A stretch of DNA of 64,000 bases from Chlorobiaceae bacterium (GTDB lineage Bacteria > Bacteroidota > Chlorobiia > Chlorobiales > Chlorobiaceae). Made by a program: the position numbers and the translations under genes. The stretch spans positions 32,771 to 96,770 of the forward strand of contig JAAXWP010000003.1 of the NCBI GenBank assembly GCA_013334925.1. Direction: 5' to 3'. A model generated the notes under the pieces. The model worked only from the letters and a program-made list of their open reading frames with translations, made no database searches and had not been told where the DNA came from. Of this stretch, positions 1 through 64,000 are shown piece after piece (the first letter of the stretch is position 1; every line of letters starts with the position of its first letter).

Positions 1-136
1 TCACCACCTTTTCACACTCCTCTTCGCGTTCGATCATCTTGATCAGCCCCTGTACCTGCCCGCTGATCTTCTTCAGCCTGAGTATCACGTCGTCCATATG
101 TCGTTGCTGTTTCCCCGTTGCGATCTTTTCTGACAA
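1..136 (-). CDS. CsoR/RcnR/FrmR-family metal-sensing transcriptional repressor, N-terminal part (3' end runs off the window)
   Basis: Not in the ORF track because it is truncated. The minus-strand frame reads (M)SEKIATGKQQRHMDDVILRLKKISGQVQGLIKMIEREEECEKVV. This fits the LxRLxRIxGQxxGxxxM...C signature of the CsoR/RcnR (DUF156) family. TTG at 136-134 is preceded by GGAGG with 6-nt spacing. An alternative ATG lies at 97. Confidence 0.6.
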   Translation of the reverse strand, partial: MSEKIATGKQQRHMDDVILRLKKISGQVQGLIKMIEREEECEKVV

Positions 137-276
137 TCCATACCTCCAACATGCAATCGAAGGCGGCATACCCATACCCCCTATGGGTACAAAAAGTACA
201 AAAAAACAAACCTCCGTGCAACCGAAACTTTTCAGATGCACGGAGGCGTGTGTTTACAGGATTTCCCCCATGCCGG

Positions 277-900
277 TCATGCTGCGCCACCACCAGCGGA
301 CAGTTCGGGAACCGAGCAGCAGATGTCAGACTGTACCTGGCAAAGCATGCTTTCGGTAGCCTGCTGCATGATCCTTGACATGATCCCTTCGGTCATGAAC
401 TTCAGAATACCTTCAGGCATCAGGTTCAGCGGAAATGTCAGGGTGAAATCGAGCGTGATGTCGGTTTCGAAATGCACTTCGGTACGGCCGTCATCCAGAT
501 GGTACAGACAGATGCGGGTATCCGCCTGGCCGACAAACGGATTTTCGCCGGGCAGATTGATATCGGGAACCATCGGAGCACTGTCCCATCGTATGCATTT
601 CCCGGTCACCGTTCCCTGAGGTACCGGCTCCTCGGAAGTCAGCGGGCCGGGCGGAGTCGTTCCGTTAGAACCCAGCGGCACCTCCTGCTGCCTCACGAAG
701 AAAACTGCCGTAATGGGATTGTCGCGAGGATCGTTGACCTGAAAAATCCACTGGTATATCCCGTGCGCTTCATGATAGACGACATTCGTGCAGTACGGAT
801 TGCACTTGAGAATCCTCGCATGGTCGGAAAAATAGGTCACCGACTCGTGAAGACAGCTCTCTACGACAACCTTTGCCTTGCTTTTCCCTACAACTTCCAT
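277..900 (-). CDS. conserved hypothetical protein (207 aa)
   Basis: Long ORF with ATG at 900 and ordinary amino-acid composition. I can name no motif. The overlapping plus-strand ORFs (236..619, 472..918) look like shadow frames. Confidence 0.6.
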   Translation of the reverse strand: MEVVGKSKAKVVVESCLHESVTYFSDHARILKCNPYCTNVVYHEAHGIYQWIFQVNDPRDNPITAVFFVRQQEVPLGSNGTTPPGPLTSEEPVPQGTVTGKCIRWDSAPMVPDINLPGENPFVGQADTRICLYHLDDGRTEVHFETDITLDFTLTFPLNLMPEGILKFMTEGIMSRIMQQATESMLCQVQSDICCSVPELSAGGGAA

Positions 901-1157
901 GATTTAACTGAACAATAACTGGTTGAAGAACTCCCGCTTGAACGATTTTCAAAAAACGCCTGTCAAAATTCAAGAGTTCCCGGAACTGTTTCCTGCGATG
1001 CAGACATCTGTATCAGTCCGAAAAAATCCCACAGACTCCACCATCAGAATAACATCCACCCTATCGGGTCCGGCTGTCATATCGAAGTTTTTTGTTATAC
1101 TTGTAAGCTTTTTTCATTCAAGGTCCCGGCATTCCGACATTATCTAATAACCCGAAC

Positions 1158-1280
1158 ATGGCCGACTCATTCAATTATACCACTATTTTCGCACCGCTCG
1201 GATTTTTTATCATGGGTATCGTTTCTGTGCTTCTGCTCAACAGATTCATTGGTAAAAGCCAGGGGAAAAAAGCGGAATAA
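1158..1280 (+). CDS. candidate small membrane protein (40 aa)
   Basis: Hand-translated and below the ORF-track cutoff: MADSFNYTTIFAPLGFFIMGIVSVLLLNRFIGKSQGKKAE. It has one hydrophobic helix followed by a basic tail. It lies in the 590-bp gap upstream of the csmB-type gene. Confidence 0.3.
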   Translation: MADSFNYTTIFAPLGFFIMGIVSVLLLNRFIGKSQGKKAE

Positions 1281-1490
1281 ACCCTGACCGTACGCCCGCT
1301 TCAGGCACAGCAACCGTACGGCAATTACATACTTGAGCATATTTTGGGAGTCGTGTACGAAATACAATTGTAACACGTTTTCTCTTGCGCAACTGTCGAA
1401 AATATATTAGCTTTTGAATATACCCGAAAGCCTGCCTCCGGGCCGAGATTTTCTCTTAGTGCTTTCAACAACTCAAAACATATACACATC

Positions 1491-1718
1491 ATGTCAAACG
1501 GAACCAACATCGATGTCGCAGGTGCAATCAACACCCTGACCGAAACCTTCGGCAAGCTGTTCCAGCTCCAGATCGACATTGCCAACAACAGCCTGAAGGC
1601 CCTGGCAAACGTCGCTGAGCCACTCGCCAAGACCGCTACCGACCTGATCGGCAACGTTGCAAACGCAGCTACCCAGGTTCTGCAGAGCGTATCGACCGCA
1701 ATCGCTCCGAAAAAGTAA
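1491..1718 (+). CDS. csmB: chlorosome envelope protein, CsmB/CsmF family (75 aa)
   Basis: MSNGTNIDVAGAINTLTETFGKLFQLQIDIANNSL...AIAPKK matches my recollection of CsmB (same length, same N- and C-termini). It is followed by a strong intrinsic terminator. Confidence 0.85.
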   Translation: MSNGTNIDVAGAINTLTETFGKLFQLQIDIANNSLKALANVAEPLAKTATDLIGNVANAATQVLQSVSTAIAPKK

Positions 1719-1737
1719 GGCAACCGCCTGATTCAGA

Positions 1738-1773
1738 AGCACCTTACGTTCACGCGTAAGGTGCTTTTTTTTT
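1738..1773 (+). terminator. rho-independent terminator after the csmB-type gene
   Basis: 11-bp perfect stem AGCACCTTACG / CGTAAGGTGCT (1738-1748 / 1755-1765), 6-nt loop, then a T9 run. Confidence 0.8.
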
Positions 1774-1814
1774 ATCTCTACCACCATGATCGATTCACCA
1801 TACGATCCCCTGCA

Positions 1815-2819
1815 ATGGACATCAGTGAACTGATCGGCAAGCTGTTTCCTGCCGGGGAGCGCGAAAGCCTCCGCATCGTCCGAATCAAGGGTGACGCTTC
1901 AAACCGGCAGTATTTCCGTGTTCATAGTACCTCAGGAACCGCGATCGCCTGCATCGACCCGGCATTCAGAGGCGTCGATCCGGAAGCCTACCCGTTCCTC
2001 ACTGTGGGGACGCTGCTGAACGAACACGGAGTCAGGGTTCCCGAAGTTCGCGAGTTCGACAGCCTGGAAGGATTGCTGCTGCTGGAAGATTGCGGCGACA
2101 GGATGCTGCAGGACGAAGTGGAATCCGCCGATGCGGCTGTAGTGGCCGACAGGTACCGGCAGGTCATCGACATTCTCGTCTCGATCCAGTCAATCAGACC
2201 TCGTCCGGGCTCGGCACCGTTTACCCTGAGCTTCGACCGCGAAAAACTGATGTTCGAATTCGACTTCTTCATCCGTCATGCGCTTCAGGGCGTGTTTGCG
2301 GGCCTGCTCGAAGATACGGCGATCCCGGCGCTGCGCCTTGAATTCGAATTCATCACCGGACTGCTTGTCAGACCGGAACAGTTCGTCCTGAACCACAGAG
2401 ACTTTCACAGCCGGAACATCATGCTTTCCGGAGACGAACCGGTCGTCATCGATTTTCAGGACGCCAGACTCGGCCTGCCTCAGTATGACGCCGTCTCGAT
2501 GCTTCGTGATTCCTATGTGCAACTCGATCCATCCATGGTCGATCAGCTCAAGGCGTACCATTTCTCGAGACTCGAACAGGAGGGGCTGATCACCACCGGC
2601 TTCAGCGACTATCTCCGTTATTTCGACCTGATGGCGTTCCAGAGGAATGTCAAAGCGATCGGCACCTTCTGCTACCAGGTATCGGTCATAGGTAACGATA
2701 CGTTCCAGCGGAGCATCACTCCGACCCTGGCCTATCTTCCCGACTACATCCAGGCGCGACCCGAGCTGGAAACTGCCGGCAAACTCCTTGAACCGCTAAT
2801 CCGCAGTATCCATCGATGA
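1815..2819 (+). CDS. APH-fold sugar kinase, AmgK-like (anomeric MurNAc/GlcNAc kinase family)
   Basis: Kinase catalytic motifs HRDFHSRNIML and VIDFQDA (COG3178-type). ATG at 1815 was chosen because the GTG at 1761 lies inside the upstream terminator. The stop overlaps the next ATG (ATGA at 2816-2819). Confidence 0.65.
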   Translation: MDISELIGKLFPAGERESLRIVRIKGDASNRQYFRVHSTSGTAIACIDPAFRGVDPEAYPFLTVGTLLNEHGVRVPEVREFDSLEGLLLLEDCGDRMLQDEVESADAAVVADRYRQVIDILVSIQSIRPRPGSAPFTLSFDREKLMFEFDFFIRHALQGVFAGLLEDTAIPALRLEFEFITGLLVRPEQFVLNHRDFHSRNIMLSGDEPVVIDFQDARLGLPQYDAVSMLRDSYVQLDPSMVDQLKAYHFSRLEQEGLITTGFSDYLRYFDLMAFQRNVKAIGTFCYQVSVIGNDTFQRSITPTLAYLPDYIQARPELETAGKLLEPLIRSIHR

Positions 2820-3745
2820 ATGCGTTCGTTCTGGCTGCCGGCTTCGGAACCCGGCTCCGGCCCCTGACCGAAACGACACCCAAACCACTGGTGCCGGTAC
2901 TGAACGTACCAAGCATCTGCTATACTCTGTTCCTGCTCAGTGAGGCCGGTTTCAGAAAAGCCATTATCAACATCCACCACCATCCCGACAGCCTCCTGAG
3001 GTATTTCGACGAGCATGACTTCGGGAATCTCGAAATCGTGCTCTCCGAGGAGACAACCATCCTTGGTACGGGTGGCGGCCTCAAGAAGTGCGAGCACCTG
3101 CTCGACGACGACGATTTCCTGCTCATCAACAGCGACATCATCAGCGACATCGACCTTCGGGCCCTCGTCGAACGCCACCGTTCGAGCGGGCTGGGAGGCA
3201 CCCTGGCGCTGCACGAGACACCACTGGCAGCGGAGATCGGGCAGGTAGGATTACGCGACGGCCTCGTCCTCGATTTCAGGAACATGCGTGGCACCGGACT
3301 TCTGTCGTCATGCATCTACACAGGGACGGCCGTACTGAGTCCGCACATATTCAGATATCTGAGCGAAGAGTTTTCAAGCATCGTCGACACGGGATTCACC
3401 GGACTGATCGACCATGTCGGGCTGGGAAGTTACGAACACCGTGGCATGTGGCAGGACATCGGCACCATCCAGAACTTTTACCGCGCCAACCTTGACGGGA
3501 ATTTATGTATTCTTCAGCTCGGAGAGCGGATGAACGCCCGTATCGGCATGGCCCCTCACCTGATCTCACCTCAGGCCGACATCAGTCCGGACGCTCGGGT
3601 CACGCAGTCAGTCGTTGGCGAACGATGCTCGATAGCATCCGGAGCCGTGGTCGAGCATTCGGTACTCCTGCCTGGTACCGTGATCGAACGGGGCTCGGTT
3701 ATCAGGAACACGATCGCAGGGCCGGGTTGGACCGTTCCTGCCTGA
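2816..3745 (+). CDS. sugar-1-phosphate nucleotidylyltransferase, MurU-like, with a C-terminal left-handed beta-helix tail
   Basis: N-terminal AAGFGTRLRPLTETTPKPLVPV (GxGTRL NTP-transferase motif). The C-terminus has hexapeptide-like repeats. It is translationally coupled to the upstream kinase. Confidence 0.65.
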   Translation: MNAFVLAAGFGTRLRPLTETTPKPLVPVLNVPSICYTLFLLSEAGFRKAIINIHHHPDSLLRYFDEHDFGNLEIVLSEETTILGTGGGLKKCEHLLDDDDFLLINSDIISDIDLRALVERHRSSGLGGTLALHETPLAAEIGQVGLRDGLVLDFRNMRGTGLLSSCIYTGTAVLSPHIFRYLSEEFSSIVDTGFTGLIDHVGLGSYEHRGMWQDIGTIQNFYRANLDGNLCILQLGERMNARIGMAPHLISPQADISPDARVTQSVVGERCSIASGAVVEHSVLLPGTVIERGSVIRNTIAGPGWTVPA

Positions 3746-3774
3746 AGATTTACCACCAGCAACCCGATACATCC

Positions 3775-4941
3775 ATGGTGTTCAACGGACTCGACCTGCT
3801 TCTCCAGGATCCCGCGCCACTCAGAAACCGGCGGATCGGTCTCATCGCCAACCAGACATCGGTTTCCAGGGAGCTCCGCTACTCCTGGCATCTCTTCGAA
3901 CAGAAGGGCATCAGGCTGACCAGGATTTTCTCCCCCGAGCACGGCCTCTTCTCGACTGAGCAGGACCAGATCGCCGTCGATGGGCAACCGGAAGGAGCCT
4001 GCGAAATCGTCAGTCTTTACGGAAGTTCGGCCGACACGCTTCTTCCCGACCGGAAACACCTCGAAGGTCTTGACCTGGTGCTGTTCGACATCCAGGATAT
4101 CGGCTCCCGTTACTACACCTACGTCAACACCCTTGCCCTCTTCATGGAGGCTGTTCAGGGACTCGACATTGAAATCATGGTGCTCGACCGGCCGAATCCG
4201 CTTGGCGGCACCCGAATCGAAGGACCACTGCTCGACCCGGCATTCCACTCGTTCGTCGGCGTCATGCCGGTTCCGGTGCGCCATGGACTGACCGCCGGAG
4301 AGATCGCCCATTTCTACCGTGACTATAAAAAACTCGACGTCAACCTGAGCGTTATCCCGATGCAGGGCTGGAAGCGCTCGATGCTTTTTCCCGAAACCGG
4401 GCTTCCCTGGGTTCCGCCATCACCGAACATGCCGTCGTTCCCGGTTGCTGAGGTCTATCCGGGCATGTGCCTGTTCGAAGGCCTGAATGTATCCGAAGGC
4501 AGGGGCACCACCTTGCCGTTCCTGATGAGCGGAGCTCCGTTCATCGAGCCATACGGACTTGCGGAACGCCTCGAAAAGATGGACCTGGAAGGCGTCGTGT
4601 TCCGCCCGATGTGGTACCGGCCAACTTTCCATAAATACCACGGTGAAGTGATCGGAGGAGTCTACCTCCACGTCACGGATCATGAACGGTTCCGCCCTTT
4701 CGCCACGGGCATCGCCATGACTCACGCCATCAGGGAGCTCTGTCCGGAAAAACTCAGGTTTCTCGATGGGGTGTACGAATTCAACGATACCATTCCGGCG
4801 TTCGACCTGCTGGCAGGCAGCAGCACTATCAGGGAAAGCATTCTCGGGGGGAAGCCCGTAAATTCCATACTGGCATCCTGGGAGCAGGATGAAGCCGAGT
4901 TCGCGGCCATCAAACCGAACTTTCACCTGTACGAAGCCTGA
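3775..4941 (+). CDS. DUF1343 family protein (NamZ-type exo-beta-N-acetylmuramidase family)
   Basis: MVFNGLDLLLQD...RIGLIANQTSV...RIFSPEHGLF... is the typical DUF1343 N-terminus. ATG at 3775 was chosen because the track ORF start (3505) overlaps the upstream gene in a basic, low-quality frame. Confidence 0.75.
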   Translation: MVFNGLDLLLQDPAPLRNRRIGLIANQTSVSRELRYSWHLFEQKGIRLTRIFSPEHGLFSTEQDQIAVDGQPEGACEIVSLYGSSADTLLPDRKHLEGLDLVLFDIQDIGSRYYTYVNTLALFMEAVQGLDIEIMVLDRPNPLGGTRIEGPLLDPAFHSFVGVMPVPVRHGLTAGEIAHFYRDYKKLDVNLSVIPMQGWKRSMLFPETGLPWVPPSPNMPSFPVAEVYPGMCLFEGLNVSEGRGTTLPFLMSGAPFIEPYGLAERLEKMDLEGVVFRPMWYRPTFHKYHGEVIGGVYLHVTDHERFRPFATGIAMTHAIRELCPEKLRFLDGVYEFNDTIPAFDLLAGSSTIRESILGGKPVNSILASWEQDEAEFAAIKPNFHLYEA

Positions 4942-4996
4942 ACATCCCACAGACAATCCGGCAAACGATCAATAACCTTTAAGCTCCACCCCGCCA

Positions 4997-6403
4997 ATGC
5001 AGCCTCTCGATCTTGCCATCGTCATGCTCTTTCTCGCCGGCAACACCCTGTTCGGGCTGTGGCACGCAAAAGGCAACAAAAATTCGGGAGACTACTTCCT
5101 CGGCGGCCACAAGCTCCCCTGGGTGGTCTCGATGTTTTCCATCGTGGCTTCGGAAACCTCGGTACTGACCTTTGTCAGCGTTCCGGGCCTTGCCTACCGG
5201 GGTGACTGGACCTTCCTCCAGCTGCCATTGGGTTACCTCATCGGTCGAGTACTGGTCAGCACCCTGCTTCTGCCACTTTACTTCAAGCATGGCGTCAACT
5301 CCATCTACGAGATTATCGGCATGCGATTCGGGCAAGGCATGCACCGGGTTGCCTCCATCGTCTTCCTCGTCACCCGTACCCTCGGGGACGCCATCAGGTT
5401 CCTTGCCGCTGGAGTGGTCGTCCAGGTGGTGACCGGCTGGTCTCTGCCCATGTCCGTCATTGTCATCGGACTGGTCACCCTCGTCTACACGCTGTCCGGC
5501 GGCATCAAGGCGGTCGTCTGGCTTGAAAGCTTCCAGTTCGGCCTCTATCTGATCGGCGGTCTCGTCTCCATCTTCTATATCCTGCACAGTACAGGCAACA
5601 CACTGCCTGGTGTCATCTCCATACTCGCTGCCATGGGCAAGCTGAAAGTACTCAACTTCGACCCGCACCTCCTGACCAATCCGATGAGCTTTACCGGGGC
5701 ATTTTTCGGCGGCATTCTGCTCTCGCTCTGCTCACATGGCGTCGATTACATGATGGTGCAGCGTGTGCTGGGATGCAGGAACCTTGCTGCGGCCCAGAAA
5801 GCCATGATCGGCAGTGGTATTTTCGTTCTCTTCCAGTTCTCGGTATTCCTGCTTGCCGGATCGCTGATCTGGCTCTTCCTGCACGGAGCGCCAGTCGAAA
5901 AGGACCGCGAATTCGCGACGTTTATCGTCCATAGCCTTCCTACAGGCCTGAAGGGTTTGCTGGTAGCCGGCGTGCTTTCGGCTGCCATGTCGACACACAG
6001 TTCGGCGATCAACTCACTGGCCTCTTCTACGGTTAACGACATCATGGGCGGGGGTGCATCACTGAGCGTATCCCGCATCGTAAGCTTTGTCTGGGCCGTC
6101 GTACTTATCGTCATCGCCCTGATGTTCGATGAAAGCGACAAGGCGATCGTCATGGTTGGTCTCGAGATAGCCTCGTTCACCTATGGCGGTCTTCTCGGGC
6201 TTTTTCTGCTTTCGAAAAGCTCCAGGAATTTTCATCCGGTCAGCCTGAGCACAGGCCTGGTCGCCAGCATGGCCATCGTTTTCGTCCTGAAATATCTCGG
6301 ACTTGCGTGGACCTGGTACATTGCCGTCTCGGTTACCGTCAACCTGCTGGTTACCATTTCTGTCGATCTCTTTTTTCAGAACAGGCAATCGAAAACACGT
6401 TAA
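4997..6403 (+). CDS. sodium:solute symporter family (SSF) transporter
   Basis: Polytopic membrane protein. It has the N-terminal GDYFLGGHKLPWVVSMFSIVASETSVLTFVSVPG motif typical of SSF transporters. Confidence 0.85.
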   Translation: MQPLDLAIVMLFLAGNTLFGLWHAKGNKNSGDYFLGGHKLPWVVSMFSIVASETSVLTFVSVPGLAYRGDWTFLQLPLGYLIGRVLVSTLLLPLYFKHGVNSIYEIIGMRFGQGMHRVASIVFLVTRTLGDAIRFLAAGVVVQVVTGWSLPMSVIVIGLVTLVYTLSGGIKAVVWLESFQFGLYLIGGLVSIFYILHSTGNTLPGVISILAAMGKLKVLNFDPHLLTNPMSFTGAFFGGILLSLCSHGVDYMMVQRVLGCRNLAAAQKAMIGSGIFVLFQFSVFLLAGSLIWLFLHGAPVEKDREFATFIVHSLPTGLKGLLVAGVLSAAMSTHSSAINSLASSTVNDIMGGGASLSVSRIVSFVWAVVLIVIALMFDESDKAIVMVGLEIASFTYGGLLGLFLLSKSSRNFHPVSLSTGLVASMAIVFVLKYLGLAWTWYIAVSVTVNLLVTISVDLFFQNRQSKTR

Positions 6404-6522
6404 TTTTTTTATCCTTCAAACTCGTATCTTAATGTTTGTCACTCCGCATGTGCAGTCTGGCCAGTTTGCTGGCCCGGAGATCAGATAACACCGGTCACCT
6501 GAAAACAGATAACGGGTCGGAC

Positions 6523-6900
6523 ATGAATATTTACGACGCCATACTGGTCATAGAGGATGATGAGGATATCCGGCAGATGATCTGCGATATCCTCGAAGAA
6601 GAGGGTTACGATACCCTGCAGGCTGCAAATGGTCTGGAGGGCATTTCGGTGCTGAAGAAACATCCTGACATCGGCCTCATCGTCACCGACCTGCTCATGC
6701 CGGAAAAAGAGGGCCTGGAAACCATCACGGAGATCAGAAAAGATTACCCGATGCTCAAGATTCTGGCAATTTCCGGTGGAGGGATCTGCATTCCTGAAAG
6801 CTATCTCAGCCTCGCAAAAGCCATGGGCGCCGATGCCACCCTGTGTAAACCATTCGGAAGCAGAGAGCTTCTGAATGCCATCAGCAACCTTGGGCGCTGA
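6523..6900 (+). CDS. single-domain response regulator (CheY-like receiver)
   Basis: ILVIEDDEDIRQ...IVTDLLMPEKEG...ILAISGGG...KPF. ATG at 6523 removes a non-receiver leader present in the track ORF (6436). Confidence 0.85.
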   Translation: MNIYDAILVIEDDEDIRQMICDILEEEGYDTLQAANGLEGISVLKKHPDIGLIVTDLLMPEKEGLETITEIRKDYPMLKILAISGGGICIPESYLSLAKAMGADATLCKPFGSRELLNAISNLGR

Positions 6901-7052
6901 GCTGAGCATAACCTTATTTCTGCGGCTGTAAGGGTCAATGACCCAATTTCATCGTTTATTTGTCATATTGTTTTTGTGTTCGTGTACGGTCCGCCCCCAT
7001 CCTTCGGTTAGCATCAGGGGGCAACTGTTTCAATACCATCCCCTGTGTTTGC

Positions 7053-9116
7053 ATGGACTCAATTTTCGGTTCCGGACATCCGGAACAGAACACCGAGGCG
7101 CTCCTCAAAAGGCTCGAAGAGCTGGAACATCAACTCGATATCGCCGAGCGATCCGTCGAGAATCTTTCCATGGCACTCGATGCCACCGCAGCAGGAACCT
7201 GGGACTGGAATATCCAAACCGGTGAGCTCACCGTCAATGCCCGCTGGGCTGAGATCATCGGCTACGAGCCTGAAGAGATTTCTCCGCTGACCATCGAGTT
7301 CTGGCAACAGCACTGCCACCCTGAAGACCTTGTCCTTTCTGATAAACTTCTGCGCGAGCACTTCGAAGGCAAAACCGGCCATTACGAGACTGAGTTGAGA
7401 ATGCGTCACAAAGATGGGCACTGGATCCGGGTTTTCAACCGCGGAAAGCTCGTCTCACGTGATGAAAACAGTGCACCCCTGCACATGATTGTCGCCAGCA
7501 GGGAGATCGTCGCGAATAACCACGCTGAACCGTGCACGAGCAACCCCATGCCTGCAGATCGAAATGCATCGGAGTTCAAGTCTCTGATCGACAATATTCC
7601 AGGAGCCGTTTACCGGATAAACAGCTCAGGTGCGACCATGCTTTCGATGTATCCTGAATTCCTGCCTGAATTCTCGCAACAGGAGTTCGAACACGACCTC
7701 CTGGAAACGCTTGCAATGGTGCATCCCGATGACCGGCAGGCCATCATTGAATCAAATCTCAGCCTCCGATCATCCAGAAAATCGGAAATGCTGACCTACC
7801 GTATTCATACCGGAAAGAACGAAATCCGGTGGATTGAAGACCGAAAAACCTCCATCTTCTCCCCTGAAGGAGTGTTCACCGGGATCGATGGCATCCTGTT
7901 CGATATCACGGCGCGGGTAAAGGCTCAGGAAGAGAAGCATCTGCTCGAATCACGCCTGCTCAAATCCCAACGCCTCGAAACAATCGGGACTCTGGCCGGC
8001 GGAATCGCCCATGATTTCAATAATATCCTGACCCCGATCCTCGGCTACGCGGAAATGGGGGTAATGAGCCTGACCGAAGACGATCCGCTGCACGATTTCT
8101 TCTCCGAGATCATGCAGGCAGCTGAACGTGCACAGAGCCTCGTCTCGCAGATCCTGACCTTCAGCCGTGCCCAGGACAGCACACCGTCCCCCATATGCAT
8201 GCAGACCATCGTCACAGAAGCGCTCAAGCTGCTCGGGCCATCGATACCACCATACATCACGATCGAACAGCACATCGAGAAAAGCTGCCGGAACATTCTG
8301 GCCGATCCGTCACAGATTCACCAGGTGATCATCAATCTCTGCACCAACGCCTTTCAGGCGATGGAAGGCTCTGCCGGAACCCTGAAAATAGGGCTCGACG
8401 AGATCATTCCCGATGATACCATGCTCAAGGGGATGCCGAAACTGCGTCAGCGCAGCTATGTGCACCTCTGCATTTCCGATACGGGTACCGGTATGGATGA
8501 TGCCACCATGGAAAGGATCTTCGAACCGTTTTTCACGACTAAATCCGTCGACAAGGGCACTGGCCTGGGTCTATCGGTCGTCCATGGCATTATTGTCAGC
8601 TGCAACGGAGAGATCACCGTCGAGAGCATACCGGGCAAAGGTTCGACCTTCAACATCTACCTGCCGGTGATCGAGGAAAAGAACACTGCAGCCTCCGACG
8701 AAGACAACGCGCTCCAGGGAAGCGGCAACATCCTCTTCATTGACGACGAGCAGACCGCTGTCGAAATGATGACGCTCATGCTGACAAAACTCGGATTTAC
8801 GATCCAGACTGAAAAATCGCCATCGACGGCACTGGAACTTTTCAGGGAAGCCCCGGAACGATTCGACCTGGTGATCACCGATCTCGGCATGCCTGAAATG
8901 AATGGGCTCCAGCTATCGGAAGAACTCTGGAAAATCACTCCCGGATTGCCTGTTATCTTCATGACCGGTAACGGCCAGAACATCGACATCTCCATCCCTC
9001 TCGAGCAGCTTGCCATCAGCCGGCTTCTGAAAAAACCGGTAAAACTTGCCCAGTTGGCATCGACCGTCAATGAGCTCTTAATCACCAACAACAATTCATC
9101 TCCAGCGTTATCATGA
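7053..9116 (+). CDS. hybrid sensor histidine kinase (PAS-PAS-HisKA-HATPase-REC)
   Basis: PAS-like segments are present (RMRHKDGHWIRV, IRWIEDRKT). H-box is GGIAHDFNNILTPILGYAEM. ATPase motifs are DTGTGMD and GTGLGLSVVHGIV. The C-terminal receiver reads ILFIDDEQ...ITDLGMPEMNG. ATG at 7053 is preferred over 6960. Confidence 0.9.
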   Translation: MDSIFGSGHPEQNTEALLKRLEELEHQLDIAERSVENLSMALDATAAGTWDWNIQTGELTVNARWAEIIGYEPEEISPLTIEFWQQHCHPEDLVLSDKLLREHFEGKTGHYETELRMRHKDGHWIRVFNRGKLVSRDENSAPLHMIVASREIVANNHAEPCTSNPMPADRNASEFKSLIDNIPGAVYRINSSGATMLSMYPEFLPEFSQQEFEHDLLETLAMVHPDDRQAIIESNLSLRSSRKSEMLTYRIHTGKNEIRWIEDRKTSIFSPEGVFTGIDGILFDITARVKAQEEKHLLESRLLKSQRLETIGTLAGGIAHDFNNILTPILGYAEMGVMSLTEDDPLHDFFSEIMQAAERAQSLVSQILTFSRAQDSTPSPICMQTIVTEALKLLGPSIPPYITIEQHIEKSCRNILADPSQIHQVIINLCTNAFQAMEGSAGTLKIGLDEIIPDDTMLKGMPKLRQRSYVHLCISDTGTGMDDATMERIFEPFFTTKSVDKGTGLGLSVVHGIIVSCNGEITVESIPGKGSTFNIYLPVIEEKNTAASDEDNALQGSGNILFIDDEQTAVEMMTLMLTKLGFTIQTEKSPSTALELFREAPERFDLVITDLGMPEMNGLQLSEELWKITPGLPVIFMTGNGQNIDISIPLEQLAISRLLKKPVKLAQLASTVNELLITNNNSSPALS

Positions 9117-9475
9117 ACATCCTGGTCATCGACGACGACGCCGCCGTCAGAAAATTCATCGCGACCACCCTGAAACGTGAAAATCATACGATTTTCGAGG
9201 CGGAAAACGGCACCGAGGGTATTCTGATGCTCCAGCAGGAACGGGACATCGCCGTGATCATCACCGACCTCATCATGCCGGAAAAGGAGGGCATCGAAAC
9301 GATCATGGAGGTCAGAAAGATGAATCCATCCATTAAAATCATCGCAATCTCAGGTGGTGGAAAGGTCGGTCCGGAAAACTATCTGGTACTTGCCGATGCA
9401 CTGGGAGCGAATGCAACCCTGAAAAAACCGTTCAGCGGCCAGGAACTGCTCATGAGCCTGCGGCTCATCGAGTAA
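9113..9475 (+). CDS. single-domain response regulator (CheY-like receiver), paralog of 6523..6900
   Basis: ILVIDDD...IITDLIMPEKEGIETI...IIAISGGG...ATLKKPF. Its ATG overlaps the kinase stop (ATGA). Confidence 0.9.
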   Translation: MNILVIDDDAAVRKFIATTLKRENHTIFEAENGTEGILMLQQERDIAVIITDLIMPEKEGIETIMEVRKMNPSIKIIAISGGGKVGPENYLVLADALGANATLKKPFSGQELLMSLRLIE

Positions 9476-9571
9476 AATGCGTTGCTTGCGATGAAACCAT
9501 TTTGCGTTGGCCTGGGATTTGTGTAATTTTACGGTTAGAATCAAGTGTAAACCACTAATTGAAAGATCATC

Positions 9572-9829
9572 ATGAACAATCCGTCAGGCGCTTTCGTTCA
9601 GGGAGCCGAAGCATACGGAAGATTCCTGGAAGTCTTCATTGACGGCCACTGGTGGGTTGTCGGTGATGCCCTGGAAAATATCGGCAAGACCACCAAAAGG
9701 CTTGGAGCTAATGCATATCCTCACCTTTACGGTGGAGCAGGTGCAGGTTCTGCGCTGAGAGGTGCATCTCCGGAAGTCTCCGGTTATGCCATGCCGTCCA
9801 AAGAGGTTCAGAGCCGTTTCAGGGACTGA
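9572..9829 (+). CDS. chlorosome baseplate protein family CsmA/CsmE (85-aa precursor)
   Basis: ...FLEVFIDGHWWVVGD...NAY...LRGASPEVSGYAMPSKEVQSRF matches my recollection of CsmA (GHW His ligand region and SPEVSGYA.P.KEV C-terminal propeptide). I cannot separate csmA from its paralog csmE. Proximity to a csmB-type gene resembles the csmB...csmE-csmD region I recall in Chlorobaculum tepidum. Confidence 0.85.
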   Translation: MNNPSGAFVQGAEAYGRFLEVFIDGHWWVVGDALENIGKTTKRLGANAYPHLYGGAGAGSALRGASPEVSGYAMPSKEVQSRFRD

Positions 9830-9849
9830 ACCACCCGCACACAGAGTAA

Positions 9850-9886
9850 ACACAGAAGGACCGGAAAGGTCCTTCTGTGTTTTTTG
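9850..9886 (+). terminator. rho-independent terminator after the csmA/E-type gene
   Basis: 13-bp stem ACACAGAAGGACC / GGTCCTTCTGTGT (9850-9862 / 9868-9880), 5-nt loop, T6 run. Confidence 0.8.
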
Positions 9887-9994
9887 CGCCAGTCTGTATT
9901 GAAGTCAGCAACGCGATTGACTACATTACAGTAAGGCAATAGCCTCCCATCCCCCGGTTGTTGCATCTCAACATGAATCAGAGGAGATCACATC

Positions 9995-10402
9995 ATGGCA
10001 AATGAGGAAAACATCAACACGGTACAAGCGGTTTCCAACCTGGTACAAACAGCGGTTGGATTGGGCGTCGATCAGGTCAACCTCGTCGTGAAGGGCGTGC
10101 AGACATTGACGCCTGCAGTCGGGGCGGTTGTAAAAGGAATTACGGACACGGTTATTGCATCTGTCGGGGTCATTGGCTCGACAGCAGGTTCAGCCCTTGG
10201 CTTCATCGGCGCTACAGCAGGCTCGGCATTTGGAGTCGTAACCCAGGCAGGTGGTGCAATCATGAACACCGCCGGATCGATAGTCGCCGTTCCGCTCAAG
10301 CTCGTCGGCGGTGCCGCCGGAGCATTGGTCACGACAGCACAGACCGGTCTTGGCTTTGTGATCAACGCTGCAGGCAACCTGGTACCAGCAAAGAAAATCT
10401 GA
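9995..10402 (+). CDS. chlorosome envelope protein, CsmC/CsmD family (135 aa)
   Basis: MANEENINTVQAVSNLVQTAVGLG... followed by a Gly/Ala/Val-rich repetitive body, as in CsmC/CsmD. It lies directly downstream of the csmA/E-type gene. Confidence 0.75.
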   Translation: MANEENINTVQAVSNLVQTAVGLGVDQVNLVVKGVQTLTPAVGAVVKGITDTVIASVGVIGSTAGSALGFIGATAGSAFGVVTQAGGAIMNTAGSIVAVPLKLVGGAAGALVTTAQTGLGFVINAAGNLVPAKKI

Positions 10403-10425
10403 CTCGTCGCGAAAACAGAGCAAAC

Positions 10426-10458
10426 AAAAAAGCATGCCATCAAAAGCATGCTTTTTTT
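10426..10458. terminator. bidirectional intrinsic terminator between convergent genes
   Basis: Stem AGCATGC / GCATGCT (10431-10437 / 10446-10452), flanked by an A-run upstream and a T7 run downstream. It serves 9995..10402 (+) and 10481..11182 (-). Confidence 0.7.
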
Positions 10459-10480
10459 GTTTGCAGACTCATGCTGAAAA

Positions 10481-11182
10481 TCACTCATGCAGCTGTTCAT
10501 AATACTTCTCAAGCGATTGCTGAGCTTCCGGCGCCTCGCTGATAACTTCGAAGGTCCTGTTTTTTGCCTTTGGTACCCAAAGCGAAATCACCGCAAGTTC
10601 GGCGACATCGGACCTGTTGGTCCAACCGCTCCACAGTCTGTCACCCTGGTCAACCTGAAGCCTGTGCTGTAAAGGCTCACCGTCTCTCAGACCTCCCGGC
10701 CTGATGATCGTGCAGGATCTGCCCGGTTGACTGAACACCTTCCGAAGATGCTCTTCTGCAGCATATTTCATGGTCAGGACTCCGCCAAAGAGATTCAGCG
10801 GATGAAACCATTTGGTCACTGCAATCGAGCTCACCATGGCCATGTGCGTGACACCTGCCTTCGCGGCAGCATCAACCAGACGGATTGCGCCGTCGCGATC
10901 GACCTCGGAGGGTGAGGACTCACCGGTTACCGAGCTGGAGCCAAGCGCGGATATGACCCCTGTGCAGCCCTCTACGGCACGAGCGACATCCTCATCACTC
11001 TGGATTTTGCCCACCACAATCTCAACCTTGTCTCCGAAAAGCGTTCTCGCTTTTTCCTCCGAACGTGACAGTACTCTTACCGGCACGCCATAATGCAGCA
11101 ACCGTCTGACAACCCAGCTACCTGTTTTGCCGGTTGCGCCGGCAACAAGCACTTTTCCCCTGTATTCTGAAATTGTTGACAT
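10481..11182 (-). CDS. NAD(P)-binding atypical SDR (NmrA/Tic62-like)
   Basis: N-terminal Rossmann motif KVLVAGATGKTGSWVV. Length and layout fit the PF13460-type family. Confidence 0.8.
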   Translation of the reverse strand: MSTISEYRGKVLVAGATGKTGSWVVRRLLHYGVPVRVLSRSEEKARTLFGDKVEIVVGKIQSDEDVARAVEGCTGVISALGSSSVTGESSPSEVDRDGAIRLVDAAAKAGVTHMAMVSSIAVTKWFHPLNLFGGVLTMKYAAEEHLRKVFSQPGRSCTIIRPGGLRDGEPLQHRLQVDQGDRLWSGWTNRSDVAELAVISLWVPKAKNRTFEVISEAPEAQQSLEKYYEQLHE

Positions 11183-11387
11183 ATATCACCTCGATGTGGT
11201 CAAATCCTGTTTGTATTTATTCTTGTTAACCACCCGCAAAGCAAATCAGTTTCCGTAAGGCCGGCACATATCACTCGGAACAACGACGTGGGACTCATAC
11301 TCTTTTTATGTAAATTTCATCAATTACCCGGCCTGACAGGCTGCGTCCCGTCTCCTCGGCGATTTAACTCCTGACCCGATACCAGAT

Positions 11388-12701
11388 ATGAAACCGTTGA
11401 AGATCTCCCTCCCGGTATTTCTGATTGCCGTATCTGCAACCATGTCGAGCACTGCGCACGCTTATGACCGCGAGCAGCTCAATCTGCTGCAGAAAAGTGT
11501 TCCGGAATGGAATGCCATGCGTCAGGCGCATCCCGATCAGCATATCGATCTGTCAAAAGCCAATCTGGATGGCGCGAACCTGAAGGACGCAAACCTTGAA
11601 GGCGTGAATCTTGCCAAAGCCGATCTGAGTGGCGCCAGGCTTGACGGAGCGAACCTGAAAGGGGCCTACCTGCAGATGGCCTATCTGAAAAAGGCGAACA
11701 TGAAGGGGGTCGATGCGTCCAGAGCATGGTTTGAAGGCGCCAATCTGAATGGCGCCTTCATGAAAAACGGCCGTTTCGAGAAAGCGAACTTTTCACTTGC
11801 CAACATGAGATGGGCAAAACTATCGGAAGCGGATCTGAAGCAGGCAAACCTGAAAAGCGCCATTCTTTTCGAAGCTGATCTCACCTCAGCTAATCTTAAT
11901 GGTGCTCAGCTCAATGAAGCCAGGTTCCTGGACAACGCCCTGGTTTCAAATGCCATAGTGTCCAACAATACCATACTGCCATCCGGTACACCGGCGGACA
12001 AATCCTGGGCTGCAAGAAAAGATGCCCGATTCGTCATGGAAACAGTCGCGACACCTCCGGTATTCACCCCACCGGTCATGCCAACCACTCCTGTGCCAGC
12101 AAATCATCCGGCCGCAAAGCTCGGCCAGGCGCCGGCCAATGCTCCGGAAATCAGGGAAGTTCAGGCATGGAACACCATGAGAAAGGAAAATCCCGAAATG
12201 AAGGTAGAAATGCCTGAAGAGAAGCTTGGTGACGCCAACCTGCAGGGAGTGGATCTCAGAAAGGCGACCCTTTCAAAATCAGATTTTGCCGGAGCGAACC
12301 TCAACAATGCGAATCTCGAAGGTGCTGCGCTGCAGGGCGTAAGCTTCAGGAAAGCTGACCTGAAGCAGGTCAACCTCAAAGGGGCAAATCTCGAAGGCGC
12401 TGACTTCGACAGGGCATTCATGAAAAACGCCAATCTGTCCGGAGCGAACCTCAGCAACGCAAACCTGTTCGGAGCCATTCTTTTCGAGGCGAACCTCGAT
12501 GGGGCGAACCTGACCAGGGCTTCGCTGTTCGATGCAAATCTGGATCATGCATCACTGAAAGGCGCAAATCTTGCCGGTGCAACGCTCACAGGAGCAAACC
12601 TTGCCGGTGCTATCATGTCGCCCGCCACGATCCTGCCCTCAGGCAAAAATGCCACATCCGACTGGGCAGCTCGAAATAATGTGAACTTTTCGGAGAAGTG
12701 A
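11388..12701 (+). CDS. secreted pentapeptide-repeat protein made of two duplicated modules
   Basis: Signal peptide MKPLKISLPVFLIAVSATMSSTAHA. Long runs of A(N/D)LxG pentapeptides. A Pro-rich linker (PPVFTPPVMPTTPVP) separates two similar halves. Confidence 0.9.
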   Translation: MKPLKISLPVFLIAVSATMSSTAHAYDREQLNLLQKSVPEWNAMRQAHPDQHIDLSKANLDGANLKDANLEGVNLAKADLSGARLDGANLKGAYLQMAYLKKANMKGVDASRAWFEGANLNGAFMKNGRFEKANFSLANMRWAKLSEADLKQANLKSAILFEADLTSANLNGAQLNEARFLDNALVSNAIVSNNTILPSGTPADKSWAARKDARFVMETVATPPVFTPPVMPTTPVPANHPAAKLGQAPANAPEIREVQAWNTMRKENPEMKVEMPEEKLGDANLQGVDLRKATLSKSDFAGANLNNANLEGAALQGVSFRKADLKQVNLKGANLEGADFDRAFMKNANLSGANLSNANLFGAILFEANLDGANLTRASLFDANLDHASLKGANLAGATLTGANLAGAIMSPATILPSGKNATSDWAARNNVNFSEK

Positions 12702-12746
12702 TAACGCAAAAAGACTTTTCCGTTTCCAATCAAACGGTGAACCGTC

Positions 12747-12977
12747 ATGGCAAACATCCTCGTAACAAGCTATTACAGCCGCTGGGATCTGACCGCGCAC
12801 AAGGGCCGGATAGCCCTGTATGATTCGAGCAATCAGCTCATTGAAAATCACCTGTTCACTGACCCGGCTGAGTTCCAGGTTGTGGCCAGTATGCTTCGGC
12901 ATGAAAAACCGCTTTGGTTCGATACCGATGTAAAACACCTTCGCACCGGTTCAGAACCTGTCGGGGAAGCTGAATAG
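12747..12977 (+). CDS. hypothetical protein (76 aa)
   Basis: Only a clean ORF in an otherwise empty gap, with plausible composition. No motif recognised. Confidence 0.45.
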   Translation: MANILVTSYYSRWDLTAHKGRIALYDSSNQLIENHLFTDPAEFQVVASMLRHEKPLWFDTDVKHLRTGSEPVGEAE

Positions 12978-13014
12978 GGAGGATAGATACCGGAAATTAA
13001 CACGGCGTCCCCGA

Positions 13015-13335
13015 TCAGTTCGGGAAACGTTTTCGATTGAGGAACTGCTTCAGGGGATGGGCTTTGCTGATGTTCGGATCATTGACAGGCAGCTTGTGCT
13101 TTTTGCCTGTACGAGTGACCACTTCGATCGTTCCGTCGTTGTTGACGGAGGTCACCTTCCAGAACTTGTCTACCACATAATGGTAATGCTCTCCGTTTGC
13201 CAGAGGATAGATATCCTTGGCCCTCGGACCTGGTGAAGTCGAGCTCTTGGGCTTATGGTAGACAATGGGGTCTCCAACCCTGTAATACGCCATCCAGACC
13301 TCCTTTGCGTCAACGTGACGAGCTATGTTGTTCAT
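13015..13335 (-). CDS. hypothetical protein (106 aa)
   Basis: Clean ORF with balanced composition. The overlapping plus-strand ORFs look like shadows. No motif recognised. Confidence 0.55.
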   Translation of the reverse strand: MNNIARHVDAKEVWMAYYRVGDPIVYHKPKSSTSPGPRAKDIYPLANGEHYHYVVDKFWKVTSVNNDGTIEVVTRTGKKHKLPVNDPNISKAHPLKQFLNRKRFPN

Positions 13336-13402
13336 TGAGAGTACAGATTTTCATTCTAACAACTGTAGCACAATATCCAAACAGATTCCTTTGTTTTTTT
13401 TC

Positions 13403-14590
13403 TCAGGATGCAGATTCCTCGATAAATCTGATAATCAACCGGTCACCGCTCTTCTCTGCTCCACCAGTCCTGAGCGTAGCGAGCGACTGCGGAAGAACCA
13501 TGTTCCTGCGGTGGTTGCCGATCCGGATATTGAGTTCGTCACCACTCTTTGATAGCTGTATCCGCTCATCAGGCAGTCCGGGCAGATATAACTCGAGGTT
13601 GAAGCCACCCTTGACCTGTATGATTTCGAAGGTTTTCCGCTGGTAGTAGACCTGTGACGGGTCCTCATCACCATACAGCATTTCCTTGAGCTTCTCAAGC
13701 GTTGCCAGCCCACAGATTTCACGTGAATAGAGCGGAACTTCACGCACCGGAAGCGGGCTGAAATTGTCGATGATCTCCTGACGGTACTGTTTCTGATTTT
13801 CTTTCCAGTACTGGAAATAGGGATCGACAACCTCGTCCGGAATAATTCTGTTTGACACGACCATATCGATGGCGATGTTGTACAGGCTGAGATATGCCTG
13901 GGCACGCAACGACTCCTTGATCACCATCTTCTCGGGATTGGTGACCAGCCGAACCGATGAAACCGTATGATCGGTCAGAATACGCCCAAGGCTTTCGATC
14001 TTCTCGTAAAATTCATACGGAAGGTCCATCATCGCCTTGTCAGGTAATGAAAAACCGGCTATGGGTTTGAAAATGGGCTCAACCAGGGGCCTGAGGTAGA
14101 CGGCAACCTTTTCGAGCGGTTTATACAGCCTTCGCATGTACCAACCACCAACCTCGGGAATGCTCAACAATCGCAATGCCGTACCCGTAGGAGCCGAATC
14201 GATGATCAGCACGTCATACGAGCCCTCCTTATGATGACGAAACACCCGCACCAGACCGAATATTTCGTCCATTCCCGGTAAAATGGCCAGCTCCTCTGCC
14301 TGTACCCCATCGAGACCACGGGCCTGGAGCACCTCGGTGATATAGCGCTTGACGCTCCCCCAATTCTGCTCGAGTTCTTCGAGTACATCGAGTTCAGCGC
14401 CCCAGAGATTGTCGCATACCTGTTTCGGTTCGTGACCGAGACCGATATCGAAACTGTCGGCCAGTGAATGGGCCGGATCGGTACTCAGCACAAGCGTCCT
14501 GTAGCCAAGTTCAGCACAGCGCATCCCTGTCGCGGCAGCCATCGAGGTTTTACCGACCCCACCTTTTCCCGTCATCAGAATCAGGCGCAT
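13403..14590 (-). CDS. ArsA/Get3-family ATPase with a C-terminal Hsp20/alpha-crystallin-like domain
   Basis: P-loop [11 protein letters not shown] and the signature [11 protein letters not shown]. The C-terminal ~90 aa ([10 protein letters not shown]...[15 protein letters not shown]...GDRLIIRF) look like an Hsp20/CS beta-sandwich. ATG at 14590 has GGAG 8 nt upstream. The track start at 14599 is a GTG. Confidence 0.85.
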
Positions 14591-14698
14591 ACTGTTCACT
14601 CCAGTTAAATTAGAGAGCCCTGAATCTGATAACCTGCAACCCCGAAATTTAGTTTTCCTGAAGGCTTATCGCTGTTGCGACTGCCGAAAGCAAACAAC

Positions 14699-14724
14699 AA
14701 AAAAAAAGCGGCCAGATGGCCGCT
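14699..14724 (-). terminator. intrinsic terminator about 100 nt upstream of the ArsA-like gene (leader/attenuator or sRNA 3' end)
   Basis: The minus strand reads AGCGGCC-ATCT-GGCCGCT followed by T9. The plus strand also has T6 after the same stem. Confidence 0.6.
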
Positions 14725-14994
14725 TTTTTCGAGCAGATGTTCCCCCACGGACCTGCTCATTCTCACTGGCGTGAGAATTTTTCTTTAAGCCTGATAGACA
14801 GATCGATGTCAGATAATTTCACACTCCATCAACCCCAGGCATATGTTACAGGCAAATAAAAATATTATTGCAATAAATGCAAATGAAATACTAAAATAAT
14901 GACAACAAATATATATCCCAATATATCACAAAGAAATCTGATACAGAGTTAATATAGATAAAAACTATTCACGCAGTCACCGCGAATCTTTTTT

Positions 14995-15037
14995 ACAGAA
15001 AAAACAGCGAAGCCGGTGCAGAACACCGGCTTCGCTG
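14995..15037 (-). terminator. rho-independent terminator of the HTH-PAS regulator gene
   Basis: 14-bp perfect stem CAGCGAAGCCGGTG / CACCGGCTTCGCTG (15005-15018 / 15024-15037), 5-nt loop, TTTTTTCT on the minus strand. It starts 24 nt after the stop at 15061. Confidence 0.8.
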
Positions 15038-15060
15038 ATATAAGGAGATCCTGTGTGAAC

Positions 15061-15720
15061 TCAGCAAACCTTGCAGTCGGTCTTGCGGAGAATCATGGCA
15101 TATTCATTGAGGTCCGACATGGGCTTCCTCTTGACCGAAAGACTCCATTCGACATTCACGTACGACCCGTCTCCAGCACGGAATCGGGAATAGAACATAA
15201 GCACGGCTTCATCCGGTTTCTGGCGCTGCAACGCACTTTTGATCTGTGCGTAATCGTCCGGATGTATCAGCGTGGAGAGCGAAGCCCCCGACAGCTCGTT
15301 CGGACCGTATCCAAGAAACTTTTCAAGCGAGCCGTTCAGATCAACGATATTTTCTGAATCGTCGAGAACAGCATATGCTTCGATTGAGGGTTTCAGACGG
15401 TCATCGAACCTTCCGATATGCAGTCGGACCTGCCTGAGCAGATTGTCGATGTCCATCCGGTAGCGGGATAGCGCAAGAGCATCACTGATAGGCGTCACCA
15501 TTTCGCCGACGGAGTGACCGGTGAGAATCCAGTCGACATCAGCCCCGTCTTTTTCAAGCCGCTCAAGCATTTTTTTCCCTGGCAGACATTTCCCCTTCAG
15601 GTAGGGGGTCATCTGGGCAGGATACTTGATCCCCGTTGCTCTGCAAAAAGCATTGATCGAGCCGTGCTTTTTCAGAATATAGTCGCGCAGACGATGGTGG
15701 AAACCGTTATGTGAAGTCAT
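15061..15720 (-). CDS. transcriptional regulator with a phage CI-type HTH domain plus a PAS domain
   Basis: The N-terminus ...FHHRLRDYILKKHGSINAFCRATGIKYPAQMTPYLKG...VDWILTGHS resembles the Phage_CI_repr HTH. The C-terminal half (ENIVDLNGSLEKFLGYGPNELSGASLSTLIHPDD...DGSYVNVEW) is PAS-like. Confidence 0.75.
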   Translation of the reverse strand: MTSHNGFHHRLRDYILKKHGSINAFCRATGIKYPAQMTPYLKGKCLPGKKMLERLEKDGADVDWILTGHSVGEMVTPISDALALSRYRMDIDNLLRQVRLHIGRFDDRLKPSIEAYAVLDDSENIVDLNGSLEKFLGYGPNELSGASLSTLIHPDDYAQIKSALQRQKPDEAVLMFYSRFRAGDGSYVNVEWSLSVKRKPMSDLNEYAMILRKTDCKVC

Positions 15721-15767
15721 AATGAAATGCTGTTCTTTAACTATTAACGTAACACATATGCCCAGGA

Positions 15768-16553
15768 TTACGAAACACTTTTCTCCTGCCGCTCCCGTGT
15801 TGGCACATTGAACAAAAAGCTGGTCACGACCGGTACAAAGAAAATGGCGACAGTCAATCCTGAAGTGATCACATCTGCTTCATGCCCGTCCAGCAACCTG
15901 ACGATCTCAGACCCGGGATAGAGGTGCTCGGCAAATGAAAGTGAGAGTTTCAATCCGAGAATACCGATAACGATGAATGCACTGGTTTCAAGAAACCGGT
16001 ACTCTTCCATGAGCCTGACAAACCCCTGAGCGACAAATCTCATGGCGAGTATACCAATGAATACACCGGTACAGATCAGCACGATATTGTCGGTAAAGGC
16101 GACAGCCGCGAAAATGTTGTCGATGGAAAAGGCGATATCCATCAATTCAATAAGCACAACCGTAGCCCAGAATCCCCCTATGGTCCTGGATATGAGGCGA
16201 TAGATCATGCTCTCCTGCTTGTCATAGTAGTCATCCTCCATCGATACGGTCTTTCTGCCTTTCCACCATTTGAACACCAGAAACAGCAGATACAGACCGC
16301 CAAAAGGCTTCAACCACCAGATCCTGACCAGCCATGAAGCAAGAACAAGGCACAACCCCCTGAAGATATAGGCGCCGAGGATACCATACTTCAGGGCAGC
16401 AGAGCGTTTGGCAGGAGGAAGATCCATAACCATGGTCGCAAGCACCGCTGCATTGTCGACCGACAACAGACTTTCAATCACGACCAGGTTGAGCACCACA
16501 AGCAGCGAGGGCACCGGATTGGCGATAATATTCTGTACCTGTTCTACCATCAC
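15768..16553 (-). CDS. TerC-family integral membrane protein
   Basis: Multi-pass membrane protein with SLLSVDNAAVLA and the second FSIDNIFA motif characteristic of TerC/Alx. Confidence 0.9.
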   Translation of the reverse strand: MMVEQVQNIIANPVPSLLVVLNLVVIESLLSVDNAAVLATMVMDLPPAKRSAALKYGILGAYIFRGLCLVLASWLVRIWWLKPFGGLYLLFLVFKWWKGRKTVSMEDDYYDKQESMIYRLISRTIGGFWATVVLIELMDIAFSIDNIFAAVAFTDNIVLICTGVFIGILAMRFVAQGFVRLMEEYRFLETSAFIVIGILGLKLSLSFAEHLYPGSEIVRLLDGHEADVITSGLTVAIFFVPVVTSFLFNVPTRERQEKSVS

Positions 16554-16640
16554 GATTCTCTCACCTGCTTACAGATCCGATACACATTCACATATATAAA
16601 TATTCCCTAATACAAAAAGAAATATTTGTATCCGGTTCGC

Positions 16641-18557
16641 TCAAATCTGAACCTGCACGCCAATTTCAATTACCTGCCCTGATGGCAGATCGTAGTATGC
16701 GGTAGCGCTGATGGCATTTCTTGCCATCAGGGCAAACAGCTTCTTTCTCCAGACACTCATTTTCGATTTCATGCCCGCAACGATCTTTTCACGGTTCAGG
16801 AAAAAGCTGATCGCTTCCGGACGGAACTTCATTCCCTGCTGATTGGCAAGTGCAAGCACCTGGCGAATGTTCGGATACTCCATGAAACCATACCGTGCAA
16901 TGATGCGATAAAGACCATTTGACAACTGGGTAACCTCCACCTTGCGACTGTTTGCAACCCTTGGTACACGCTCGGTCGAAAAATGAAGCAAACCGACTTC
17001 GGAATGAAGAATCTTGTTATGTCGCATGTTGTGCAGGAGAGCGATCGGCACAATATCGGGATTGGCGGTCAGATAGATAGCCTGACCCTTGACCCTGAGC
17101 GGCTGCTGAATGGCAAGACTGTCACTGAATTCGGTGACCGTCAGGGTGCGATCCTGAATCTGCTTCAGAAGAAGCGAACGCCCCTGCTGCCAGGTCACCA
17201 TCAGGGTGAAACAGAACAGACCGATAACGAGCGGGAACCATGCCCCATGAAACAGCTTGCTTACGCTGGCACCGAAAAACGAAAGATCGATGAGGAAGAA
17301 AAAGCCCACCAGAAGATTGACCGCCACGCGGTTCCACTGCCAGAGGTCACGAGCCACATAGTAGAACAGAATGGCAGATATGAGCATCGTTGCCGTAACC
17401 GCCACACCATAGGCTGATGCCAGCCTGCTCGAAGAACCAAAGCCTGCAACAAGCCCGACGGTGGCGAACATCAGCGTCCAGTTCGCTGCCGGCACGTAAA
17501 TCTGACCCATATGGCTTGCAGAGGTATGCCTGACCGTCAGCCTCGGCAGATACCCGAGCTGAATCGCCTGTTGAGTCAGTGAAAACACGCCGGTAATGAG
17601 AGCCTGGGAGGCGATGATCGTCGCCATCGTGGCAAGTATGACCATAGGTATAAGCCCCCAGGAAGGCACGAGCGAGTAAAATGGATTGTATGATGATTCA
17701 GGAGATGCGAGCAGAAAGGCGCCTTGTCCGAAATAGTTCAGGAGCAACGCCGGCAGAACCAGCATCATCCAGATCAGACGGATCGGGCGACGGCCAAAGT
17801 GCCCCATATCGGCATACAATGCCTCGGCACCTGTCACCGAAAGAAAAACCGCGCCAAGGACAAGAAAACCATGAACATGATTGTTCATCAGGAACTCGAT
17901 GCCATACCATGGCGCGAGGGCTTTCAGAATCTGGGGATAGCGGATGATCTCGTTAAGGCCGAGAATACCGATGGCCAGAAACCAGATAAGAATGATCGGT
18001 CCGAACAGTGCGCCGACTTTTGCTGTTCCGTGATGCTGAAACAGAAAGAGCGCTATCAGAATGGCGATGGTTACCGGGATCGCAAGATTACTCAGATTCG
18101 GAGCAATGATCTGCACACCCTCGACGGCACTGAGCACGGAGATCGCCGGGGTGATCATACCATCACCATAGAGCAGCGAGGCACCGAACAAACCGATACC
18201 GACCAGGAACCAGCGTTGACTGTTGTTCTTTTTGCTGTGGGAGATAATCAGAGATGTCAGCGCAAGGATCCCGCCTTCACCTTCGTTGTCTGCCTTCATG
18301 ATGAAGGTCAGGTACTTGAGCGTGACAATCGTCAGGATCGCCCAGACAAGGAGAGAAAGCACTCCCAGAACGTTATCCGTCGTCACGGGGATACTGTACT
18401 CCCCATGAAAGCACTCTCGAATAGCATACAATGGACTGGTACCGATATCACCGAACACTACTCCCAATGCGGCAAGGGAAAGGGTTGCAAGGTTTTTGAA
18501 ATCGGACGGGCTGGAATGGGACGCTGATAAATGAGGCTCTTCGGCAGTGGTGGACAT
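16641..18557 (-). CDS. kup: KUP/HAK/KT potassium uptake transporter
   Basis: LGVVFGDIGTSPLYA signature, about 12 TM segments, and a cytoplasmic C-terminal domain. 638 aa. Confidence 0.95.
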   Translation of the reverse strand: MSTTAEEPHLSASHSSPSDFKNLATLSLAALGVVFGDIGTSPLYAIRECFHGEYSIPVTTDNVLGVLSLLVWAILTIVTLKYLTFIMKADNEGEGGILALTSLIISHSKKNNSQRWFLVGIGLFGASLLYGDGMITPAISVLSAVEGVQIIAPNLSNLAIPVTIAILIALFLFQHHGTAKVGALFGPIILIWFLAIGILGLNEIIRYPQILKALAPWYGIEFLMNNHVHGFLVLGAVFLSVTGAEALYADMGHFGRRPIRLIWMMLVLPALLLNYFGQGAFLLASPESSYNPFYSLVPSWGLIPMVILATMATIIASQALITGVFSLTQQAIQLGYLPRLTVRHTSASHMGQIYVPAANWTLMFATVGLVAGFGSSSRLASAYGVAVTATMLISAILFYYVARDLWQWNRVAVNLLVGFFFLIDLSFFGASVSKLFHGAWFPLVIGLFCFTLMVTWQQGRSLLLKQIQDRTLTVTEFSDSLAIQQPLRVKGQAIYLTANPDIVPIALLHNMRHNKILHSEVGLLHFSTERVPRVANSRKVEVTQLSNGLYRIIARYGFMEYPNIRQVLALANQQGMKFRPEAISFFLNREKIVAGMKSKMSVWRKKLFALMARNAISATAYYDLPSGQVIEIGVQVQI

Positions 18558-18756
18558 ATACAGAAAATTCTTGTTACCCGGACTGGTTTCCCGGAAAATA
18601 CCTGATGCAACAGGCTGCTGCGGCCAGGCGTAAACTTATTTTTTTTCGGATATAAACAGATTTACCTTATTGATTACGGGATCGAAAGTCGTTGTAAATA
18701 TACATAATCGCCAACAATTGCCAGCATAGCCCCCGGGGAACGCCACGGAGCCGCGT

Positions 18757-19764
18757 TTATGGCTTCAGAGATTTCAGCACCTCGACGGCAAGTGAATCTC
18801 CCAGGGCCGAAGCCTTTTTAAGATCGGCAATCGCGCCCATCCTGTCTCCAGCCATTTTTTTAGCGATACCCCGGTTGTACCAGCCGGAAGGATTGCCCGG
18901 TTGAAGGGCAATGATCTGACCGAGATCGGAAACCGCTCCAGGGTAATCCTTCAGTTGCAATTTCGAAAACGCCCGGTTGTTCCAGGCGGCAAGCATACGT
19001 GGTTCAAGAACAAGCGCCTTCGAATAATCTTCGATAGCCCCCTGCACATCATTGAGTGTCACCCTCACATTGCCGCGATTGTACCAGGCAGCAGCATAAC
19101 GCTGGTCGAGTTCGACCGATTTCGTGAAATCACTGACCGCACCAACAAGATCACCGGTAAATCCTTTGGCCAGCCCTCTGTTGTTGTAGACCCCGGCAAG
19201 CCCGGGATTGAGCGCAAGCGCTTTGTCAAAATCAGCGATCGCTCCCCGGAAATCCTTCATTGAAGATCTTACGGTTCCCCGGTTGTTGTACAGTTCCGGC
19301 AGCGCCGGATCAAGGGAAATTGCCTTTGAGATGTCCGATATCGCAGCATGGTAATCTCCCAGTGCCGCAAGGATAAAGCCTCTGTTGTTATATGCCCCGA
19401 CAGACCGAGGATCGAATGCGATAGCCTTCGTATAGTCGGCGATGGCACCCTTCAGATCGCCGGTAAAACCACGCGCGACGCCCCGGTTGTAAAAAGCCTC
19501 CGGATTTTTCGGCTTCAACCTTATCGACTGTGTAAAATCATCTACGGCTCCGGTAAAATCGCCTGTCTGCCCCTTCGTGATCCCACGATCGAGGTACGTT
19601 TCCGCCTGTCCCGCCAAAGCGCCAGAGGCTTGCAGCACGAACACCAGCATAAGCAGCGCAGCTGTCGTAGATCCCTGATATCGCCATGCGTAATCTGCCA
19701 TCATCGGCATCGGAAAATTGATCGATTTCGAGCGATACCACACTCGCGAGTTCTCTAACAACAC
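18757..19764 (-). CDS. secreted TPR-repeat protein
   Basis: Hydrophobic signal-like segment AALLMLVFVLQASGALA. This is followed by about 8 tandem 34-aa TPR units (A...Y.NRG......GD...AI.D..KA). The true start may be an internal Met (about 19701-19710). Confidence 0.8.
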   Translation of the reverse strand: MLLENSRVWYRSKSINFPMPMMADYAWRYQGSTTAALLMLVFVLQASGALAGQAETYLDRGITKGQTGDFTGAVDDFTQSIRLKPKNPEAFYNRGVARGFTGDLKGAIADYTKAIAFDPRSVGAYNNRGFILAALGDYHAAISDISKAISLDPALPELYNNRGTVRSSMKDFRGAIADFDKALALNPGLAGVYNNRGLAKGFTGDLVGAVSDFTKSVELDQRYAAAWYNRGNVRVTLNDVQGAIEDYSKALVLEPRMLAAWNNRAFSKLQLKDYPGAVSDLGQIIALQPGNPSGWYNRGIAKKMAGDRMGAIADLKKASALGDSLAVEVLKSLKP

Positions 19765-20176
19765 CCCGACCTTAATCAGTTCATGAAATCCGCCGTATCG
19801 ACTGAAATGGCTGAAGAATCAGATGTAACGTCGTTTTCATGCCACTTCTTCAAACACACCGTATCCGTTTCGCGACTACTTCCGGGATTCGGTACGGATA
19901 TTAACGTCAAACAATGCATGTACACGACGCGCAAACACAACCAACGGCACATACCGTCTAAGCCTTTATTTACAATAATTTATCCACAAATAACACACCT
20001 TCCGGAGTGCACAATGGAGGTGTGGATGCCCGATTTCTTCAATTAAAAACCTTTTCTTATATTGAGGTTTCGTGTTTTGAAAACATGAGACAAACCGGCG
20101 TGTTATCGGGAACGGGAAGGAACTGGCAAAACAGGACCGGATCGGGTAACGGCGCATAAACCACCGGGATGCTATT

Positions 20177-20692
20177 ATGCACAAAAAACACCGAGTAGTT
20201 CTACGCTGCCTTCTTCTGGCAGCATCGTTCGTGCTCTCTCCATCGCTGACCACTCTTCATGCCGGGGAATCCCGACTGAAACCCATGGGCGAAAAGTCAG
20301 AAAGCAGATTTGACTCTTCGGCACAGAGTTCCGACCTGTCTGATACGAAAGACAAGGAAGAGTCTCTTTCGACAGAAAAGAAGGTAAAAGGCAATCGTTT
20401 CCTGATGGCCGAAGGTCGTGCGTCATATTATTCGAACAGGTTCCACGGACGCAAAACCGCCAGTGGCGATCATTTCGACCGGCGGGAGTTTACCGCCGCA
20501 CACCGATCGCTGCCATTCGGAACAAAGGTGCGCGTCACCAACCTGGCCAACGGCAAAAAGGTTGTCGTCAAGATCAACGACCGTGGCCCGCATACCCGCA
20601 ACCGTATCATCGACATCTCTCAGGCTGCCGCCAGAGAACTCGGTATGGTAAGGCTTGGCGTCGGCAATGTGAGAATCGAAGCCTACAACTGA
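20177..20692 (+). CDS. rlpA: RlpA-like lytic transglycosylase (DPBB domain) lipoprotein
   Basis: [22 protein letters not shown]...[33 protein letters not shown] is the RlpA double-psi beta-barrel signature. An N-terminal signal peptide is present. Confidence 0.85.
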
Positions 20693-21412
20693 TCAGGACT
20701 TTCCGAACACCATCACCAGTCCGGAACCGGGCACCTGCCTGACCGGTGAACCGATGAAATCGGCAGTGACCCCGATGAGGTCAAAACCTGCGGCTGCGTG
20801 CAGTTGCAGGTAGTCCTCGGTACGTACGGGATACAGAGTCGTCCGTTCGCTGAACAACTCTGTTCCGGACGCCCTGAGCGATATGGAAAACGACAGTGAT
20901 TGCGGAGTGATGGAGTCGTAATTGCGGTGAAACGTCAGCTGACGGTTTTCGCTCTCGATCGATCTGACCGGAAATTCGTACCTGTCCAGTACCATGAGAG
21001 GATCCCAGTGCATCACCTGCATGATCCAGCGGCCACCCGGAACCAGCATGGTTTGAACCTTGTCCAGAAAACGGCCAAGATCTTCCGGCGAAAGGTGCGC
21101 GGCCACATTACCGATCGAATAGATACATCCATATCCGTCTCCGAGCGCATCGATCTCCCGCATATCCAGACAGCGGAACGAGGCCTCATGGTAGTGCCGT
21201 TCAGCCTCTTCGATCATAACACCGTCAAGATCAATTCCTGTGGTAATGTAGCCGTCACGCGAAAACCTGCCGCAATAGTGACCCGGACCGCAGCCAACAT
21301 CGAGAACGCGCGATCCGGGCATACCTGCATGGGAATTCAGAAAACGATACACCTCTTCCCTGAACGGAAATATTCGCTCGTACTCCCCTGCAAATCGTGA
21401 ATAGAAGCTCAT
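20693..21412 (-). CDS. class I SAM-dependent methyltransferase
   Basis: Motif I is VLDVGCGPGHY. ATG at 21412 avoids overlap with the upstream gene (the track start is 21481). Confidence 0.8.
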   Translation of the reverse strand: MSFYSRFAGEYERIFPFREEVYRFLNSHAGMPGSRVLDVGCGPGHYCGRFSRDGYITTGIDLDGVMIEEAERHYHEASFRCLDMREIDALGDGYGCIYSIGNVAAHLSPEDLGRFLDKVQTMLVPGGRWIMQVMHWDPLMVLDRYEFPVRSIESENRQLTFHRNYDSITPQSLSFSISLRASGTELFSERTTLYPVRTEDYLQLHAAAGFDLIGVTADFIGSPVRQVPGSGLVMVFGKS

Positions 21413-21437
21413 GGAACGGTTTCCGGACGGTTCATGA

Positions 21438-22151
21438 TCAATGCGTTTCCCGCTTGTTCTTGCGTTCCACAAGTATACCAAGGTTTCTCAGCGAGAGCAA
21501 ATGGGCATGAATCAGCGCCAGCATACCCGATCTGAACATCGAGACAACTTCGTCGTCCGGGAGTCCGGCCAGCTTCTGTTCATCGACGACGAACATATCA
21601 TTCAACGCATATCTCCGGCCATCCACCAGACTTGCCTGGGCTGATATCTGGCGCAACAGCCCTTTTTCCTGAAGGATTCTGCAAAACTCTCCGGTCTGCT
21701 TCATCTGCTGAAAAAAATCCTGAAGGAACGCCTGGATCTCTTTCGTTTTTTCCGTGACTTCACCGTCCCTGAACAGCGGAGTTCCACCTTCGAGATTCAG
21801 GCCATCGTATGCTTCGTCGAAACAGACCAGCATCTTGCCCTCATTGTCTTCCATGGTCACGAACGGATAACGCCGGAAATAGGCCGGAATGTAGGTAGCA
21901 TCCCATGCGCCATCATCGCTGACAAACAGGTTCTCCCGCTCCTCCAGCCCCATGAGTGCAAGCGGAACGACATCGGTATCGCGGTTGACGGAGAATATGA
22001 TCGGATAGATACGACCCGCATCGAAAAACTCGGAAGCGGCAAGCATCACGGTAAGGACATCGGATGCAAATCGATAACCGGTAGGGCTCGGGCTCACGGT
22101 CAAAGCCGAATGCAGGTCGCGATTGAGCGCGACAGGTTTGGAGTACATCAT
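21438..22151 (-). CDS. SapC-family protein
   Basis: The N-terminus (...KPVALNRDLH...FASD...TVMLAASEFFDAGRIYPIIF) resembles my recollection of the SapC family (PF07277). The assignment is from memory only. Confidence 0.55.
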   Translation of the reverse strand: MMYSKPVALNRDLHSALTVSPSPTGYRFASDVLTVMLAASEFFDAGRIYPIIFSVNRDTDVVPLALMGLEERENLFVSDDGAWDATYIPAYFRRYPFVTMEDNEGKMLVCFDEAYDGLNLEGGTPLFRDGEVTEKTKEIQAFLQDFFQQMKQTGEFCRILQEKGLLRQISAQASLVDGRRYALNDMFVVDEQKLAGLPDDEVVSMFRSGMLALIHAHLLSLRNLGILVERKNKRETH

Positions 22152-22419
22152 AGGTGGGGGTTCCCTGATTGTAATGGTGAATGGTCAGTCTGTGAAAGAA
22201 ACGATGGTCCTCGGAGAGAAGCGCCTCGTACCCACGACGAGCGCCATCTCGGTAACCATGCATTTCGAAACAATATACAGAATATTATGCACCCATATGA
22301 AACCACATGGCGCAAGACAGCAAGAAACAGGCACGAAATCAGCGACCCCACAGAAACTGCCGCATCGAGAGTCGTCAAAGCCTCGATGCAGCGAACAGAC
22401 ACACGGAAACGTGTTCTCC

Positions 22420-23310
22420 TTATGCGTTCTGGTGATAGTTGCGGTACAGCTGCAATGCGTTGCGCATGCACATGGCGACCGTCATGGGACCGACTCTCGG
22501 AATGAAGATGTTTGCAGCATTCTGAGCCTGCTCCTCGAAATTCTGGATGGAAGAGAAATTCAGGCAGATGGCGTTGGGTTTCAGCTCGCTCGCCCGGACC
22601 TTTTCGAAACTTTTCGACGGGACTCCGGTAATCACGACATCTGAAAGTTTCAGCGCCTCCTCCCGGGAGATCGGTGTCTGACCGCAATCGGAAGAGGCCA
22701 CATCCACGATGAAACCGCCGTTGACATCGAACGAGAATACACGGGCGCCGTCATTGGAAAGCATGTAGGCAAGAGGTTTGCCGACGACCTCAGAGCGGTT
22801 GAACACCGTGATGTTCAGACCCCTGAACGGCAAGCCGTAAGGCATGTAGGAATCGGTAGCTTCGAGCAGTTTAAGAATTGCGAGCGGCGTACATGGCAGA
22901 ATGGACTTGCGCGTTCGTTCAGCATCGTCGAACCGTTCGTTCCGGTAGAGCTTCTCGATCCAGTATGGCGATAGTCCCTCGACATCCTTGAGCGGTGAAA
23001 TCATGTTTCTCAATTCAGCGTCACGCTCATCACCCCAGATCGGATAGTACACGAAGATGCCGTGAACATCCGGATTCTCGTTGGCCTCATGCAGTACCTG
23101 CTTTGCAGTATCGGGTGTGATCACCTTCAGGTCGAAGTTCACACCGACCTTTTCGCAGCCGATTTTCGTGTACTCCGCATAGGTGACCGATGCCGGATCG
23201 GAAGAGGCAAGTATGCCCACGATATTGATCACAAGATTGTCTTCGGCAATCTCGAGTTTCACCATCTCACGGAAACCGGCAGCAATGCTGTTTGCATCAA
23301 GTACTCGCAT
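22420..23310 (-). CDS. methylenetetrahydrofolate dehydrogenase, Mtd1-like (NAD-dependent, monofunctional type)
   Basis: Blocks KDVEGLS, SILPCTPLAILKLLE, NRSEVVGKPLAYMLSNDGARVFSFDVN, DVVITGVPS and VGPMTVAMCMRNALQLYRN parallel the yeast Mtd1 sequence as I recall it. They fit less well with bacterial FolD (no VQLPLP block). Confidence 0.7.
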   Translation of the reverse strand: MRVLDANSIAAGFREMVKLEIAEDNLVINIVGILASSDPASVTYAEYTKIGCEKVGVNFDLKVITPDTAKQVLHEANENPDVHGIFVYYPIWGDERDAELRNMISPLKDVEGLSPYWIEKLYRNERFDDAERTRKSILPCTPLAILKLLEATDSYMPYGLPFRGLNITVFNRSEVVGKPLAYMLSNDGARVFSFDVNGGFIVDVASSDCGQTPISREEALKLSDVVITGVPSKSFEKVRASELKPNAICLNFSSIQNFEEQAQNAANIFIPRVGPMTVAMCMRNALQLYRNYHQNA

Positions 23311-23427
23311 AAAGTCACTATTGATTTCTTCAAGTCAGACCGAAAACCGGCCTGCATCTCTTTGCCCCTAATATCAAAAAAAAATGTGAAAAGCGCTCCG
23401 TCCGGAAGCGAGGAATATCACGCAGGT

Positions 23428-23766
23428 TCAGGCTTTCCTGACGAACTCCGACTTCAGCTGCATCGAGCCGAATCCGTCGATCTTGCAATCGATATCATGG
23501 TCACCTTCGATGAGGCGGATGTTCTTCACCTTCGTACCGCCCTTGATCACCGATGACGATCCCCTGACTTTCAGATCCTTTATCACCGTCACGGTATCCC
23601 CATCCTGAAGTACGTTACCGTTCGCGTCTTTCCAGACACGCACTTCGTCGGCGGCAGCCGCCTCGGAAGAACTCCATTCGTGCGCACATTCGGGACAGAC
23701 GAGCAGCGCGCCATTTTCATAAGTATATTCGGAATTGCATTTCGGACAGTTCGGCAGATCGCTCAT
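23428..23766 (-). CDS. phnA: PhnA/YjdM zinc-ribbon protein
   Basis: N-terminal [25 protein letters not shown] zinc ribbon. C-terminal [44 protein letters not shown]. Confidence 0.9.
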
Positions 23767-23996
23767 GAGGCTCCTGGTTCAGAATTTCGGGGTACACGCA
23801 AATTGTGGCGACAGTATAACGATTTCAAAGCGCTCTGCATATACATGGAACCGACGTGTGGGTATTTTTTCATGAACTGACGCATCGAGGCCGCCAGGGC
23901 TTTTATACCGCTGCATATCACAGAAAAATAGTGTAATCTGATCCGTAACGAAAACTCTGGTTACCGCCGGTATCAGGCTTTGAAGAATACACATAC

Positions 23997-25061
23997 ATGA
24001 AACAGCGACACGAATCATTACAGGAGCTGGGCTGGAACGACTGGTTCGAGCAACGTGCAGAGGTCAGTCCGGAAGAAACGATCGCCCGGGTGGCGGCAGT
24101 CGATCGCGACCTCCTGCTGCTCGTGGACGAGACCGGTCAGTTCAGGGCCAGACTCGCAGGCAGCTACCTGCACCACCATCGGCTCGCTGTCGAATTCCCC
24201 TGCGTGGGTGACTGGGTGCGTGTGGAAAAACAGCCAGGCAGTGACCTGGGAATCATTCACGCCCTGCTGGAACGAAAAACGTCACTGCGAAGGAAATCAG
24301 CCGGTGCCACCATCGACTACCAGATGATCGCGGCAAACGTCGATTACGTGGTGATCGTCCAGTCATGCCATTTCGACTTCAACCTGAGGCGCCTGGAACG
24401 CTACCTCGTCATGGTGATGGATGGAGGCGCTGAACCATACATCCTGCTCACCAAAACCGACCTGGTCGAAGCGGCCGTTCTGGAAAAGGAGATAGCGGAT
24501 ATTCGTGCAGCAGGCATCACCATACCGATCCTGACCCTGAGCAACGTCACCGAAGAGGGTATCAGGGAGCTGGAGCACCTGCTGTCAGCAGGCAGTACCT
24601 ACTGCTTCGTCGGTTCATCCGGAGTCGGCAAGAGCACATTGATCAACAGACTGATCGGACGCGAAATGCAGGAAACGAAAAGTGTCAGCGGTACTGGAGA
24701 AGGGCGCCACACCACCGTTCGACGGGAACTGATCCGTCTCGAAGGAGGTGCGCTGGTGATTGACAACCCCGGAATGCGGGAATTCGGTGTTCTCTGCGCA
24801 GAGGACGGCATCTCGAAAAGTTATGCCGACATCTCCACCATCGCCGCAGGCTGCCGTTACCGTGACTGCACCCACACCGGTGAACCCGGCTGTGCCATTC
24901 AGGAGGCGCTCGATTCGGGAGAGATCACCCGTGCGCACATCGACAACTACCTCAAGCTCAGAAAAGAGTCGGAGTACCACGAAATGTCCTACGCTGAAAA
25001 GCGGAAGAAAAACAGGGACTTCGGCAGATACAAACAGTCGGTCAACAAGGGCCGGATGTAA
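23997..25061 (+). CDS. rsgA: ribosome small-subunit-dependent GTPase A
   Basis: Circularly permuted GTPase (TKTDL before VGSSGVGKSTLINRL), GEGRHTT, and a C-terminal zinc knuckle CRYRDCTHTGEPGCA. Confidence 0.9.
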   Translation: MKQRHESLQELGWNDWFEQRAEVSPEETIARVAAVDRDLLLLVDETGQFRARLAGSYLHHHRLAVEFPCVGDWVRVEKQPGSDLGIIHALLERKTSLRRKSAGATIDYQMIAANVDYVVIVQSCHFDFNLRRLERYLVMVMDGGAEPYILLTKTDLVEAAVLEKEIADIRAAGITIPILTLSNVTEEGIRELEHLLSAGSTYCFVGSSGVGKSTLINRLIGREMQETKSVSGTGEGRHTTVRRELIRLEGGALVIDNPGMREFGVLCAEDGISKSYADISTIAAGCRYRDCTHTGEPGCAIQEALDSGEITRAHIDNYLKLRKESEYHEMSYAEKRKKNRDFGRYKQSVNKGRM

Positions 25062-25076
25062 AAAAACAGTTCGAAC

Positions 25077-25580
25077 ATGCTCACCATACGAAAAGAGGAA
25101 ACGCGGGACATCGAAGCCATCGACCAGGTCACCAGAGCAGCTTTCGAAAATCACCCGATCAGTCACCAGACCGAACACTTCATCATCAGGGCGCTCAGAG
25201 CGGCGAACGGCCTCACCCTCTCGCTCGTTGCCGAGATCGATGACAGGATCGTCGGGCACATCGCCTTTTCTCCCGTACATATCCTGGACGGTACGAAGGG
25301 CTGGTACGGAATCGGACCGCTATCCGTCTTGCCTGAACTGCAGAAGCAGGGGATCGGTTCGGCGCTCATGCGAACCGGAATGGAGCTGTTGCGAGAGTCG
25401 GGCGCTCAAGGGTGCATTCTTGCCGGTGATCCGAACTATTACCGGCGGTTCGGGTTCCGGAATATCCCGGGACTCACCCACAAACTGGTTCCCGAAGAGG
25501 TGTTTCTCGCCCTGCCATTCACTGATACCATTCCCGCAGGCTCTGTCGATTTCCACGAAGCGTTCCTTGCCCAGGAATAG
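25077..25580 (+). CDS. GNAT-family N-acetyltransferase
   Basis: The acetyl-CoA binding block is LQKQGIGSALM. Size and layout are typical of GNAT. Confidence 0.85.
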   Translation: MLTIRKEETRDIEAIDQVTRAAFENHPISHQTEHFIIRALRAANGLTLSLVAEIDDRIVGHIAFSPVHILDGTKGWYGIGPLSVLPELQKQGIGSALMRTGMELLRESGAQGCILAGDPNYYRRFGFRNIPGLTHKLVPEEVFLALPFTDTIPAGSVDFHEAFLAQE

Positions 25581-25802
25581 CGCTGCCGATTGCCTGCCAC
25601 GACTCGCCGTATCGGGGAAGATTTTGCAAACCGTTCACGAATCGCCGCCATGGTTCACGACGCAAGGCTGTACATTCAATCGACAGTATCGGAACGGTGG
25701 AAAGGTAAACGCAAGTTTCGCTATTTTTGTAGCATAGTGAACTGATCAGGCAGTGACTACCGGCAGCCGGACTGTCGGACTGCACAACCGGGAAAAAAAG
25801 AA

Positions 25803-26666
25803 ATGATCGCTGTATTCAGACGGGTTGTCACCCTCTACGATTCGCTGGAACACCTCTGGGAAAACAAACGCACGGAACGCTTTGCCGCCAACCTGCTGAT
25901 CCTGGCGTTCCTCTCCTCTATTGCCCTTATTGAACTGGCCCGGCAAGGCCTGTTGCCGAAAGAGGCCGCCGCGCTGCTGCCGAAAAACCACTTCTATGCC
26001 ATCAACACCGCCCTCTCCATGCTGCTTGGGCTCGAAGTTTTCGGGCTGGTGTTCAGCATCGCCAAATCGGTCTCGGTATCGCTTGGCAAGCAGTTCGAAA
26101 TCCTGTCGCTCATCCTGCTCCGCCACTCGTTCAAGGAGCTGATCTACTTCAGCGAACCGCTGGTCTGGAAAGAGGCGCTGCATCCAGTGCTGTCCATGCT
26201 CACCAACGCCGGCGGCGGTCTTCTGATCTTTCTGCTGCTCGGGCTCTATTACAAACTGCAGCATCATCGCGCCATCACCAGAGACAGCGGTGCTGCAACG
26301 GATTTCATCGCACTGAAAAAAATGGTTTCGCTTCTGCTGCTGGTGCTCTTCCTCGTCATTGGTGTCGCCGATGGCTTCAAGTACCTGAACGGCACCCCCA
26401 CCAACGACTTCTTTTCGCTCTTCTACACCATTCTCGTCTTCAGTGACGTGCTGCTGGTACTGATTTCGCTTCGGTACAGTTCAAGTTACCCGATCGTTTT
26501 CCGCAACTCGGGTTTCGCCGTCGCCACGGTGCTCATCAGGCTGGCCCTGACAGCACCTGCCTATTTCAGTGTGCTGCTCGGCATCGGTGCCATTATATTC
26601 GCCATCGGGATCACATTCGCCTACAACAGATTCGAAAGACTGGACGCACCACCCTCGCCCCATTGA
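25803..26666 (+). CDS. hypothetical integral membrane protein
   Basis: Six or more hydrophobic segments. The antisense ORF (25746..26267) has atypical composition. No family recognised. Confidence 0.7.
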   Translation: MIAVFRRVVTLYDSLEHLWENKRTERFAANLLILAFLSSIALIELARQGLLPKEAAALLPKNHFYAINTALSMLLGLEVFGLVFSIAKSVSVSLGKQFEILSLILLRHSFKELIYFSEPLVWKEALHPVLSMLTNAGGGLLIFLLLGLYYKLQHHRAITRDSGAATDFIALKKMVSLLLLVLFLVIGVADGFKYLNGTPTNDFFSLFYTILVFSDVLLVLISLRYSSSYPIVFRNSGFAVATVLIRLALTAPAYFSVLLGIGAIIFAIGITFAYNRFERLDAPPSPH

Positions 26667-26794
26667 TGAGCGAGACCATCTGAAAGGAGGTGAAAAAGTT
26701 ATCAGCTTTCCGCTATCTTTCCCGTTCCACATCAGTCGCCGGCCCCAGTCAGCCAGAAGTGCTGACGACGGCAGGATGGGCGTGATCCATCGAC

Positions 26795-27253
26795 ATGCGG
26801 CAAAAGAAAAACGAGGCATCCGCCAAACAGAAGTCTATGCAGAAAAAACCTGAAGAGAATATCGAAGCTGTAAAAAAAATGTCCCTGCAGTTCCTGGCCG
26901 AAGCAATCGGCCAATGCCCGGCTGGGCTTGAAAAAAGCAGAAACAGGGATATCGTGTTCGCCGTAGTGGGATTTCAGTACGGAGCCGTGCAGAGTGCCGC
27001 ATATGTCACCGGACTTGACGAAGAGTGCTCGGCAGTCATCGCTCAAGAGGTGATTGGAAGGATCAATGGCATGGACAGGGAAACGACCAACAGACTTCTC
27101 GCCCTTATGCCGATGCTTGCGGAAAAGGAGTACCCGCCGATCGGCATCGGAAGCAAGGCGATCATCAGCTTTTACAACTCCGTCGACGATGAACAGAAAC
27201 TGACTGCAGCCTGTTCACTTCAGAAGATCCTGAAACAGATCGACGAAGCCTGA
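26795..27253 (+). CDS. hypothetical protein (152 aa)
   Basis: Clean ORF with a Lys-rich N-terminus and a helical-looking body. No motif recognised, and the start is uncertain. Confidence 0.55.
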   Translation: MRQKKNEASAKQKSMQKKPEENIEAVKKMSLQFLAEAIGQCPAGLEKSRNRDIVFAVVGFQYGAVQSAAYVTGLDEECSAVIAQEVIGRINGMDRETTNRLLALMPMLAEKEYPPIGIGSKAIISFYNSVDDEQKLTAACSLQKILKQIDEA

Positions 27254-27357
27254 CGCCGGAAACAGGTCGAAACCGGAATTCGTTTAAACACACAAAGCGC
27301 TGACAAACCAGAAACCGTGGCCCGACAGATACGGGCCGCCATAGATCGTCGTCACCC

Positions 27358-28098
27358 ATGAATCAACAGGACAACCTCAATCAGTTCCCGGACCAAGCTG
27401 TCATCATGGATGCAGACCCGATACAAATCTTCCGTAAAGCCTGGGGCACCTACCAGAAGGTCATCAGCAACAACCTCATGTTCCACCGGGAAATCTCGTA
27501 CGCGATAAAACAGTTGTTCGAAACCAGTCCCGGCCCACTGCGCCTTCTCGACCTCGGCTGCGGAGACGCATCGCATATCGCCAGAATCCTGAAGCCCGGC
27601 CAACTTGCGGAATACTGCGGATGCGATCTGTTCCCCTACGCCCTCGACGATGCAAGAACCAGCCTGCAACCATTCGGAATCCCCGCAACGCTGCTCTGCC
27701 AGGATATGATCGACGTCATGCAGACCTCCCCCGCGAACCACTTCGACATCGTTTACTCCAGCTATGCCCTGCACCACCTGCCCGTCAGCGAAAAACAGGC
27801 TTTTTTCATGGAGTGCAGCCGAATACTTCGCAGAAACGGTTGCGTGATCATTGTGGATGTCATGCGCGAAGAGGGAGAGGCTCGGCCAGATTATCTCGAC
27901 GGCTACAACGGGACGGTATCGACGCTATGGACAGCACTCACCCCTGACGAACGGGAACAGGTGCAGGAACACATCAGGAATTGCGATTTCCCGGAAACCC
28001 CTTCAGACCTCAAAGCTCTTGCCCGAAATGCAGGACTGACGAGCAGCAGACGACTGGAAAAACAGACCTGGCATGAGGCATGGTGCTTCAGGGCATGA
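27358..28098 (+). CDS. class I SAM-dependent methyltransferase
   Basis: Motif I is LLDLGCGDASH. The post-I acidic residue and motif II (IVYSSYALHHL) are present. Confidence 0.8.
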   Translation: MNQQDNLNQFPDQAVIMDADPIQIFRKAWGTYQKVISNNLMFHREISYAIKQLFETSPGPLRLLDLGCGDASHIARILKPGQLAEYCGCDLFPYALDDARTSLQPFGIPATLLCQDMIDVMQTSPANHFDIVYSSYALHHLPVSEKQAFFMECSRILRRNGCVIIVDVMREEGEARPDYLDGYNGTVSTLWTALTPDEREQVQEHIRNCDFPETPSDLKALARNAGLTSSRRLEKQTWHEAWCFRA

Positions 28099-28280
28099 AC
28101 GGTAATTGCCAGGAGCGCCGAGCCCCAGGGAAGTAACTGCCCCAGTCTGGAATTCTGAGACAGCCACCTCCCTTATCAGTTTTCACCCCGGCTTTACAGC
28201 GGTATGACATCCCTGGAGCTCTCAGCCCGGAGCCGATTCACCCGAACATTACCGGAACGGGAAAGCTGTTCCGGCAGTCG

Positions 28281-31043
28281 TCACAGTTCAAACCGCACAC
28301 CGACCTCACATCCATGCGAATCGGCACCATTTCTGAACTGCCCGGCATAGTTCGCATAGCAGTACCCATTTTTCATCAGACGCATGGTAGCTCCCGCTTT
28401 CGTCTGGAAAAATGTTTGCGATACCCTTGGTGTCAGAATCGGCATGTCGATATCAGCAAGCTCTGCATCAACCTGCGGATGGGCAAGATCAGAGCTGTCT
28501 CTGCCAAATCCGAGATTGAGATGAAAAGTCGATGGGACCGCCAGCGGGTTTCGGGTTTCAGAGCCGAGCGCCACACCGGCCATCATCCGGGTCCCGTTCA
28601 TGCTGTATCCCGGCAGACTCAATGCCGCCGGGGAAGCGCCATCCTCCTCGATCGATCCCCGATCACTGTGGACCCAGACCAGTGACGCATATGGCTGCAC
28701 GCTCAACCCCTTTGAGGTAACCGGCACGCGAAGGGTAACACCGGCCATGCTGTCGAATCCGTTTTCTTCAGAGTCCAATGACTCCGGGCTCAATCCAAGC
28801 GGATCGGGACGGCTTGTTTTCCAGTTTGTGGAACCCAATGAGACCAAACTCTCCAGTACAGCGCCTCCAAGGTTGAACTGACCGTAGACAAATCCCATAT
28901 TCTGCGTAGCGGAACCGGAGCTATCGTGCGAGGCATCCACATCGGCATCGACATGGGAATAACCGACGCCGATCCGGGCATTTTTATTTAACAGGAGGTC
29001 GCCACCCACCGTATACTGGTTGCGGTCGGCATCGAATGAAGAGGCCAGATCATCACCATACCTCTTATCCCAGTTTTTTGTAGCGGTAAACCAGACGCCT
29101 CTTTTGGTGGTTTTATCCTCCCCACAAAGCGGAGACTCACCCAGGATATCCGACACCATCGATTGCAGAGCCAGTGAAGAGAGGGGAACCTCTGCCGCCA
29201 TTGCACCATGCACTTCACCAGCAAGCGCTGTAGTCATACCCGTCAGATTGGCAGCATTCGCTCCAGCCGCTCCATAAAGCAAGGCCTGCTGCTTGCTGCT
29301 GACCGGTGAAACGGAATCGGCAGCGACGAGCTGATCAAGCACCCTTGCCGCCGACTGCGCATTCTCGTTCCCGTCATGTAAATAGACATAACTCTCCCAT
29401 GAAGTCGGAATCACGCGAAGGTCGACACTGTTGCTGCCAGCGACATTGTAGAACGCATAAAAACGGGTACCATCCAGCAAACCTGAGGCCGGCTGCAGTA
29501 TCGTATCGAATCTGCCGCTTATCCCGCCGTCGGCCGTAACGATCCTGAAGCTGTCACCAAGCGAGGGTACAAAGGTATTATTGGCCGATCCGGTGATTCC
29601 TCTCAGCACAGGGGAAAGCGTAGAACCGGATTCGATCACAAACTGATTTCCGGTTCCGGTTATCAGCAACCGATCGTAATTGCCCGCGCCATCGCCAGTC
29701 CCAAGCCCGTCAACATCCACGCTCATGGTACTGCCACTCGCCATGGTAACGGTTCCGACCGTTGTCAGGGTACCCGGTGAATTTCCAGGAGCCAGGATTC
29801 CTGCAACCGTGATCGGGCTGTTGATCACGCCGAGACCATGCAACGCCGCTCCGGTATTGACAATCACCGGGCTGCTTAAAAGACCGTTCACGACCAGTGT
29901 CGCCCCGGTCTCGACCGTTGTCGTTCCGGTAAACGTATTGATACCAGAAAGCGTTACGGACCCGCCAGAACCGGTATTTTTGATGTTCAGGAACCCGGGT
30001 GAATTTACTGCGGCATTGGAGATATCTCCTGAAAACGTCGATGCCAAGCCATTCTGATCGATAGTACCGCCAGTTGATTTTACCGTAAAGTCCTGCGCCA
30101 TGGTAAGATTGGCGGCGCCAGCCTTAAGGGTACCGCCATCAAACACCGTGGAGACGCTCCCGGCAGCCACCGCTGCTGCAGTAATGGGTGTAGATCCTGA
30201 TATATCACCACCACCCGAGGTCACCGTACCAGCTGTATTACCGATAAAAAACAGCGGGTCATACATCGCATTATCATCTCTGGAATTAAAATCCACAAAA
30301 CTGACCCAGTAGGTACCTGCAGTGGTGATATCGAAGGTATAGGTTTCCCACTGGGTAGACCCATAATTCGACATCACAATCGTTCCGGCTGGATACCCAC
30401 CTTGTGGTGGAGTAGTCGCTGCATAACCAATTCTTGCGAGCAACTTAACCGTTTGGTTTCCATTGTTATCCGATATCGCAAACAAAACACCATCACTGAA
30501 TGGGGTATAGTCTGCCGCAGCATAAGCCCAGGCAAACGAGTATGTCCCAGCAGTAAAAGTGAAGCTTTTAGTGATCACACCATAATTTTTCGTATTGAGA
30601 TCGTTCGATTGTACAATACCAGAACTTACTATTGATTTTACTGAACCATTGGTAAGGTGAAGCGCTGCATCGATGGAGTCAAGATTCGTGCTGTTGTTGA
30701 TGGTAAGCGATGTCCCCGAGGGTTTTATAAGCACCATTGTCTCGCCTGATGCTGGGGCCAGAGTGTAGTCAGAAAATCCAAGAATTTGGTCCCCGAGTGT
30801 TACAGAATACGTTGTCGGAGATGAATAGGTTGTTGTGGATCCATACACAGTCCAGCCAGACAACCCGCTCGAAAAGTCCAGAAAGGTATCGGCAGCACTC
30901 GCCGATCTCGAGATCAGCATCATGACGGCAAGACTGAGAGCCCCAAGATTGAGAACCGGGCATCCTTTTGCACCCGCTTTTTCAGAAACGACAAGCCATT
31001 TCTGCTTTACCTTCGACCATACAATTTTGTGAATCCTGTTCAT
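28281..31043 (-). CDS. type Va autotransporter with an ESPR extended signal peptide
   Basis: Starting at ATG 31043 gives MNRIHKIVWSKVKQKWLVVSEKAGAKG, the ESPR motif. The passenger has autotransporter-associated beta-strand repeats (GGTLKAG..., GSVTLSGINTFTGTTTVETGATLVVNG). The C-terminal beta-barrel domain ends ...GVRFEL. Confidence 0.9.
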   Translation of the reverse strand: MNRIHKIVWSKVKQKWLVVSEKAGAKGCPVLNLGALSLAVMMLISRSASAADTFLDFSSGLSGWTVYGSTTTYSSPTTYSVTLGDQILGFSDYTLAPASGETMVLIKPSGTSLTINNSTNLDSIDAALHLTNGSVKSIVSSGIVQSNDLNTKNYGVITKSFTFTAGTYSFAWAYAAADYTPFSDGVLFAISDNNGNQTVKLLARIGYAATTPPQGGYPAGTIVMSNYGSTQWETYTFDITTAGTYWVSFVDFNSRDDNAMYDPLFFIGNTAGTVTSGGGDISGSTPITAAAVAAGSVSTVFDGGTLKAGAANLTMAQDFTVKSTGGTIDQNGLASTFSGDISNAAVNSPGFLNIKNTGSGGSVTLSGINTFTGTTTVETGATLVVNGLLSSPVIVNTGAALHGLGVINSPITVAGILAPGNSPGTLTTVGTVTMASGSTMSVDVDGLGTGDGAGNYDRLLITGTGNQFVIESGSTLSPVLRGITGSANNTFVPSLGDSFRIVTADGGISGRFDTILQPASGLLDGTRFYAFYNVAGSNSVDLRVIPTSWESYVYLHDGNENAQSAARVLDQLVAADSVSPVSSKQQALLYGAAGANAANLTGMTTALAGEVHGAMAAEVPLSSLALQSMVSDILGESPLCGEDKTTKRGVWFTATKNWDKRYGDDLASSFDADRNQYTVGGDLLLNKNARIGVGYSHVDADVDASHDSSGSATQNMGFVYGQFNLGGAVLESLVSLGSTNWKTSRPDPLGLSPESLDSEENGFDSMAGVTLRVPVTSKGLSVQPYASLVWVHSDRGSIEEDGASPAALSLPGYSMNGTRMMAGVALGSETRNPLAVPSTFHLNLGFGRDSSDLAHPQVDAELADIDMPILTPRVSQTFFQTKAGATMRLMKNGYCYANYAGQFRNGADSHGCEVGVRFEL

Positions 31044-31797
31044 GGGGAGATGAGATTTAGTTGGAGGTTTGTTGACGATAAAGGACGGAAACGGATACCG
31101 GAATCGCTGGACAGGCACCATGCAGCAGCCTTTCGCGGCATCGGACTGCACGCGATTGCCGGGTTGATATCGGCTGTTGAGAGCTGACAATACGGGGTAA
31201 AAGAGACGAGCGAGATAAAAAAGATATGGGCTACGAGAAGTAGGGCAAGAAAGATACAATCGATGATAACAGGCATTGCCTTATGAGTGAATGGGGGTAG
31301 CAACCACTATCACCAATATACGTCATTATCACCAACAATCAACTTATATATTGTTTCAAAACAACATCACATTCCAGAGACACAGATATTGTCATACCAC
31401 ACTAAAACACTTTATTTTAAACAGATAGCTCACATATATACATATAATTCAGAGCGACTCCTATATATATAACACAAGCAACAAGCCCTGATCCCAGCAC
31501 TTATGTCATAAAATCAATGCCGGATTATAACTTCAAAATGCATCCGATGTTTCACCCGGCGCTACCAGTCAATACATATCGAACCATCTGCTCAATTAAC
31601 AGCATACATACACCTTTATATGCAACAAAAAACACTCAACCTATATAATACTTTACATACGCCATGCATTACGAATGAGTATCTGTTCACCCAGAGATTG
31701 TTTCATACGGCGGAGGATTATCAGTGGCAGGAAAAGAGACTCCACTCAATTATTACTCCAGCAACATCAAGTCGCAAATGAATACCGCTCCAAATCT

Positions 31798-31874
31798 GTC
31801 ATCCTGAACGAAGTGAAGGATCCATCTTCTTTTCAAGCATGGAGTTATGGATTTTTCAATTCGCTCAGTATGAT
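31798..31874. repeat. MITE-like imperfect palindromic element (short copy)
   Basis: The left arm is GTCATCCTGAACGAAGTGAAGGATCCAT. The right arm reverse-complements to ATCATACTGAGCGAATTGAAAAATCCAT. It belongs to the same family as 59121..59237. Confidence 0.6.
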
Positions 31875-31997
31875 ATTGTCTGCTGTTGCGAGATGTGGCC
31901 TTTAATCACCGGAACAATAACAAATCGACTATTGATTAACGCTGCTCGTATTCCGATGCATAGGGCTATCAACGGCAACACCTGTAATGAAAGTTTG

Positions 31998-32903
31998 TCA
32001 GGAGAACACATAAGCGAACTGTCTCAAGAATCGCCTTTCCGGTGACCAATCGGTGATTGCGAACACAACGTCTGCAAAGTGCCCAGCAAAATCGCCTTCC
32101 AATGCCTTACGAAAATCGAGCGCTGTGCGGTACGGATCATTTGCAAATGCTCCGCAGCCCCATGCGCCGAGCACAAGAGTTTCATAACCATACGCTGAAG
32201 CGACCGCAAGGATGCGATGTATTCGTTTCTGCAAGAGGTTTGCAGATTCGGGTTGACCGATCACCGGGGCGTATGGTGCTGCAGAGGTCAGAAAACCAAG
32301 GTTCCATGGTTCATCGAGCGCTCTTCCACTATCTGTTCGGAAAACAGGTACATCTGGAGAGTAGATCACCCAGTCGCTGGAATCAGGTCGTTGACGACGC
32401 TCGTGGTATTCATACATGGGATCATCAACCAGGGTGCAGTAAAGAGCGCTTGAACGGCAAAGCACCTCTTCCTGTGCTTTCGCACCACTGAGAAAACCGC
32501 CTCCCGGGCGAACGCCATTCGCAAAATTGAGGGCAAGAGTTCGGTGCCCGTCTTGAACCAAACGAAACGAAGCCTGAAGCGTCGTTTCATTGCAGACCAG
32601 AACCCTTGTCTCAGGAAGGTGAAGTGGAGGCCTGGTAATCTGTAATGCGACATCAGGCGGAATGCTCTGTTTCAGTACTCGGGCGTGGGAAACAGCCTCG
32701 CTCCAGTCAACCTTTTGGCCTGTGCTGTTGACGTAGTAACCGCGGTTTATTGCTTCGACGGCTGACAAGCCGAGCTCTGACGCACTTTCCCGGGATATAT
32801 CCAGAGCTTGTCTGCATGATCTGGCCATCTCAGGAGAATCCATGCAGCCAAGCATCCTCAGCCGGGGTCCCGTCTCTCCACCATGCTCTCCCTCCGCATT
32901 CAT
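31998..32903 (-). CDS. bacterial-type poly(ADP-ribose) glycohydrolase family macrodomain protein (DUF2263/TIGR02452)
   Basis: The PARG signature GGG-X7-QEE is present: NFANGVRPGGGFLSGAKAQEEVLCRSS (GGG at aa 134-136, QEE at aa 144-146). A later AWGCGAF block is typical of the family. Confidence 0.8.
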   Translation of the reverse strand: MNAEGEHGGETGPRLRMLGCMDSPEMARSCRQALDISRESASELGLSAVEAINRGYYVNSTGQKVDWSEAVSHARVLKQSIPPDVALQITRPPLHLPETRVLVCNETTLQASFRLVQDGHRTLALNFANGVRPGGGFLSGAKAQEEVLCRSSALYCTLVDDPMYEYHERRQRPDSSDWVIYSPDVPVFRTDSGRALDEPWNLGFLTSAAPYAPVIGQPESANLLQKRIHRILAVASAYGYETLVLGAWGCGAFANDPYRTALDFRKALEGDFAGHFADVVFAITDWSPERRFLRQFAYVFS

Positions 32904-33341
32904 ACCTCTGGCTCCGATTCATTATCACGGAACAGATTCACATAGCTCTGATAGGTGAACTTCCTGTTTCGAACCTGACCGGTAAATTCTGCTTGCTGAC
33001 CTCGATCACTCCTTGAAGAAAAAAAGCAAGCCAATCCTCCCAAAATCCATAATCACGAACATCCTGCAATGAACTTTGGGTTCCTTCGATCTGGCTTGAG
33101 AGAACGGCTTCTTTTCGCACGTACATGAATACGAACAGAAGCGGGTGTGGCAATGTCTGTATAGACCCGTCAAGACGACCCAAGGCAAGATCCGCCTTTG
33201 ACAGGAGCCCTTGCAACTCATTCTCGATCATGACCGGTGGCGACGGTGGTAATGGTGCAGAAACGCTCGATAGTCACTCAATTGTCTTACATAACGCCCT
33301 GCTCTTGCTGAACCATCCGTATTCGCATCGAAGTTGCCCAT
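32900..33341 (-). pseudogene. decayed Fic-family gene (two frameshifts plus loss of the catalytic core)
   Basis: Three frames together read MGNFDANTDGSARAGRYVRQLSDYRAFL / APLPPSPPVMIENELQGLLSKADLALGRLDGSIQTLPHPLLFVFMYVRKEAVLSSQIEGTQSSLQDV.. WEDWLAFFLQGVIEVSKQ / EFTGQVRNRKFTYQSYVNLF...EV*. These are the N- and C-terminal hallmarks of one Fic subfamily. The HPFxxGNGR core is missing. The stop (32902-32900) overlaps the PARG ATG. Confidence 0.75.
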
Positions 33342-33348
33342 AATAAAA

Positions 33349-33446
33349 CCTGCCTTTATTATAGCCATGCAACCAACCCATACAAAAGGCTCCCTTTAAT
33401 ATGGCCGATACTTTCACCATTATGAATTCCTGCCTTTACTATGAAT
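33349..33446. repeat. three 18-bp direct repeats at exact 40-bp spacing (possible operator/iteron array)
   Basis: CCTGCCTTTATTATAGCC (33349), GCTCCCTTTAATATGGCC (33389) and CCTGCCTTTACTATGAAT (33429). They lie in the gap between the Fic remnant and the degenerate plus-strand ORF. Confidence 0.6.
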
Positions 33447-33500
33447 CGCATATCATACCATCCGCAATACATGATCTTCCGTTCAGAGAAGTTCGGGAAC

Positions 33501-33788
33501 ATGCCGGAAATCATGAAGCCACACCCATAGAGTGTCAGCCCGTGCTTTCAAAAAGCTGCCAATAAAGTGGAACCAATTCCATGAGTAGTCACCAAGATCG
33601 ATCTGATCCTGAAGGCAAAGCACGAAGGCGCTCTGACAGGCAAAGCCATCACGGGCTGCATCATCGAGATCGCGGATTATCTCAAATGCTCCCTCGTGGA
33701 AGGCAAGAACAGCGACTGCATTGATGAGTACAACCAGAAGGAGCACAAGCGCAGGGAGAAGACCAAAAACTCCATCGACCTGGATTAA
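33501..33788 (+). pseudogene. possible decayed small gene (two in-frame stops)
   Basis: The frame from ATG 33501 is interrupted by TAG (33528) and TGA (33582). It then reads a protein-like VVTKIDLILKAKHEGALTGKAITGCIIEIADYLKCSLVEGKNSDCIDEYNQKEHKRREKTKNSIDLD* and is followed by a plus-strand terminator. Confidence 0.3.
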
Positions 33789-33828
33789 CCCAGCCGGTCC
33801 TGCGAGGAATATCCTATTTACTATCATC

Positions 33829-33873
33829 GCCTGCACACCATGAGGACACTCCCCGGTGTACAGGCGTTTTTTT
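33829..33873 (+). terminator. rho-independent terminator
   Basis: Stem GCCTGCACACC / GGTGTACAGGC (one mismatch), 15-nt loop, then G + T7. Confidence 0.65.
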
Positions 33874-34353
33874 GTTATGCGGGGTCAGCAGCAGCGAATC
33901 CGACACATAGCCATTTGCAAAATCTTCCTGATACAAGGATCACTTGCCGATGCAGAATATACTGCACTCACGCCTAAACATTATTTCATATACTCTTAGC
34001 AAAAGGTTCGCCGACAATAATATGCATATTAGCAACAAAGTGTTTTAGGAACAGGTAAACAGCAGCATATTCTGAAGTGTATGGATGTATTGACATCCTT
34101 CAATTAGAATCGGTGAATAGTCATGACAGGTGTGTGGAGGTCTACTAAGCATCCCCCCACACTTTGAAGTCCTGAGGGATACTAAATGAGGTTTAAATGT
34201 CAAATATTTGTTTTAAGGAGATTGCTTAATAAAATTGTATGAAGTTTATCGGCTTACAGCTGCGAACATCCTGGACGCTCCTGTCCACCGAATAATAGTG
34301 ATAAAAGCACTAAACCAAATATCCTCTTTAATCACCTTATATTTATATATAAA

Positions 34354-35238
34354 TTATGGGACAAGGCAATTTATTCCGCATAGCTCCTTGTCAATATATC
34401 TTAAACCACATGATTTTGGCAATTTCAAAAAATCACTAAAGACAAAAACCTCTTTTCCCTTGTAATTCCTAGCAGCCGAATATTGCAAATCATATGTAAA
34501 ATGGCTCATAGCTGAGTATAATTCGATTATTTCCGGAACATTATCATATGATAACACCCACGGTTTAGCAACATTACGAATGGCCCTGGAAATCCGCTCA
34601 TGATCTTTTGGTTTATAGGAATTAAGATAAAGGTCTTTTGCTTTATTATAATATGGAGGGTCGAAATAAAGCAAACTATTATCATCCAAAACCGGAACAT
34701 AGTTATCGATAAATTCCTCAGCATCTAAGTTTGAAAGAAATATTGAATCCCCATATAACCCAATTAACTCAATCCTCCGTATCAAATCATTTCTGGAGAA
34801 TCTCGCGTCCATTTTATAGTTCCCACTTTGGTTTAAGCCCCCGATAACACCCGCATTGAGAACTCCCGACCTATTGCAACGATTCATATAGAACGTAGAA
34901 TAGCCCACCTCAAAAAGGCTGTATTGCTCAGGTGATTTAAGCACCTCTCGACGCCTCTCCCATTCCTCAATTGTTAGAGATGCTGATAGTATACGTCCGC
35001 AAAGCTTTTCATTTTCATTCTTAACCGCATGCCAAAAAGCGTAGATCCTAATATCCGAATCATTCAAATGAATACGCTTTATTTTTTTGGCAAGCAAGAG
35101 TTCTAAAGCCACTCCTGCTCCACCTGCATATGGCTCAACATAGTTTCCATCAATCCCGTTTATTTCCAATATTTCGCCAATAAATGGCGCCAATCTTTGT
35201 TTCCCCCCAGGGTATCTTAATGGTGTCCTATTCATCAT
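34354..35238 (-). CDS. Dam-family (D12 class, alpha-type) N6-adenine DNA methyltransferase
   Basis: LRYPGGKQRL, motif I NYVEPYAGGAGVALELL, and motif IV LLYFDPPYY (DPPY at aa 193-196), in the order I...IV. The gene is AT-rich. Its start is 1 nt after the upstream gene's stop. Confidence 0.9.
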   Translation of the reverse strand: MMNRTPLRYPGGKQRLAPFIGEILEINGIDGNYVEPYAGGAGVALELLLAKKIKRIHLNDSDIRIYAFWHAVKNENEKLCGRILSASLTIEEWERRREVLKSPEQYSLFEVGYSTFYMNRCNRSGVLNAGVIGGLNQSGNYKMDARFSRNDLIRRIELIGLYGDSIFLSNLDAEEFIDNYVPVLDDNSLLYFDPPYYNKAKDLYLNSYKPKDHERISRAIRNVAKPWVLSYDNVPEIIELYSAMSHFTYDLQYSAARNYKGKEVFVFSDFLKLPKSCGLRYIDKELCGINCLVP

Positions 35239-35239
35239 A

Positions 35240-36682
35240 TCAATTCATTGCTTCCAACAAAGGGTAAACGTTGTTAAACAGTGCGAATATGTCATGAGGA
35301 GCAATTGAAAAAGTCGGATTATGAACCAACTGGTTCATTGAAGTTACTGATAGCAATCCCGTTGCTTTTGAAAGCTCAGAATTTGCACCATGCAAGACTT
35401 TTACCATTCCTGTATTTGCATTATTGCTTGTAAGAAAAAGAGTCACCGCGTTAAGTTGTTGCCTCAAATTATTATCAGCTTTCCCGTTCGCCTGCTTCTT
35501 AGAGATATCATTCTCATCAGAATATATATTTGCTGAAATCTCAAACATACTTCTGAGGATGAAGCAAAAGGCTATTGGATTATTTATAACCTTTAACTTC
35601 CTCAATTCATCCCTTAAAGTTACAATTTTTTGTCTGTTATTTCCTTTTGGAATAAAATTTTTTAGAGTTTGAGTGACGTATTTCTGGTCATGTATTGCAT
35701 ATGCTTTTGGCTTTTGCGTGCTCTGACTTACTGTTTGGCCTGTCGAACCAGAGGTAATCGAACCTTGAGCTGGAGCAGTGCCCTGTACGCCATTATTTGA
35801 TGTATTGCTGTTTTGGACTGCGGGATTATTACACGTAGACGCAGTTACGCTCCCTCCTATACTAGTACTTGTAGTGCCTGTTGTCGCAGACGAAAGAACC
35901 GGAATATTGTAATCTGCAGCGAAATCAGTGGATGCGTCACGTATTTCTTTAAATCCAAAAACTTGTAATCCAATATCTCTTAATATGTCCTCTAAATCTG
36001 TGCGTCGGATTATCCCCGGATAAGCTTTGACGAGCTCAGATATTGAACCATATCCCATCCTGGTAACTATAGCTCTTAATGCTTCATCAAGTACAGTTAT
36101 GGGATAATCACCACTCCACCTTTCTTTTTGTTGTACTGTTAGATTATTTCCATTTTGTATATATTTTTCCAATAAATCAAGCGCTGGCTCTGAACCTTTT
36201 TTTTCATTTCTATTTTGGCGAGCCTTAGCAACAGATGTCCAAGGATCTCTACTTGCTTTTTCGCCCTTAGCATGAGTCAAATTAACAATCTTATCAACTA
36301 TACTCTTCTCTCCTATACTATAAACACTGCACGGAACCCTCAAATTTTCATCCTTCCAATTTTTATCCAAGGAGTTAATCCTATTCTTGACATTGTCAGG
36401 TATATTGAAGTTATCAACAGGATATATACCGTGTATAAGCTTTAATGCTGCTGCTCGTCGATTCCCCTCTTTGACAGTATACCCATCATCGCTCAAAATA
36501 ATCAAGTTTTCAGTCGGCAAATACCCGTCATCAATTATACTTTCAATCACAGCATAGAACCTATCCGGCTTTATAGCTATCATAGCATTAATAGCATCTT
36601 CCTCTGTCTTCTGCGGTATTGTCCGATAATTATTAAGATCAAGTTTAATATCCTTAATCTGGAGGAAATTATTGTTCGGCAT
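35240..36682 (-). CDS. ParB/Srx-fold N-terminal domain protein with a low-complexity linker and an unassigned C-terminal domain (480 aa)
   Basis: aa 10-85 read IKLDLNNYRTIPQ...IESIIDDGYLPTENLIILSDDGYTVKEGNRRAAALKLIHG, a ParB N-terminal domain pattern with GxRR. aa ~264-323 are S/T/G/N/Q-rich. aa ~325-480 are helical and of unknown family. The coding call is confident; the function is not. Confidence 0.8.
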   Translation of the reverse strand: MPNNNFLQIKDIKLDLNNYRTIPQKTEEDAINAMIAIKPDRFYAVIESIIDDGYLPTENLIILSDDGYTVKEGNRRAAALKLIHGIYPVDNFNIPDNVKNRINSLDKNWKDENLRVPCSVYSIGEKSIVDKIVNLTHAKGEKASRDPWTSVAKARQNRNEKKGSEPALDLLEKYIQNGNNLTVQQKERWSGDYPITVLDEALRAIVTRMGYGSISELVKAYPGIIRRTDLEDILRDIGLQVFGFKEIRDASTDFAADYNIPVLSSATTGTTSTSIGGSVTASTCNNPAVQNSNTSNNGVQGTAPAQGSITSGSTGQTVSQSTQKPKAYAIHDQKYVTQTLKNFIPKGNNRQKIVTLRDELRKLKVINNPIAFCFILRSMFEISANIYSDENDISKKQANGKADNNLRQQLNAVTLFLTSNNANTGMVKVLHGANSELSKATGLLSVTSMNQLVHNPTFSIAPHDIFALFNNVYPLLEAMN

Positions 36683-37084
36683 GATTATTGTTTTCGTTTT
36701 TTATTCACTCAAAACATACTCAACCACATTTTTTCATTCTCCCATATCAGAAGACTATACGCAACACAGTTACGAACTTTCTTTAGCCTGCGAATCGCCA
36801 CCATGCCGCTTCAGAATAGTTTACCAAAACGACAATAGGCCCCTCCAGCCTACTTAAGGAAATTCCAGTATTTACGATAGAGACTCAAGTGCACACACTT
36901 ACTTACAAAACTCATCCTTATAAAAGGCTTGTGGATCACATTTCCTATAAGACAAATAAGATTATGCCGTTATTCCATCAAACACAATTACTTAAAGTAA
37001 TAAATTCGCAAAATCATATCAAGCAGATAAGCAGTGTGCTTAATGAACAGGCATCCGATTCTTTGTATCCAGCTATACGGTTGC

Positions 37085-37149
37085 TTGCATAACTCCAATT
37101 ATGTAAACCTTTAGGTTCCGAAGGCCCGTACATAATTTAAGTTATGCAA
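37085..37149. repeat. 65-nt imperfect palindrome in the AT-rich island
   Basis: Arms TTGCATAACTCCAATTATGTA (37085-37105) and TACATAATTTAAGTTATGCAA (37129-37149) match at 19/21 positions. The 23-nt loop has its own CCTT/AAGG stem. No T-run follows on either strand. Confidence 0.7.
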
Positions 37150-37608
37150 CGACCACTGACAACACGCCAAATGTACTGATAGTGCAAGATAGTAAAATCA
37201 CCCAAAGCGTTGACTGAAGGCGCAGCTTTTGCACCACAAAACGCAGCGAAGCGGAGTGTAAGCTGTGACTGAAAGAGAAAGCTAGGGGGTATGACTTCAA
37301 ATGAACTGATGAGCTGACTAGCTATTCTGCATGGTAGCAAGTAATCCGATGAGCAATCACTGCTGAGGCTTGAACACAAGCCGAATGCCATGACTTCAAA
37401 AAAAACATGCCCTTAAAACGTTTTGGCTGTCAAATACGGCCCCTGACTACCAATTGAGGAAATTCTTCGAGGAAATTCTCCGGGACGTTGTTGAATAACG
37501 CAAACAGCATAAAACAGAAACTCGTCGAGCATTCATTCAGTATAAAAAAACGAGACTTATGTTGCTAAATCCCTTTGAACGAGAGCAAGCAAGCGTTTGC
37601 AACCCATC

Positions 37609-39045
37609 CTATTTACCGATGCAGAATTTGGCGAAGATGGTGTTGAGGATCTCTTCGTTGACGACTTTGCCGGTGATTTCACCTACGTAGTCGAGGGCTG
37701 ATCGGAGCTCGAAGGCTATGAGTTCGGTGTCGGCGTGGTGGTCGATGAGTTCGCGGGCATTTTCAAGGGCGTCTGCGGCGTTGCGCAGGGCCTCGTAGTG
37801 GCGGAGGCTGGTGACGAGCACACTGGCCTCGTGCAGCTTGTCGAGATCCTTGACGAGTTCGGACATGCGCTGCAGGAGCGCTTCGACACCACGGCCATCA
37901 CGTGCTGAAATGCCGATCACTTCAGCTCCGGCTTCGCTGGAGACCTTCTGCATGACCTCGTCGGACGATGAAAGCAGGTCGACCTTGTTGGCGACGACGA
38001 GGAAGCGTACCTCGGGATGCGCTGCCCTGACGGCCCTGATGTCAGCAATCTCTTCGTCGAGCCGTTCGGTACCGGCATCGAAGAGGTAGAGCATGAGGTC
38101 GGCCTCGGCCATCTTCATGCGGCTGCGGCGGATGCCTTCGTGCTCGATCTCCTCACCGGCTTCACGCAGGCCGGCCGTATCGGTGAGGCGGAACATGGTC
38201 TTGTCGTGAATGAAGCACTCTTCAATATAGTCGCGGGTCGTGCCCGGCATGTGGCTGACGATGGCGCGTTCCTGGCCGAGCAGGGTGTTGAGCAGGGTCG
38301 ATTTGCCGGCGTTCGGCCGTCCGGCGATGACCGTCGCAACCCCTTCGCTGAGCAGTCGCCCATGCTGGTAGGAGTCGACGAGCCTGCCGACTTCGCGCCG
38401 AAGGTCATCGACCTGCCGGGTGAGCTCTTCGCGGCTCTGGAATTCGACCTCCTCTTCGCTGAAATCGAGTTCAAGTTCGAGCAGGGCGCAGGAGTGCAGC
38501 AGCCTTTCGCGTAGGGCGTTGAGCTTTTTCGAGAGGTCGCCTTTCATCTGGGTGACGGCTGTGCGCCATGCGGATTCCGAACGGGCATGGATCATCTCGC
38601 CGATCGCCTCGGCCTGCAACAGATCGATGCGACCGTTGAGGAAAGCGCGCCGGGTGAACTCGCCGGGTTCGGCAAGCCGGCAACCGTTGTCCAGCAGCAG
38701 TTGCAGCACGTGTTTGACCACGACCGGACCGCCGTGGCAGGTGAACTCGACCATGTCCTCGGCCGTAAAGGAGTGTGGCCCCCTGAAAACCAGCGCGATC
38801 ACTTCGTCGATCATCTCCTCGCCGTCATAAAGCCGCCCGAAATGAGCCAGGAAACCTGGAGAGGAAGCGAGTGCCTGCGCTTCCCCGTTCGCCTTCTGGA
38901 ACACCCTGTCGGCGATCTGGTGCGCACCGTTGCCGCTGATGCGGACCACGGCCAGCGCGCCAACGCCCACCGGCGTGGCTACGGCAGTTATGGGATCGCC
39001 CGGGATGGGCAGGAGAAGATCGGTTCCGGACATACTGCTTTTCAT
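37609..39045 (-). CDS. mnmE: tRNA modification GTPase MnmE (TrmE)
   Basis: G-domain GRPNAGKSTLLN...DTAG, an N-terminal THF-binding domain, and the C-terminal FCIGK motif. Confidence 0.95.
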   Translation of the reverse strand: MKSSMSGTDLLLPIPGDPITAVATPVGVGALAVVRISGNGAHQIADRVFQKANGEAQALASSPGFLAHFGRLYDGEEMIDEVIALVFRGPHSFTAEDMVEFTCHGGPVVVKHVLQLLLDNGCRLAEPGEFTRRAFLNGRIDLLQAEAIGEMIHARSESAWRTAVTQMKGDLSKKLNALRERLLHSCALLELELDFSEEEVEFQSREELTRQVDDLRREVGRLVDSYQHGRLLSEGVATVIAGRPNAGKSTLLNTLLGQERAIVSHMPGTTRDYIEECFIHDKTMFRLTDTAGLREAGEEIEHEGIRRSRMKMAEADLMLYLFDAGTERLDEEIADIRAVRAAHPEVRFLVVANKVDLLSSSDEVMQKVSSEAGAEVIGISARDGRGVEALLQRMSELVKDLDKLHEASVLVTSLRHYEALRNAADALENARELIDHHADTELIAFELRSALDYVGEITGKVVNEEILNTIFAKFCIGK

Positions 39046-39049
39046 TCGG

Positions 39050-39733
39050 TTAGAGGGGACGTACGGTCACCTGGTCTGGGAGCATGCCGTCGGGCAGCTC
39101 GACAAGGGACACGATCAACCGGGCGACTTCGTCCGGCTGCATATATTTTTTCGGCTGGAGGCCGGCATGGTCGAAAAATCCGGTCATGACCGATCCCGGA
39201 TTGACGCAGGATACGCGGATACCGTACTCGCGCAGCTCCTCCATGATCGACTCCGAGAATCCGTTGATGGCGAACTTCGATGCGCAGTAGGCGCTTCCGC
39301 CCTTGAACCCGCGCTTGCCTGCGACCGAACCGACGTTGACGATCATGCCGCTGCGCCGGGCTTTCATCGATGGTACGACCTGCCTGGTGCAGAGAAACGC
39401 CGCCGTCAGGTTGGTGTCGATCAGCCTTCGCCAGTCGACGGGTTCGATCGTCTCGACATCCATGAAAAATCCGAATCCCGCATTGTTGACAAGCAGATCG
39501 ACCTGTTCATGTCGGCCGAGAACCGTTCCGAACGCCTGTTCGATCTCCATCTCCACCATCACATCGGTACGAATCCACTCGAACCGCTCATGCTCGATCG
39601 GGGTGGCACTGCGGCTCAATCCGTAGACCCTGGCACCTTTCGAAATCAATGCACTGCAGACGGAGAGCCCGATCCCCGAGCTCGATCCGGTCACTACGGC
39701 AACTTTCCCTGCGAGTTCCATGTTGCGCTCCAT
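39050..39733 (-). CDS. short-chain dehydrogenase/reductase (classical SDR)
   Basis: GKVAVVTGSSSGIGLSV (TGxxxGIG), NNAG, and the catalytic YCASK. Confidence 0.9.
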   Translation of the reverse strand: MERNMELAGKVAVVTGSSSGIGLSVCSALISKGARVYGLSRSATPIEHERFEWIRTDVMVEMEIEQAFGTVLGRHEQVDLLVNNAGFGFFMDVETIEPVDWRRLIDTNLTAAFLCTRQVVPSMKARRSGMIVNVGSVAGKRGFKGGSAYCASKFAINGFSESIMEELREYGIRVSCVNPGSVMTGFFDHAGLQPKKYMQPDEVARLIVSLVELPDGMLPDQVTVRPL

Positions 39734-39802
39734 TGCGGGTTCCTGTTCATCCCTGACTGTTCAAAGTAAGGAATCTCACCGCTAAATAGTAACTTTGGAG
39801 CA

Positions 39803-40648
39803 ATGCAACAAGCTGACGAAAACCGACCCATGAAGCCAGAAGTGACCCCCTCGATAGCGGCCCTCAAAGAGGCCGTCGTGAACCACAACGCCACCACTCC
39901 AGCCGAGCATTTCGACCGGGTCGTGAACCTGGTCCGGGTGCTGCGCGCCGAATGCCCGTGGGACCGGAAACAGACTCCCGAGTCACTCGCCCACCTGCTG
40001 CTCGAGGAGAGCTACGAGCTGGTGCACGCCATCGACGAGCACGACGACCAGGAGCTCCGGAAGGAGATCGGCGACCTTTTCCTGCACCTCTGCTTCCAGG
40101 TGCTGCTGGCTGACGAGGCCGGCAAGTTCTCGTTCGTCGAGGTCTTCGAAGCGCTCTGCCACAAGCTCATCACCCGTCACCCGCATGTGTTCGCCGACAC
40201 GAAGGCCGATACCGAGCAGGAGGTGATCGGCAACTGGGAAAACCTGAAGATGAAGGAGGGGCGAAAGAGCCTGCTCGACGGGGTGCCAAAGGCGATGTCC
40301 GAACTGCTCCGGGCCTACCGGGTGCAGAAGAAGGTCTCCGGTGTCGGTTTCGACTGGCCGAACGAAAAGGGCGTGCTCGACAAGCTCGTCGAGGAGATCG
40401 GTGAGCTCCGGAATGCGAAAGACAAACAGGAGCGCGAGGAGGAGTTCGGCGACCTGCTCTTCACCATCGTGAACTACAGCCGCTTCATCGACGCGAACCC
40501 GGAAGACTCGCTGCGCAAGTCCACCAACAAGTTCATGTCAAGGTTCAGGAAAGTCGAGGAGATGGTGCTGGCTTCGGGCCGAAACTGGCAGGAGTACTCC
40601 GCAGAAGAGCTCGACGCGCTCTGGAACCGGGCGAAAGAGACTGGATAA
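39803..40648 (+). CDS. mazG: nucleoside triphosphate pyrophosphohydrolase MazG
   Basis: Tandem MazG domains with LLEESYELVHAIDE...EIGDLFLHL and a second EEFGDLLFTIVN block. Confidence 0.9.
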   Translation: MQQADENRPMKPEVTPSIAALKEAVVNHNATTPAEHFDRVVNLVRVLRAECPWDRKQTPESLAHLLLEESYELVHAIDEHDDQELRKEIGDLFLHLCFQVLLADEAGKFSFVEVFEALCHKLITRHPHVFADTKADTEQEVIGNWENLKMKEGRKSLLDGVPKAMSELLRAYRVQKKVSGVGFDWPNEKGVLDKLVEEIGELRNAKDKQEREEEFGDLLFTIVNYSRFIDANPEDSLRKSTNKFMSRFRKVEEMVLASGRNWQEYSAEELDALWNRAKETG

Positions 40649-40656
40649 ACGTCCAA

Positions 40657-40890
40657 TCAGGCCAGACTGCCACTGCGCAGTTCAATGGCCAGATCACGAA
40701 GCGGAATCGCTTCCAGACGTTCGGAAATCCGGTACCGATCGTTACCAGGATAGACGATGAACGATTTTGCGGGCTCAAGATCCATACAAGCCTGATGGAG
40801 CTGCTGCTCGATCTCTGCTGTAAGAATTCGTTGGATCATGTTTGCAAGTTCGGAATCACACTCCGAATTTGCAAGGATAAAACCAAACAA
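40657..40890 (-). pseudogene. possible C-terminal remnant of a DUF4143-type AAA+ ATPase gene
   Basis: 77-aa ORF ending ...KSFIVYPGNDRYRISERLEAIPLRDL.... This resembles the tail of COG1373-type ATPases such as 62352..63542 (...KKVLLVGNSGIPWQEFMQIDPLELF). The call is weak. Confidence 0.3.
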
Positions 40891-40904
40891 TCAACCAGGA
40901 CCAG

Positions 40905-41618
40905 TCACCCGAGAGCAGACAGAAACCCTCCTGCGGCAGCGAAATAATCGGCCGTCGGCAGATGCCCTCCACGATAGATAAACGTCCCGCCATCCACTCC
41001 GGCATTGCTCAGTTTCTGGCGATCGGCTTCGAAACGCTCCTGCGTATAGAGGCGGTCCCGGTCACCCCTTGCCAGGTGCACCTTCCGCATCGGATCGAGC
41101 CATTCGAGATCGGGAGGCACATCGCCGCCAAGCAGCATGACCCCCGACACCCGGTGACAGCCGAGCACCGCCGCACGGCAGGCCATGCCGGCCCCCTGTG
41201 AAAACCCGTGCAGCACGAGCGTTCCCACCGGATATTCCCTCCCGATCCGATCGAGCACGGCATCGACATAAGCAACGTTCTCGGCGATCCGCCGCTCGCG
41301 GTCGCGACGGGTCATCCAACTGAAACCCGGTTCGCCCTTTGCATTGATGAACGGATGCAGCGCCTCGATGGCACATCTCACCCACCCTTCGGCACCGGGG
41401 ATGCGGTTGAGCAGTGCGAGTTCATCCTCGGCTGTCTGGCCGTAGCCGTGGAACCCGGCGAGCAGCGGCCATGGGCCGTCGCCCTTCGGCACGTCGACGA
41501 GGTAACGTCCGCTGACACGGATCTCAAGGTACTGTTCCTGCATGGTGAGTTGATAATAACGGCAAGAGAGAGGCTCGCACCAGCCGCTCCCGTTGACAGG
41601 AGCGGCTCGGTACGGCAT
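40905..41618 (-). CDS. alpha/beta hydrolase (phospholipase/carboxylesterase-like)
   Basis: Nucleophile elbow LHGFSQGAGMA. The start is uncertain (41618, or the internal ATG at 41543). Confidence 0.75.
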   Translation of the reverse strand: MPYRAAPVNGSGWCEPLSCRYYQLTMQEQYLEIRVSGRYLVDVPKGDGPWPLLAGFHGYGQTAEDELALLNRIPGAEGWVRCAIEALHPFINAKGEPGFSWMTRRDRERRIAENVAYVDAVLDRIGREYPVGTLVLHGFSQGAGMACRAAVLGCHRVSGVMLLGGDVPPDLEWLDPMRKVHLARGDRDRLYTQERFEADRQKLSNAGVDGGTFIYRGGHLPTADYFAAAGGFLSALG

Positions 41619-41625
41619 CGGTGTA

Positions 41626-44949
<3,324 letters not shown>

Positions 44950-44975
44950 GGGTGGTTATGGTGCGATACGTTTGA

Positions 44976-46991
44976 TTAAGATGGCAGTTTGACGCTGAAA
45001 ATGTGCACCGGCATGTGGTGCGGGTTCAATTCGATGAAGTTCCACTCGCCGTTCCAGGTAAAGCTGTTGCCGGAGAGCAGGTCCTCGACCATGAACTGCT
45101 GTGTGTGCGGCAGTCCGAAAAGCTCGAGCGGGAAACGCAGCCAGCCGCCCTGGGTATGGTGATCGTCGAGATTGACCACCGTCAGGATGACGTCACGACC
45201 ATCGTCAGAACGCTTGACGTAACCCATGAGCTGTTCATGCTCACGACCCTCGCCGGCGTCGATACGGACGAAGGTGATGTCGGCGGTCTGCTGCAGTGCC
45301 GGATGCTCCCTGCGTATGCGGTTCACGGCGGTGATCTCCGCACGGATGTTGCCGGGACGGTCGAGGTCCCAGCTCTTGATCTCGTACTTCTCCGAATCGA
45401 TATACTCCTCCTTGCCGTGCGCTACGGGAAGATGCTCGCACAGTTCGTAAGCAGGGCCGTACATGCCGTAGTTCGACGAAAGGGTGGCGGCGAGCGCCAT
45501 CCTGATGATGAACTTCGCGCGACTTCCGCTCTGCAGCTCTTCGTGCAGGATATCCGGCGTGTTCGGCCAGAAGTTCGGACGCATGAAGTCGCGGAGCTCC
45601 GTACGGGTCAGCTCGGTCAGGTACTGCTGCAGGTCGTGCTTGTTGTTACGCCAGGTGAAATAGCTGTAGGACTGGGTGTAGCCGGCCTTAGCAAGACGCG
45701 CCATGAGCTTCGGCCTCGTGAAGGCCTCGGCGAGGAACACCGTGTCGGGGTGAGCATCGCGAATCGTGCCGATCGCCCACTCCCAGAACGGAAAGGCCTT
45801 GGTGTGAGGATTGTCCACACGGAAGATCTTCACCCCCTTGCCGATCCAGAACAGGAACACGCCACGGAGCTCGGTCCAGAGATTCTGCCAGTCTTTGGTT
45901 TCGAAATCGATCGGCAGGATATCCTCGTAACGCTTCGGCGGATTCTCGGCGAACTGCACGGTGCCGTCGGGACGCCAGCGGAACCACTGCGGATGCTCCA
46001 GCACCCACGGGTGATCGGGCGAACACTGGAAGGCGATATCGAGCGCTACCGAAATGCCGTTAAGCTCCGCCTCCCGGACGAACGCCTCGAAATCCTCCAT
46101 GCTGCCCAGCTCGGGGTGAACCGCGGTATGGCCGCCATCGGCGCTGCCGATAGCCCAGCAGCTGCCGGGATCGTCGGGCGCGGCCACAAGCGAGTTGTTC
46201 CGGCCCTTGCGCTTCGTCTGGCCGATCGGGTGGATCGGCGGAAGGTAAACGACATCGAATCCCATCTGGGAAATCCTGGGAAGGATGGTCATGCAGTCAC
46301 GGAACGTGCCGTGCCTGCCGGGTTCGCTTCCCCAGGAACGTGGAAAGAATTCGTACCAGGTGCTGAATCCCGCTTTCCGCTGATCCACCTGCAACAGCAG
46401 CACCTTTTCGTACATGGTGGCGATCGACTTGTCCGGGCAGCGTTGCATGGCGGCGGTGAGCTCTTCGCCAAGCGCCGCATCGACTGCCGTTACGGGATCT
46501 CCGACCGTCAGGATGCCGACATGGTGGTGCAGGGTTCCTGCATCCTCACCCTTTGCTCTTGCAGCACCAAGCTCGACGATGGCGGCACCGATTTTGAGGT
46601 CGATGGCGACATCCTGCCCCGCATCGATCTTCTTTTTCAATCCCTTCTGCCAGGTGAGGAAGTGATCGACCCAGGCTCGGACCGTGTATTCATAACTGCC
46701 CGGCGCTCCGGTGATGAACGAGGCCGTCCAGAGGTCATTGCCAAGTGGTGACATCGAAACCGAAACCCAATCCTTTGCACCGCACGGGCGATACAGCAGC
46801 TCGGCTTCAACGGTATCGGCCCCGTCGGTGAAGATATCCGCCTCGACGATCATCCTTTCACCGGAGGCACGTTTTGCAGGAAAGCGCCCGCCGTCGATCT
46901 CAGGGGAGACCCTGTCGATGATGACCCGCCGGCGCCCGTCGAATGACAACTCCGATCGAAGAGGAGCTGGCTGGAAAAAGTCTGACTTCAT
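44976..46991 (-). CDS. glgE: alpha-1,4-glucan:maltose-1-phosphate maltosyltransferase GlgE
   Basis: The N-terminal VIIDRVSPEIDGGRFPAKRASGE..VEADIFTDG is the GlgE hallmark, followed by a GH13 catalytic domain. ATG at 46991 trims a Cys/Arg-rich leader (track start 47105). Confidence 0.9.
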   Translation of the reverse strand: MKSDFFQPAPLRSELSFDGRRRVIIDRVSPEIDGGRFPAKRASGERMIVEADIFTDGADTVEAELLYRPCGAKDWVSVSMSPLGNDLWTASFITGAPGSYEYTVRAWVDHFLTWQKGLKKKIDAGQDVAIDLKIGAAIVELGAARAKGEDAGTLHHHVGILTVGDPVTAVDAALGEELTAAMQRCPDKSIATMYEKVLLLQVDQRKAGFSTWYEFFPRSWGSEPGRHGTFRDCMTILPRISQMGFDVVYLPPIHPIGQTKRKGRNNSLVAAPDDPGSCWAIGSADGGHTAVHPELGSMEDFEAFVREAELNGISVALDIAFQCSPDHPWVLEHPQWFRWRPDGTVQFAENPPKRYEDILPIDFETKDWQNLWTELRGVFLFWIGKGVKIFRVDNPHTKAFPFWEWAIGTIRDAHPDTVFLAEAFTRPKLMARLAKAGYTQSYSYFTWRNNKHDLQQYLTELTRTELRDFMRPNFWPNTPDILHEELQSGSRAKFIIRMALAATLSSNYGMYGPAYELCEHLPVAHGKEEYIDSEKYEIKSWDLDRPGNIRAEITAVNRIRREHPALQQTADITFVRIDAGEGREHEQLMGYVKRSDDGRDVILTVVNLDDHHTQGGWLRFPLELFGLPHTQQFMVEDLLSGNSFTWNGEWNFIELNPHHMPVHIFSVKLPS

Positions 46992-47386
46992 AGATGATGT
47001 TTGGTGGTGCATGCAGGTTCGACAGCCATCGCCAGGGACAGGCAGTACCGGCCGTTTCCATAAACTGTAAAAATATGAAATCCGGCACTCTTTTTTCCGG
47101 CACAAGGCATCTTATTTCTCACCTTTATGAGCGCTGTACACGACCATCCATACTCCGGCAACAACTGACATCGGATAATACACTGGAAAAGGGCCGGTCA
47201 TTCTGAATGAAACAGCGTGGAACGAAGAGCCCATTTTATTGTATTGTCGTAACTTCCGGATTTTTATCCAGACCGGTCCAAATGAGCGCGGCAGTGACAC
47301 AGGCATGGCTGCATAAGGAAATTGATACGTTCGGTTGCCCCAGATCAATACTACGATACCGAACCGTCACCTGATCCCTCCGACGC

Positions 47387-47935
47387 TCATTCAAGGGCGT
47401 ACCGGTTGCGGAGCGTCGTCAGCAGCGCATGAAGCTCTTCATGCCGTCCTTCACCGATCACCGTACCTTCGAAGTCATCGAAAGCTTTGGCTATCTCATC
47501 GAACTGATGCCCTGTCAGCAGCTTTTGCGTCATGGGAAACAGGATCGTGTTCTCCTTCCTGATATGGTTTTCAAATAACTCGATATAGCCATGCACCGCC
47601 GCCGAAAATCTCGCCGGATCGAGCCGGGGAAAGCTCGACGCCTCCATGGCCCTGAGCAGTTCGCGACCACGATCATGCTCCGACAGCAACACCCTGAGCG
47701 GCCCCTCATCCTCTGATAGTCCAACCCTGACAAGGGCAGGAAATAGCAGTTGCTCCTCCTTGCCGTGATGACAACCATCGGCGAACAGTTTCAGAAATCC
47801 GAGGATATCCGAAATATCCCCCTCCGCCACAGAACCGCCATCTTCCAGCCGTCCCACAATACCTTTGAGCACCTGAAAAGCTTCGAGAATTGCCTCATGT
47901 TCGTGCATCAGATCATCGATCGCCTTGTTCATCAT
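47387..47935 (-). CDS. hemerythrin HHE cation-binding domain protein
   Basis: DDLMHEHEAILE...CHHGKEEQLLFP...HIRKENTILFP are His/Glu ligand blocks. ATG at 47935 has GGAGG 5 nt upstream. Confidence 0.8.
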   Translation of the reverse strand: MMNKAIDDLMHEHEAILEAFQVLKGIVGRLEDGGSVAEGDISDILGFLKLFADGCHHGKEEQLLFPALVRVGLSEDEGPLRVLLSEHDRGRELLRAMEASSFPRLDPARFSAAVHGYIELFENHIRKENTILFPMTQKLLTGHQFDEIAKAFDDFEGTVIGEGRHEELHALLTTLRNRYALE

Positions 47936-48163
47936 CGTTGCCTCCATGTTGTTGGACAGCAGCCAGGCGTTGAGACTATGCTCGCGCCTATCCACCGCTG
48001 TGAGCAAAGTTCGTACGGATGAAACTCATGAAAGGATTACTGCCCGGAACATCCTGGCCGGCTGAAGTGCCAACCCCGAAAGAGAGGGGATAGACATCAA
48101 CAGAAAAAAACACTAAAAAATCGTCAGACTTTACGACATCAGGCTTCTCCGCCTCAGCAGAGC

Positions 48164-50599
48164 TTACGATGCTGCGACTTTGCCAGAATTCGTGTCCGCG
48201 GATACGAAACGCCTGAGCATCATGACCTTCAGCAGGTCATTGACAACAAGACAGCAGAACGCCGCATAGCTGAAGATGCACAGGATCTGCCACCATGGAA
48301 GAGACTGCATACCGGGAAGGCCGGCGAAGGTCAATGCGGTACCAATGGCTGCGTCTGCAGCAAGCGCGAGCAGGAGTGCCCCTCCCGGCCTGGAGGCATT
48401 GAAGCGGTTGCGCTCCCGCACGGAGAAGATCGAAAAGATGGCGAGGTACAGCAGCGTCAGGAAGCTGAAGGTGTAGAGCGAACCGTCGATCTCCGAGAGC
48501 CCGAACGGCACCCGGCAGATACCAAGCAGGAGCAACGCCTCCGCCACCATCGCGACACCCAGAACAACCGCTACCACGACATATCGCCCGATATTCCACG
48601 TCTCGGGCTGTTGTGACGGCCTGACCCGGTCGGTGGCCAGCGCAATCTTGGCAAAATCGTTCATGAAGGTGAGCAGCAGCATGGCGAACGCCGATACCAC
48701 GAACTTCCCGGTCATCAGGAATGCAACCGAAACGAAAGCCGCCTTCAGCACCGTCCGGCTGATCTTGTTGAGCACCCAGGTAAGCAGGCGCTGGTAGATG
48801 ATCCTTCCCTGCTCCACCAGTGCGACGATGTTGGTCAGGCCAGGTTCGGTCAGCACCACGCTGGCCGCACCCTTGGCGACATCGGTGGCCGAACTGACGG
48901 CAATGCCGACCTCAGCCTGTCGCAAAGCAGGAGCATCGTTGACACCGTCGCCGGTCATACCGGTGACATGTCCCGCCTTCTGAAGGTACTGCACGACCCG
49001 GTACTTGTCCTCAGGGTAGACTTCGGCAAAGCCTCCTGCTTCGGAATAAATGGCCTCGCCTGTGCCCTCTCTGACGCCGGACAGATCGGCGGCACGCCTG
49101 ATCCCCTTCAACCCGACCAGCCTTGCAGTTTCGACCGCGACCGGAAGGGCGTCCCCGGTGAGCATCCGGACCCTGACGCCAAGACGGCTCAGGGTTTCGA
49201 TCAGCCTGGCCGCATCCGGTCGGGGCGGATCGGAGAGCGTCACCATGCCGATGACCCTGCAGGGACCATGTTCCGGACCTTTCGCCACAACTAGAGCACG
49301 GTATCCTTTCCGGGCGGCCTCCGCTGCCATTCCGTCAAGCATGGCGGTTGCTGCCTCGTCTTCACTGCACAGGGCGGCAATGGTCCGGACCGCCCCCTTC
49401 ATCACGCGCATCCTGACACCGCCCTCCTCGACCAGAGCCTCGGTACGCCGACGCTCGGCATCGAACGGAACGAAGGCAAGCACTGCGGACTGCGGACGCC
49501 CCTCGAAGCTCTTCCGTTCATGGGCCGCCTCGAGAAACGCCAGGTCGATCGGGTCGTTGTTGGCTTCACGGGAAGCGAGTGCACCAGCGGCAAGCACATC
49601 CGCCTCGGTTGAGGAACCTACCGGCATGACCTCCGCGATGCCAAGGCTGTTCATGGTGATCGTACCGGTCTTGTCAACGCACAGGGTATCCATCGTCGCG
49701 GCATCTTCGGCAGCGCTGAGGCGCGTCACCAGCACACCCAGCCTGGCCAGTTCCCTTGAGCCGACGGCCATGCTGACCGTGAACATGACCGGGAGGGCGA
49801 CCGGAACGGCACTCATGAGCAGCACCAGCATCAGCGGCAGAATTTCCGCTATGGCCATGCCGCGAAATAGCGAAACCGCGAACACGAGTCCAAGCAGAGT
49901 GCCGAGAATCACAAACAGCCACCGCACCAGCCTCGCCACCACCTCTTCGATATGCAACACCGGTTTTGCGAGATTGACCAGCTCTGTCGTGCGACCATAC
50001 AATGTTTTCGATCCGATCGATTCGACCTGGGCGTCACCTTCACCACGTCGAACCACCGAGCCGGAAAAGAGGGTCTCGCCAATAGACTTCCCGACCTCGG
50101 CCGACTCGCCGGTCACCGCGGACTGATCGACCCGAACAACACCAGAGAGCAGGCGCAGGTCCGCCGGAACGAAATCACCGGGACGAATCCGCACCAGGTC
50201 TCCCGGAACCAGTTCCCGGGCAGGCACAACCTGCCAGCTCGAATCGCGCAGCACCCTGACGCTGATCTGCAGTCGCCGCCTGAGCGCTTCGACGATACCG
50301 GTAGCCCGCCGCTCCTGATAAAATCCCACCACGGCATTCACCACGAGCAGCGTCGCTACGACGGCCACATCCGGATACTTGCCAAGAATGAGCGAGATGA
50401 TCAGGATAAGTTCGAGCATCCAGGCGGAGACACCGGTGAACCTGCCAAGAAACTGGAGCACGGGATGCTGTTTCCGCTCCTCCACCTCGTTGAATCCATA
50501 GGTATCCCGGAGCTTCCGTACCTCCTCGCCACTCAATCCGGCCTTACGCTCGGGAACCGGAGGGTCGGCTGTTTTCGTCTGTGTTTCGGGTTGCTGCAT
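48164..50599 (-). CDS. P-type ATPase, type IIIA (plasma-membrane H+-ATPase-like)
   Basis: CVDKTGTITMN phosphorylation site, TGES, and MTGDGVNDAPAL. The N-terminus GLSGEEVRKLRDTYGFNEVEE...QFLGRF resembles H+-ATPases of plants, fungi and archaea. Confidence 0.9.
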   Translation of the reverse strand: MQQPETQTKTADPPVPERKAGLSGEEVRKLRDTYGFNEVEERKQHPVLQFLGRFTGVSAWMLELILIISLILGKYPDVAVVATLLVVNAVVGFYQERRATGIVEALRRRLQISVRVLRDSSWQVVPARELVPGDLVRIRPGDFVPADLRLLSGVVRVDQSAVTGESAEVGKSIGETLFSGSVVRRGEGDAQVESIGSKTLYGRTTELVNLAKPVLHIEEVVARLVRWLFVILGTLLGLVFAVSLFRGMAIAEILPLMLVLLMSAVPVALPVMFTVSMAVGSRELARLGVLVTRLSAAEDAATMDTLCVDKTGTITMNSLGIAEVMPVGSSTEADVLAAGALASREANNDPIDLAFLEAAHERKSFEGRPQSAVLAFVPFDAERRRTEALVEEGGVRMRVMKGAVRTIAALCSEDEAATAMLDGMAAEAARKGYRALVVAKGPEHGPCRVIGMVTLSDPPRPDAARLIETLSRLGVRVRMLTGDALPVAVETARLVGLKGIRRAADLSGVREGTGEAIYSEAGGFAEVYPEDKYRVVQYLQKAGHVTGMTGDGVNDAPALRQAEVGIAVSSATDVAKGAASVVLTEPGLTNIVALVEQGRIIYQRLLTWVLNKISRTVLKAAFVSVAFLMTGKFVVSAFAMLLLTFMNDFAKIALATDRVRPSQQPETWNIGRYVVVAVVLGVAMVAEALLLLGICRVPFGLSEIDGSLYTFSFLTLLYLAIFSIFSVRERNRFNASRPGGALLLALAADAAIGTALTFAGLPGMQSLPWWQILCIFSYAAFCCLVVNDLLKVMMLRRFVSADTNSGKVAAS

Positions 50600-50819
50600 A
50601 TGTTCACCTGAAAAAGTGCATGCTCCACTGACAACAACCCATTTCGATCCAAAAGGATCACCCGAACCACCCCTGGCTTCTCACCACGACACTCCGTGTT
50701 TTTGCCCGAGCACTTTATGAGGGAGATGAAATGTTTATATTCACAGCAACCGGATGGAGCTGCAGAAGCCGCTCATCTTACCGGAAACCATTGATAACGT
50801 ACAATTTACCTTTACTGCC

Positions 50820-51915
50820 ATGTTCGACCCCGAAAAAGACCGCCTGCACGCCATCAACCACCGCCTGGACCAGTTACGGGGGTATCTTTAACATCGATGA
50901 ACGCAAAGAGAAGGTAAGCGACCTCGAAAAGATCACGGCAGCGCCGGACTTCTGGAACGATCAGAAAGCCGCCCATGCGCTCATGAAGGAGATCAACGAC
51001 AACAAGTCCTGGACCGAGGCTTACGACCGGTTGAAATCCGAGACCGACAATGCCATCGAAGAGATCGAGATCGCTTCGGAGCTCGAGGACGAATCGCTGG
51101 TCAAGGACCTCGACGCAACCATAGAACGCATCGAGCAGGAGATCTCCGCACTGGAGTTCCGCAACATGCTCTCGGGCAAGGACGACGCCGGTAACGCCAT
51201 GATCATCATCCACGCAGGCGCCGGTGGCACCGAAGCCCAGGACTGGGCCGAGATGCTCTACCGCATGTACATGCGCTGGGCGGAACGCAAGGGGTTCAAG
51301 GTCTTCACGGACGATTACCAGGAGGGTGAGGGTGCCGGCATCAAGAGCGCCACGCTCGAAATCATCGGACCCTATGCCTACGGCTACCTCAAGGCAGAGA
51401 ACGGTGTGCACCGGCTCGTCAGGGTATCGCCCTACGACTCGAACGCACGGCGCCATACCTCGTTCGCCAGCGTCTTCACCTACCCCGAGGCTCCACCAGA
51501 CGTGGAGATCGAAGTCAGGAAGGAGGACCTCGAACTGTCGACCTTCCGCAGCGGCGGCAAGGGCGGCCAGAACGTGAACAAGGTCGAAACCGCCGTACGC
51601 ATCAAGCACATCCCCTCGGGCATCGTCGTCGGTTGCCAGGAGGAGCGTTCGCAGCTCCAGAACCGCGAGCGGGCCATGAAGATGCTTATGGCGCAGCTCT
51701 ACCAGCGCAAGCGCGAAGAGGAGGATGCGAAAAAGCGCGAGATCGAGGGCAAGAAGAAGAAGATCGAATGGGGCAGCCAGATCCGCAGCTACGTGCTCGA
51801 CGACCGCCGCATCAAGGACCACCGGACCAACTACGAGCGGTTCGATGTGGAGAACGTGCTCGACGGCGACCTCGACGAGTTCATGCAGCGCTACCTCTCC
51901 GAATTCGGCGACTGA
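50820..51915 (+). CDS. prfB: peptide chain release factor 2, requires a programmed +1 frameshift (50820..50888 joined to 50890..51915)
   Basis: Frame 0 reads [23 protein letters not shown] then TAA (50889-50891). The +1 frame continues NIDERKEKV... through [17 protein letters not shown] (GGQ). The shift site CGGGGGTATCTTTAAC mirrors the E. coli AGGGGGUAUCUUUGAC. Confidence 0.9.
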
Positions 51916-51925
51916 GGCCCGAACC

Positions 51926-52759
51926 ATGGGCACGCACGGAGGCCGCCCGTTCAGGTTCGGCATCATCACCGACATCCATTACACACCTGAAGAACAGGCC
52001 GGCAGGACATCTGCCGGTCTGGACCGGTGCTTCACCTGCTGGGAAGAAGCCGATACGGCACTGGTGATCCAGCTCGGCGACCTCATCAACCGAGAAGGAG
52101 CGGAAGCGGAAAACGACCTGCTTAGCATCAGGGCGCTGCTCGCCCGTCATCCCGGAGAGATGGTGCACATCCCCGGCAACCACTGCCTGGCCGTTCCTCA
52201 GGCGAGGCTGTTCGACATCATGGGCATCCCTGCACCCTACTACTCAATCAGTCGGGGCGGCATCCGCTTTATCGTGATTCACGGTATGGATGTCTCGGTG
52301 CTGTCAGAACCTGAAAACGAGGCCGACCGCCACCTGCTCCACTACTATCATGTGGTGATGCAGGCTCCATTCTACTGCGGGGCCATCGGCAGCCGTCAGC
52401 TCGAATGGCTTGTCTCTGAACTGGACACGGCCCTGCGCAATGAAGAGCCGGTCATCGTGCTCTCCCACCTGCCACTTCTCGAAGAGACCAGCGACCAGAA
52501 ACATGGTCTGCTCTGGAACCATGAAGAGATCTCGGCGCTCATCTGCCGGTATCCGAACATCCTCGCCTGTCTGAGCGGGCACTACCATCCCGGGGCTTAC
52601 GCCATCCGCGAAGGCATTCACTTCATCGTCCTGCCGGCGTTCGCCAACTGCAGCGAACAGCCCTGCTGCTTCACCGCCGGGATCGACGGTAATAACCTGC
52701 GGATCAGCGACAGTCGCGGAACCCTGCTCCACGACCTCGAACTGCCCGGATCACGATAA
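51926..52759 (+). CDS. calcineurin-like metallophosphoesterase
   Basis: FGIITDIHY, QLGDLIN and IPGNHC motifs. ATG at 51926 lies just after the prfB stop. The track ORF start (51725) lies inside prfB. Confidence 0.85.
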   Translation: MGTHGGRPFRFGIITDIHYTPEEQAGRTSAGLDRCFTCWEEADTALVIQLGDLINREGAEAENDLLSIRALLARHPGEMVHIPGNHCLAVPQARLFDIMGIPAPYYSISRGGIRFIVIHGMDVSVLSEPENEADRHLLHYYHVVMQAPFYCGAIGSRQLEWLVSELDTALRNEEPVIVLSHLPLLEETSDQKHGLLWNHEEISALICRYPNILACLSGHYHPGAYAIREGIHFIVLPAFANCSEQPCCFTAGIDGNNLRISDSRGTLLHDLELPGSR

Positions 52760-52774
52760 GCAAACAGCCAGAAT

Positions 52775-53404
52775 TCAGGCCTCTTTCAGTTCCCGGATAA
52801 CCGCATCGACGCTTGTACGATCGCTGAGCATCCAGGGATGAAGAAGCACAGAAAGCCTGATCTCTTTCCAGGAGGGCATACTCGAACTTACAGCAGGAAC
52901 GATCATGAGGTCGAAAGGGGTCCAGATGGAGACAGGTGAGATGTTTTCGAGCAGATGGGCACCCTGTTGCAGGTCGATGAGAAAAACGCTGCCCGGACGC
53001 ATCTGCATGGCCCCTTTATGTCGCAGCGCATGGGCCAGAATACTGCCATGATGTGGAGTGGACAGAGTCACCAGCTTCCTGGCCCGCCGGATGCCGCCGA
53101 GATGCTGCAGATAGTACCGGCAGACCAGGCCACCCATGCTGAATCCGACCATGGAGAACTGTTCGCCGGAATCAAGATACCGCTCGATGTACGCGTCCAG
53201 TTGAGCGGCGAGCTGGTCCAGCCCCAAGACACCGGAGTTCGGAGTCAGATCTGGCGTCCAGCACCTGAAACCATGCGCTTGCAGGGCATCAGACATTTTC
53301 CTGAATACCCTGCCGGTATCGAATATCCCGTGCACCAGGACAACATCACCAGCAGGTTTCGATGTGTCCGACCGCTCAGGCATCCTGCCTTGCGGCACCG
53401 TCAC
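52775..53404 (-). CDS. alpha/beta hydrolase (small lipase/esterase-like)
   Basis: VVLVHGIFDTG and the nucleophile elbow VGFSMGG. Confidence 0.8.
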   Translation of the reverse strand: MTVPQGRMPERSDTSKPAGDVVLVHGIFDTGRVFRKMSDALQAHGFRCWTPDLTPNSGVLGLDQLAAQLDAYIERYLDSGEQFSMVGFSMGGLVCRYYLQHLGGIRRARKLVTLSTPHHGSILAHALRHKGAMQMRPGSVFLIDLQQGAHLLENISPVSIWTPFDLMIVPAVSSSMPSWKEIRLSVLLHPWMLSDRTSVDAVIRELKEA

Positions 53405-54110
53405 CTCCGGTTGCTTCGAGATTGATGAAAAACACCGTCGACATGCTCACGGCGATCAGGTACATCAACCGGTAAATCAGGTCGAGCGAAACCAGCATGA
53501 CGATCGAATCCGGAGCCAGCTCATAGAGTGGCTTCATTGCCGTACTGACCACCGCAGGAAAGAGAAAGAATACGACCTGATAGCCGAGCACTCTCCACCA
53601 CCGTCCTCTGACCATGGCTTTCGAGCGGTCCAGAGCCGCTTTTCCAGACACACCCCGCAAGGCGACCACCATGAGACCGAAGGTATAGTACACACTCCAG
53701 ATGAATCCTGGAACAAACAGGAGCAGTGACCAGGCTGCGACAATCAGCAACGACAGCAAACCGGTGCCCAGTGCTGGCATCCATCTGGAGAGCGCATGCC
53801 GGAGCGCCTCCTGCAACGTTATCGGAGTGCCGAGCATGGAGGATTCCACCATCCTGATGAGCGACAGCTGGAGCAGCGTCCCGAACACGAACCACATAAA
53901 AAGGGCGAGCAGCAGGTAACGAATCAGCAGGGGCAAATTTTGCTGGTCGACCACGGTAAAGTCGTGAAACTGCCAGGAGACCATCTCCAGCGGAACCGAA
54001 ATCAGAAACACCAGCGGCAGGATTGCGCCCGCGTTGCTCCTGAACTGTTTCCACCCTTCGACGATGATCTCGTTTACCGTAAGTGCACGGATTGAAGCTG
54101 TTTCATTCAT
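53376..54110 (-). CDS. hypothetical integral membrane protein
   Basis: Five to six hydrophobic segments. No family recognised. It overlaps the downstream gene start by 29 nt. Confidence 0.65.
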   Translation of the reverse strand: MNETASIRALTVNEIIVEGWKQFRSNAGAILPLVFLISVPLEMVSWQFHDFTVVDQQNLPLLIRYLLLALFMWFVFGTLLQLSLIRMVESSMLGTPITLQEALRHALSRWMPALGTGLLSLLIVAAWSLLLFVPGFIWSVYYTFGLMVVALRGVSGKAALDRSKAMVRGRWWRVLGYQVVFFLFPAVVSTAMKPLYELAPDSIVMLVSLDLIYRLMYLIAVSMSTVFFINLEATGGDGAARQDA

Positions 54111-54119
54111 GATTTCACC

Positions 54120-54656
54120 TCACCACTTTTCGCGATGGATCTTTTCCGGTTTGAACTTGTCGATCGGCGGCTTGACGACCGTAGGATACCCCAGCGGAAT
54201 CACGCAAAGAGGAATCACCGTATCTGGTATGCCCAGCACCGTGCGGACATGGGCCATCCGGTCTTCATACGGATAGGAGGCGACCCACACAGCACCCAAC
54301 CCCACCGCTTGCGCGGCCATCAGGATGTTCTCCGTGGCGCAGGTAGCATCGACAACCGCCAGCTCGGCACTGCCGTTATTGGCCTCTTCAGGTAAGGCGC
54401 AGACCGTTATCGCGGCTGCAGCTTTGCCCAGCATCTTGCCGAATGGCAACCCCTCGGCAAGGGTACTCAGCGTTTCACGCGAGGTCACCACGATGAACGA
54501 CCATGGCTGCATGTTCTTGGCCGTCGGGGCCGACATCCCCGCCCTGAGCAACTGCTCGATCACCTCGTCACCCAGAGGTGCATCGGTGTAGTCTCGCACG
54601 CTCCTGCGGTTTAAAATTACCGCCATCGCGTCACCTGAATGTATCTCCTGACTCAT
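54120..54656 (-). CDS. nitroreductase-family protein
   Basis: ILNRRSVRDYTD...LLRAGMSAPTAKNMQPWSFIVV is the classic nitroreductase N-terminal block. Confidence 0.85.
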   Translation of the reverse strand: MSQEIHSGDAMAVILNRRSVRDYTDAPLGDEVIEQLLRAGMSAPTAKNMQPWSFIVVTSRETLSTLAEGLPFGKMLGKAAAAITVCALPEEANNGSAELAVVDATCATENILMAAQAVGLGAVWVASYPYEDRMAHVRTVLGIPDTVIPLCVIPLGYPTVVKPPIDKFKPEKIHREKW

Positions 54657-54891
54657 ACTGTCTCCGTTTCTTGAGCGTTACGTTAACCACTGTGTCACTG
54701 ATGCATGCCATCGTGTCGCACGAACCGTTCACAGGCCCGCAAGTCAGCACATCCATGTAAAATAATATCCTTGACCAAAACCTCACGGCCTCGTTCCAGA
54801 ATCACAAAATGTTTTGAATAATCCCCGTTTATAGCGTACCATATATATACCCCACCTGTATTATCCGTCCAATCATAAACATTTCACAGCT

Positions 54892-56925
54892 ATGTTCAAA
54901 AAGGGGAAGATTCTGTTGCTGTGCGTTACGCTTTCCGCCTTTTTCAGTGGAACAGCGCCCGCCTATGCCGATATCACCTACACACCGTTATCGGCAACCG
55001 TCTCAACGGTAAAGACGCCGTATCTGTACATCTCGGTAAATGACCAGGGAACTCTCGGAAACGGGTCGAGCTTACCGGGTATCCAGCACGATCCTACAGG
55101 TACAGGGACATTCTATGCTGACAGGGATTACCTGCAGCCAGGGACGCCCTTCGAAGGCTTCTACATCAATGCGGTGAGTGGAAGCAACACCTACACAGGT
55201 CTGGGCAACAACAATGCCGGAGGAACCGGCTTCTCCACCACCGGCACACTGACCAACAACAGCACGACGCACAATGCCGATGTTGCATGGACGGGCACAA
55301 ATAGCGCTTCCGGCATCACCGTGCTGAACCGTTACACCTTCTCCGATGCCTCGCAGTACATCAAGATCAGAACAACCCTCACCGCTGCACAGGCGCTGAC
55401 CGGGGTCCAGTTCCTGAGAACACTCGATCCCGATCAGGACGCTCCGGTGGGTAACAACACTACTACGAACACCCTCGGGTTCACTGCTGCATCCGGCAAG
55501 GTCATTCCGGCCAGCGATGCTGCCGTTGCCTCGGGCTCGATCCGCCCGGACCTCAAGGTCATCATCTACACCAATTCAGCCATTCCTCACGCTGCAGGCA
55601 TCAGTTCCGCCTGGACCTCCAATCCGGCAAACTACCTCGGCACCACTCAGCTGAACGACGGAAACGGCGACTATACCATCGGGGTGGCGTACAACATCGG
55701 TGACATGGCGGCAGGAGCATCGACCGACCTGGTCTATTACTACCTCTTCAGCGATTCGGCGGAGGTCCTTGACAACCTGATCACCGAGATCATCTCCGGA
55801 GGCATCTCCTGGAGACAGTACATGATCGACCACGGTGGCAACAAAAACGCCCAGTCCGTTGGCGGGGTCCTGGATACGCTCACGGATGCCGACGCCCTTG
55901 GTCAGACGAATGCCACCCAGCAGTATCTGATCGACAACTTTGCGGCTTCCGACCCGGCCAACTATGTCACCCTCGCCACGACCCTGTCTGGCGAAATCCA
56001 TGCTGCCATGGCCGCCGAGGTACCCATGTCCTCCATCTGGCTGCAGAACACCGTTTCCGACATGCTGTTCAAATCGTCGAATTCTGAATCGTGCATACAG
56101 CCTGGACGTGGCGTCTGGGTTGCAACCGGAAGAAGCTGGGACAAATGGTATGGCGACAATCGGGCGTCGGGAATCTATGCTGACCGCGATCAGTTTGCCG
56201 CGGGCTACGACCTGTTATCGAATGACAGATTCAGAGTCGGTCTTGGCGGTATGTACGCCGAAATCGATGTCGACGGCGCCAATCACAGCAAAGGCGACGC
56301 ATCGAAAAAACTTGCATTCGCCTACGGCCAGTACAGTGCTGGCAAGTTTCTGTTCGACGGCATCATCGCCGGCGGTTCGACCAGATGGGAAACCTCCCGT
56401 TCTGTGACCCTCGGTGCTGGCACCGACAAGCTTTCCACGGGAAAATCAGGATTCAGCGGCATGGCTGGCCTGAGCGTGGGCATGCCAATCGCTGTCAGGC
56501 AGTTCAGCATTCAGCCATATGCATCCGCACTGCTGATTCATGAAGAGCGCGGCGCAGTCACTGAAGGAGATACCGCCACCGCATTGACGCTGCCAAAATA
56601 TTCGGTTGATGGAACCCGGCTTAGCCTGGGTGTGACGTTGGCATCGGCATGCCGGAACCCGGTGAAGACGCCGGTCACCTTCAAGCTGGGCATTGAAGGT
56701 GGCATCGACAGCGATGAGCTCGCGAACCCGCATGTTGAAGCCGAACTCGCAGGAGTGTCTTACAACATCGTATCCCCGAGTGTTTCGCAGGGATATTTCC
56801 AGACAAAAGCGGAAGGTACCGTGCGTCTGGCCAGCAACAGCTACTGCTATGCCAATTACACCGGCATGTTCAGGAGCGGCGGCCAGTCACAAGGCGTCGA
56901 ACTTGGGGTCAGGCTCCTGTTCTGA
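54892..56925 (+). CDS. type Va autotransporter (classical signal peptide), paralog of 28281..31043
   Basis: Signal peptide MFKKGKILLLCVTLSAFFSGTAPAYA. The linker and barrel region aligns with the other autotransporter (TLSGEIHAAMAAEVPMSSIWLQNTVSDML vs ALAGEVHGAMAAEVPLSSLALQSMVSDIL; GVWVATGRSWDKWYGD vs GVWFTATKNWDKRYGD). Confidence 0.9.
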   Translation: MFKKGKILLLCVTLSAFFSGTAPAYADITYTPLSATVSTVKTPYLYISVNDQGTLGNGSSLPGIQHDPTGTGTFYADRDYLQPGTPFEGFYINAVSGSNTYTGLGNNNAGGTGFSTTGTLTNNSTTHNADVAWTGTNSASGITVLNRYTFSDASQYIKIRTTLTAAQALTGVQFLRTLDPDQDAPVGNNTTTNTLGFTAASGKVIPASDAAVASGSIRPDLKVIIYTNSAIPHAAGISSAWTSNPANYLGTTQLNDGNGDYTIGVAYNIGDMAAGASTDLVYYYLFSDSAEVLDNLITEIISGGISWRQYMIDHGGNKNAQSVGGVLDTLTDADALGQTNATQQYLIDNFAASDPANYVTLATTLSGEIHAAMAAEVPMSSIWLQNTVSDMLFKSSNSESCIQPGRGVWVATGRSWDKWYGDNRASGIYADRDQFAAGYDLLSNDRFRVGLGGMYAEIDVDGANHSKGDASKKLAFAYGQYSAGKFLFDGIIAGGSTRWETSRSVTLGAGTDKLSTGKSGFSGMAGLSVGMPIAVRQFSIQPYASALLIHEERGAVTEGDTATALTLPKYSVDGTRLSLGVTLASACRNPVKTPVTFKLGIEGGIDSDELANPHVEAELAGVSYNIVSPSVSQGYFQTKAEGTVRLASNSYCYANYTGMFRSGGQSQGVELGVRLLF

Positions 56926-56952
56926 GCGCATTTACCTTCACAACACACTCAC

Positions 56953-56994
56953 AACCAGCTGCATGGGGAACAAACCACGCAGCTGGTTTTTTTA
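56953..56994 (+). terminator. rho-independent terminator after the autotransporter gene
   Basis: Stem AACCAGCTGC / GCAGCTGGTT (56953-56962 / 56979-56988), then a T-run. Confidence 0.75.
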
Positions 56995-56999
56995 TTGGC

Positions 57000-58073
57000 T
57001 CATCCCACCTTCTCGAGCACCTCGGCGATACGCTTTGCCGAAGTTCCATCCCATTTTTCAGGGATGAGGGTCTTTTCGGATGGCTTGTCGGAAAGGATAA
57101 CCGATGCGCGCTCCAGGATCTCCTCTTCATCGCAACCCACCAGCACGCCGGTGCCGATTTCGATGGTAGACGGACGATAGGTCGACTGACGCATCATGAG
57201 GCATGGCACGTTCATGACGGTAAGCTCCGACTCGAAACTGTCGGTATCGGTCAGCACGAAGGCCGAATCCCTGAGTACGCGGAAAAGCTCTGCCGGCTCG
57301 GGCATGCCGATGACCCGCAGGCCCGGTATGCTGCCGAACTCTTCGCCCAGCTCCCCGGCTCCGCACGGCAGCAGCACTGTCGTAGTTGCCGCGACCGCTC
57401 CGAGCACCTTGCCAAGCAGTTCGCGGTTGCTCGACGTTTCCGGACGGGTCGGAGTTTCGAGCAGCACGGTCACGAACTTTTTTGGCTCCACATCGAGCGA
57501 CTTGAGAATATCGGAGCGGTTGGCGTCGCCCATGAGCATCACGAGGCTGTCGATCGCCGTGTTTCCGACAAAGAGGATTCTCTCGTCGGCGACTCCCTCG
57601 TTTATGAGATTGTAGACACCGCTGTGCTCGCTGACAAACAGTAAAGCCGAGACGGAATCGATGATAAGGCGGTTGAGTTCCCCGGTTTCGGAACGGTCGT
57701 AGCTGCGCAGACCAGCGTCGATGCTGACGACCGGGATGCCCATACGGGTAGCCGTAAGCGTTGCCGCGACCGCCGCGTCGTCATGGCCACCGGGCACGAC
57801 GAAATCTGCGGAAAGCTCCGCGAAGAGACGCTCGAAGGCGAGCATGAGTTCCGCGGTCTCTGCAACCGGGGTTCCGGAGCCGACCGGAATACGGCGCAGG
57901 CCGTCTTCGATACCCAGAGCCGAGGCGAAGCGGGCGGTCTCGCCGTTATCCCCTTCGCGCACAGCAAGCGCAAGAACCGGTTCAACAAGGCCATTATTTT
58001 TCAGAACGGTAAAAAGAGGGGCCACTTTCAGCAACCCGTAGCGCCCCTGCGCAGTCAGCACGATTTTTTTCAC
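57000..58073 (-). CDS. UDP-N-acetylglucosamine 2-epimerase-like protein (divergent WecB family)
   Basis: Layout and blocks GGHDDAAVAATLTATRMGIPVVSIDAGLRSYDRSE..ELNRLIIDSVSALLF...FVGNTAIDSL parallel the GDT..A.ALAA....IPV.H.EAGLR...PEE.NR of WecB/MnaA. Confidence 0.7.
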   Translation of the reverse strand: MKKIVLTAQGRYGLLKVAPLFTVLKNNGLVEPVLALAVREGDNGETARFASALGIEDGLRRIPVGSGTPVAETAELMLAFERLFAELSADFVVPGGHDDAAVAATLTATRMGIPVVSIDAGLRSYDRSETGELNRLIIDSVSALLFVSEHSGVYNLINEGVADERILFVGNTAIDSLVMLMGDANRSDILKSLDVEPKKFVTVLLETPTRPETSSNRELLGKVLGAVAATTTVLLPCGAGELGEEFGSIPGLRVIGMPEPAELFRVLRDSAFVLTDTDSFESELTVMNVPCLMMRQSTYRPSTIEIGTGVLVGCDEEEILERASVILSDKPSEKTLIPEKWDGTSAKRIAEVLEKVG

Positions 58074-58128
58074 ACCCGATACCTTTTAGTACATTGAACA
58101 ACAAAACGATAATCTCTCGAGACCACCT

Positions 58129-59058
58129 ATGATGGGAAAAGGACGACTGACCATTTCGGCCATTGCATGCTTCGTGGCGCTGCTTGCCGTCCGGGCTCCC
58201 GGCCTGACAGATAATACAGCCTCCGCGGAAAAAAAGAAAACGATCCTCGAACACGCCGACACCATCGAGGGTGGAGAGACTCCGGAATCTTCCGGAAAGG
58301 TCGAACCATATCGCTCGGTCAACGGCAACGTGCTCATGCGACAGGGTAACGTCACACTCCAGTGCGACCATGCGATCGACTACCCTGAAAGCGCGAAAAT
58401 CACGCTTGAAGGCAATATCGTCATCAAGGACAACACGGTCGAAAGCTATGGCGATCATGGCATCTACTACCCGGACGAGGAGGTTGGTGAACTCGCCGGA
58501 AACGTTCGGGGACGGGTCATCAAGGACAGCCTGGTGGCAAAATCGAAAAAATCGGTCTTCAACCTGAAGACCAACGAACTATGGCTGTACGACAACGCCA
58601 TCGCCTGGCACCAGGGGCGACAGCTCAGCGGTGACATCATCCGTCTGCACATGAAAGAGGTCGAAGGAAGAAAGAAGGTCGATGAAATCCAGGTGCACGG
58701 CCACGCATTTTTTGCCGCCAGGGATACCCTCTCCTCTGCCGGCAAGCCGCTCTACGACCAGATGAGCGGAGACCACATGCTCGTCACGCTCGACGACCGG
58801 TCGCGACTGACCGGAGTCACCGTAACCTCGAAGGCCAAAAGTCTGTACCACATCTACGACGAAAAGAACCAGCCCTCCGGCGCAAACTTCACGAGCGGCG
58901 ACGTGCTGCGCATGTTTTTCAACCAGGGCAAGCTGAGCCGGATTCTGGTGACCGGCAGTTCATTGGGAAAGCAGTACCCGAACAACCTCAGGGAAGACAA
59001 GGGCATCAATCTGCCGAGCTTCCAGTGGCGTGAAAACGAAAAGCCGCTGTTCAGATAA
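58129..59058 (+). CDS. secreted OstA/LptA-like beta-jellyroll protein
   Basis: A signal peptide followed by repeated GNV.L.QG...L.CD.A....S.K.TLEGNIVIKDN patterns, reminiscent of the OstA N-terminal (LptA) domain. The assignment is tentative. Confidence 0.5.
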   Translation: MMGKGRLTISAIACFVALLAVRAPGLTDNTASAEKKKTILEHADTIEGGETPESSGKVEPYRSVNGNVLMRQGNVTLQCDHAIDYPESAKITLEGNIVIKDNTVESYGDHGIYYPDEEVGELAGNVRGRVIKDSLVAKSKKSVFNLKTNELWLYDNAIAWHQGRQLSGDIIRLHMKEVEGRKKVDEIQVHGHAFFAARDTLSSAGKPLYDQMSGDHMLVTLDDRSRLTGVTVTSKAKSLYHIYDEKNQPSGANFTSGDVLRMFFNQGKLSRILVTGSSLGKQYPNNLREDKGINLPSFQWRENEKPLFR

Positions 59059-59120
59059 AAAAAAGAAGAGGTATTTCCAAAAGAGGTGATTAGATCATTG
59101 CTCATTTGGGAACATCTTCT

Positions 59121-59237
59121 GTCATTCTGAACGAAGTGAAGAATCCAGTTTGAGGTGCCGGCGTAACCGATTAATTCAAAATATCTTCAGAGATTTCTTC
59201 TGGATTCTTCGACCGACTGCGTCGGACTCAGAATGAC
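59121..59237. repeat. MITE-like palindromic element (long copy)
   Basis: Left end GTCATTCTGAACGAAGTGAAGAATCCAG. The right end reverse-complements to GTCATTCTGAGTCCGACGCAGTCGGTCGAAGAATCCAG. Same family as 31798..31874. A solo left end GTCATTCTGAATGAA lies at 47197. Confidence 0.7.
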
Positions 59238-59265
59238 AACATAAATATACGGTCAGAGAGATTCC

Positions 59266-59307
59266 GAAATAGAAAAGGCTGCCTCACGTTGACTTATGAG
59301 ACAGCCT
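59266..59307 (-). terminator. rho-independent terminator of the FmdB-family gene
   Basis: The minus-strand RNA forms an 11-bp stem AGGCUGUCUCA / UGAGGCAGCCU with one G-U pair. The plus-strand version would have a C-A mismatch. The stem is followed by UUUUCUAUUU. Confidence 0.6.
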
Positions 59308-59345
59308 CTTCTGAGCTTCATATGGTAAAGTCCTGTTGCGCAGGG

Positions 59346-59600
59346 TCACTTCGCGAACGGGCAGCTCCCGGTAGAGCAGCCTCCGCTGGGCGCGGAACCC
59401 TTGGACGACGATTTGCTGCCGCAATAGTCGGTGCTGTAGAAACCGGACCCCTTGAGCACAAATCCGCCTTCGGCGCTGATGACCCGTTCAAAGGTCTCCT
59501 TGCCGCACTCGGTGCAGGTGGTCAGTGCGTCATCACTCATACGCTGGAAGACTTCGGTTTCGAATCCACAGCTGTTGCAGCGGTACTGATAGGTTGGCAT
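59346..59600 (-). CDS. FmdB-family zinc-ribbon protein
   Basis: [33 protein letters not shown] is the CxxC...CxxC FmdB signature. A Ser/Gly/Cys-rich tail follows. Confidence 0.85.
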
Positions 59601-59875
59601 ACGCTATTCCTCCGTTATGAATCTATTCTGAATTGGTAATTTTCGACGACTTGAGGCACGGACTGAAAGCTCATGGAACCTTTAAAAAGTGTCGTGAGCG
59701 AATCGAGTGCAAGACGGACGGAGCGGAGAAACCGGAGCGTACAAATAGTACGTGAGGATTGAGAGCACCGACCAACGCAGCAATCAATTCGCGGAACAGG
59801 TTTTTCAAGGTTCATTTCCGTGCGATGAAGGTTCACGTATATAAGTATATTTATTTTTAAAAAAAAGTTTCCCGG

Positions 59876-60655
59876 ATGATCGTCAAGACCCGCGCGGTGG
59901 TGCTCCGCGAAATCAAGTACAGGGACCAGTCGAAGATCTGCCTGCTCATGACCAGGGAGTTCGGACAGCTTTCCGTGATCCTGAAGGCTGTGCGCAATCC
60001 TAAAAACAAGATGAGCGGCCTGTTCTCGCCAGGCAACATCGTCGATACCGTCATCTACAAGCGAAGCACGAGGGATCTGCAGCTGACGAGCGATGCGAGC
60101 CTGGTGCTCAGCCCCCTCTCGCAGGAGCCGGACCTCGAACGTTTCGGTGTACTGTACCGGGTGCTCGACATCGTACGGCATGCTTCAGGCCCCGAAGAAA
60201 AAAATCTGCCGCTCTACACGCTGCTCCACTCGACGATCGAACGCCTCTGCGCACCGGAAGGGTTTATGCCGACGCTCGCCTGGTTCCTGCTGCACCTGGC
60301 CGGCGTTCTCGGCTTCGAGCCGTCGATCGACCGGTGCGTGTTCAGCCAGGAGGAGCTCCTGCCGGCCATCCGCTCCGGCAGCCTGACGGAGCTCCATTTC
60401 GTGCACGACCCGGGTGGCTTCGCTCTGCCCCACGCCCAGGCGGCTGTCGACAGCCTGCTGCAACCGGTTCCGGTCGAACACTACCTCCTGCTGCATGCTC
60501 TCACCCGGGGGACGGAAAACGGACCGGTACCCGAATTACCGGATACCGAAGTCGCCTCACTCTGCGACCTCCTGCAGGAGTACTGCTCGAGGCATCTGGA
60601 GCACATGCCCCACCGGAAGCACCTCGACATCGTTTCAAGGCTCATTTCAGCCTGA
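59876..60655 (+). CDS. recO: DNA repair protein RecO
   Basis: The N-terminal OB-fold pattern MIVKTRAVVLREIKYRDQSKICLLMTREFGQLSVILKAVR and the ~260-aa length are typical of RecO. Confidence 0.85.
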   Translation: MIVKTRAVVLREIKYRDQSKICLLMTREFGQLSVILKAVRNPKNKMSGLFSPGNIVDTVIYKRSTRDLQLTSDASLVLSPLSQEPDLERFGVLYRVLDIVRHASGPEEKNLPLYTLLHSTIERLCAPEGFMPTLAWFLLHLAGVLGFEPSIDRCVFSQEELLPAIRSGSLTELHFVHDPGGFALPHAQAAVDSLLQPVPVEHYLLLHALTRGTENGPVPELPDTEVASLCDLLQEYCSRHLEHMPHRKHLDIVSRLISA

Positions 60656-60758
60656 TCCACCCTGAAGTCCGCCGGCTTTCAATCTTCGGTACTATTTTCT
60701 ATCTTGACCAGATATTTTTCAGCGCTCATTTCATAACATCCTAACCGATCGATACGAC

Positions 60759-62054
60759 ATGCCTCAACTCACCAGATCTGCTGAACTCTTCGAGAAAGCA
60801 AAGAAGTTCATTCCCGGCGGCGTAAACTCTCCGGTTCGCGCCTTCAAATCCGTCGGCGGCACGCCCATCTACATGGCCAAAGGCCAGGGCGCCTATATGA
60901 CCGACGTCGACGGCAACACCTACCTGGATTATGTCGGATCTTGGGGCCCGTTCATCCTCGGCAGCATGCATCCCCGCCTGACCGCCGCGATCGAGTACAC
61001 CCTGCGCAACATCGGTACCAGCTTTGGCACCCCGATCGAACTCGAGATCGAAATCGCCGAACTGCTCTGCAAGATCGTTCCTTCGCTTGAAATGGTCCGT
61101 ATGGTCAACAGCGGTACCGAAGCAACCATGTCGGCCGTCCGCCTCGCCCGCGGTTACACTGGCAAGGATAAAATCATCAAATTCGAGGGCTGCTACCATG
61201 GCCATGGCGACAGCTTCCTCATCAAGGCAGGCTCCGGCGTGCTCACCCTCGGCGCTCCTGACAGCCCCGGCGTGACCAAAGGCACCGCCAACGACACGCT
61301 GAACGCGACTTACAATGACATCGAGTCGGTCAAAGAGCTCGTCAGCGAGAACAAGGGCCAGGTCGCAGCTATCATCATCGAGCCGGTCGCCGGCAACACG
61401 GGCGTCATCCCGGCAAAGAAAGAGTTCCTCGTCGCCCTGCGCGAGCTCTGCACCCAGGAAGGCATCGTGCTCATCTTCGACGAAGTCATGTGCGGCTTCC
61501 GCGTGGCACTCGGCGGCGCCCAGGAGTACTACGGCGTCACCCCTGACCTGACCACCATGGGCAAGATCATCGGCGGCGGCCTTCCGGTCGGCGCATTCGG
61601 CGGCAAGCGCGAAATCATGCAGAACGTCGCACCACTCGGCGCTGTCTACCAGGCAGGCACGCTCTCGGGCAACCCGCTCGCCCTGACCGCAGGCCTCGAG
61701 ACCCTGAAGATCCTCATGGAAGACAACCCGTATCCGGAACTCGAAAGGAAAGCCGCTTTCCTCGAAGCTGGTTTCAAGGCAAACATGGACAAGCTCGGCC
61801 TGAACTATGTGCAGAACCGCGTCGGCTCCATGGCCTGCCTCTTCTTCACCGAGACCCCTGTCGTGGACTACAAGAGCGCCATCACCGCCGACTCTGCCAA
61901 GTACGGCAAGTACTTCCACTCGATGCTCGACCAGGGCATCTACCTCGCCCCGTCGCAGTTCGAAGCAATGTTCACCAGCTTCGTGCACACCGACGAGGAC
62001 CTCGAGAAGACTGTCAAGGCGAACTACAACGCCCTCGTCGCCGCCCACCAGTAA
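60759..62054 (+). CDS. hemL: glutamate-1-semialdehyde 2,1-aminomutase
   Basis: GGVNSPVRAFKSVGG, FDEVMCGFR and the PLP lysine region TTMGKIIGGGLPVGAFGG. Confidence 0.95.
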   Translation: MPQLTRSAELFEKAKKFIPGGVNSPVRAFKSVGGTPIYMAKGQGAYMTDVDGNTYLDYVGSWGPFILGSMHPRLTAAIEYTLRNIGTSFGTPIELEIEIAELLCKIVPSLEMVRMVNSGTEATMSAVRLARGYTGKDKIIKFEGCYHGHGDSFLIKAGSGVLTLGAPDSPGVTKGTANDTLNATYNDIESVKELVSENKGQVAAIIIEPVAGNTGVIPAKKEFLVALRELCTQEGIVLIFDEVMCGFRVALGGAQEYYGVTPDLTTMGKIIGGGLPVGAFGGKREIMQNVAPLGAVYQAGTLSGNPLALTAGLETLKILMEDNPYPELERKAAFLEAGFKANMDKLGLNYVQNRVGSMACLFFTETPVVDYKSAITADSAKYGKYFHSMLDQGIYLAPSQFEAMFTSFVHTDEDLEKTVKANYNALVAAHQ

Positions 62055-62076
62055 TCACTGGCGCGACAGACAATAC

Positions 62077-62106
62077 AAAAGGGAGGCCCACCAGCCTCCC
62101 TTTTTG
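62077..62106 (+). terminator. rho-independent terminator after hemL
   Basis: Stem GGGAGGC / GCCTCCC (62081-62087 / 62094-62100), preceded by AAAA and followed by TTTTTGTTTT. Confidence 0.8.
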
Positions 62107-62269
62107 TTTTACCCCTGCAGATACGAAACACTCCTGCAGAAAAAGATCTTCGATTTCACCCTATACGACTTATATGAACCATAGGACCCATAGGACCCAT
62201 AAACCGAATGCCTATCCGTTTTGCAAAAAAAGCCATTTGCTCAGCACATTGAGTAAAAGCTCTCCGCAG

Positions 62270-62345
62270 AGATCGCCCTCTTCAGTAAAGCAGACAACAC
62301 CTCAATTTTGTGCATGAAGTAAAGAGCCTCCCTCAGCCATCCACG
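62270..62345. repeat. diverged third copy of the 66-bp repeat, immediately 3' of the ATPase gene
   Basis: ...CAGTAAAGCAGACAACACCTCAATTTTGTGCATGAAGTAAAGAGCCTCCCTCAGCCATCC... aligns along its length with the tandem units at 63638..63769. Confidence 0.7.
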
Positions 62346-62351
62346 CTGGCG

Positions 62352-63542
62352 CTATCTGAACAGTTCGAGTGGATCGATCTGCATGAACTCCTGCCATGGA
62401 ATACCGGAATTGCCAACCAGAAGCACCTTTTTCGGTTCGTACAATCTCTGGAACAACTCCATGCCGCCAAGCGCACGTGACCTGCTGCTTTTGATCTCAA
62501 GTCCGATAATTTCATTTCGGTACTCAAGCACAAAATCGACTTCGTGGTTGCCTTGCCTCCAGAACAGCAAATTTAAGGGGCCTGTTCGAGCATGGTTCAG
62601 AAGATACGCGCCGATAGCCGACTCCACCCATCGACCCCAAAGTTCGGGATTCGCCCTGACTTGCCCGAAGGTCAACGGTTGCTGAGCACTTTGCAGCGCC
62701 ATATTGTATACCTGAAACTTCGGGCTCGAAGCCCTGGTTCGGACCTCCTGATTGCTGAATTTTTCAAGCCCGGCAAGAAGTCCCGCCGTATCGAGCAGAT
62801 TCAGGTAATGGGCAAGCGTGGTGGTATTGCCTGCATCCTGAAGTTGACCAAGCATTTTGGTGTAAGAGAGAATCTGGCCGGAATAACTGCATCCAAGTTC
62901 GAACAATCGCTTCATGAGCGCTGGCTTGTCCACTCTGGTGAGCATGAGAATATCTCTCGATATACTCGTCTCCACCAGCGAATCAGTTATATACCTTGCC
63001 CACCGACCCTCATCGTCAATCAGAGCAGCCGCACCGGGATATCCGCCGAACCAGACATACTGTTCAGGCGTAAAACCGAATGCCTGCCGCATCTCCAGAT
63101 AAGACCAATGACCAAGAGGAATGATCTCGAAGCGCCCTGCCAGCGATTCCGTAAGGCCCTGTTGCAAGAGCAGACGGGACGAACCGAGAAGGATGACTTT
63201 GATATTCCTCTCGCTGGCAGTATCGGCATCCCACTCTTTCTTGACTGTTTCGCCCCAGTTGCCGATTTTCTGGATTTCATCGATAACGAGGATAGCCTCT
63301 TGCGCATCACTTCCGGAGAGCTTGAGGCGGGCGACCTCCCACTGCTGGCTGATCCAGCTTGATTGGCCCGCCGGAACAAGATCGGCAGCCGCAAAATGAA
63401 CCGGAATCCGGCACTGCTCGATATACTGCCGGACAAGTGTCGTTTTGCCCACCTGTCGCGGGCCAGCGATCACCTGAATGAACCGGCGAGGCTCTTCTCC
63501 GATCCGTTTTGCCAGAATACCTTTTTGAGAGCGTTCGATCAT
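62352..63542 (-). CDS. AAA+ ATPase of the COG1373 / DUF4143 type
   Basis: Walker A IAGPRQVGKTTL and Walker B ILVIDEIQK. The C-terminal half is of the DUF4143 type with a restriction-endonuclease-like tail (EVDFVLE). Confidence 0.85.
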   Translation of the reverse strand: MIERSQKGILAKRIGEEPRRFIQVIAGPRQVGKTTLVRQYIEQCRIPVHFAAADLVPAGQSSWISQQWEVARLKLSGSDAQEAILVIDEIQKIGNWGETVKKEWDADTASERNIKVILLGSSRLLLQQGLTESLAGRFEIIPLGHWSYLEMRQAFGFTPEQYVWFGGYPGAAALIDDEGRWARYITDSLVETSISRDILMLTRVDKPALMKRLFELGCSYSGQILSYTKMLGQLQDAGNTTTLAHYLNLLDTAGLLAGLEKFSNQEVRTRASSPKFQVYNMALQSAQQPLTFGQVRANPELWGRWVESAIGAYLLNHARTGPLNLLFWRQGNHEVDFVLEYRNEIIGLEIKSSRSRALGGMELFQRLYEPKKVLLVGNSGIPWQEFMQIDPLELFR

Positions 63543-63637
63543 GCCGTCATTTCCTTTTTCAATTGAGTAAATTTACTCAATACGCCGAGCAAAAAGAAAC
63601 ACTACAGCAAGAACAATGGTCAGCGCCACAGAACGCA

Positions 63638-63780
63638 CCTTTATCAGAAAAGCAGCCTACTCCTCTGTTTTGTGCATGAAGTGAATAGCGTCACTCAACC
63701 ACCCCTTTATCAGAAAAGCAGCCTGCTCCTCTGTTTTGTGCATGAAGTAAACAGCGTCACTCAACCACCCTCAACCACCC
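63638..63780. repeat. 66-bp tandem direct repeat (2 units plus an extra 10-bp TCAACCACCC)
   Basis: Units at 63638-63703 and 63704-63769 differ at a few positions. The core is CAGAAAAGCAGCCT.CTCCTCTGTTTTGTGCATGAAGT.AA.AGCGTCACTCAACCACCC. Confidence 0.8.
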
Positions 63781-63845
63781 CTATCGGGTATACCACACAT
63801 CTAAAAGCCAACAACATACCCGAGCGGGTATACGATCAGTCATTG

Positions 63846-64000
63846 TCAGGCGGCGGTGTGAAGCGACACCCAAACGGTGTACACGATACCGGCAACGTAG
63901 AGGCCGCCAAAAACATGTTTGTTATAGCGGGCGAGCCAGAGCGGCAGATAGATATCGAAGTTGTCCTGGCGGTCTGAAGTGTATCGCCCGGCCACATCAG
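63846..64000 (-). CDS. C-terminal end of a membrane protein gene (5' part outside the window)
   Basis: Hand translation of the minus strand gives ...DVAGRYTSDRQDNFDIYLPLWLARYNKHVFGGLYVAGIVYTVWVSLHTAA*, with the stop at 63848-63846. It is protein-like with a terminal TM helix. It is absent from the ORF track because it has no start in the window. Confidence 0.5.
   Translation of the reverse strand, partial: DVAGRYTSDRQDNFDIYLPLWLARYNKHVFGGLYVAGIVYTVWVSLHTAA

Follow-up and report, generated by a model that had tools for sequence, protein, structure and literature searches.

The closest described relative of the locus analyzed here is PD-λ-5 of Escherichia coli ECOR7, annotated as "ParB/HEPN, methyltransferase", whose anti-phage activity was validated by Vassallo et al. 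in 2022 (PMC9519451) and whose proteins are RCQ13837.1 and RCQ13838.1. In that study, PD-λ-5 had an effect on nine of the ten phages assayed, gave its best protection against T-even phages, was cloned into a host from which the mrr region is absent, and is termed a "highly compacted RM+Abi system"; the C-terminal domain of the ParB/HEPN protein is labeled HEPN from HHpred (PMC9519451). PD-λ-5 has also been reported by surveys using DefenseFinder. The combination of domains has a computational description from 2013 and a validation from 2022, and in the literature that we searched we found no explanation of the mechanism of PD-λ-5. Two further lines of work bear on the locus: Abi-type HEPN genes are common within type I restriction-modification (R-M) loci (PMC3710099), and the genomic island SGI1 has its insertion site at the 3′ end of trmE/mnmE (PMC7433901).

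Here we describe a two-gene locus within a 64,000-nucleotide stretch of DNA, referred to as the window herein, from an uncultured Chlorobiaceae bacterium represented by a metagenome-assembled genome (MAG), so that the pair is known here from its genes alone. A preliminary description had proposed a horizontally acquired, two-gene, R-M-like defense module that is neither a classical R-M operon nor a parAB locus, and PADLOC assignment, gene linkage and an AT-rich insertion all agree with that proposal. The novelty that it implied did not survive, since PADLOC assigns both proteins to the named system PD-Lambda-5. We consider it probable that the locus is a PD-λ-5-type anti-phage cassette that reached its insertion site, the mnmE 3′ end, by horizontal transfer, with a mechanism that we infer by analogy.

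Results

The gene pair matches PD-λ-5

The pair and its leader occupy the following positions in the window:

34354..35238, minus strand: gene B (PD-λ-5 B, 294 aa), predicted D12-class (Dam-like, alpha-type) N6-adenine DNA methyltransferase
35240..36682, minus strand: gene A (PD-λ-5 A, 480 aa), with a ParB-like N-terminal half, a disordered linker and a putative HEPN-like C-terminal domain
36683..36802, minus strand: leader of 120 nt between a degenerate att-like copy (see below) and the ATG of A, with only weak sigma-70-like matches

Both ORFs are intact, lie on the same strand and keep all family-conserved residues. When we re-read the junction on the minus strand (...AAT TGA T ATG ATG...), we recovered the 1 nt that had been described between the stop codon of A (35240-35242) and the ATG of B at 35238. 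The AT-rich island noted earlier is equally clear, with a GC content of ∼0.38 in the pair against ∼0.6 in the flanks; the two genes have values of 0.376 and 0.383, as compared to 0.614 for the adjoining mnmE gene and 0.54 for the whole window. The sigma70-like promoter that had been suggested upstream of A (TTGCGT, 17-nt spacer, GAGAAT) fared worse. It matches only 7 of 12 consensus positions, it is absent from the list returned by our promoter scan, and chance sites are common in AT-rich DNA (20 promoter-like sites found vs 11.1 ± 3.5 in shuffles), hence we claim no specific promoter. The cassette promoter presumably lies within the leader at 36683..36802.

A search with the PADLOC models matched protein A to PD-Lambda-5_A model PDLC03997 with an E value of 2.4e-188, aligning residues 1-480 with profile positions 1-490 of 491, and 22 further PD-Lambda-5_A models matched as well. 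Protein B matched the PD-Lambda-5_B models PDLC04018 (E 1.1e-113, full length) and PDLC04019 (E 2e-67). PADLOC defines PD-λ-5 by an A profile, a B profile and adjacent co-oriented genes, and all of these were found here (gap 1 nt). Divergent members of the A family (25-38% identity) match PD-Lambda-5_A models only. Judged by these profiles, the gene pair clearly belongs to PD-λ-5, which PADLOC already lists among anti-phage systems. Its kinship to the ECOR7 prototype runs through the PADLOC profile set; by sequence, the E. coli prototype is a different cluster from the window pair. No match to the pair turned up in 5,426 E. coli genomes searched by megablast or in 50,697 phage records searched by tblastn, and a plasmid search returned two weak partial matches only.

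In the vicinity of the pair we found no restriction endonuclease, helicase, ParA or integrase, as the preliminary description had stated. A classical type II R-M system was rejected as a candidate because PD-(D/E)XK, HNH, GIY-YIG and PLD domains were all missing from A and its neighbors in Pfam, NCBIfam, PADLOC and Foldseek searches. A parAB/ParABS reading was likewise rejected, there being no ParA and no ParB C-terminal dimerization domain.

Protein B resembles Dam but is not an orthodox Dam

The motifs RYPGGK (aa 8-13), EPYAGGAGV (aa 35-43) and DPPY (aa 193-196) are all present in the 294-aa protein where they had been read. B matches Pfam PF02086 with an E value of 2.5e-17, above the cut-off, and AdoMet motif I (aa 35-43) lies N-terminal to DPPY motif IV (aa 193-196), which is the order of the D12/alpha class. 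The Pfam match and motif order thus agree with the Dam-family, alpha-class layout that had been proposed for this protein, and by sequence the product of gene B is a D12-class N6-adenine DNA methyltransferase. Its nearest solved structure is 7m6b (E 1.3e-17). The orthodox Dam model, TIGR00571 dam, gave B 56.2 bits and so fell below its cut-off of 114.85. On this sequence evidence, B is a Dam relative and not a Dam ortholog.

The N-terminal half of protein A has a ParB-like fold

Protein A divides into three parts:

35888..36682, minus strand: aa 1-265, ParB/Srx N-terminal domain (EGNRR at aa 72-76) followed by a helical DNA-binding-like domain, from Foldseek
35720..35887, minus strand: aa 266-321, S/T/G/N/Q-rich disordered linker, from pLDDT <50 and composition
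35243..35695, minus strand: aa 330-480, all-helical domain, putatively HEPN-like, from the domain model, Foldseek and conservation

The AlphaFold model of A has a mean pLDDT of 84. When aa 1-265 were compared to the PDB with Foldseek, the best matches were ParB with CDP or CTPγS (7bnk, 7bnr and 6sdk), 7bm8, and Noc (7ol9 and 7nfu). Probabilities were 0.82-1.0 over ∼250 columns for the ParB/Noc matches and 1.0 for 7bnk, 7bnr, 6sdk and 7bm8; viral ParB/Srx proteins also matched. GNRR lies at aa 73-76 (window 36455-36466), as first read, within an invariant EGNRR that constitutes a GxxR(R) phosphate-binding-type motif. Taken together, the fold matches and the invariant motif bear out the ParB/Srx-type N-terminal domain that had been proposed. 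Members as distant as 25% identity all retain D15, N18, R20, E72, N74, R76, H137, R145, W148, R155 and R248, and the ParB-domain residues form the most strongly conserved block of the A family. On the strength of the structural model, A may possibly bind an NTP (e.g. CTP) via the EGNRR pocket. The linker that had been noted was also recovered (aa 264-323 are 77% S/T/G/N/Q and predicted to be disordered), and it varies in length and sequence across the family.

At the sequence level, neither Pfam nor NCBIfam gave a match to protein A. A per-member Pfam scan of 63 A homologs yielded nothing beyond false hits caused by the low-complexity linker, with the ParB models silent, and PDB sequences searched with an A-family profile contained no genuine match. 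The analogy to DndB and GmrSD (DUF262) that had been drawn for this domain turned out to be loose, since EGNRR is of the ParB type and the best structures are nucleotide-bound ParB and Noc and not DUF262. A DndB/GmrSD reading was rejected: the motif is EGNRR and not DGQ(H/Q)R, and there is no Pfam DUF262 match. One viral GmrSD N-terminal domain matched A in Foldseek with an E value of 0.06.

The fold likeness to chromosomal ParB and Noc extends to the DNA-binding-like domain and B resembles TIGR00571 dam, both of which would suit a ParB-type partition or regulatory protein next to an orphan epigenetic methylase with no link to defense. We regard this explanation as highly improbable. No ParA lies near the pair in the window and none recurs in the 73 homologous loci described below; a HEPN-like domain takes the place of the ParB C-terminal dimerization domain; the Pfam ParB models are silent on A and B is under the Dam cut-off; and the family adjoins R-M genes and has PADLOC models specific to it.

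The C-terminal domain of protein A is weakly HEPN-like

The domain model of aa 330-480 has a pLDDT of 86 and a pTM of 0.81. Residues K352, E359, R377, E381, S383, N450 and H454 are invariant in this region, and K352, E359, R377 and H454 are kept down to 25% identity. Such invariance of four polar or charged residues points to a catalytic or ligand-binding role and away from a scaffolding one. Foldseek matched the domain to 2q00 (probability 0.57, TM 0.56) and to the HepT toxins 8xdj, 8xeh, 7ae6 and 5yep, all with E >1. With respect to the four-helix up-down HEPN fold, HEPN proteins, with 1wwp also among them, were the only recurring meaningful matches, and these are weak (all E >1).

The HEPN motif Rx4-6H is not present, as A has [M/L]-N-x-x-[V/I]-H. 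Position 449 is Met in 61 of 68 members, Leu in the other 7 and Arg in none (0/68). Met or Leu at this position also holds for divergent members among the closest 150 of the 2275 clusters (50% identity) from our representative search; the subfamilies at the greatest distance, that of E. coli among them, lie outside these 150. H454 is invariant, and the invariant R377 is located on another helix. The preliminary description could not place this domain, which has been published as HEPN (PMC9519451). On our model the domain is only weakly HEPN-like and lacks the canonical arginine.

These observations bear on whether the pair could be a minimal type II-like R-M system, in which the ParB/Srx fold of A would be a nickase or endonuclease for unmethylated DNA and the C-terminal domain would serve dimerization or target recognition only. 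The canonical HEPN arginine is missing in the A members examined, the HEPN fold match is weak and the ParB-domain residues are the strongest conserved block, all of which would fit. Nuclease and NTPase activity has also been described for ParB/Srx proteins (Maindola et al. 2014, cited by PMC10853773 and PMC12839542). Nevertheless, we find this reading doubtful, given that K352, E359, R377 and H454 of the C-terminal domain are invariant to 25% identity and that the nearest ParB structures are CTP-switch clamps and not nucleases. The DNA of T-even phages is heavily modified and resists most classical restriction. That the prototype performs best against these very phages (PMC9519451) also argues against this reading.

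Distribution and gene neighborhood

The A family spans 2275 clusters at the 50% identity level and is both large and widespread. In 73 loci from many phyla, all found through the 480-aa protein alone, a methylase gene accompanies A 69 times. B lies ≤80 nt downstream on the same strand in 64 of the 73, and the adjacent, co-oriented arrangement is seen in 64-66. The co-occurrence check proposed in the preliminary description therefore came out in favor of a linked pair: homologs neighbor a methylase in 69/73 loci, and no ParA recurs among the conserved neighbors. When the 653 neighboring ORFs from the 73 loci were clustered, we found no conserved third gene, with nothing occurring in more than 4 loci. 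These counts argue quantitatively that A and its methylase make up an autonomous pair of genes in a dozen phyla or more.

The nearest homologs of the window pair are from Bacteroidota (50-71% identity). Type I R-M genes surround the pair at four loci, in one of which (L041) the HsdS/HsdM identities were verified, and in some genomes the pair lies between hsdS and hsdM. A three-gene variant with an ABC-type ATPase was found in Orbus (L052).

The cassette is inserted at the 3′ end of mnmE

The borders of the insertion and the features between them are as follows:

37609..39045, minus strand: mnmE (trmE), tRNA-modification GTPase whose 3′ end is the integration target, from the ORF and orthologs
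37609..37627, minus strand: live mnmE 3′ end, TTC TGC ATC GGT AAA TAG; proximal border and att-like repeat (GC step 0.59 to 0.41)
36818..37608, minus strand: non-coding remnant of a second island (frame-breaking indels; no Rfam match)
36803..36817, minus strand: degenerate third att-like copy, ATTCTGAAGCGGCAT (12/15 positions match the repeat)
33940..33958, minus strand: displaced mnmE 3′ relic, TTC TGC ATC GGC AAG TGA (FCIGK-stop); distal border (GC step 0.39 to 0.53)

Orthologs of mnmE share 67-83% identity, and the MazG-SDR-mnmE synteny is kept in 30 metagenome loci. The FCIGK-stop tail occurs twice in the six-frame translation of the window and in none of 300 shuffles. A cassette of ∼2.85 kb is contained within an insertion of ∼3.65 kb that is bounded by the duplicated mnmE tail and holds no long ORF besides A and B. 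Next to the cassette lies pseudogene-like debris: a Fic gene with an internal deletion, and remnants of islands.

Between the leader and mnmE, frame-breaking indels argue against a coding region at 36818..37608. Positions 36989-37413 are ∼75-80% identical to the distal end of the island that a relative, L103, has at the same mnmE site. The third att-like copy lies 172 nt past the end of this shared stretch and the relic of L103 lies 167 nt past it. As a match the third copy is weak on its own; 36803..36817 is a probable junction between two tandem insertions. An Rfam search of the 31-38 kb region at E ≤0.1 found nothing. A tRNA-type attachment site was rejected, as the window contains no tRNA gene.

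Other cargo occupies this mnmE site in two related Chlorobiaceae contigs, and a sister island there has a small two-gene DUF4160/DUF2442 cassette. Using tblastn with three integrases from related loci, we found none in the island or in the whole window. Comparison of the window cassette with the 73 loci revealed no shared flanks or integrase remnants, and mnmE is near the pair in 0/73. The sequence comparisons suggest that the pair was acquired horizontally by this Chlorobiaceae bacterium, its closest relatives being in Bacteroidota. More tentatively, the mnmE tail in this lineage may behave like an exchange site for integrase-less defense mini-cassettes, which would imply a recombinase acting in trans.

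The same locus could be read as a selfish, toxin-antitoxin-like addiction module, or as decaying cargo without a present defense role, where the methylase would neutralize the toxicity of A and loss would be lethal. Tight A/B coupling with near-constant co-occurrence (69/73), an integrase-less cassette beside the debris just described and a sister island with the small two-gene DUF4160/DUF2442 cassette would all be compatible with this. We judge it improbable, since neither ORF is disrupted and every conserved residue is present, the family is widespread (2275 clusters at 50% identity) and the prototype measurably blocks phages (PMC9519451); moreover, defense and addiction can coexist.

Discussion

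Proposed mechanism

By analogy to the E. coli prototype and to the logic of R-M and Abi systems, we propose that a short motif in the host DNA is the target of B, whose methylation would provide a self mark. The ParB-like half of A would bind DNA, possibly gated by an NTP (e.g. CTP) via the EGNRR pocket, and would detect unmethylated incoming DNA. Detection would then engage the effector. One candidate is the HEPN-like domain, which could cleave RNA, perhaps by means of R377 and H454 as its catalytic residues, such that growth of the infected cell stops. Alternatively, the effector step could be nicking by the ParB-fold domain. Translational coupling across the 1-nt gap may hold the expression of methylase and effector together, as in R-M systems.

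A more specific possibility, drawn from the structural models, is that PD-λ-5_A is a nucleotide-gated, possibly CTP-gated, ParB-type DNA clamp that reads the m6A of its partner in an immunity role. A would load or slide on DNA, and unmarked DNA would turn on a non-canonical HEPN-like effector whose site, formed by R377 and H454 from different helices, would stand in place of Rx4-6H. We put this forward tentatively and think it unlikely in this exact form. If true, it would amount to R-M logic without a restriction endonuclease and would give the CTP switch of ParB a new role.

A PD-λ-5-type cassette at the mnmE 3′ end is the reading that we prefer. As a discovery it carries little weight, given that a standard PADLOC run would name the locus PD-Lambda-5. 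What it offers are handles: a confident two-domain model of A; the residues D15/N18/R20, EGNRR, H137/R145/R155, R248, K352/E359, R377 and H454; and a "HEPN" domain without the canonical arginine. Natural variants are also at hand in the three-gene form with an ABC-type ATPase and in copies inside type I R-M operons. Lastly, the locus documents that, outside Proteobacteria too, defense cargo has a hotspot of insertion at the mnmE 3′ end.

Comparison with known systems

[quoted passage not shown] SGI1 is ∼43 kb in size, whereas the window insertion is 3.65 kb, its host phylum is unrelated, and no integrase, xis, mobilization or replication genes were found in the window. CTP-dependent ParB/Noc clamps (7bnk, 6sdk, 7bm8 and 7ol9) share with A the fold of aa 1-265, the GxxRR-type EGNRR and an N-terminal N-x-R. 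Unlike these clamps, A has no sequence-level match, no ParA partner and no C-terminal dimerization domain, and its invariant H137/K139/R145 block presumably differs from the canonical ParB box III.

In concept, the module is akin to PrrC/RloC and to the Abi genes in type I R-M loci, where an RNase-type suicide effector is genetically coupled to DNA modification. PrrC and RloC contain ABC-ATPase domains and require an entire type I R-M system; in contrast, the window module has its own methylase and no ATPase, the latter appearing only in the Orbus variant L052. The families described in 2013 (PMC3710099) also combine ParB, HEPN and a DNA methylase in an R-M-like conflict system, with genes embedded in R-M operons. 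Compared by description only, those families mostly have an active Rx4-6H, whereas A has Met or Leu and its conserved Arg elsewhere.

The closest comparison is with PD-λ-5 of ECOR7. The window pair differs from it in residing in a Chlorobiaceae MAG, in having its nearest relatives in Bacteroidota and in belonging to a different sequence cluster; its carrier, a mini-cassette at the mnmE tail, is integrase-less, whereas the ECOR7 system is called a prophage version by its authors (PMC9519451). Like its ECOR7 counterpart, it consists of two co-oriented genes, a ParB/HEPN-type gene and then a D12-class methylase, unaccompanied by a nuclease, helicase or ATPase, and it is carried on mobile or accessory DNA.

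Identity of the gene pair

The pair consists of two open reading frames:

35240 to 36682, minus strand: protein A, 480 aa, a ParB-like and HEPN-like protein
34354 to 35238, minus strand: protein B, 294 aa, a Dam-like adenine methyltransferase

The preliminary description had placed two minus-strand ORFs 1 nt apart, and this was borne out by the ORF list and by the junction sequence (AAT TGA T ATG ATG on the minus strand), in which one nucleotide separates the A stop from the B start. Every motif quoted there was found at the position claimed: RYPGGK (aa 8-13), EPYAGGAGV (aa 35-43) and DPPY (aa 193-196) in B, and GNRR (aa 73-76, window 36455-36466) in A, whose residues 264-323 form an S/T/G/N/Q-rich stretch. 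The GC content of the two genes is 0.376 and 0.383 versus 0.614 in the adjoining mnmE. The sigma70-like promoter that had been proposed fared less well; it is weak, with 7/12 consensus positions, and is absent from the output of our promoter scan, which returned 20 promoter-like sites in the region against 11.1 ± 3.5 in shuffles.

When searched against PADLOC-DB, A matched PD-Lambda-5_A end to end (PDLC03997, E 2.4e-188) as well as 22 further PD-Lambda-5_A models, and B matched PD-Lambda-5_B (PDLC04018, E 1.1e-113). The sole domain recognized by Pfam was the D12-class methyltransferase (PF02086) in B, with no match for A, and the NCBIfam match of B to Dam scored below the cut-off. The PD-λ-5 system was discovered via functional selection from E. 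coli ECOR7 (Vassallo et al. 2022, PMC9519451), where the supplementary table annotates it as 'ParB/HEPN, methyltransferase' and the cloning host is given as one without the mrr region. The combination of domains had already been described from computational work in 2013 (PMC3710099), both as ParB-HEPN fusions and as operons in which a HEPN family accompanies a ParB nuclease and a DNA methylase. Taken together, the PADLOC matches, the published PD-λ-5 system and the 2013 domain combination make it nearly certain that the pair is a member of this named, catalogued system. The earlier interpretation of the pair, a ParB-like effector or sensor with a self-marking Dam-like enzyme, was essentially right, though the system already had a name and a catalogue entry.

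Distribution and linkage of A and B

The only record of the exact A protein comes from a Chlorobiaceae MAG (HGB01_01895), and its nearest relatives (50-71% identity) are nearly all from Bacteroidota. With clustering at 50% identity, an exhaustive search with the A profile gave 2275 clusters with E <= 1e-3, of which 218 reached E <= 1e-30. A locus scan seeded with A only, using one genome per species, returned 73 loci from Bacteroidota, Acidobacteriota, Pseudomonadota, Planctomycetota, Verrucomicrobiota, Gemmatimonadota, Nitrospirota, Chloroflexota, Armatimonadota and others. A B homologue was present in 69 of the 73, and in 64 it lay <=80 nt downstream of A on the same strand; of the four loci without B, three are cut off by the end of the contig and one has no more than a fragment of A. 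No third gene was conserved in more than four of the 73 loci. A and B are obligatorily linked. Sequenced plasmids and phages have essentially no members of the window's PD-λ-5 subfamily.

In four cases (L041, L034, L046 and L069) the pair lies within a type I R-M locus, its neighbours grouping as type I R-M genes. For instance, in L041 (962-11770) the pair lies between hsdS and hsdM, both identities being confirmed by Pfam, with 15 nt from the hsdS end to A and 54 nt from B to the hsdM start. The hsdS-hsdM interval is a classical location of Abi/HEPN genes such as prrC. Orbus hercynius (L052, 8001-12050) carries a three-gene PD-λ-5 variant with a 555-aa ATPase (AAA_15/AAA_21, AriA/GajA/PtuA-like) between A and B.

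In another locus (L018, 4139-5269), the pair is followed after 273 nt by a second ParB-like ORF of 376 aa. This ORF was matched by the PADLOC candidate PDC-M38A at E 2.5e-26 and weakly by PD-Lambda-5_A. The Orbus hercynius ATPase is likewise hit by PDC-M38A models, a hint that a related system may combine ParB with an ATPase.

Predicted structure and conserved residues of A

In an AlphaFold model of A built from 63 homologues (mean pLDDT 84), aa 1-265 and about aa 330-480 fold with confidence into two globular parts, and the linker between them (aa 266-321) is disordered. The top PDB matches of the N-terminal half in Foldseek were ParB with CDP/CTPγS (7bnk, 7bnr, 6sdk), 7bm8 and Noc (7ol9, 7nfu), with probability up to 1.0 over ~250 columns, and its BFVD matches were mostly viral ParB/Srx proteins. 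Modeled separately, the C-terminal domain (pLDDT 86, pTM 0.81) gave HEPN proteins as its only recurring meaningful matches, these being 2q00 (probability 0.57, TM 0.56) along with the HepT toxins 8xdj, 8xeh, 7ae6 and 5yep. Since all of these have E > 1, a HEPN fold is plausible from the model rather than demonstrated.

Across 68 family members from many phyla, the invariant residues are E72-G73-N74-R75-R76, H137, K139, W148, R155 and R248 in the N-terminal half and K352, E359, R377, E381, S383, S445, N450 and H454 in the C-terminal domain. The set is smaller in members at only 25-38% identity, where L14, D15, N18, R20, E27, E58, V70, E72, N74, R76, K81, C118, H137, R145, W148, R155, W189, I237, G238, R248, K352, E359, R377 and H454 are invariant. 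In both groups the position of the canonical HEPN Rx4-6H arginine is always M or L, so that the candidate site, judged from conservation, would be an Arg...His pair on different helices.

Possible mechanism

None of the papers found to name PD-λ-5 describes a mechanism, later surveys repeating the original description, and the remaining value of this locus lies in how the system works. B is a D12-class adenine methylase, and A joins a ParB-like half to a HEPN-like domain. The main rival reading is a minimal R-M system with the ParB nuclease alone, which we regard as rather improbable. Neither a partition or regulatory role nor an addiction-only module is likely. We tentatively infer instead that B would mark host DNA as self, while the ParB half of A would bind DNA, possibly under NTP control, and detect unmarked DNA, unleashing an effector. 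That effector could be the HEPN-like domain acting on RNA, with an Abi-like outcome, or the ParB fold nicking DNA. This self-marking and sensing outline is possible, somewhat short of an even chance.

Insertion at the mnmE 3′ end

The C-terminal tail of MnmE, FCIGK-stop, occurs in two places only in the six-frame translation of the window (0 in 300 shuffles):

37627 to 37609, minus strand: live mnmE tail, TTC TGC ATC GGT AAA TAG
33958 to 33940, minus strand: second, synonymous copy, TTC TGC ATC GGC AAG TGA

GC steps coincide with both copies. Among 30 metagenomic relatives, MazG-SDR-mnmE synteny is kept upstream and the downstream content varies. A duplicated mnmE tail also flanks AT-rich cargo in two of the closest relatives: L074 (9414-10262) carries a 797-nt DUF4160/DUF2442 cassette, and L103 (2155-9127) an island of 6.9 kb that encodes a PDC-S49-like protein and a RadC fragment. 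The distal relics, displaced copies of the tail, all end AAG TGA or AAG TAA, and the live tails AAA TAG or AAA TAA. In this Chlorobiaceae lineage the mnmE 3′ end is a hotspot for insertions, with different AT-rich cargo in each of three related genomes.

Window 36989-37413 (minus) and the distal end of the L103 island (L103 8518-8943) share ~75-80% identity. This common stretch of about 425 nt is non-coding, has frame-breaking indels and no Rfam match, and may represent the end of an element, a regulatory region or an RNA. A third, degenerate copy of the repeat (36803-36817) follows 172 nt past it, and the relic in L103 at 167 nt. The simplest reading is that the island is two tandem insertions, in which case the PD-λ-5 cassette proper would span ~2.85 kb (33959-36802), with 120 nt of leader ahead of A and B and 395 nt of tail after them.

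The source run, when assembled independently, yielded a 3221-nt contig (Logan SRR11449211_3268734) equal to window 33884-37104, containing A, B and a 67-aa ORF only. That assembly is interrupted on either side of the cassette, which would fit repeats or strain heterogeneity at the cassette borders.

Other features were observed beside the island. A 97-aa ORF (32938-33231, minus) has Fic_N (E 2e-17) fused directly to an apparent Fic C-terminal tail, the catalytic Fic domain missing, and is probably an internally deleted pseudogene. Beside it, just outside the island, a gene of GC 0.53 (31998-32903, minus) encodes a microbial-type PARG/TIGR02452 macro-domain protein (E 1.4e-38, 1.3e-61), possibly an ADP-ribosylation-reversal gene within the same variable region. 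An AT-rich stretch (31260-31997, GC 0.39) adjoins a 992-aa autotransporter gene (28281-31259, minus; Autotransporter beta-domain E 1.8e-26, ESPR signal peptide) and may be a further, older insertion.

No integrase was detectable in the island or the whole window, nor in either of the other two mnmE-tail insertions. This copy adds a new host lineage to a system of a known kind, and it sits at a noteworthy insertion hotspot. The insertion in the window shares its target with SGI1-family elements, whose attachment site in Proteobacteria is the trmE/mnmE 3′ end (PMC7433901).
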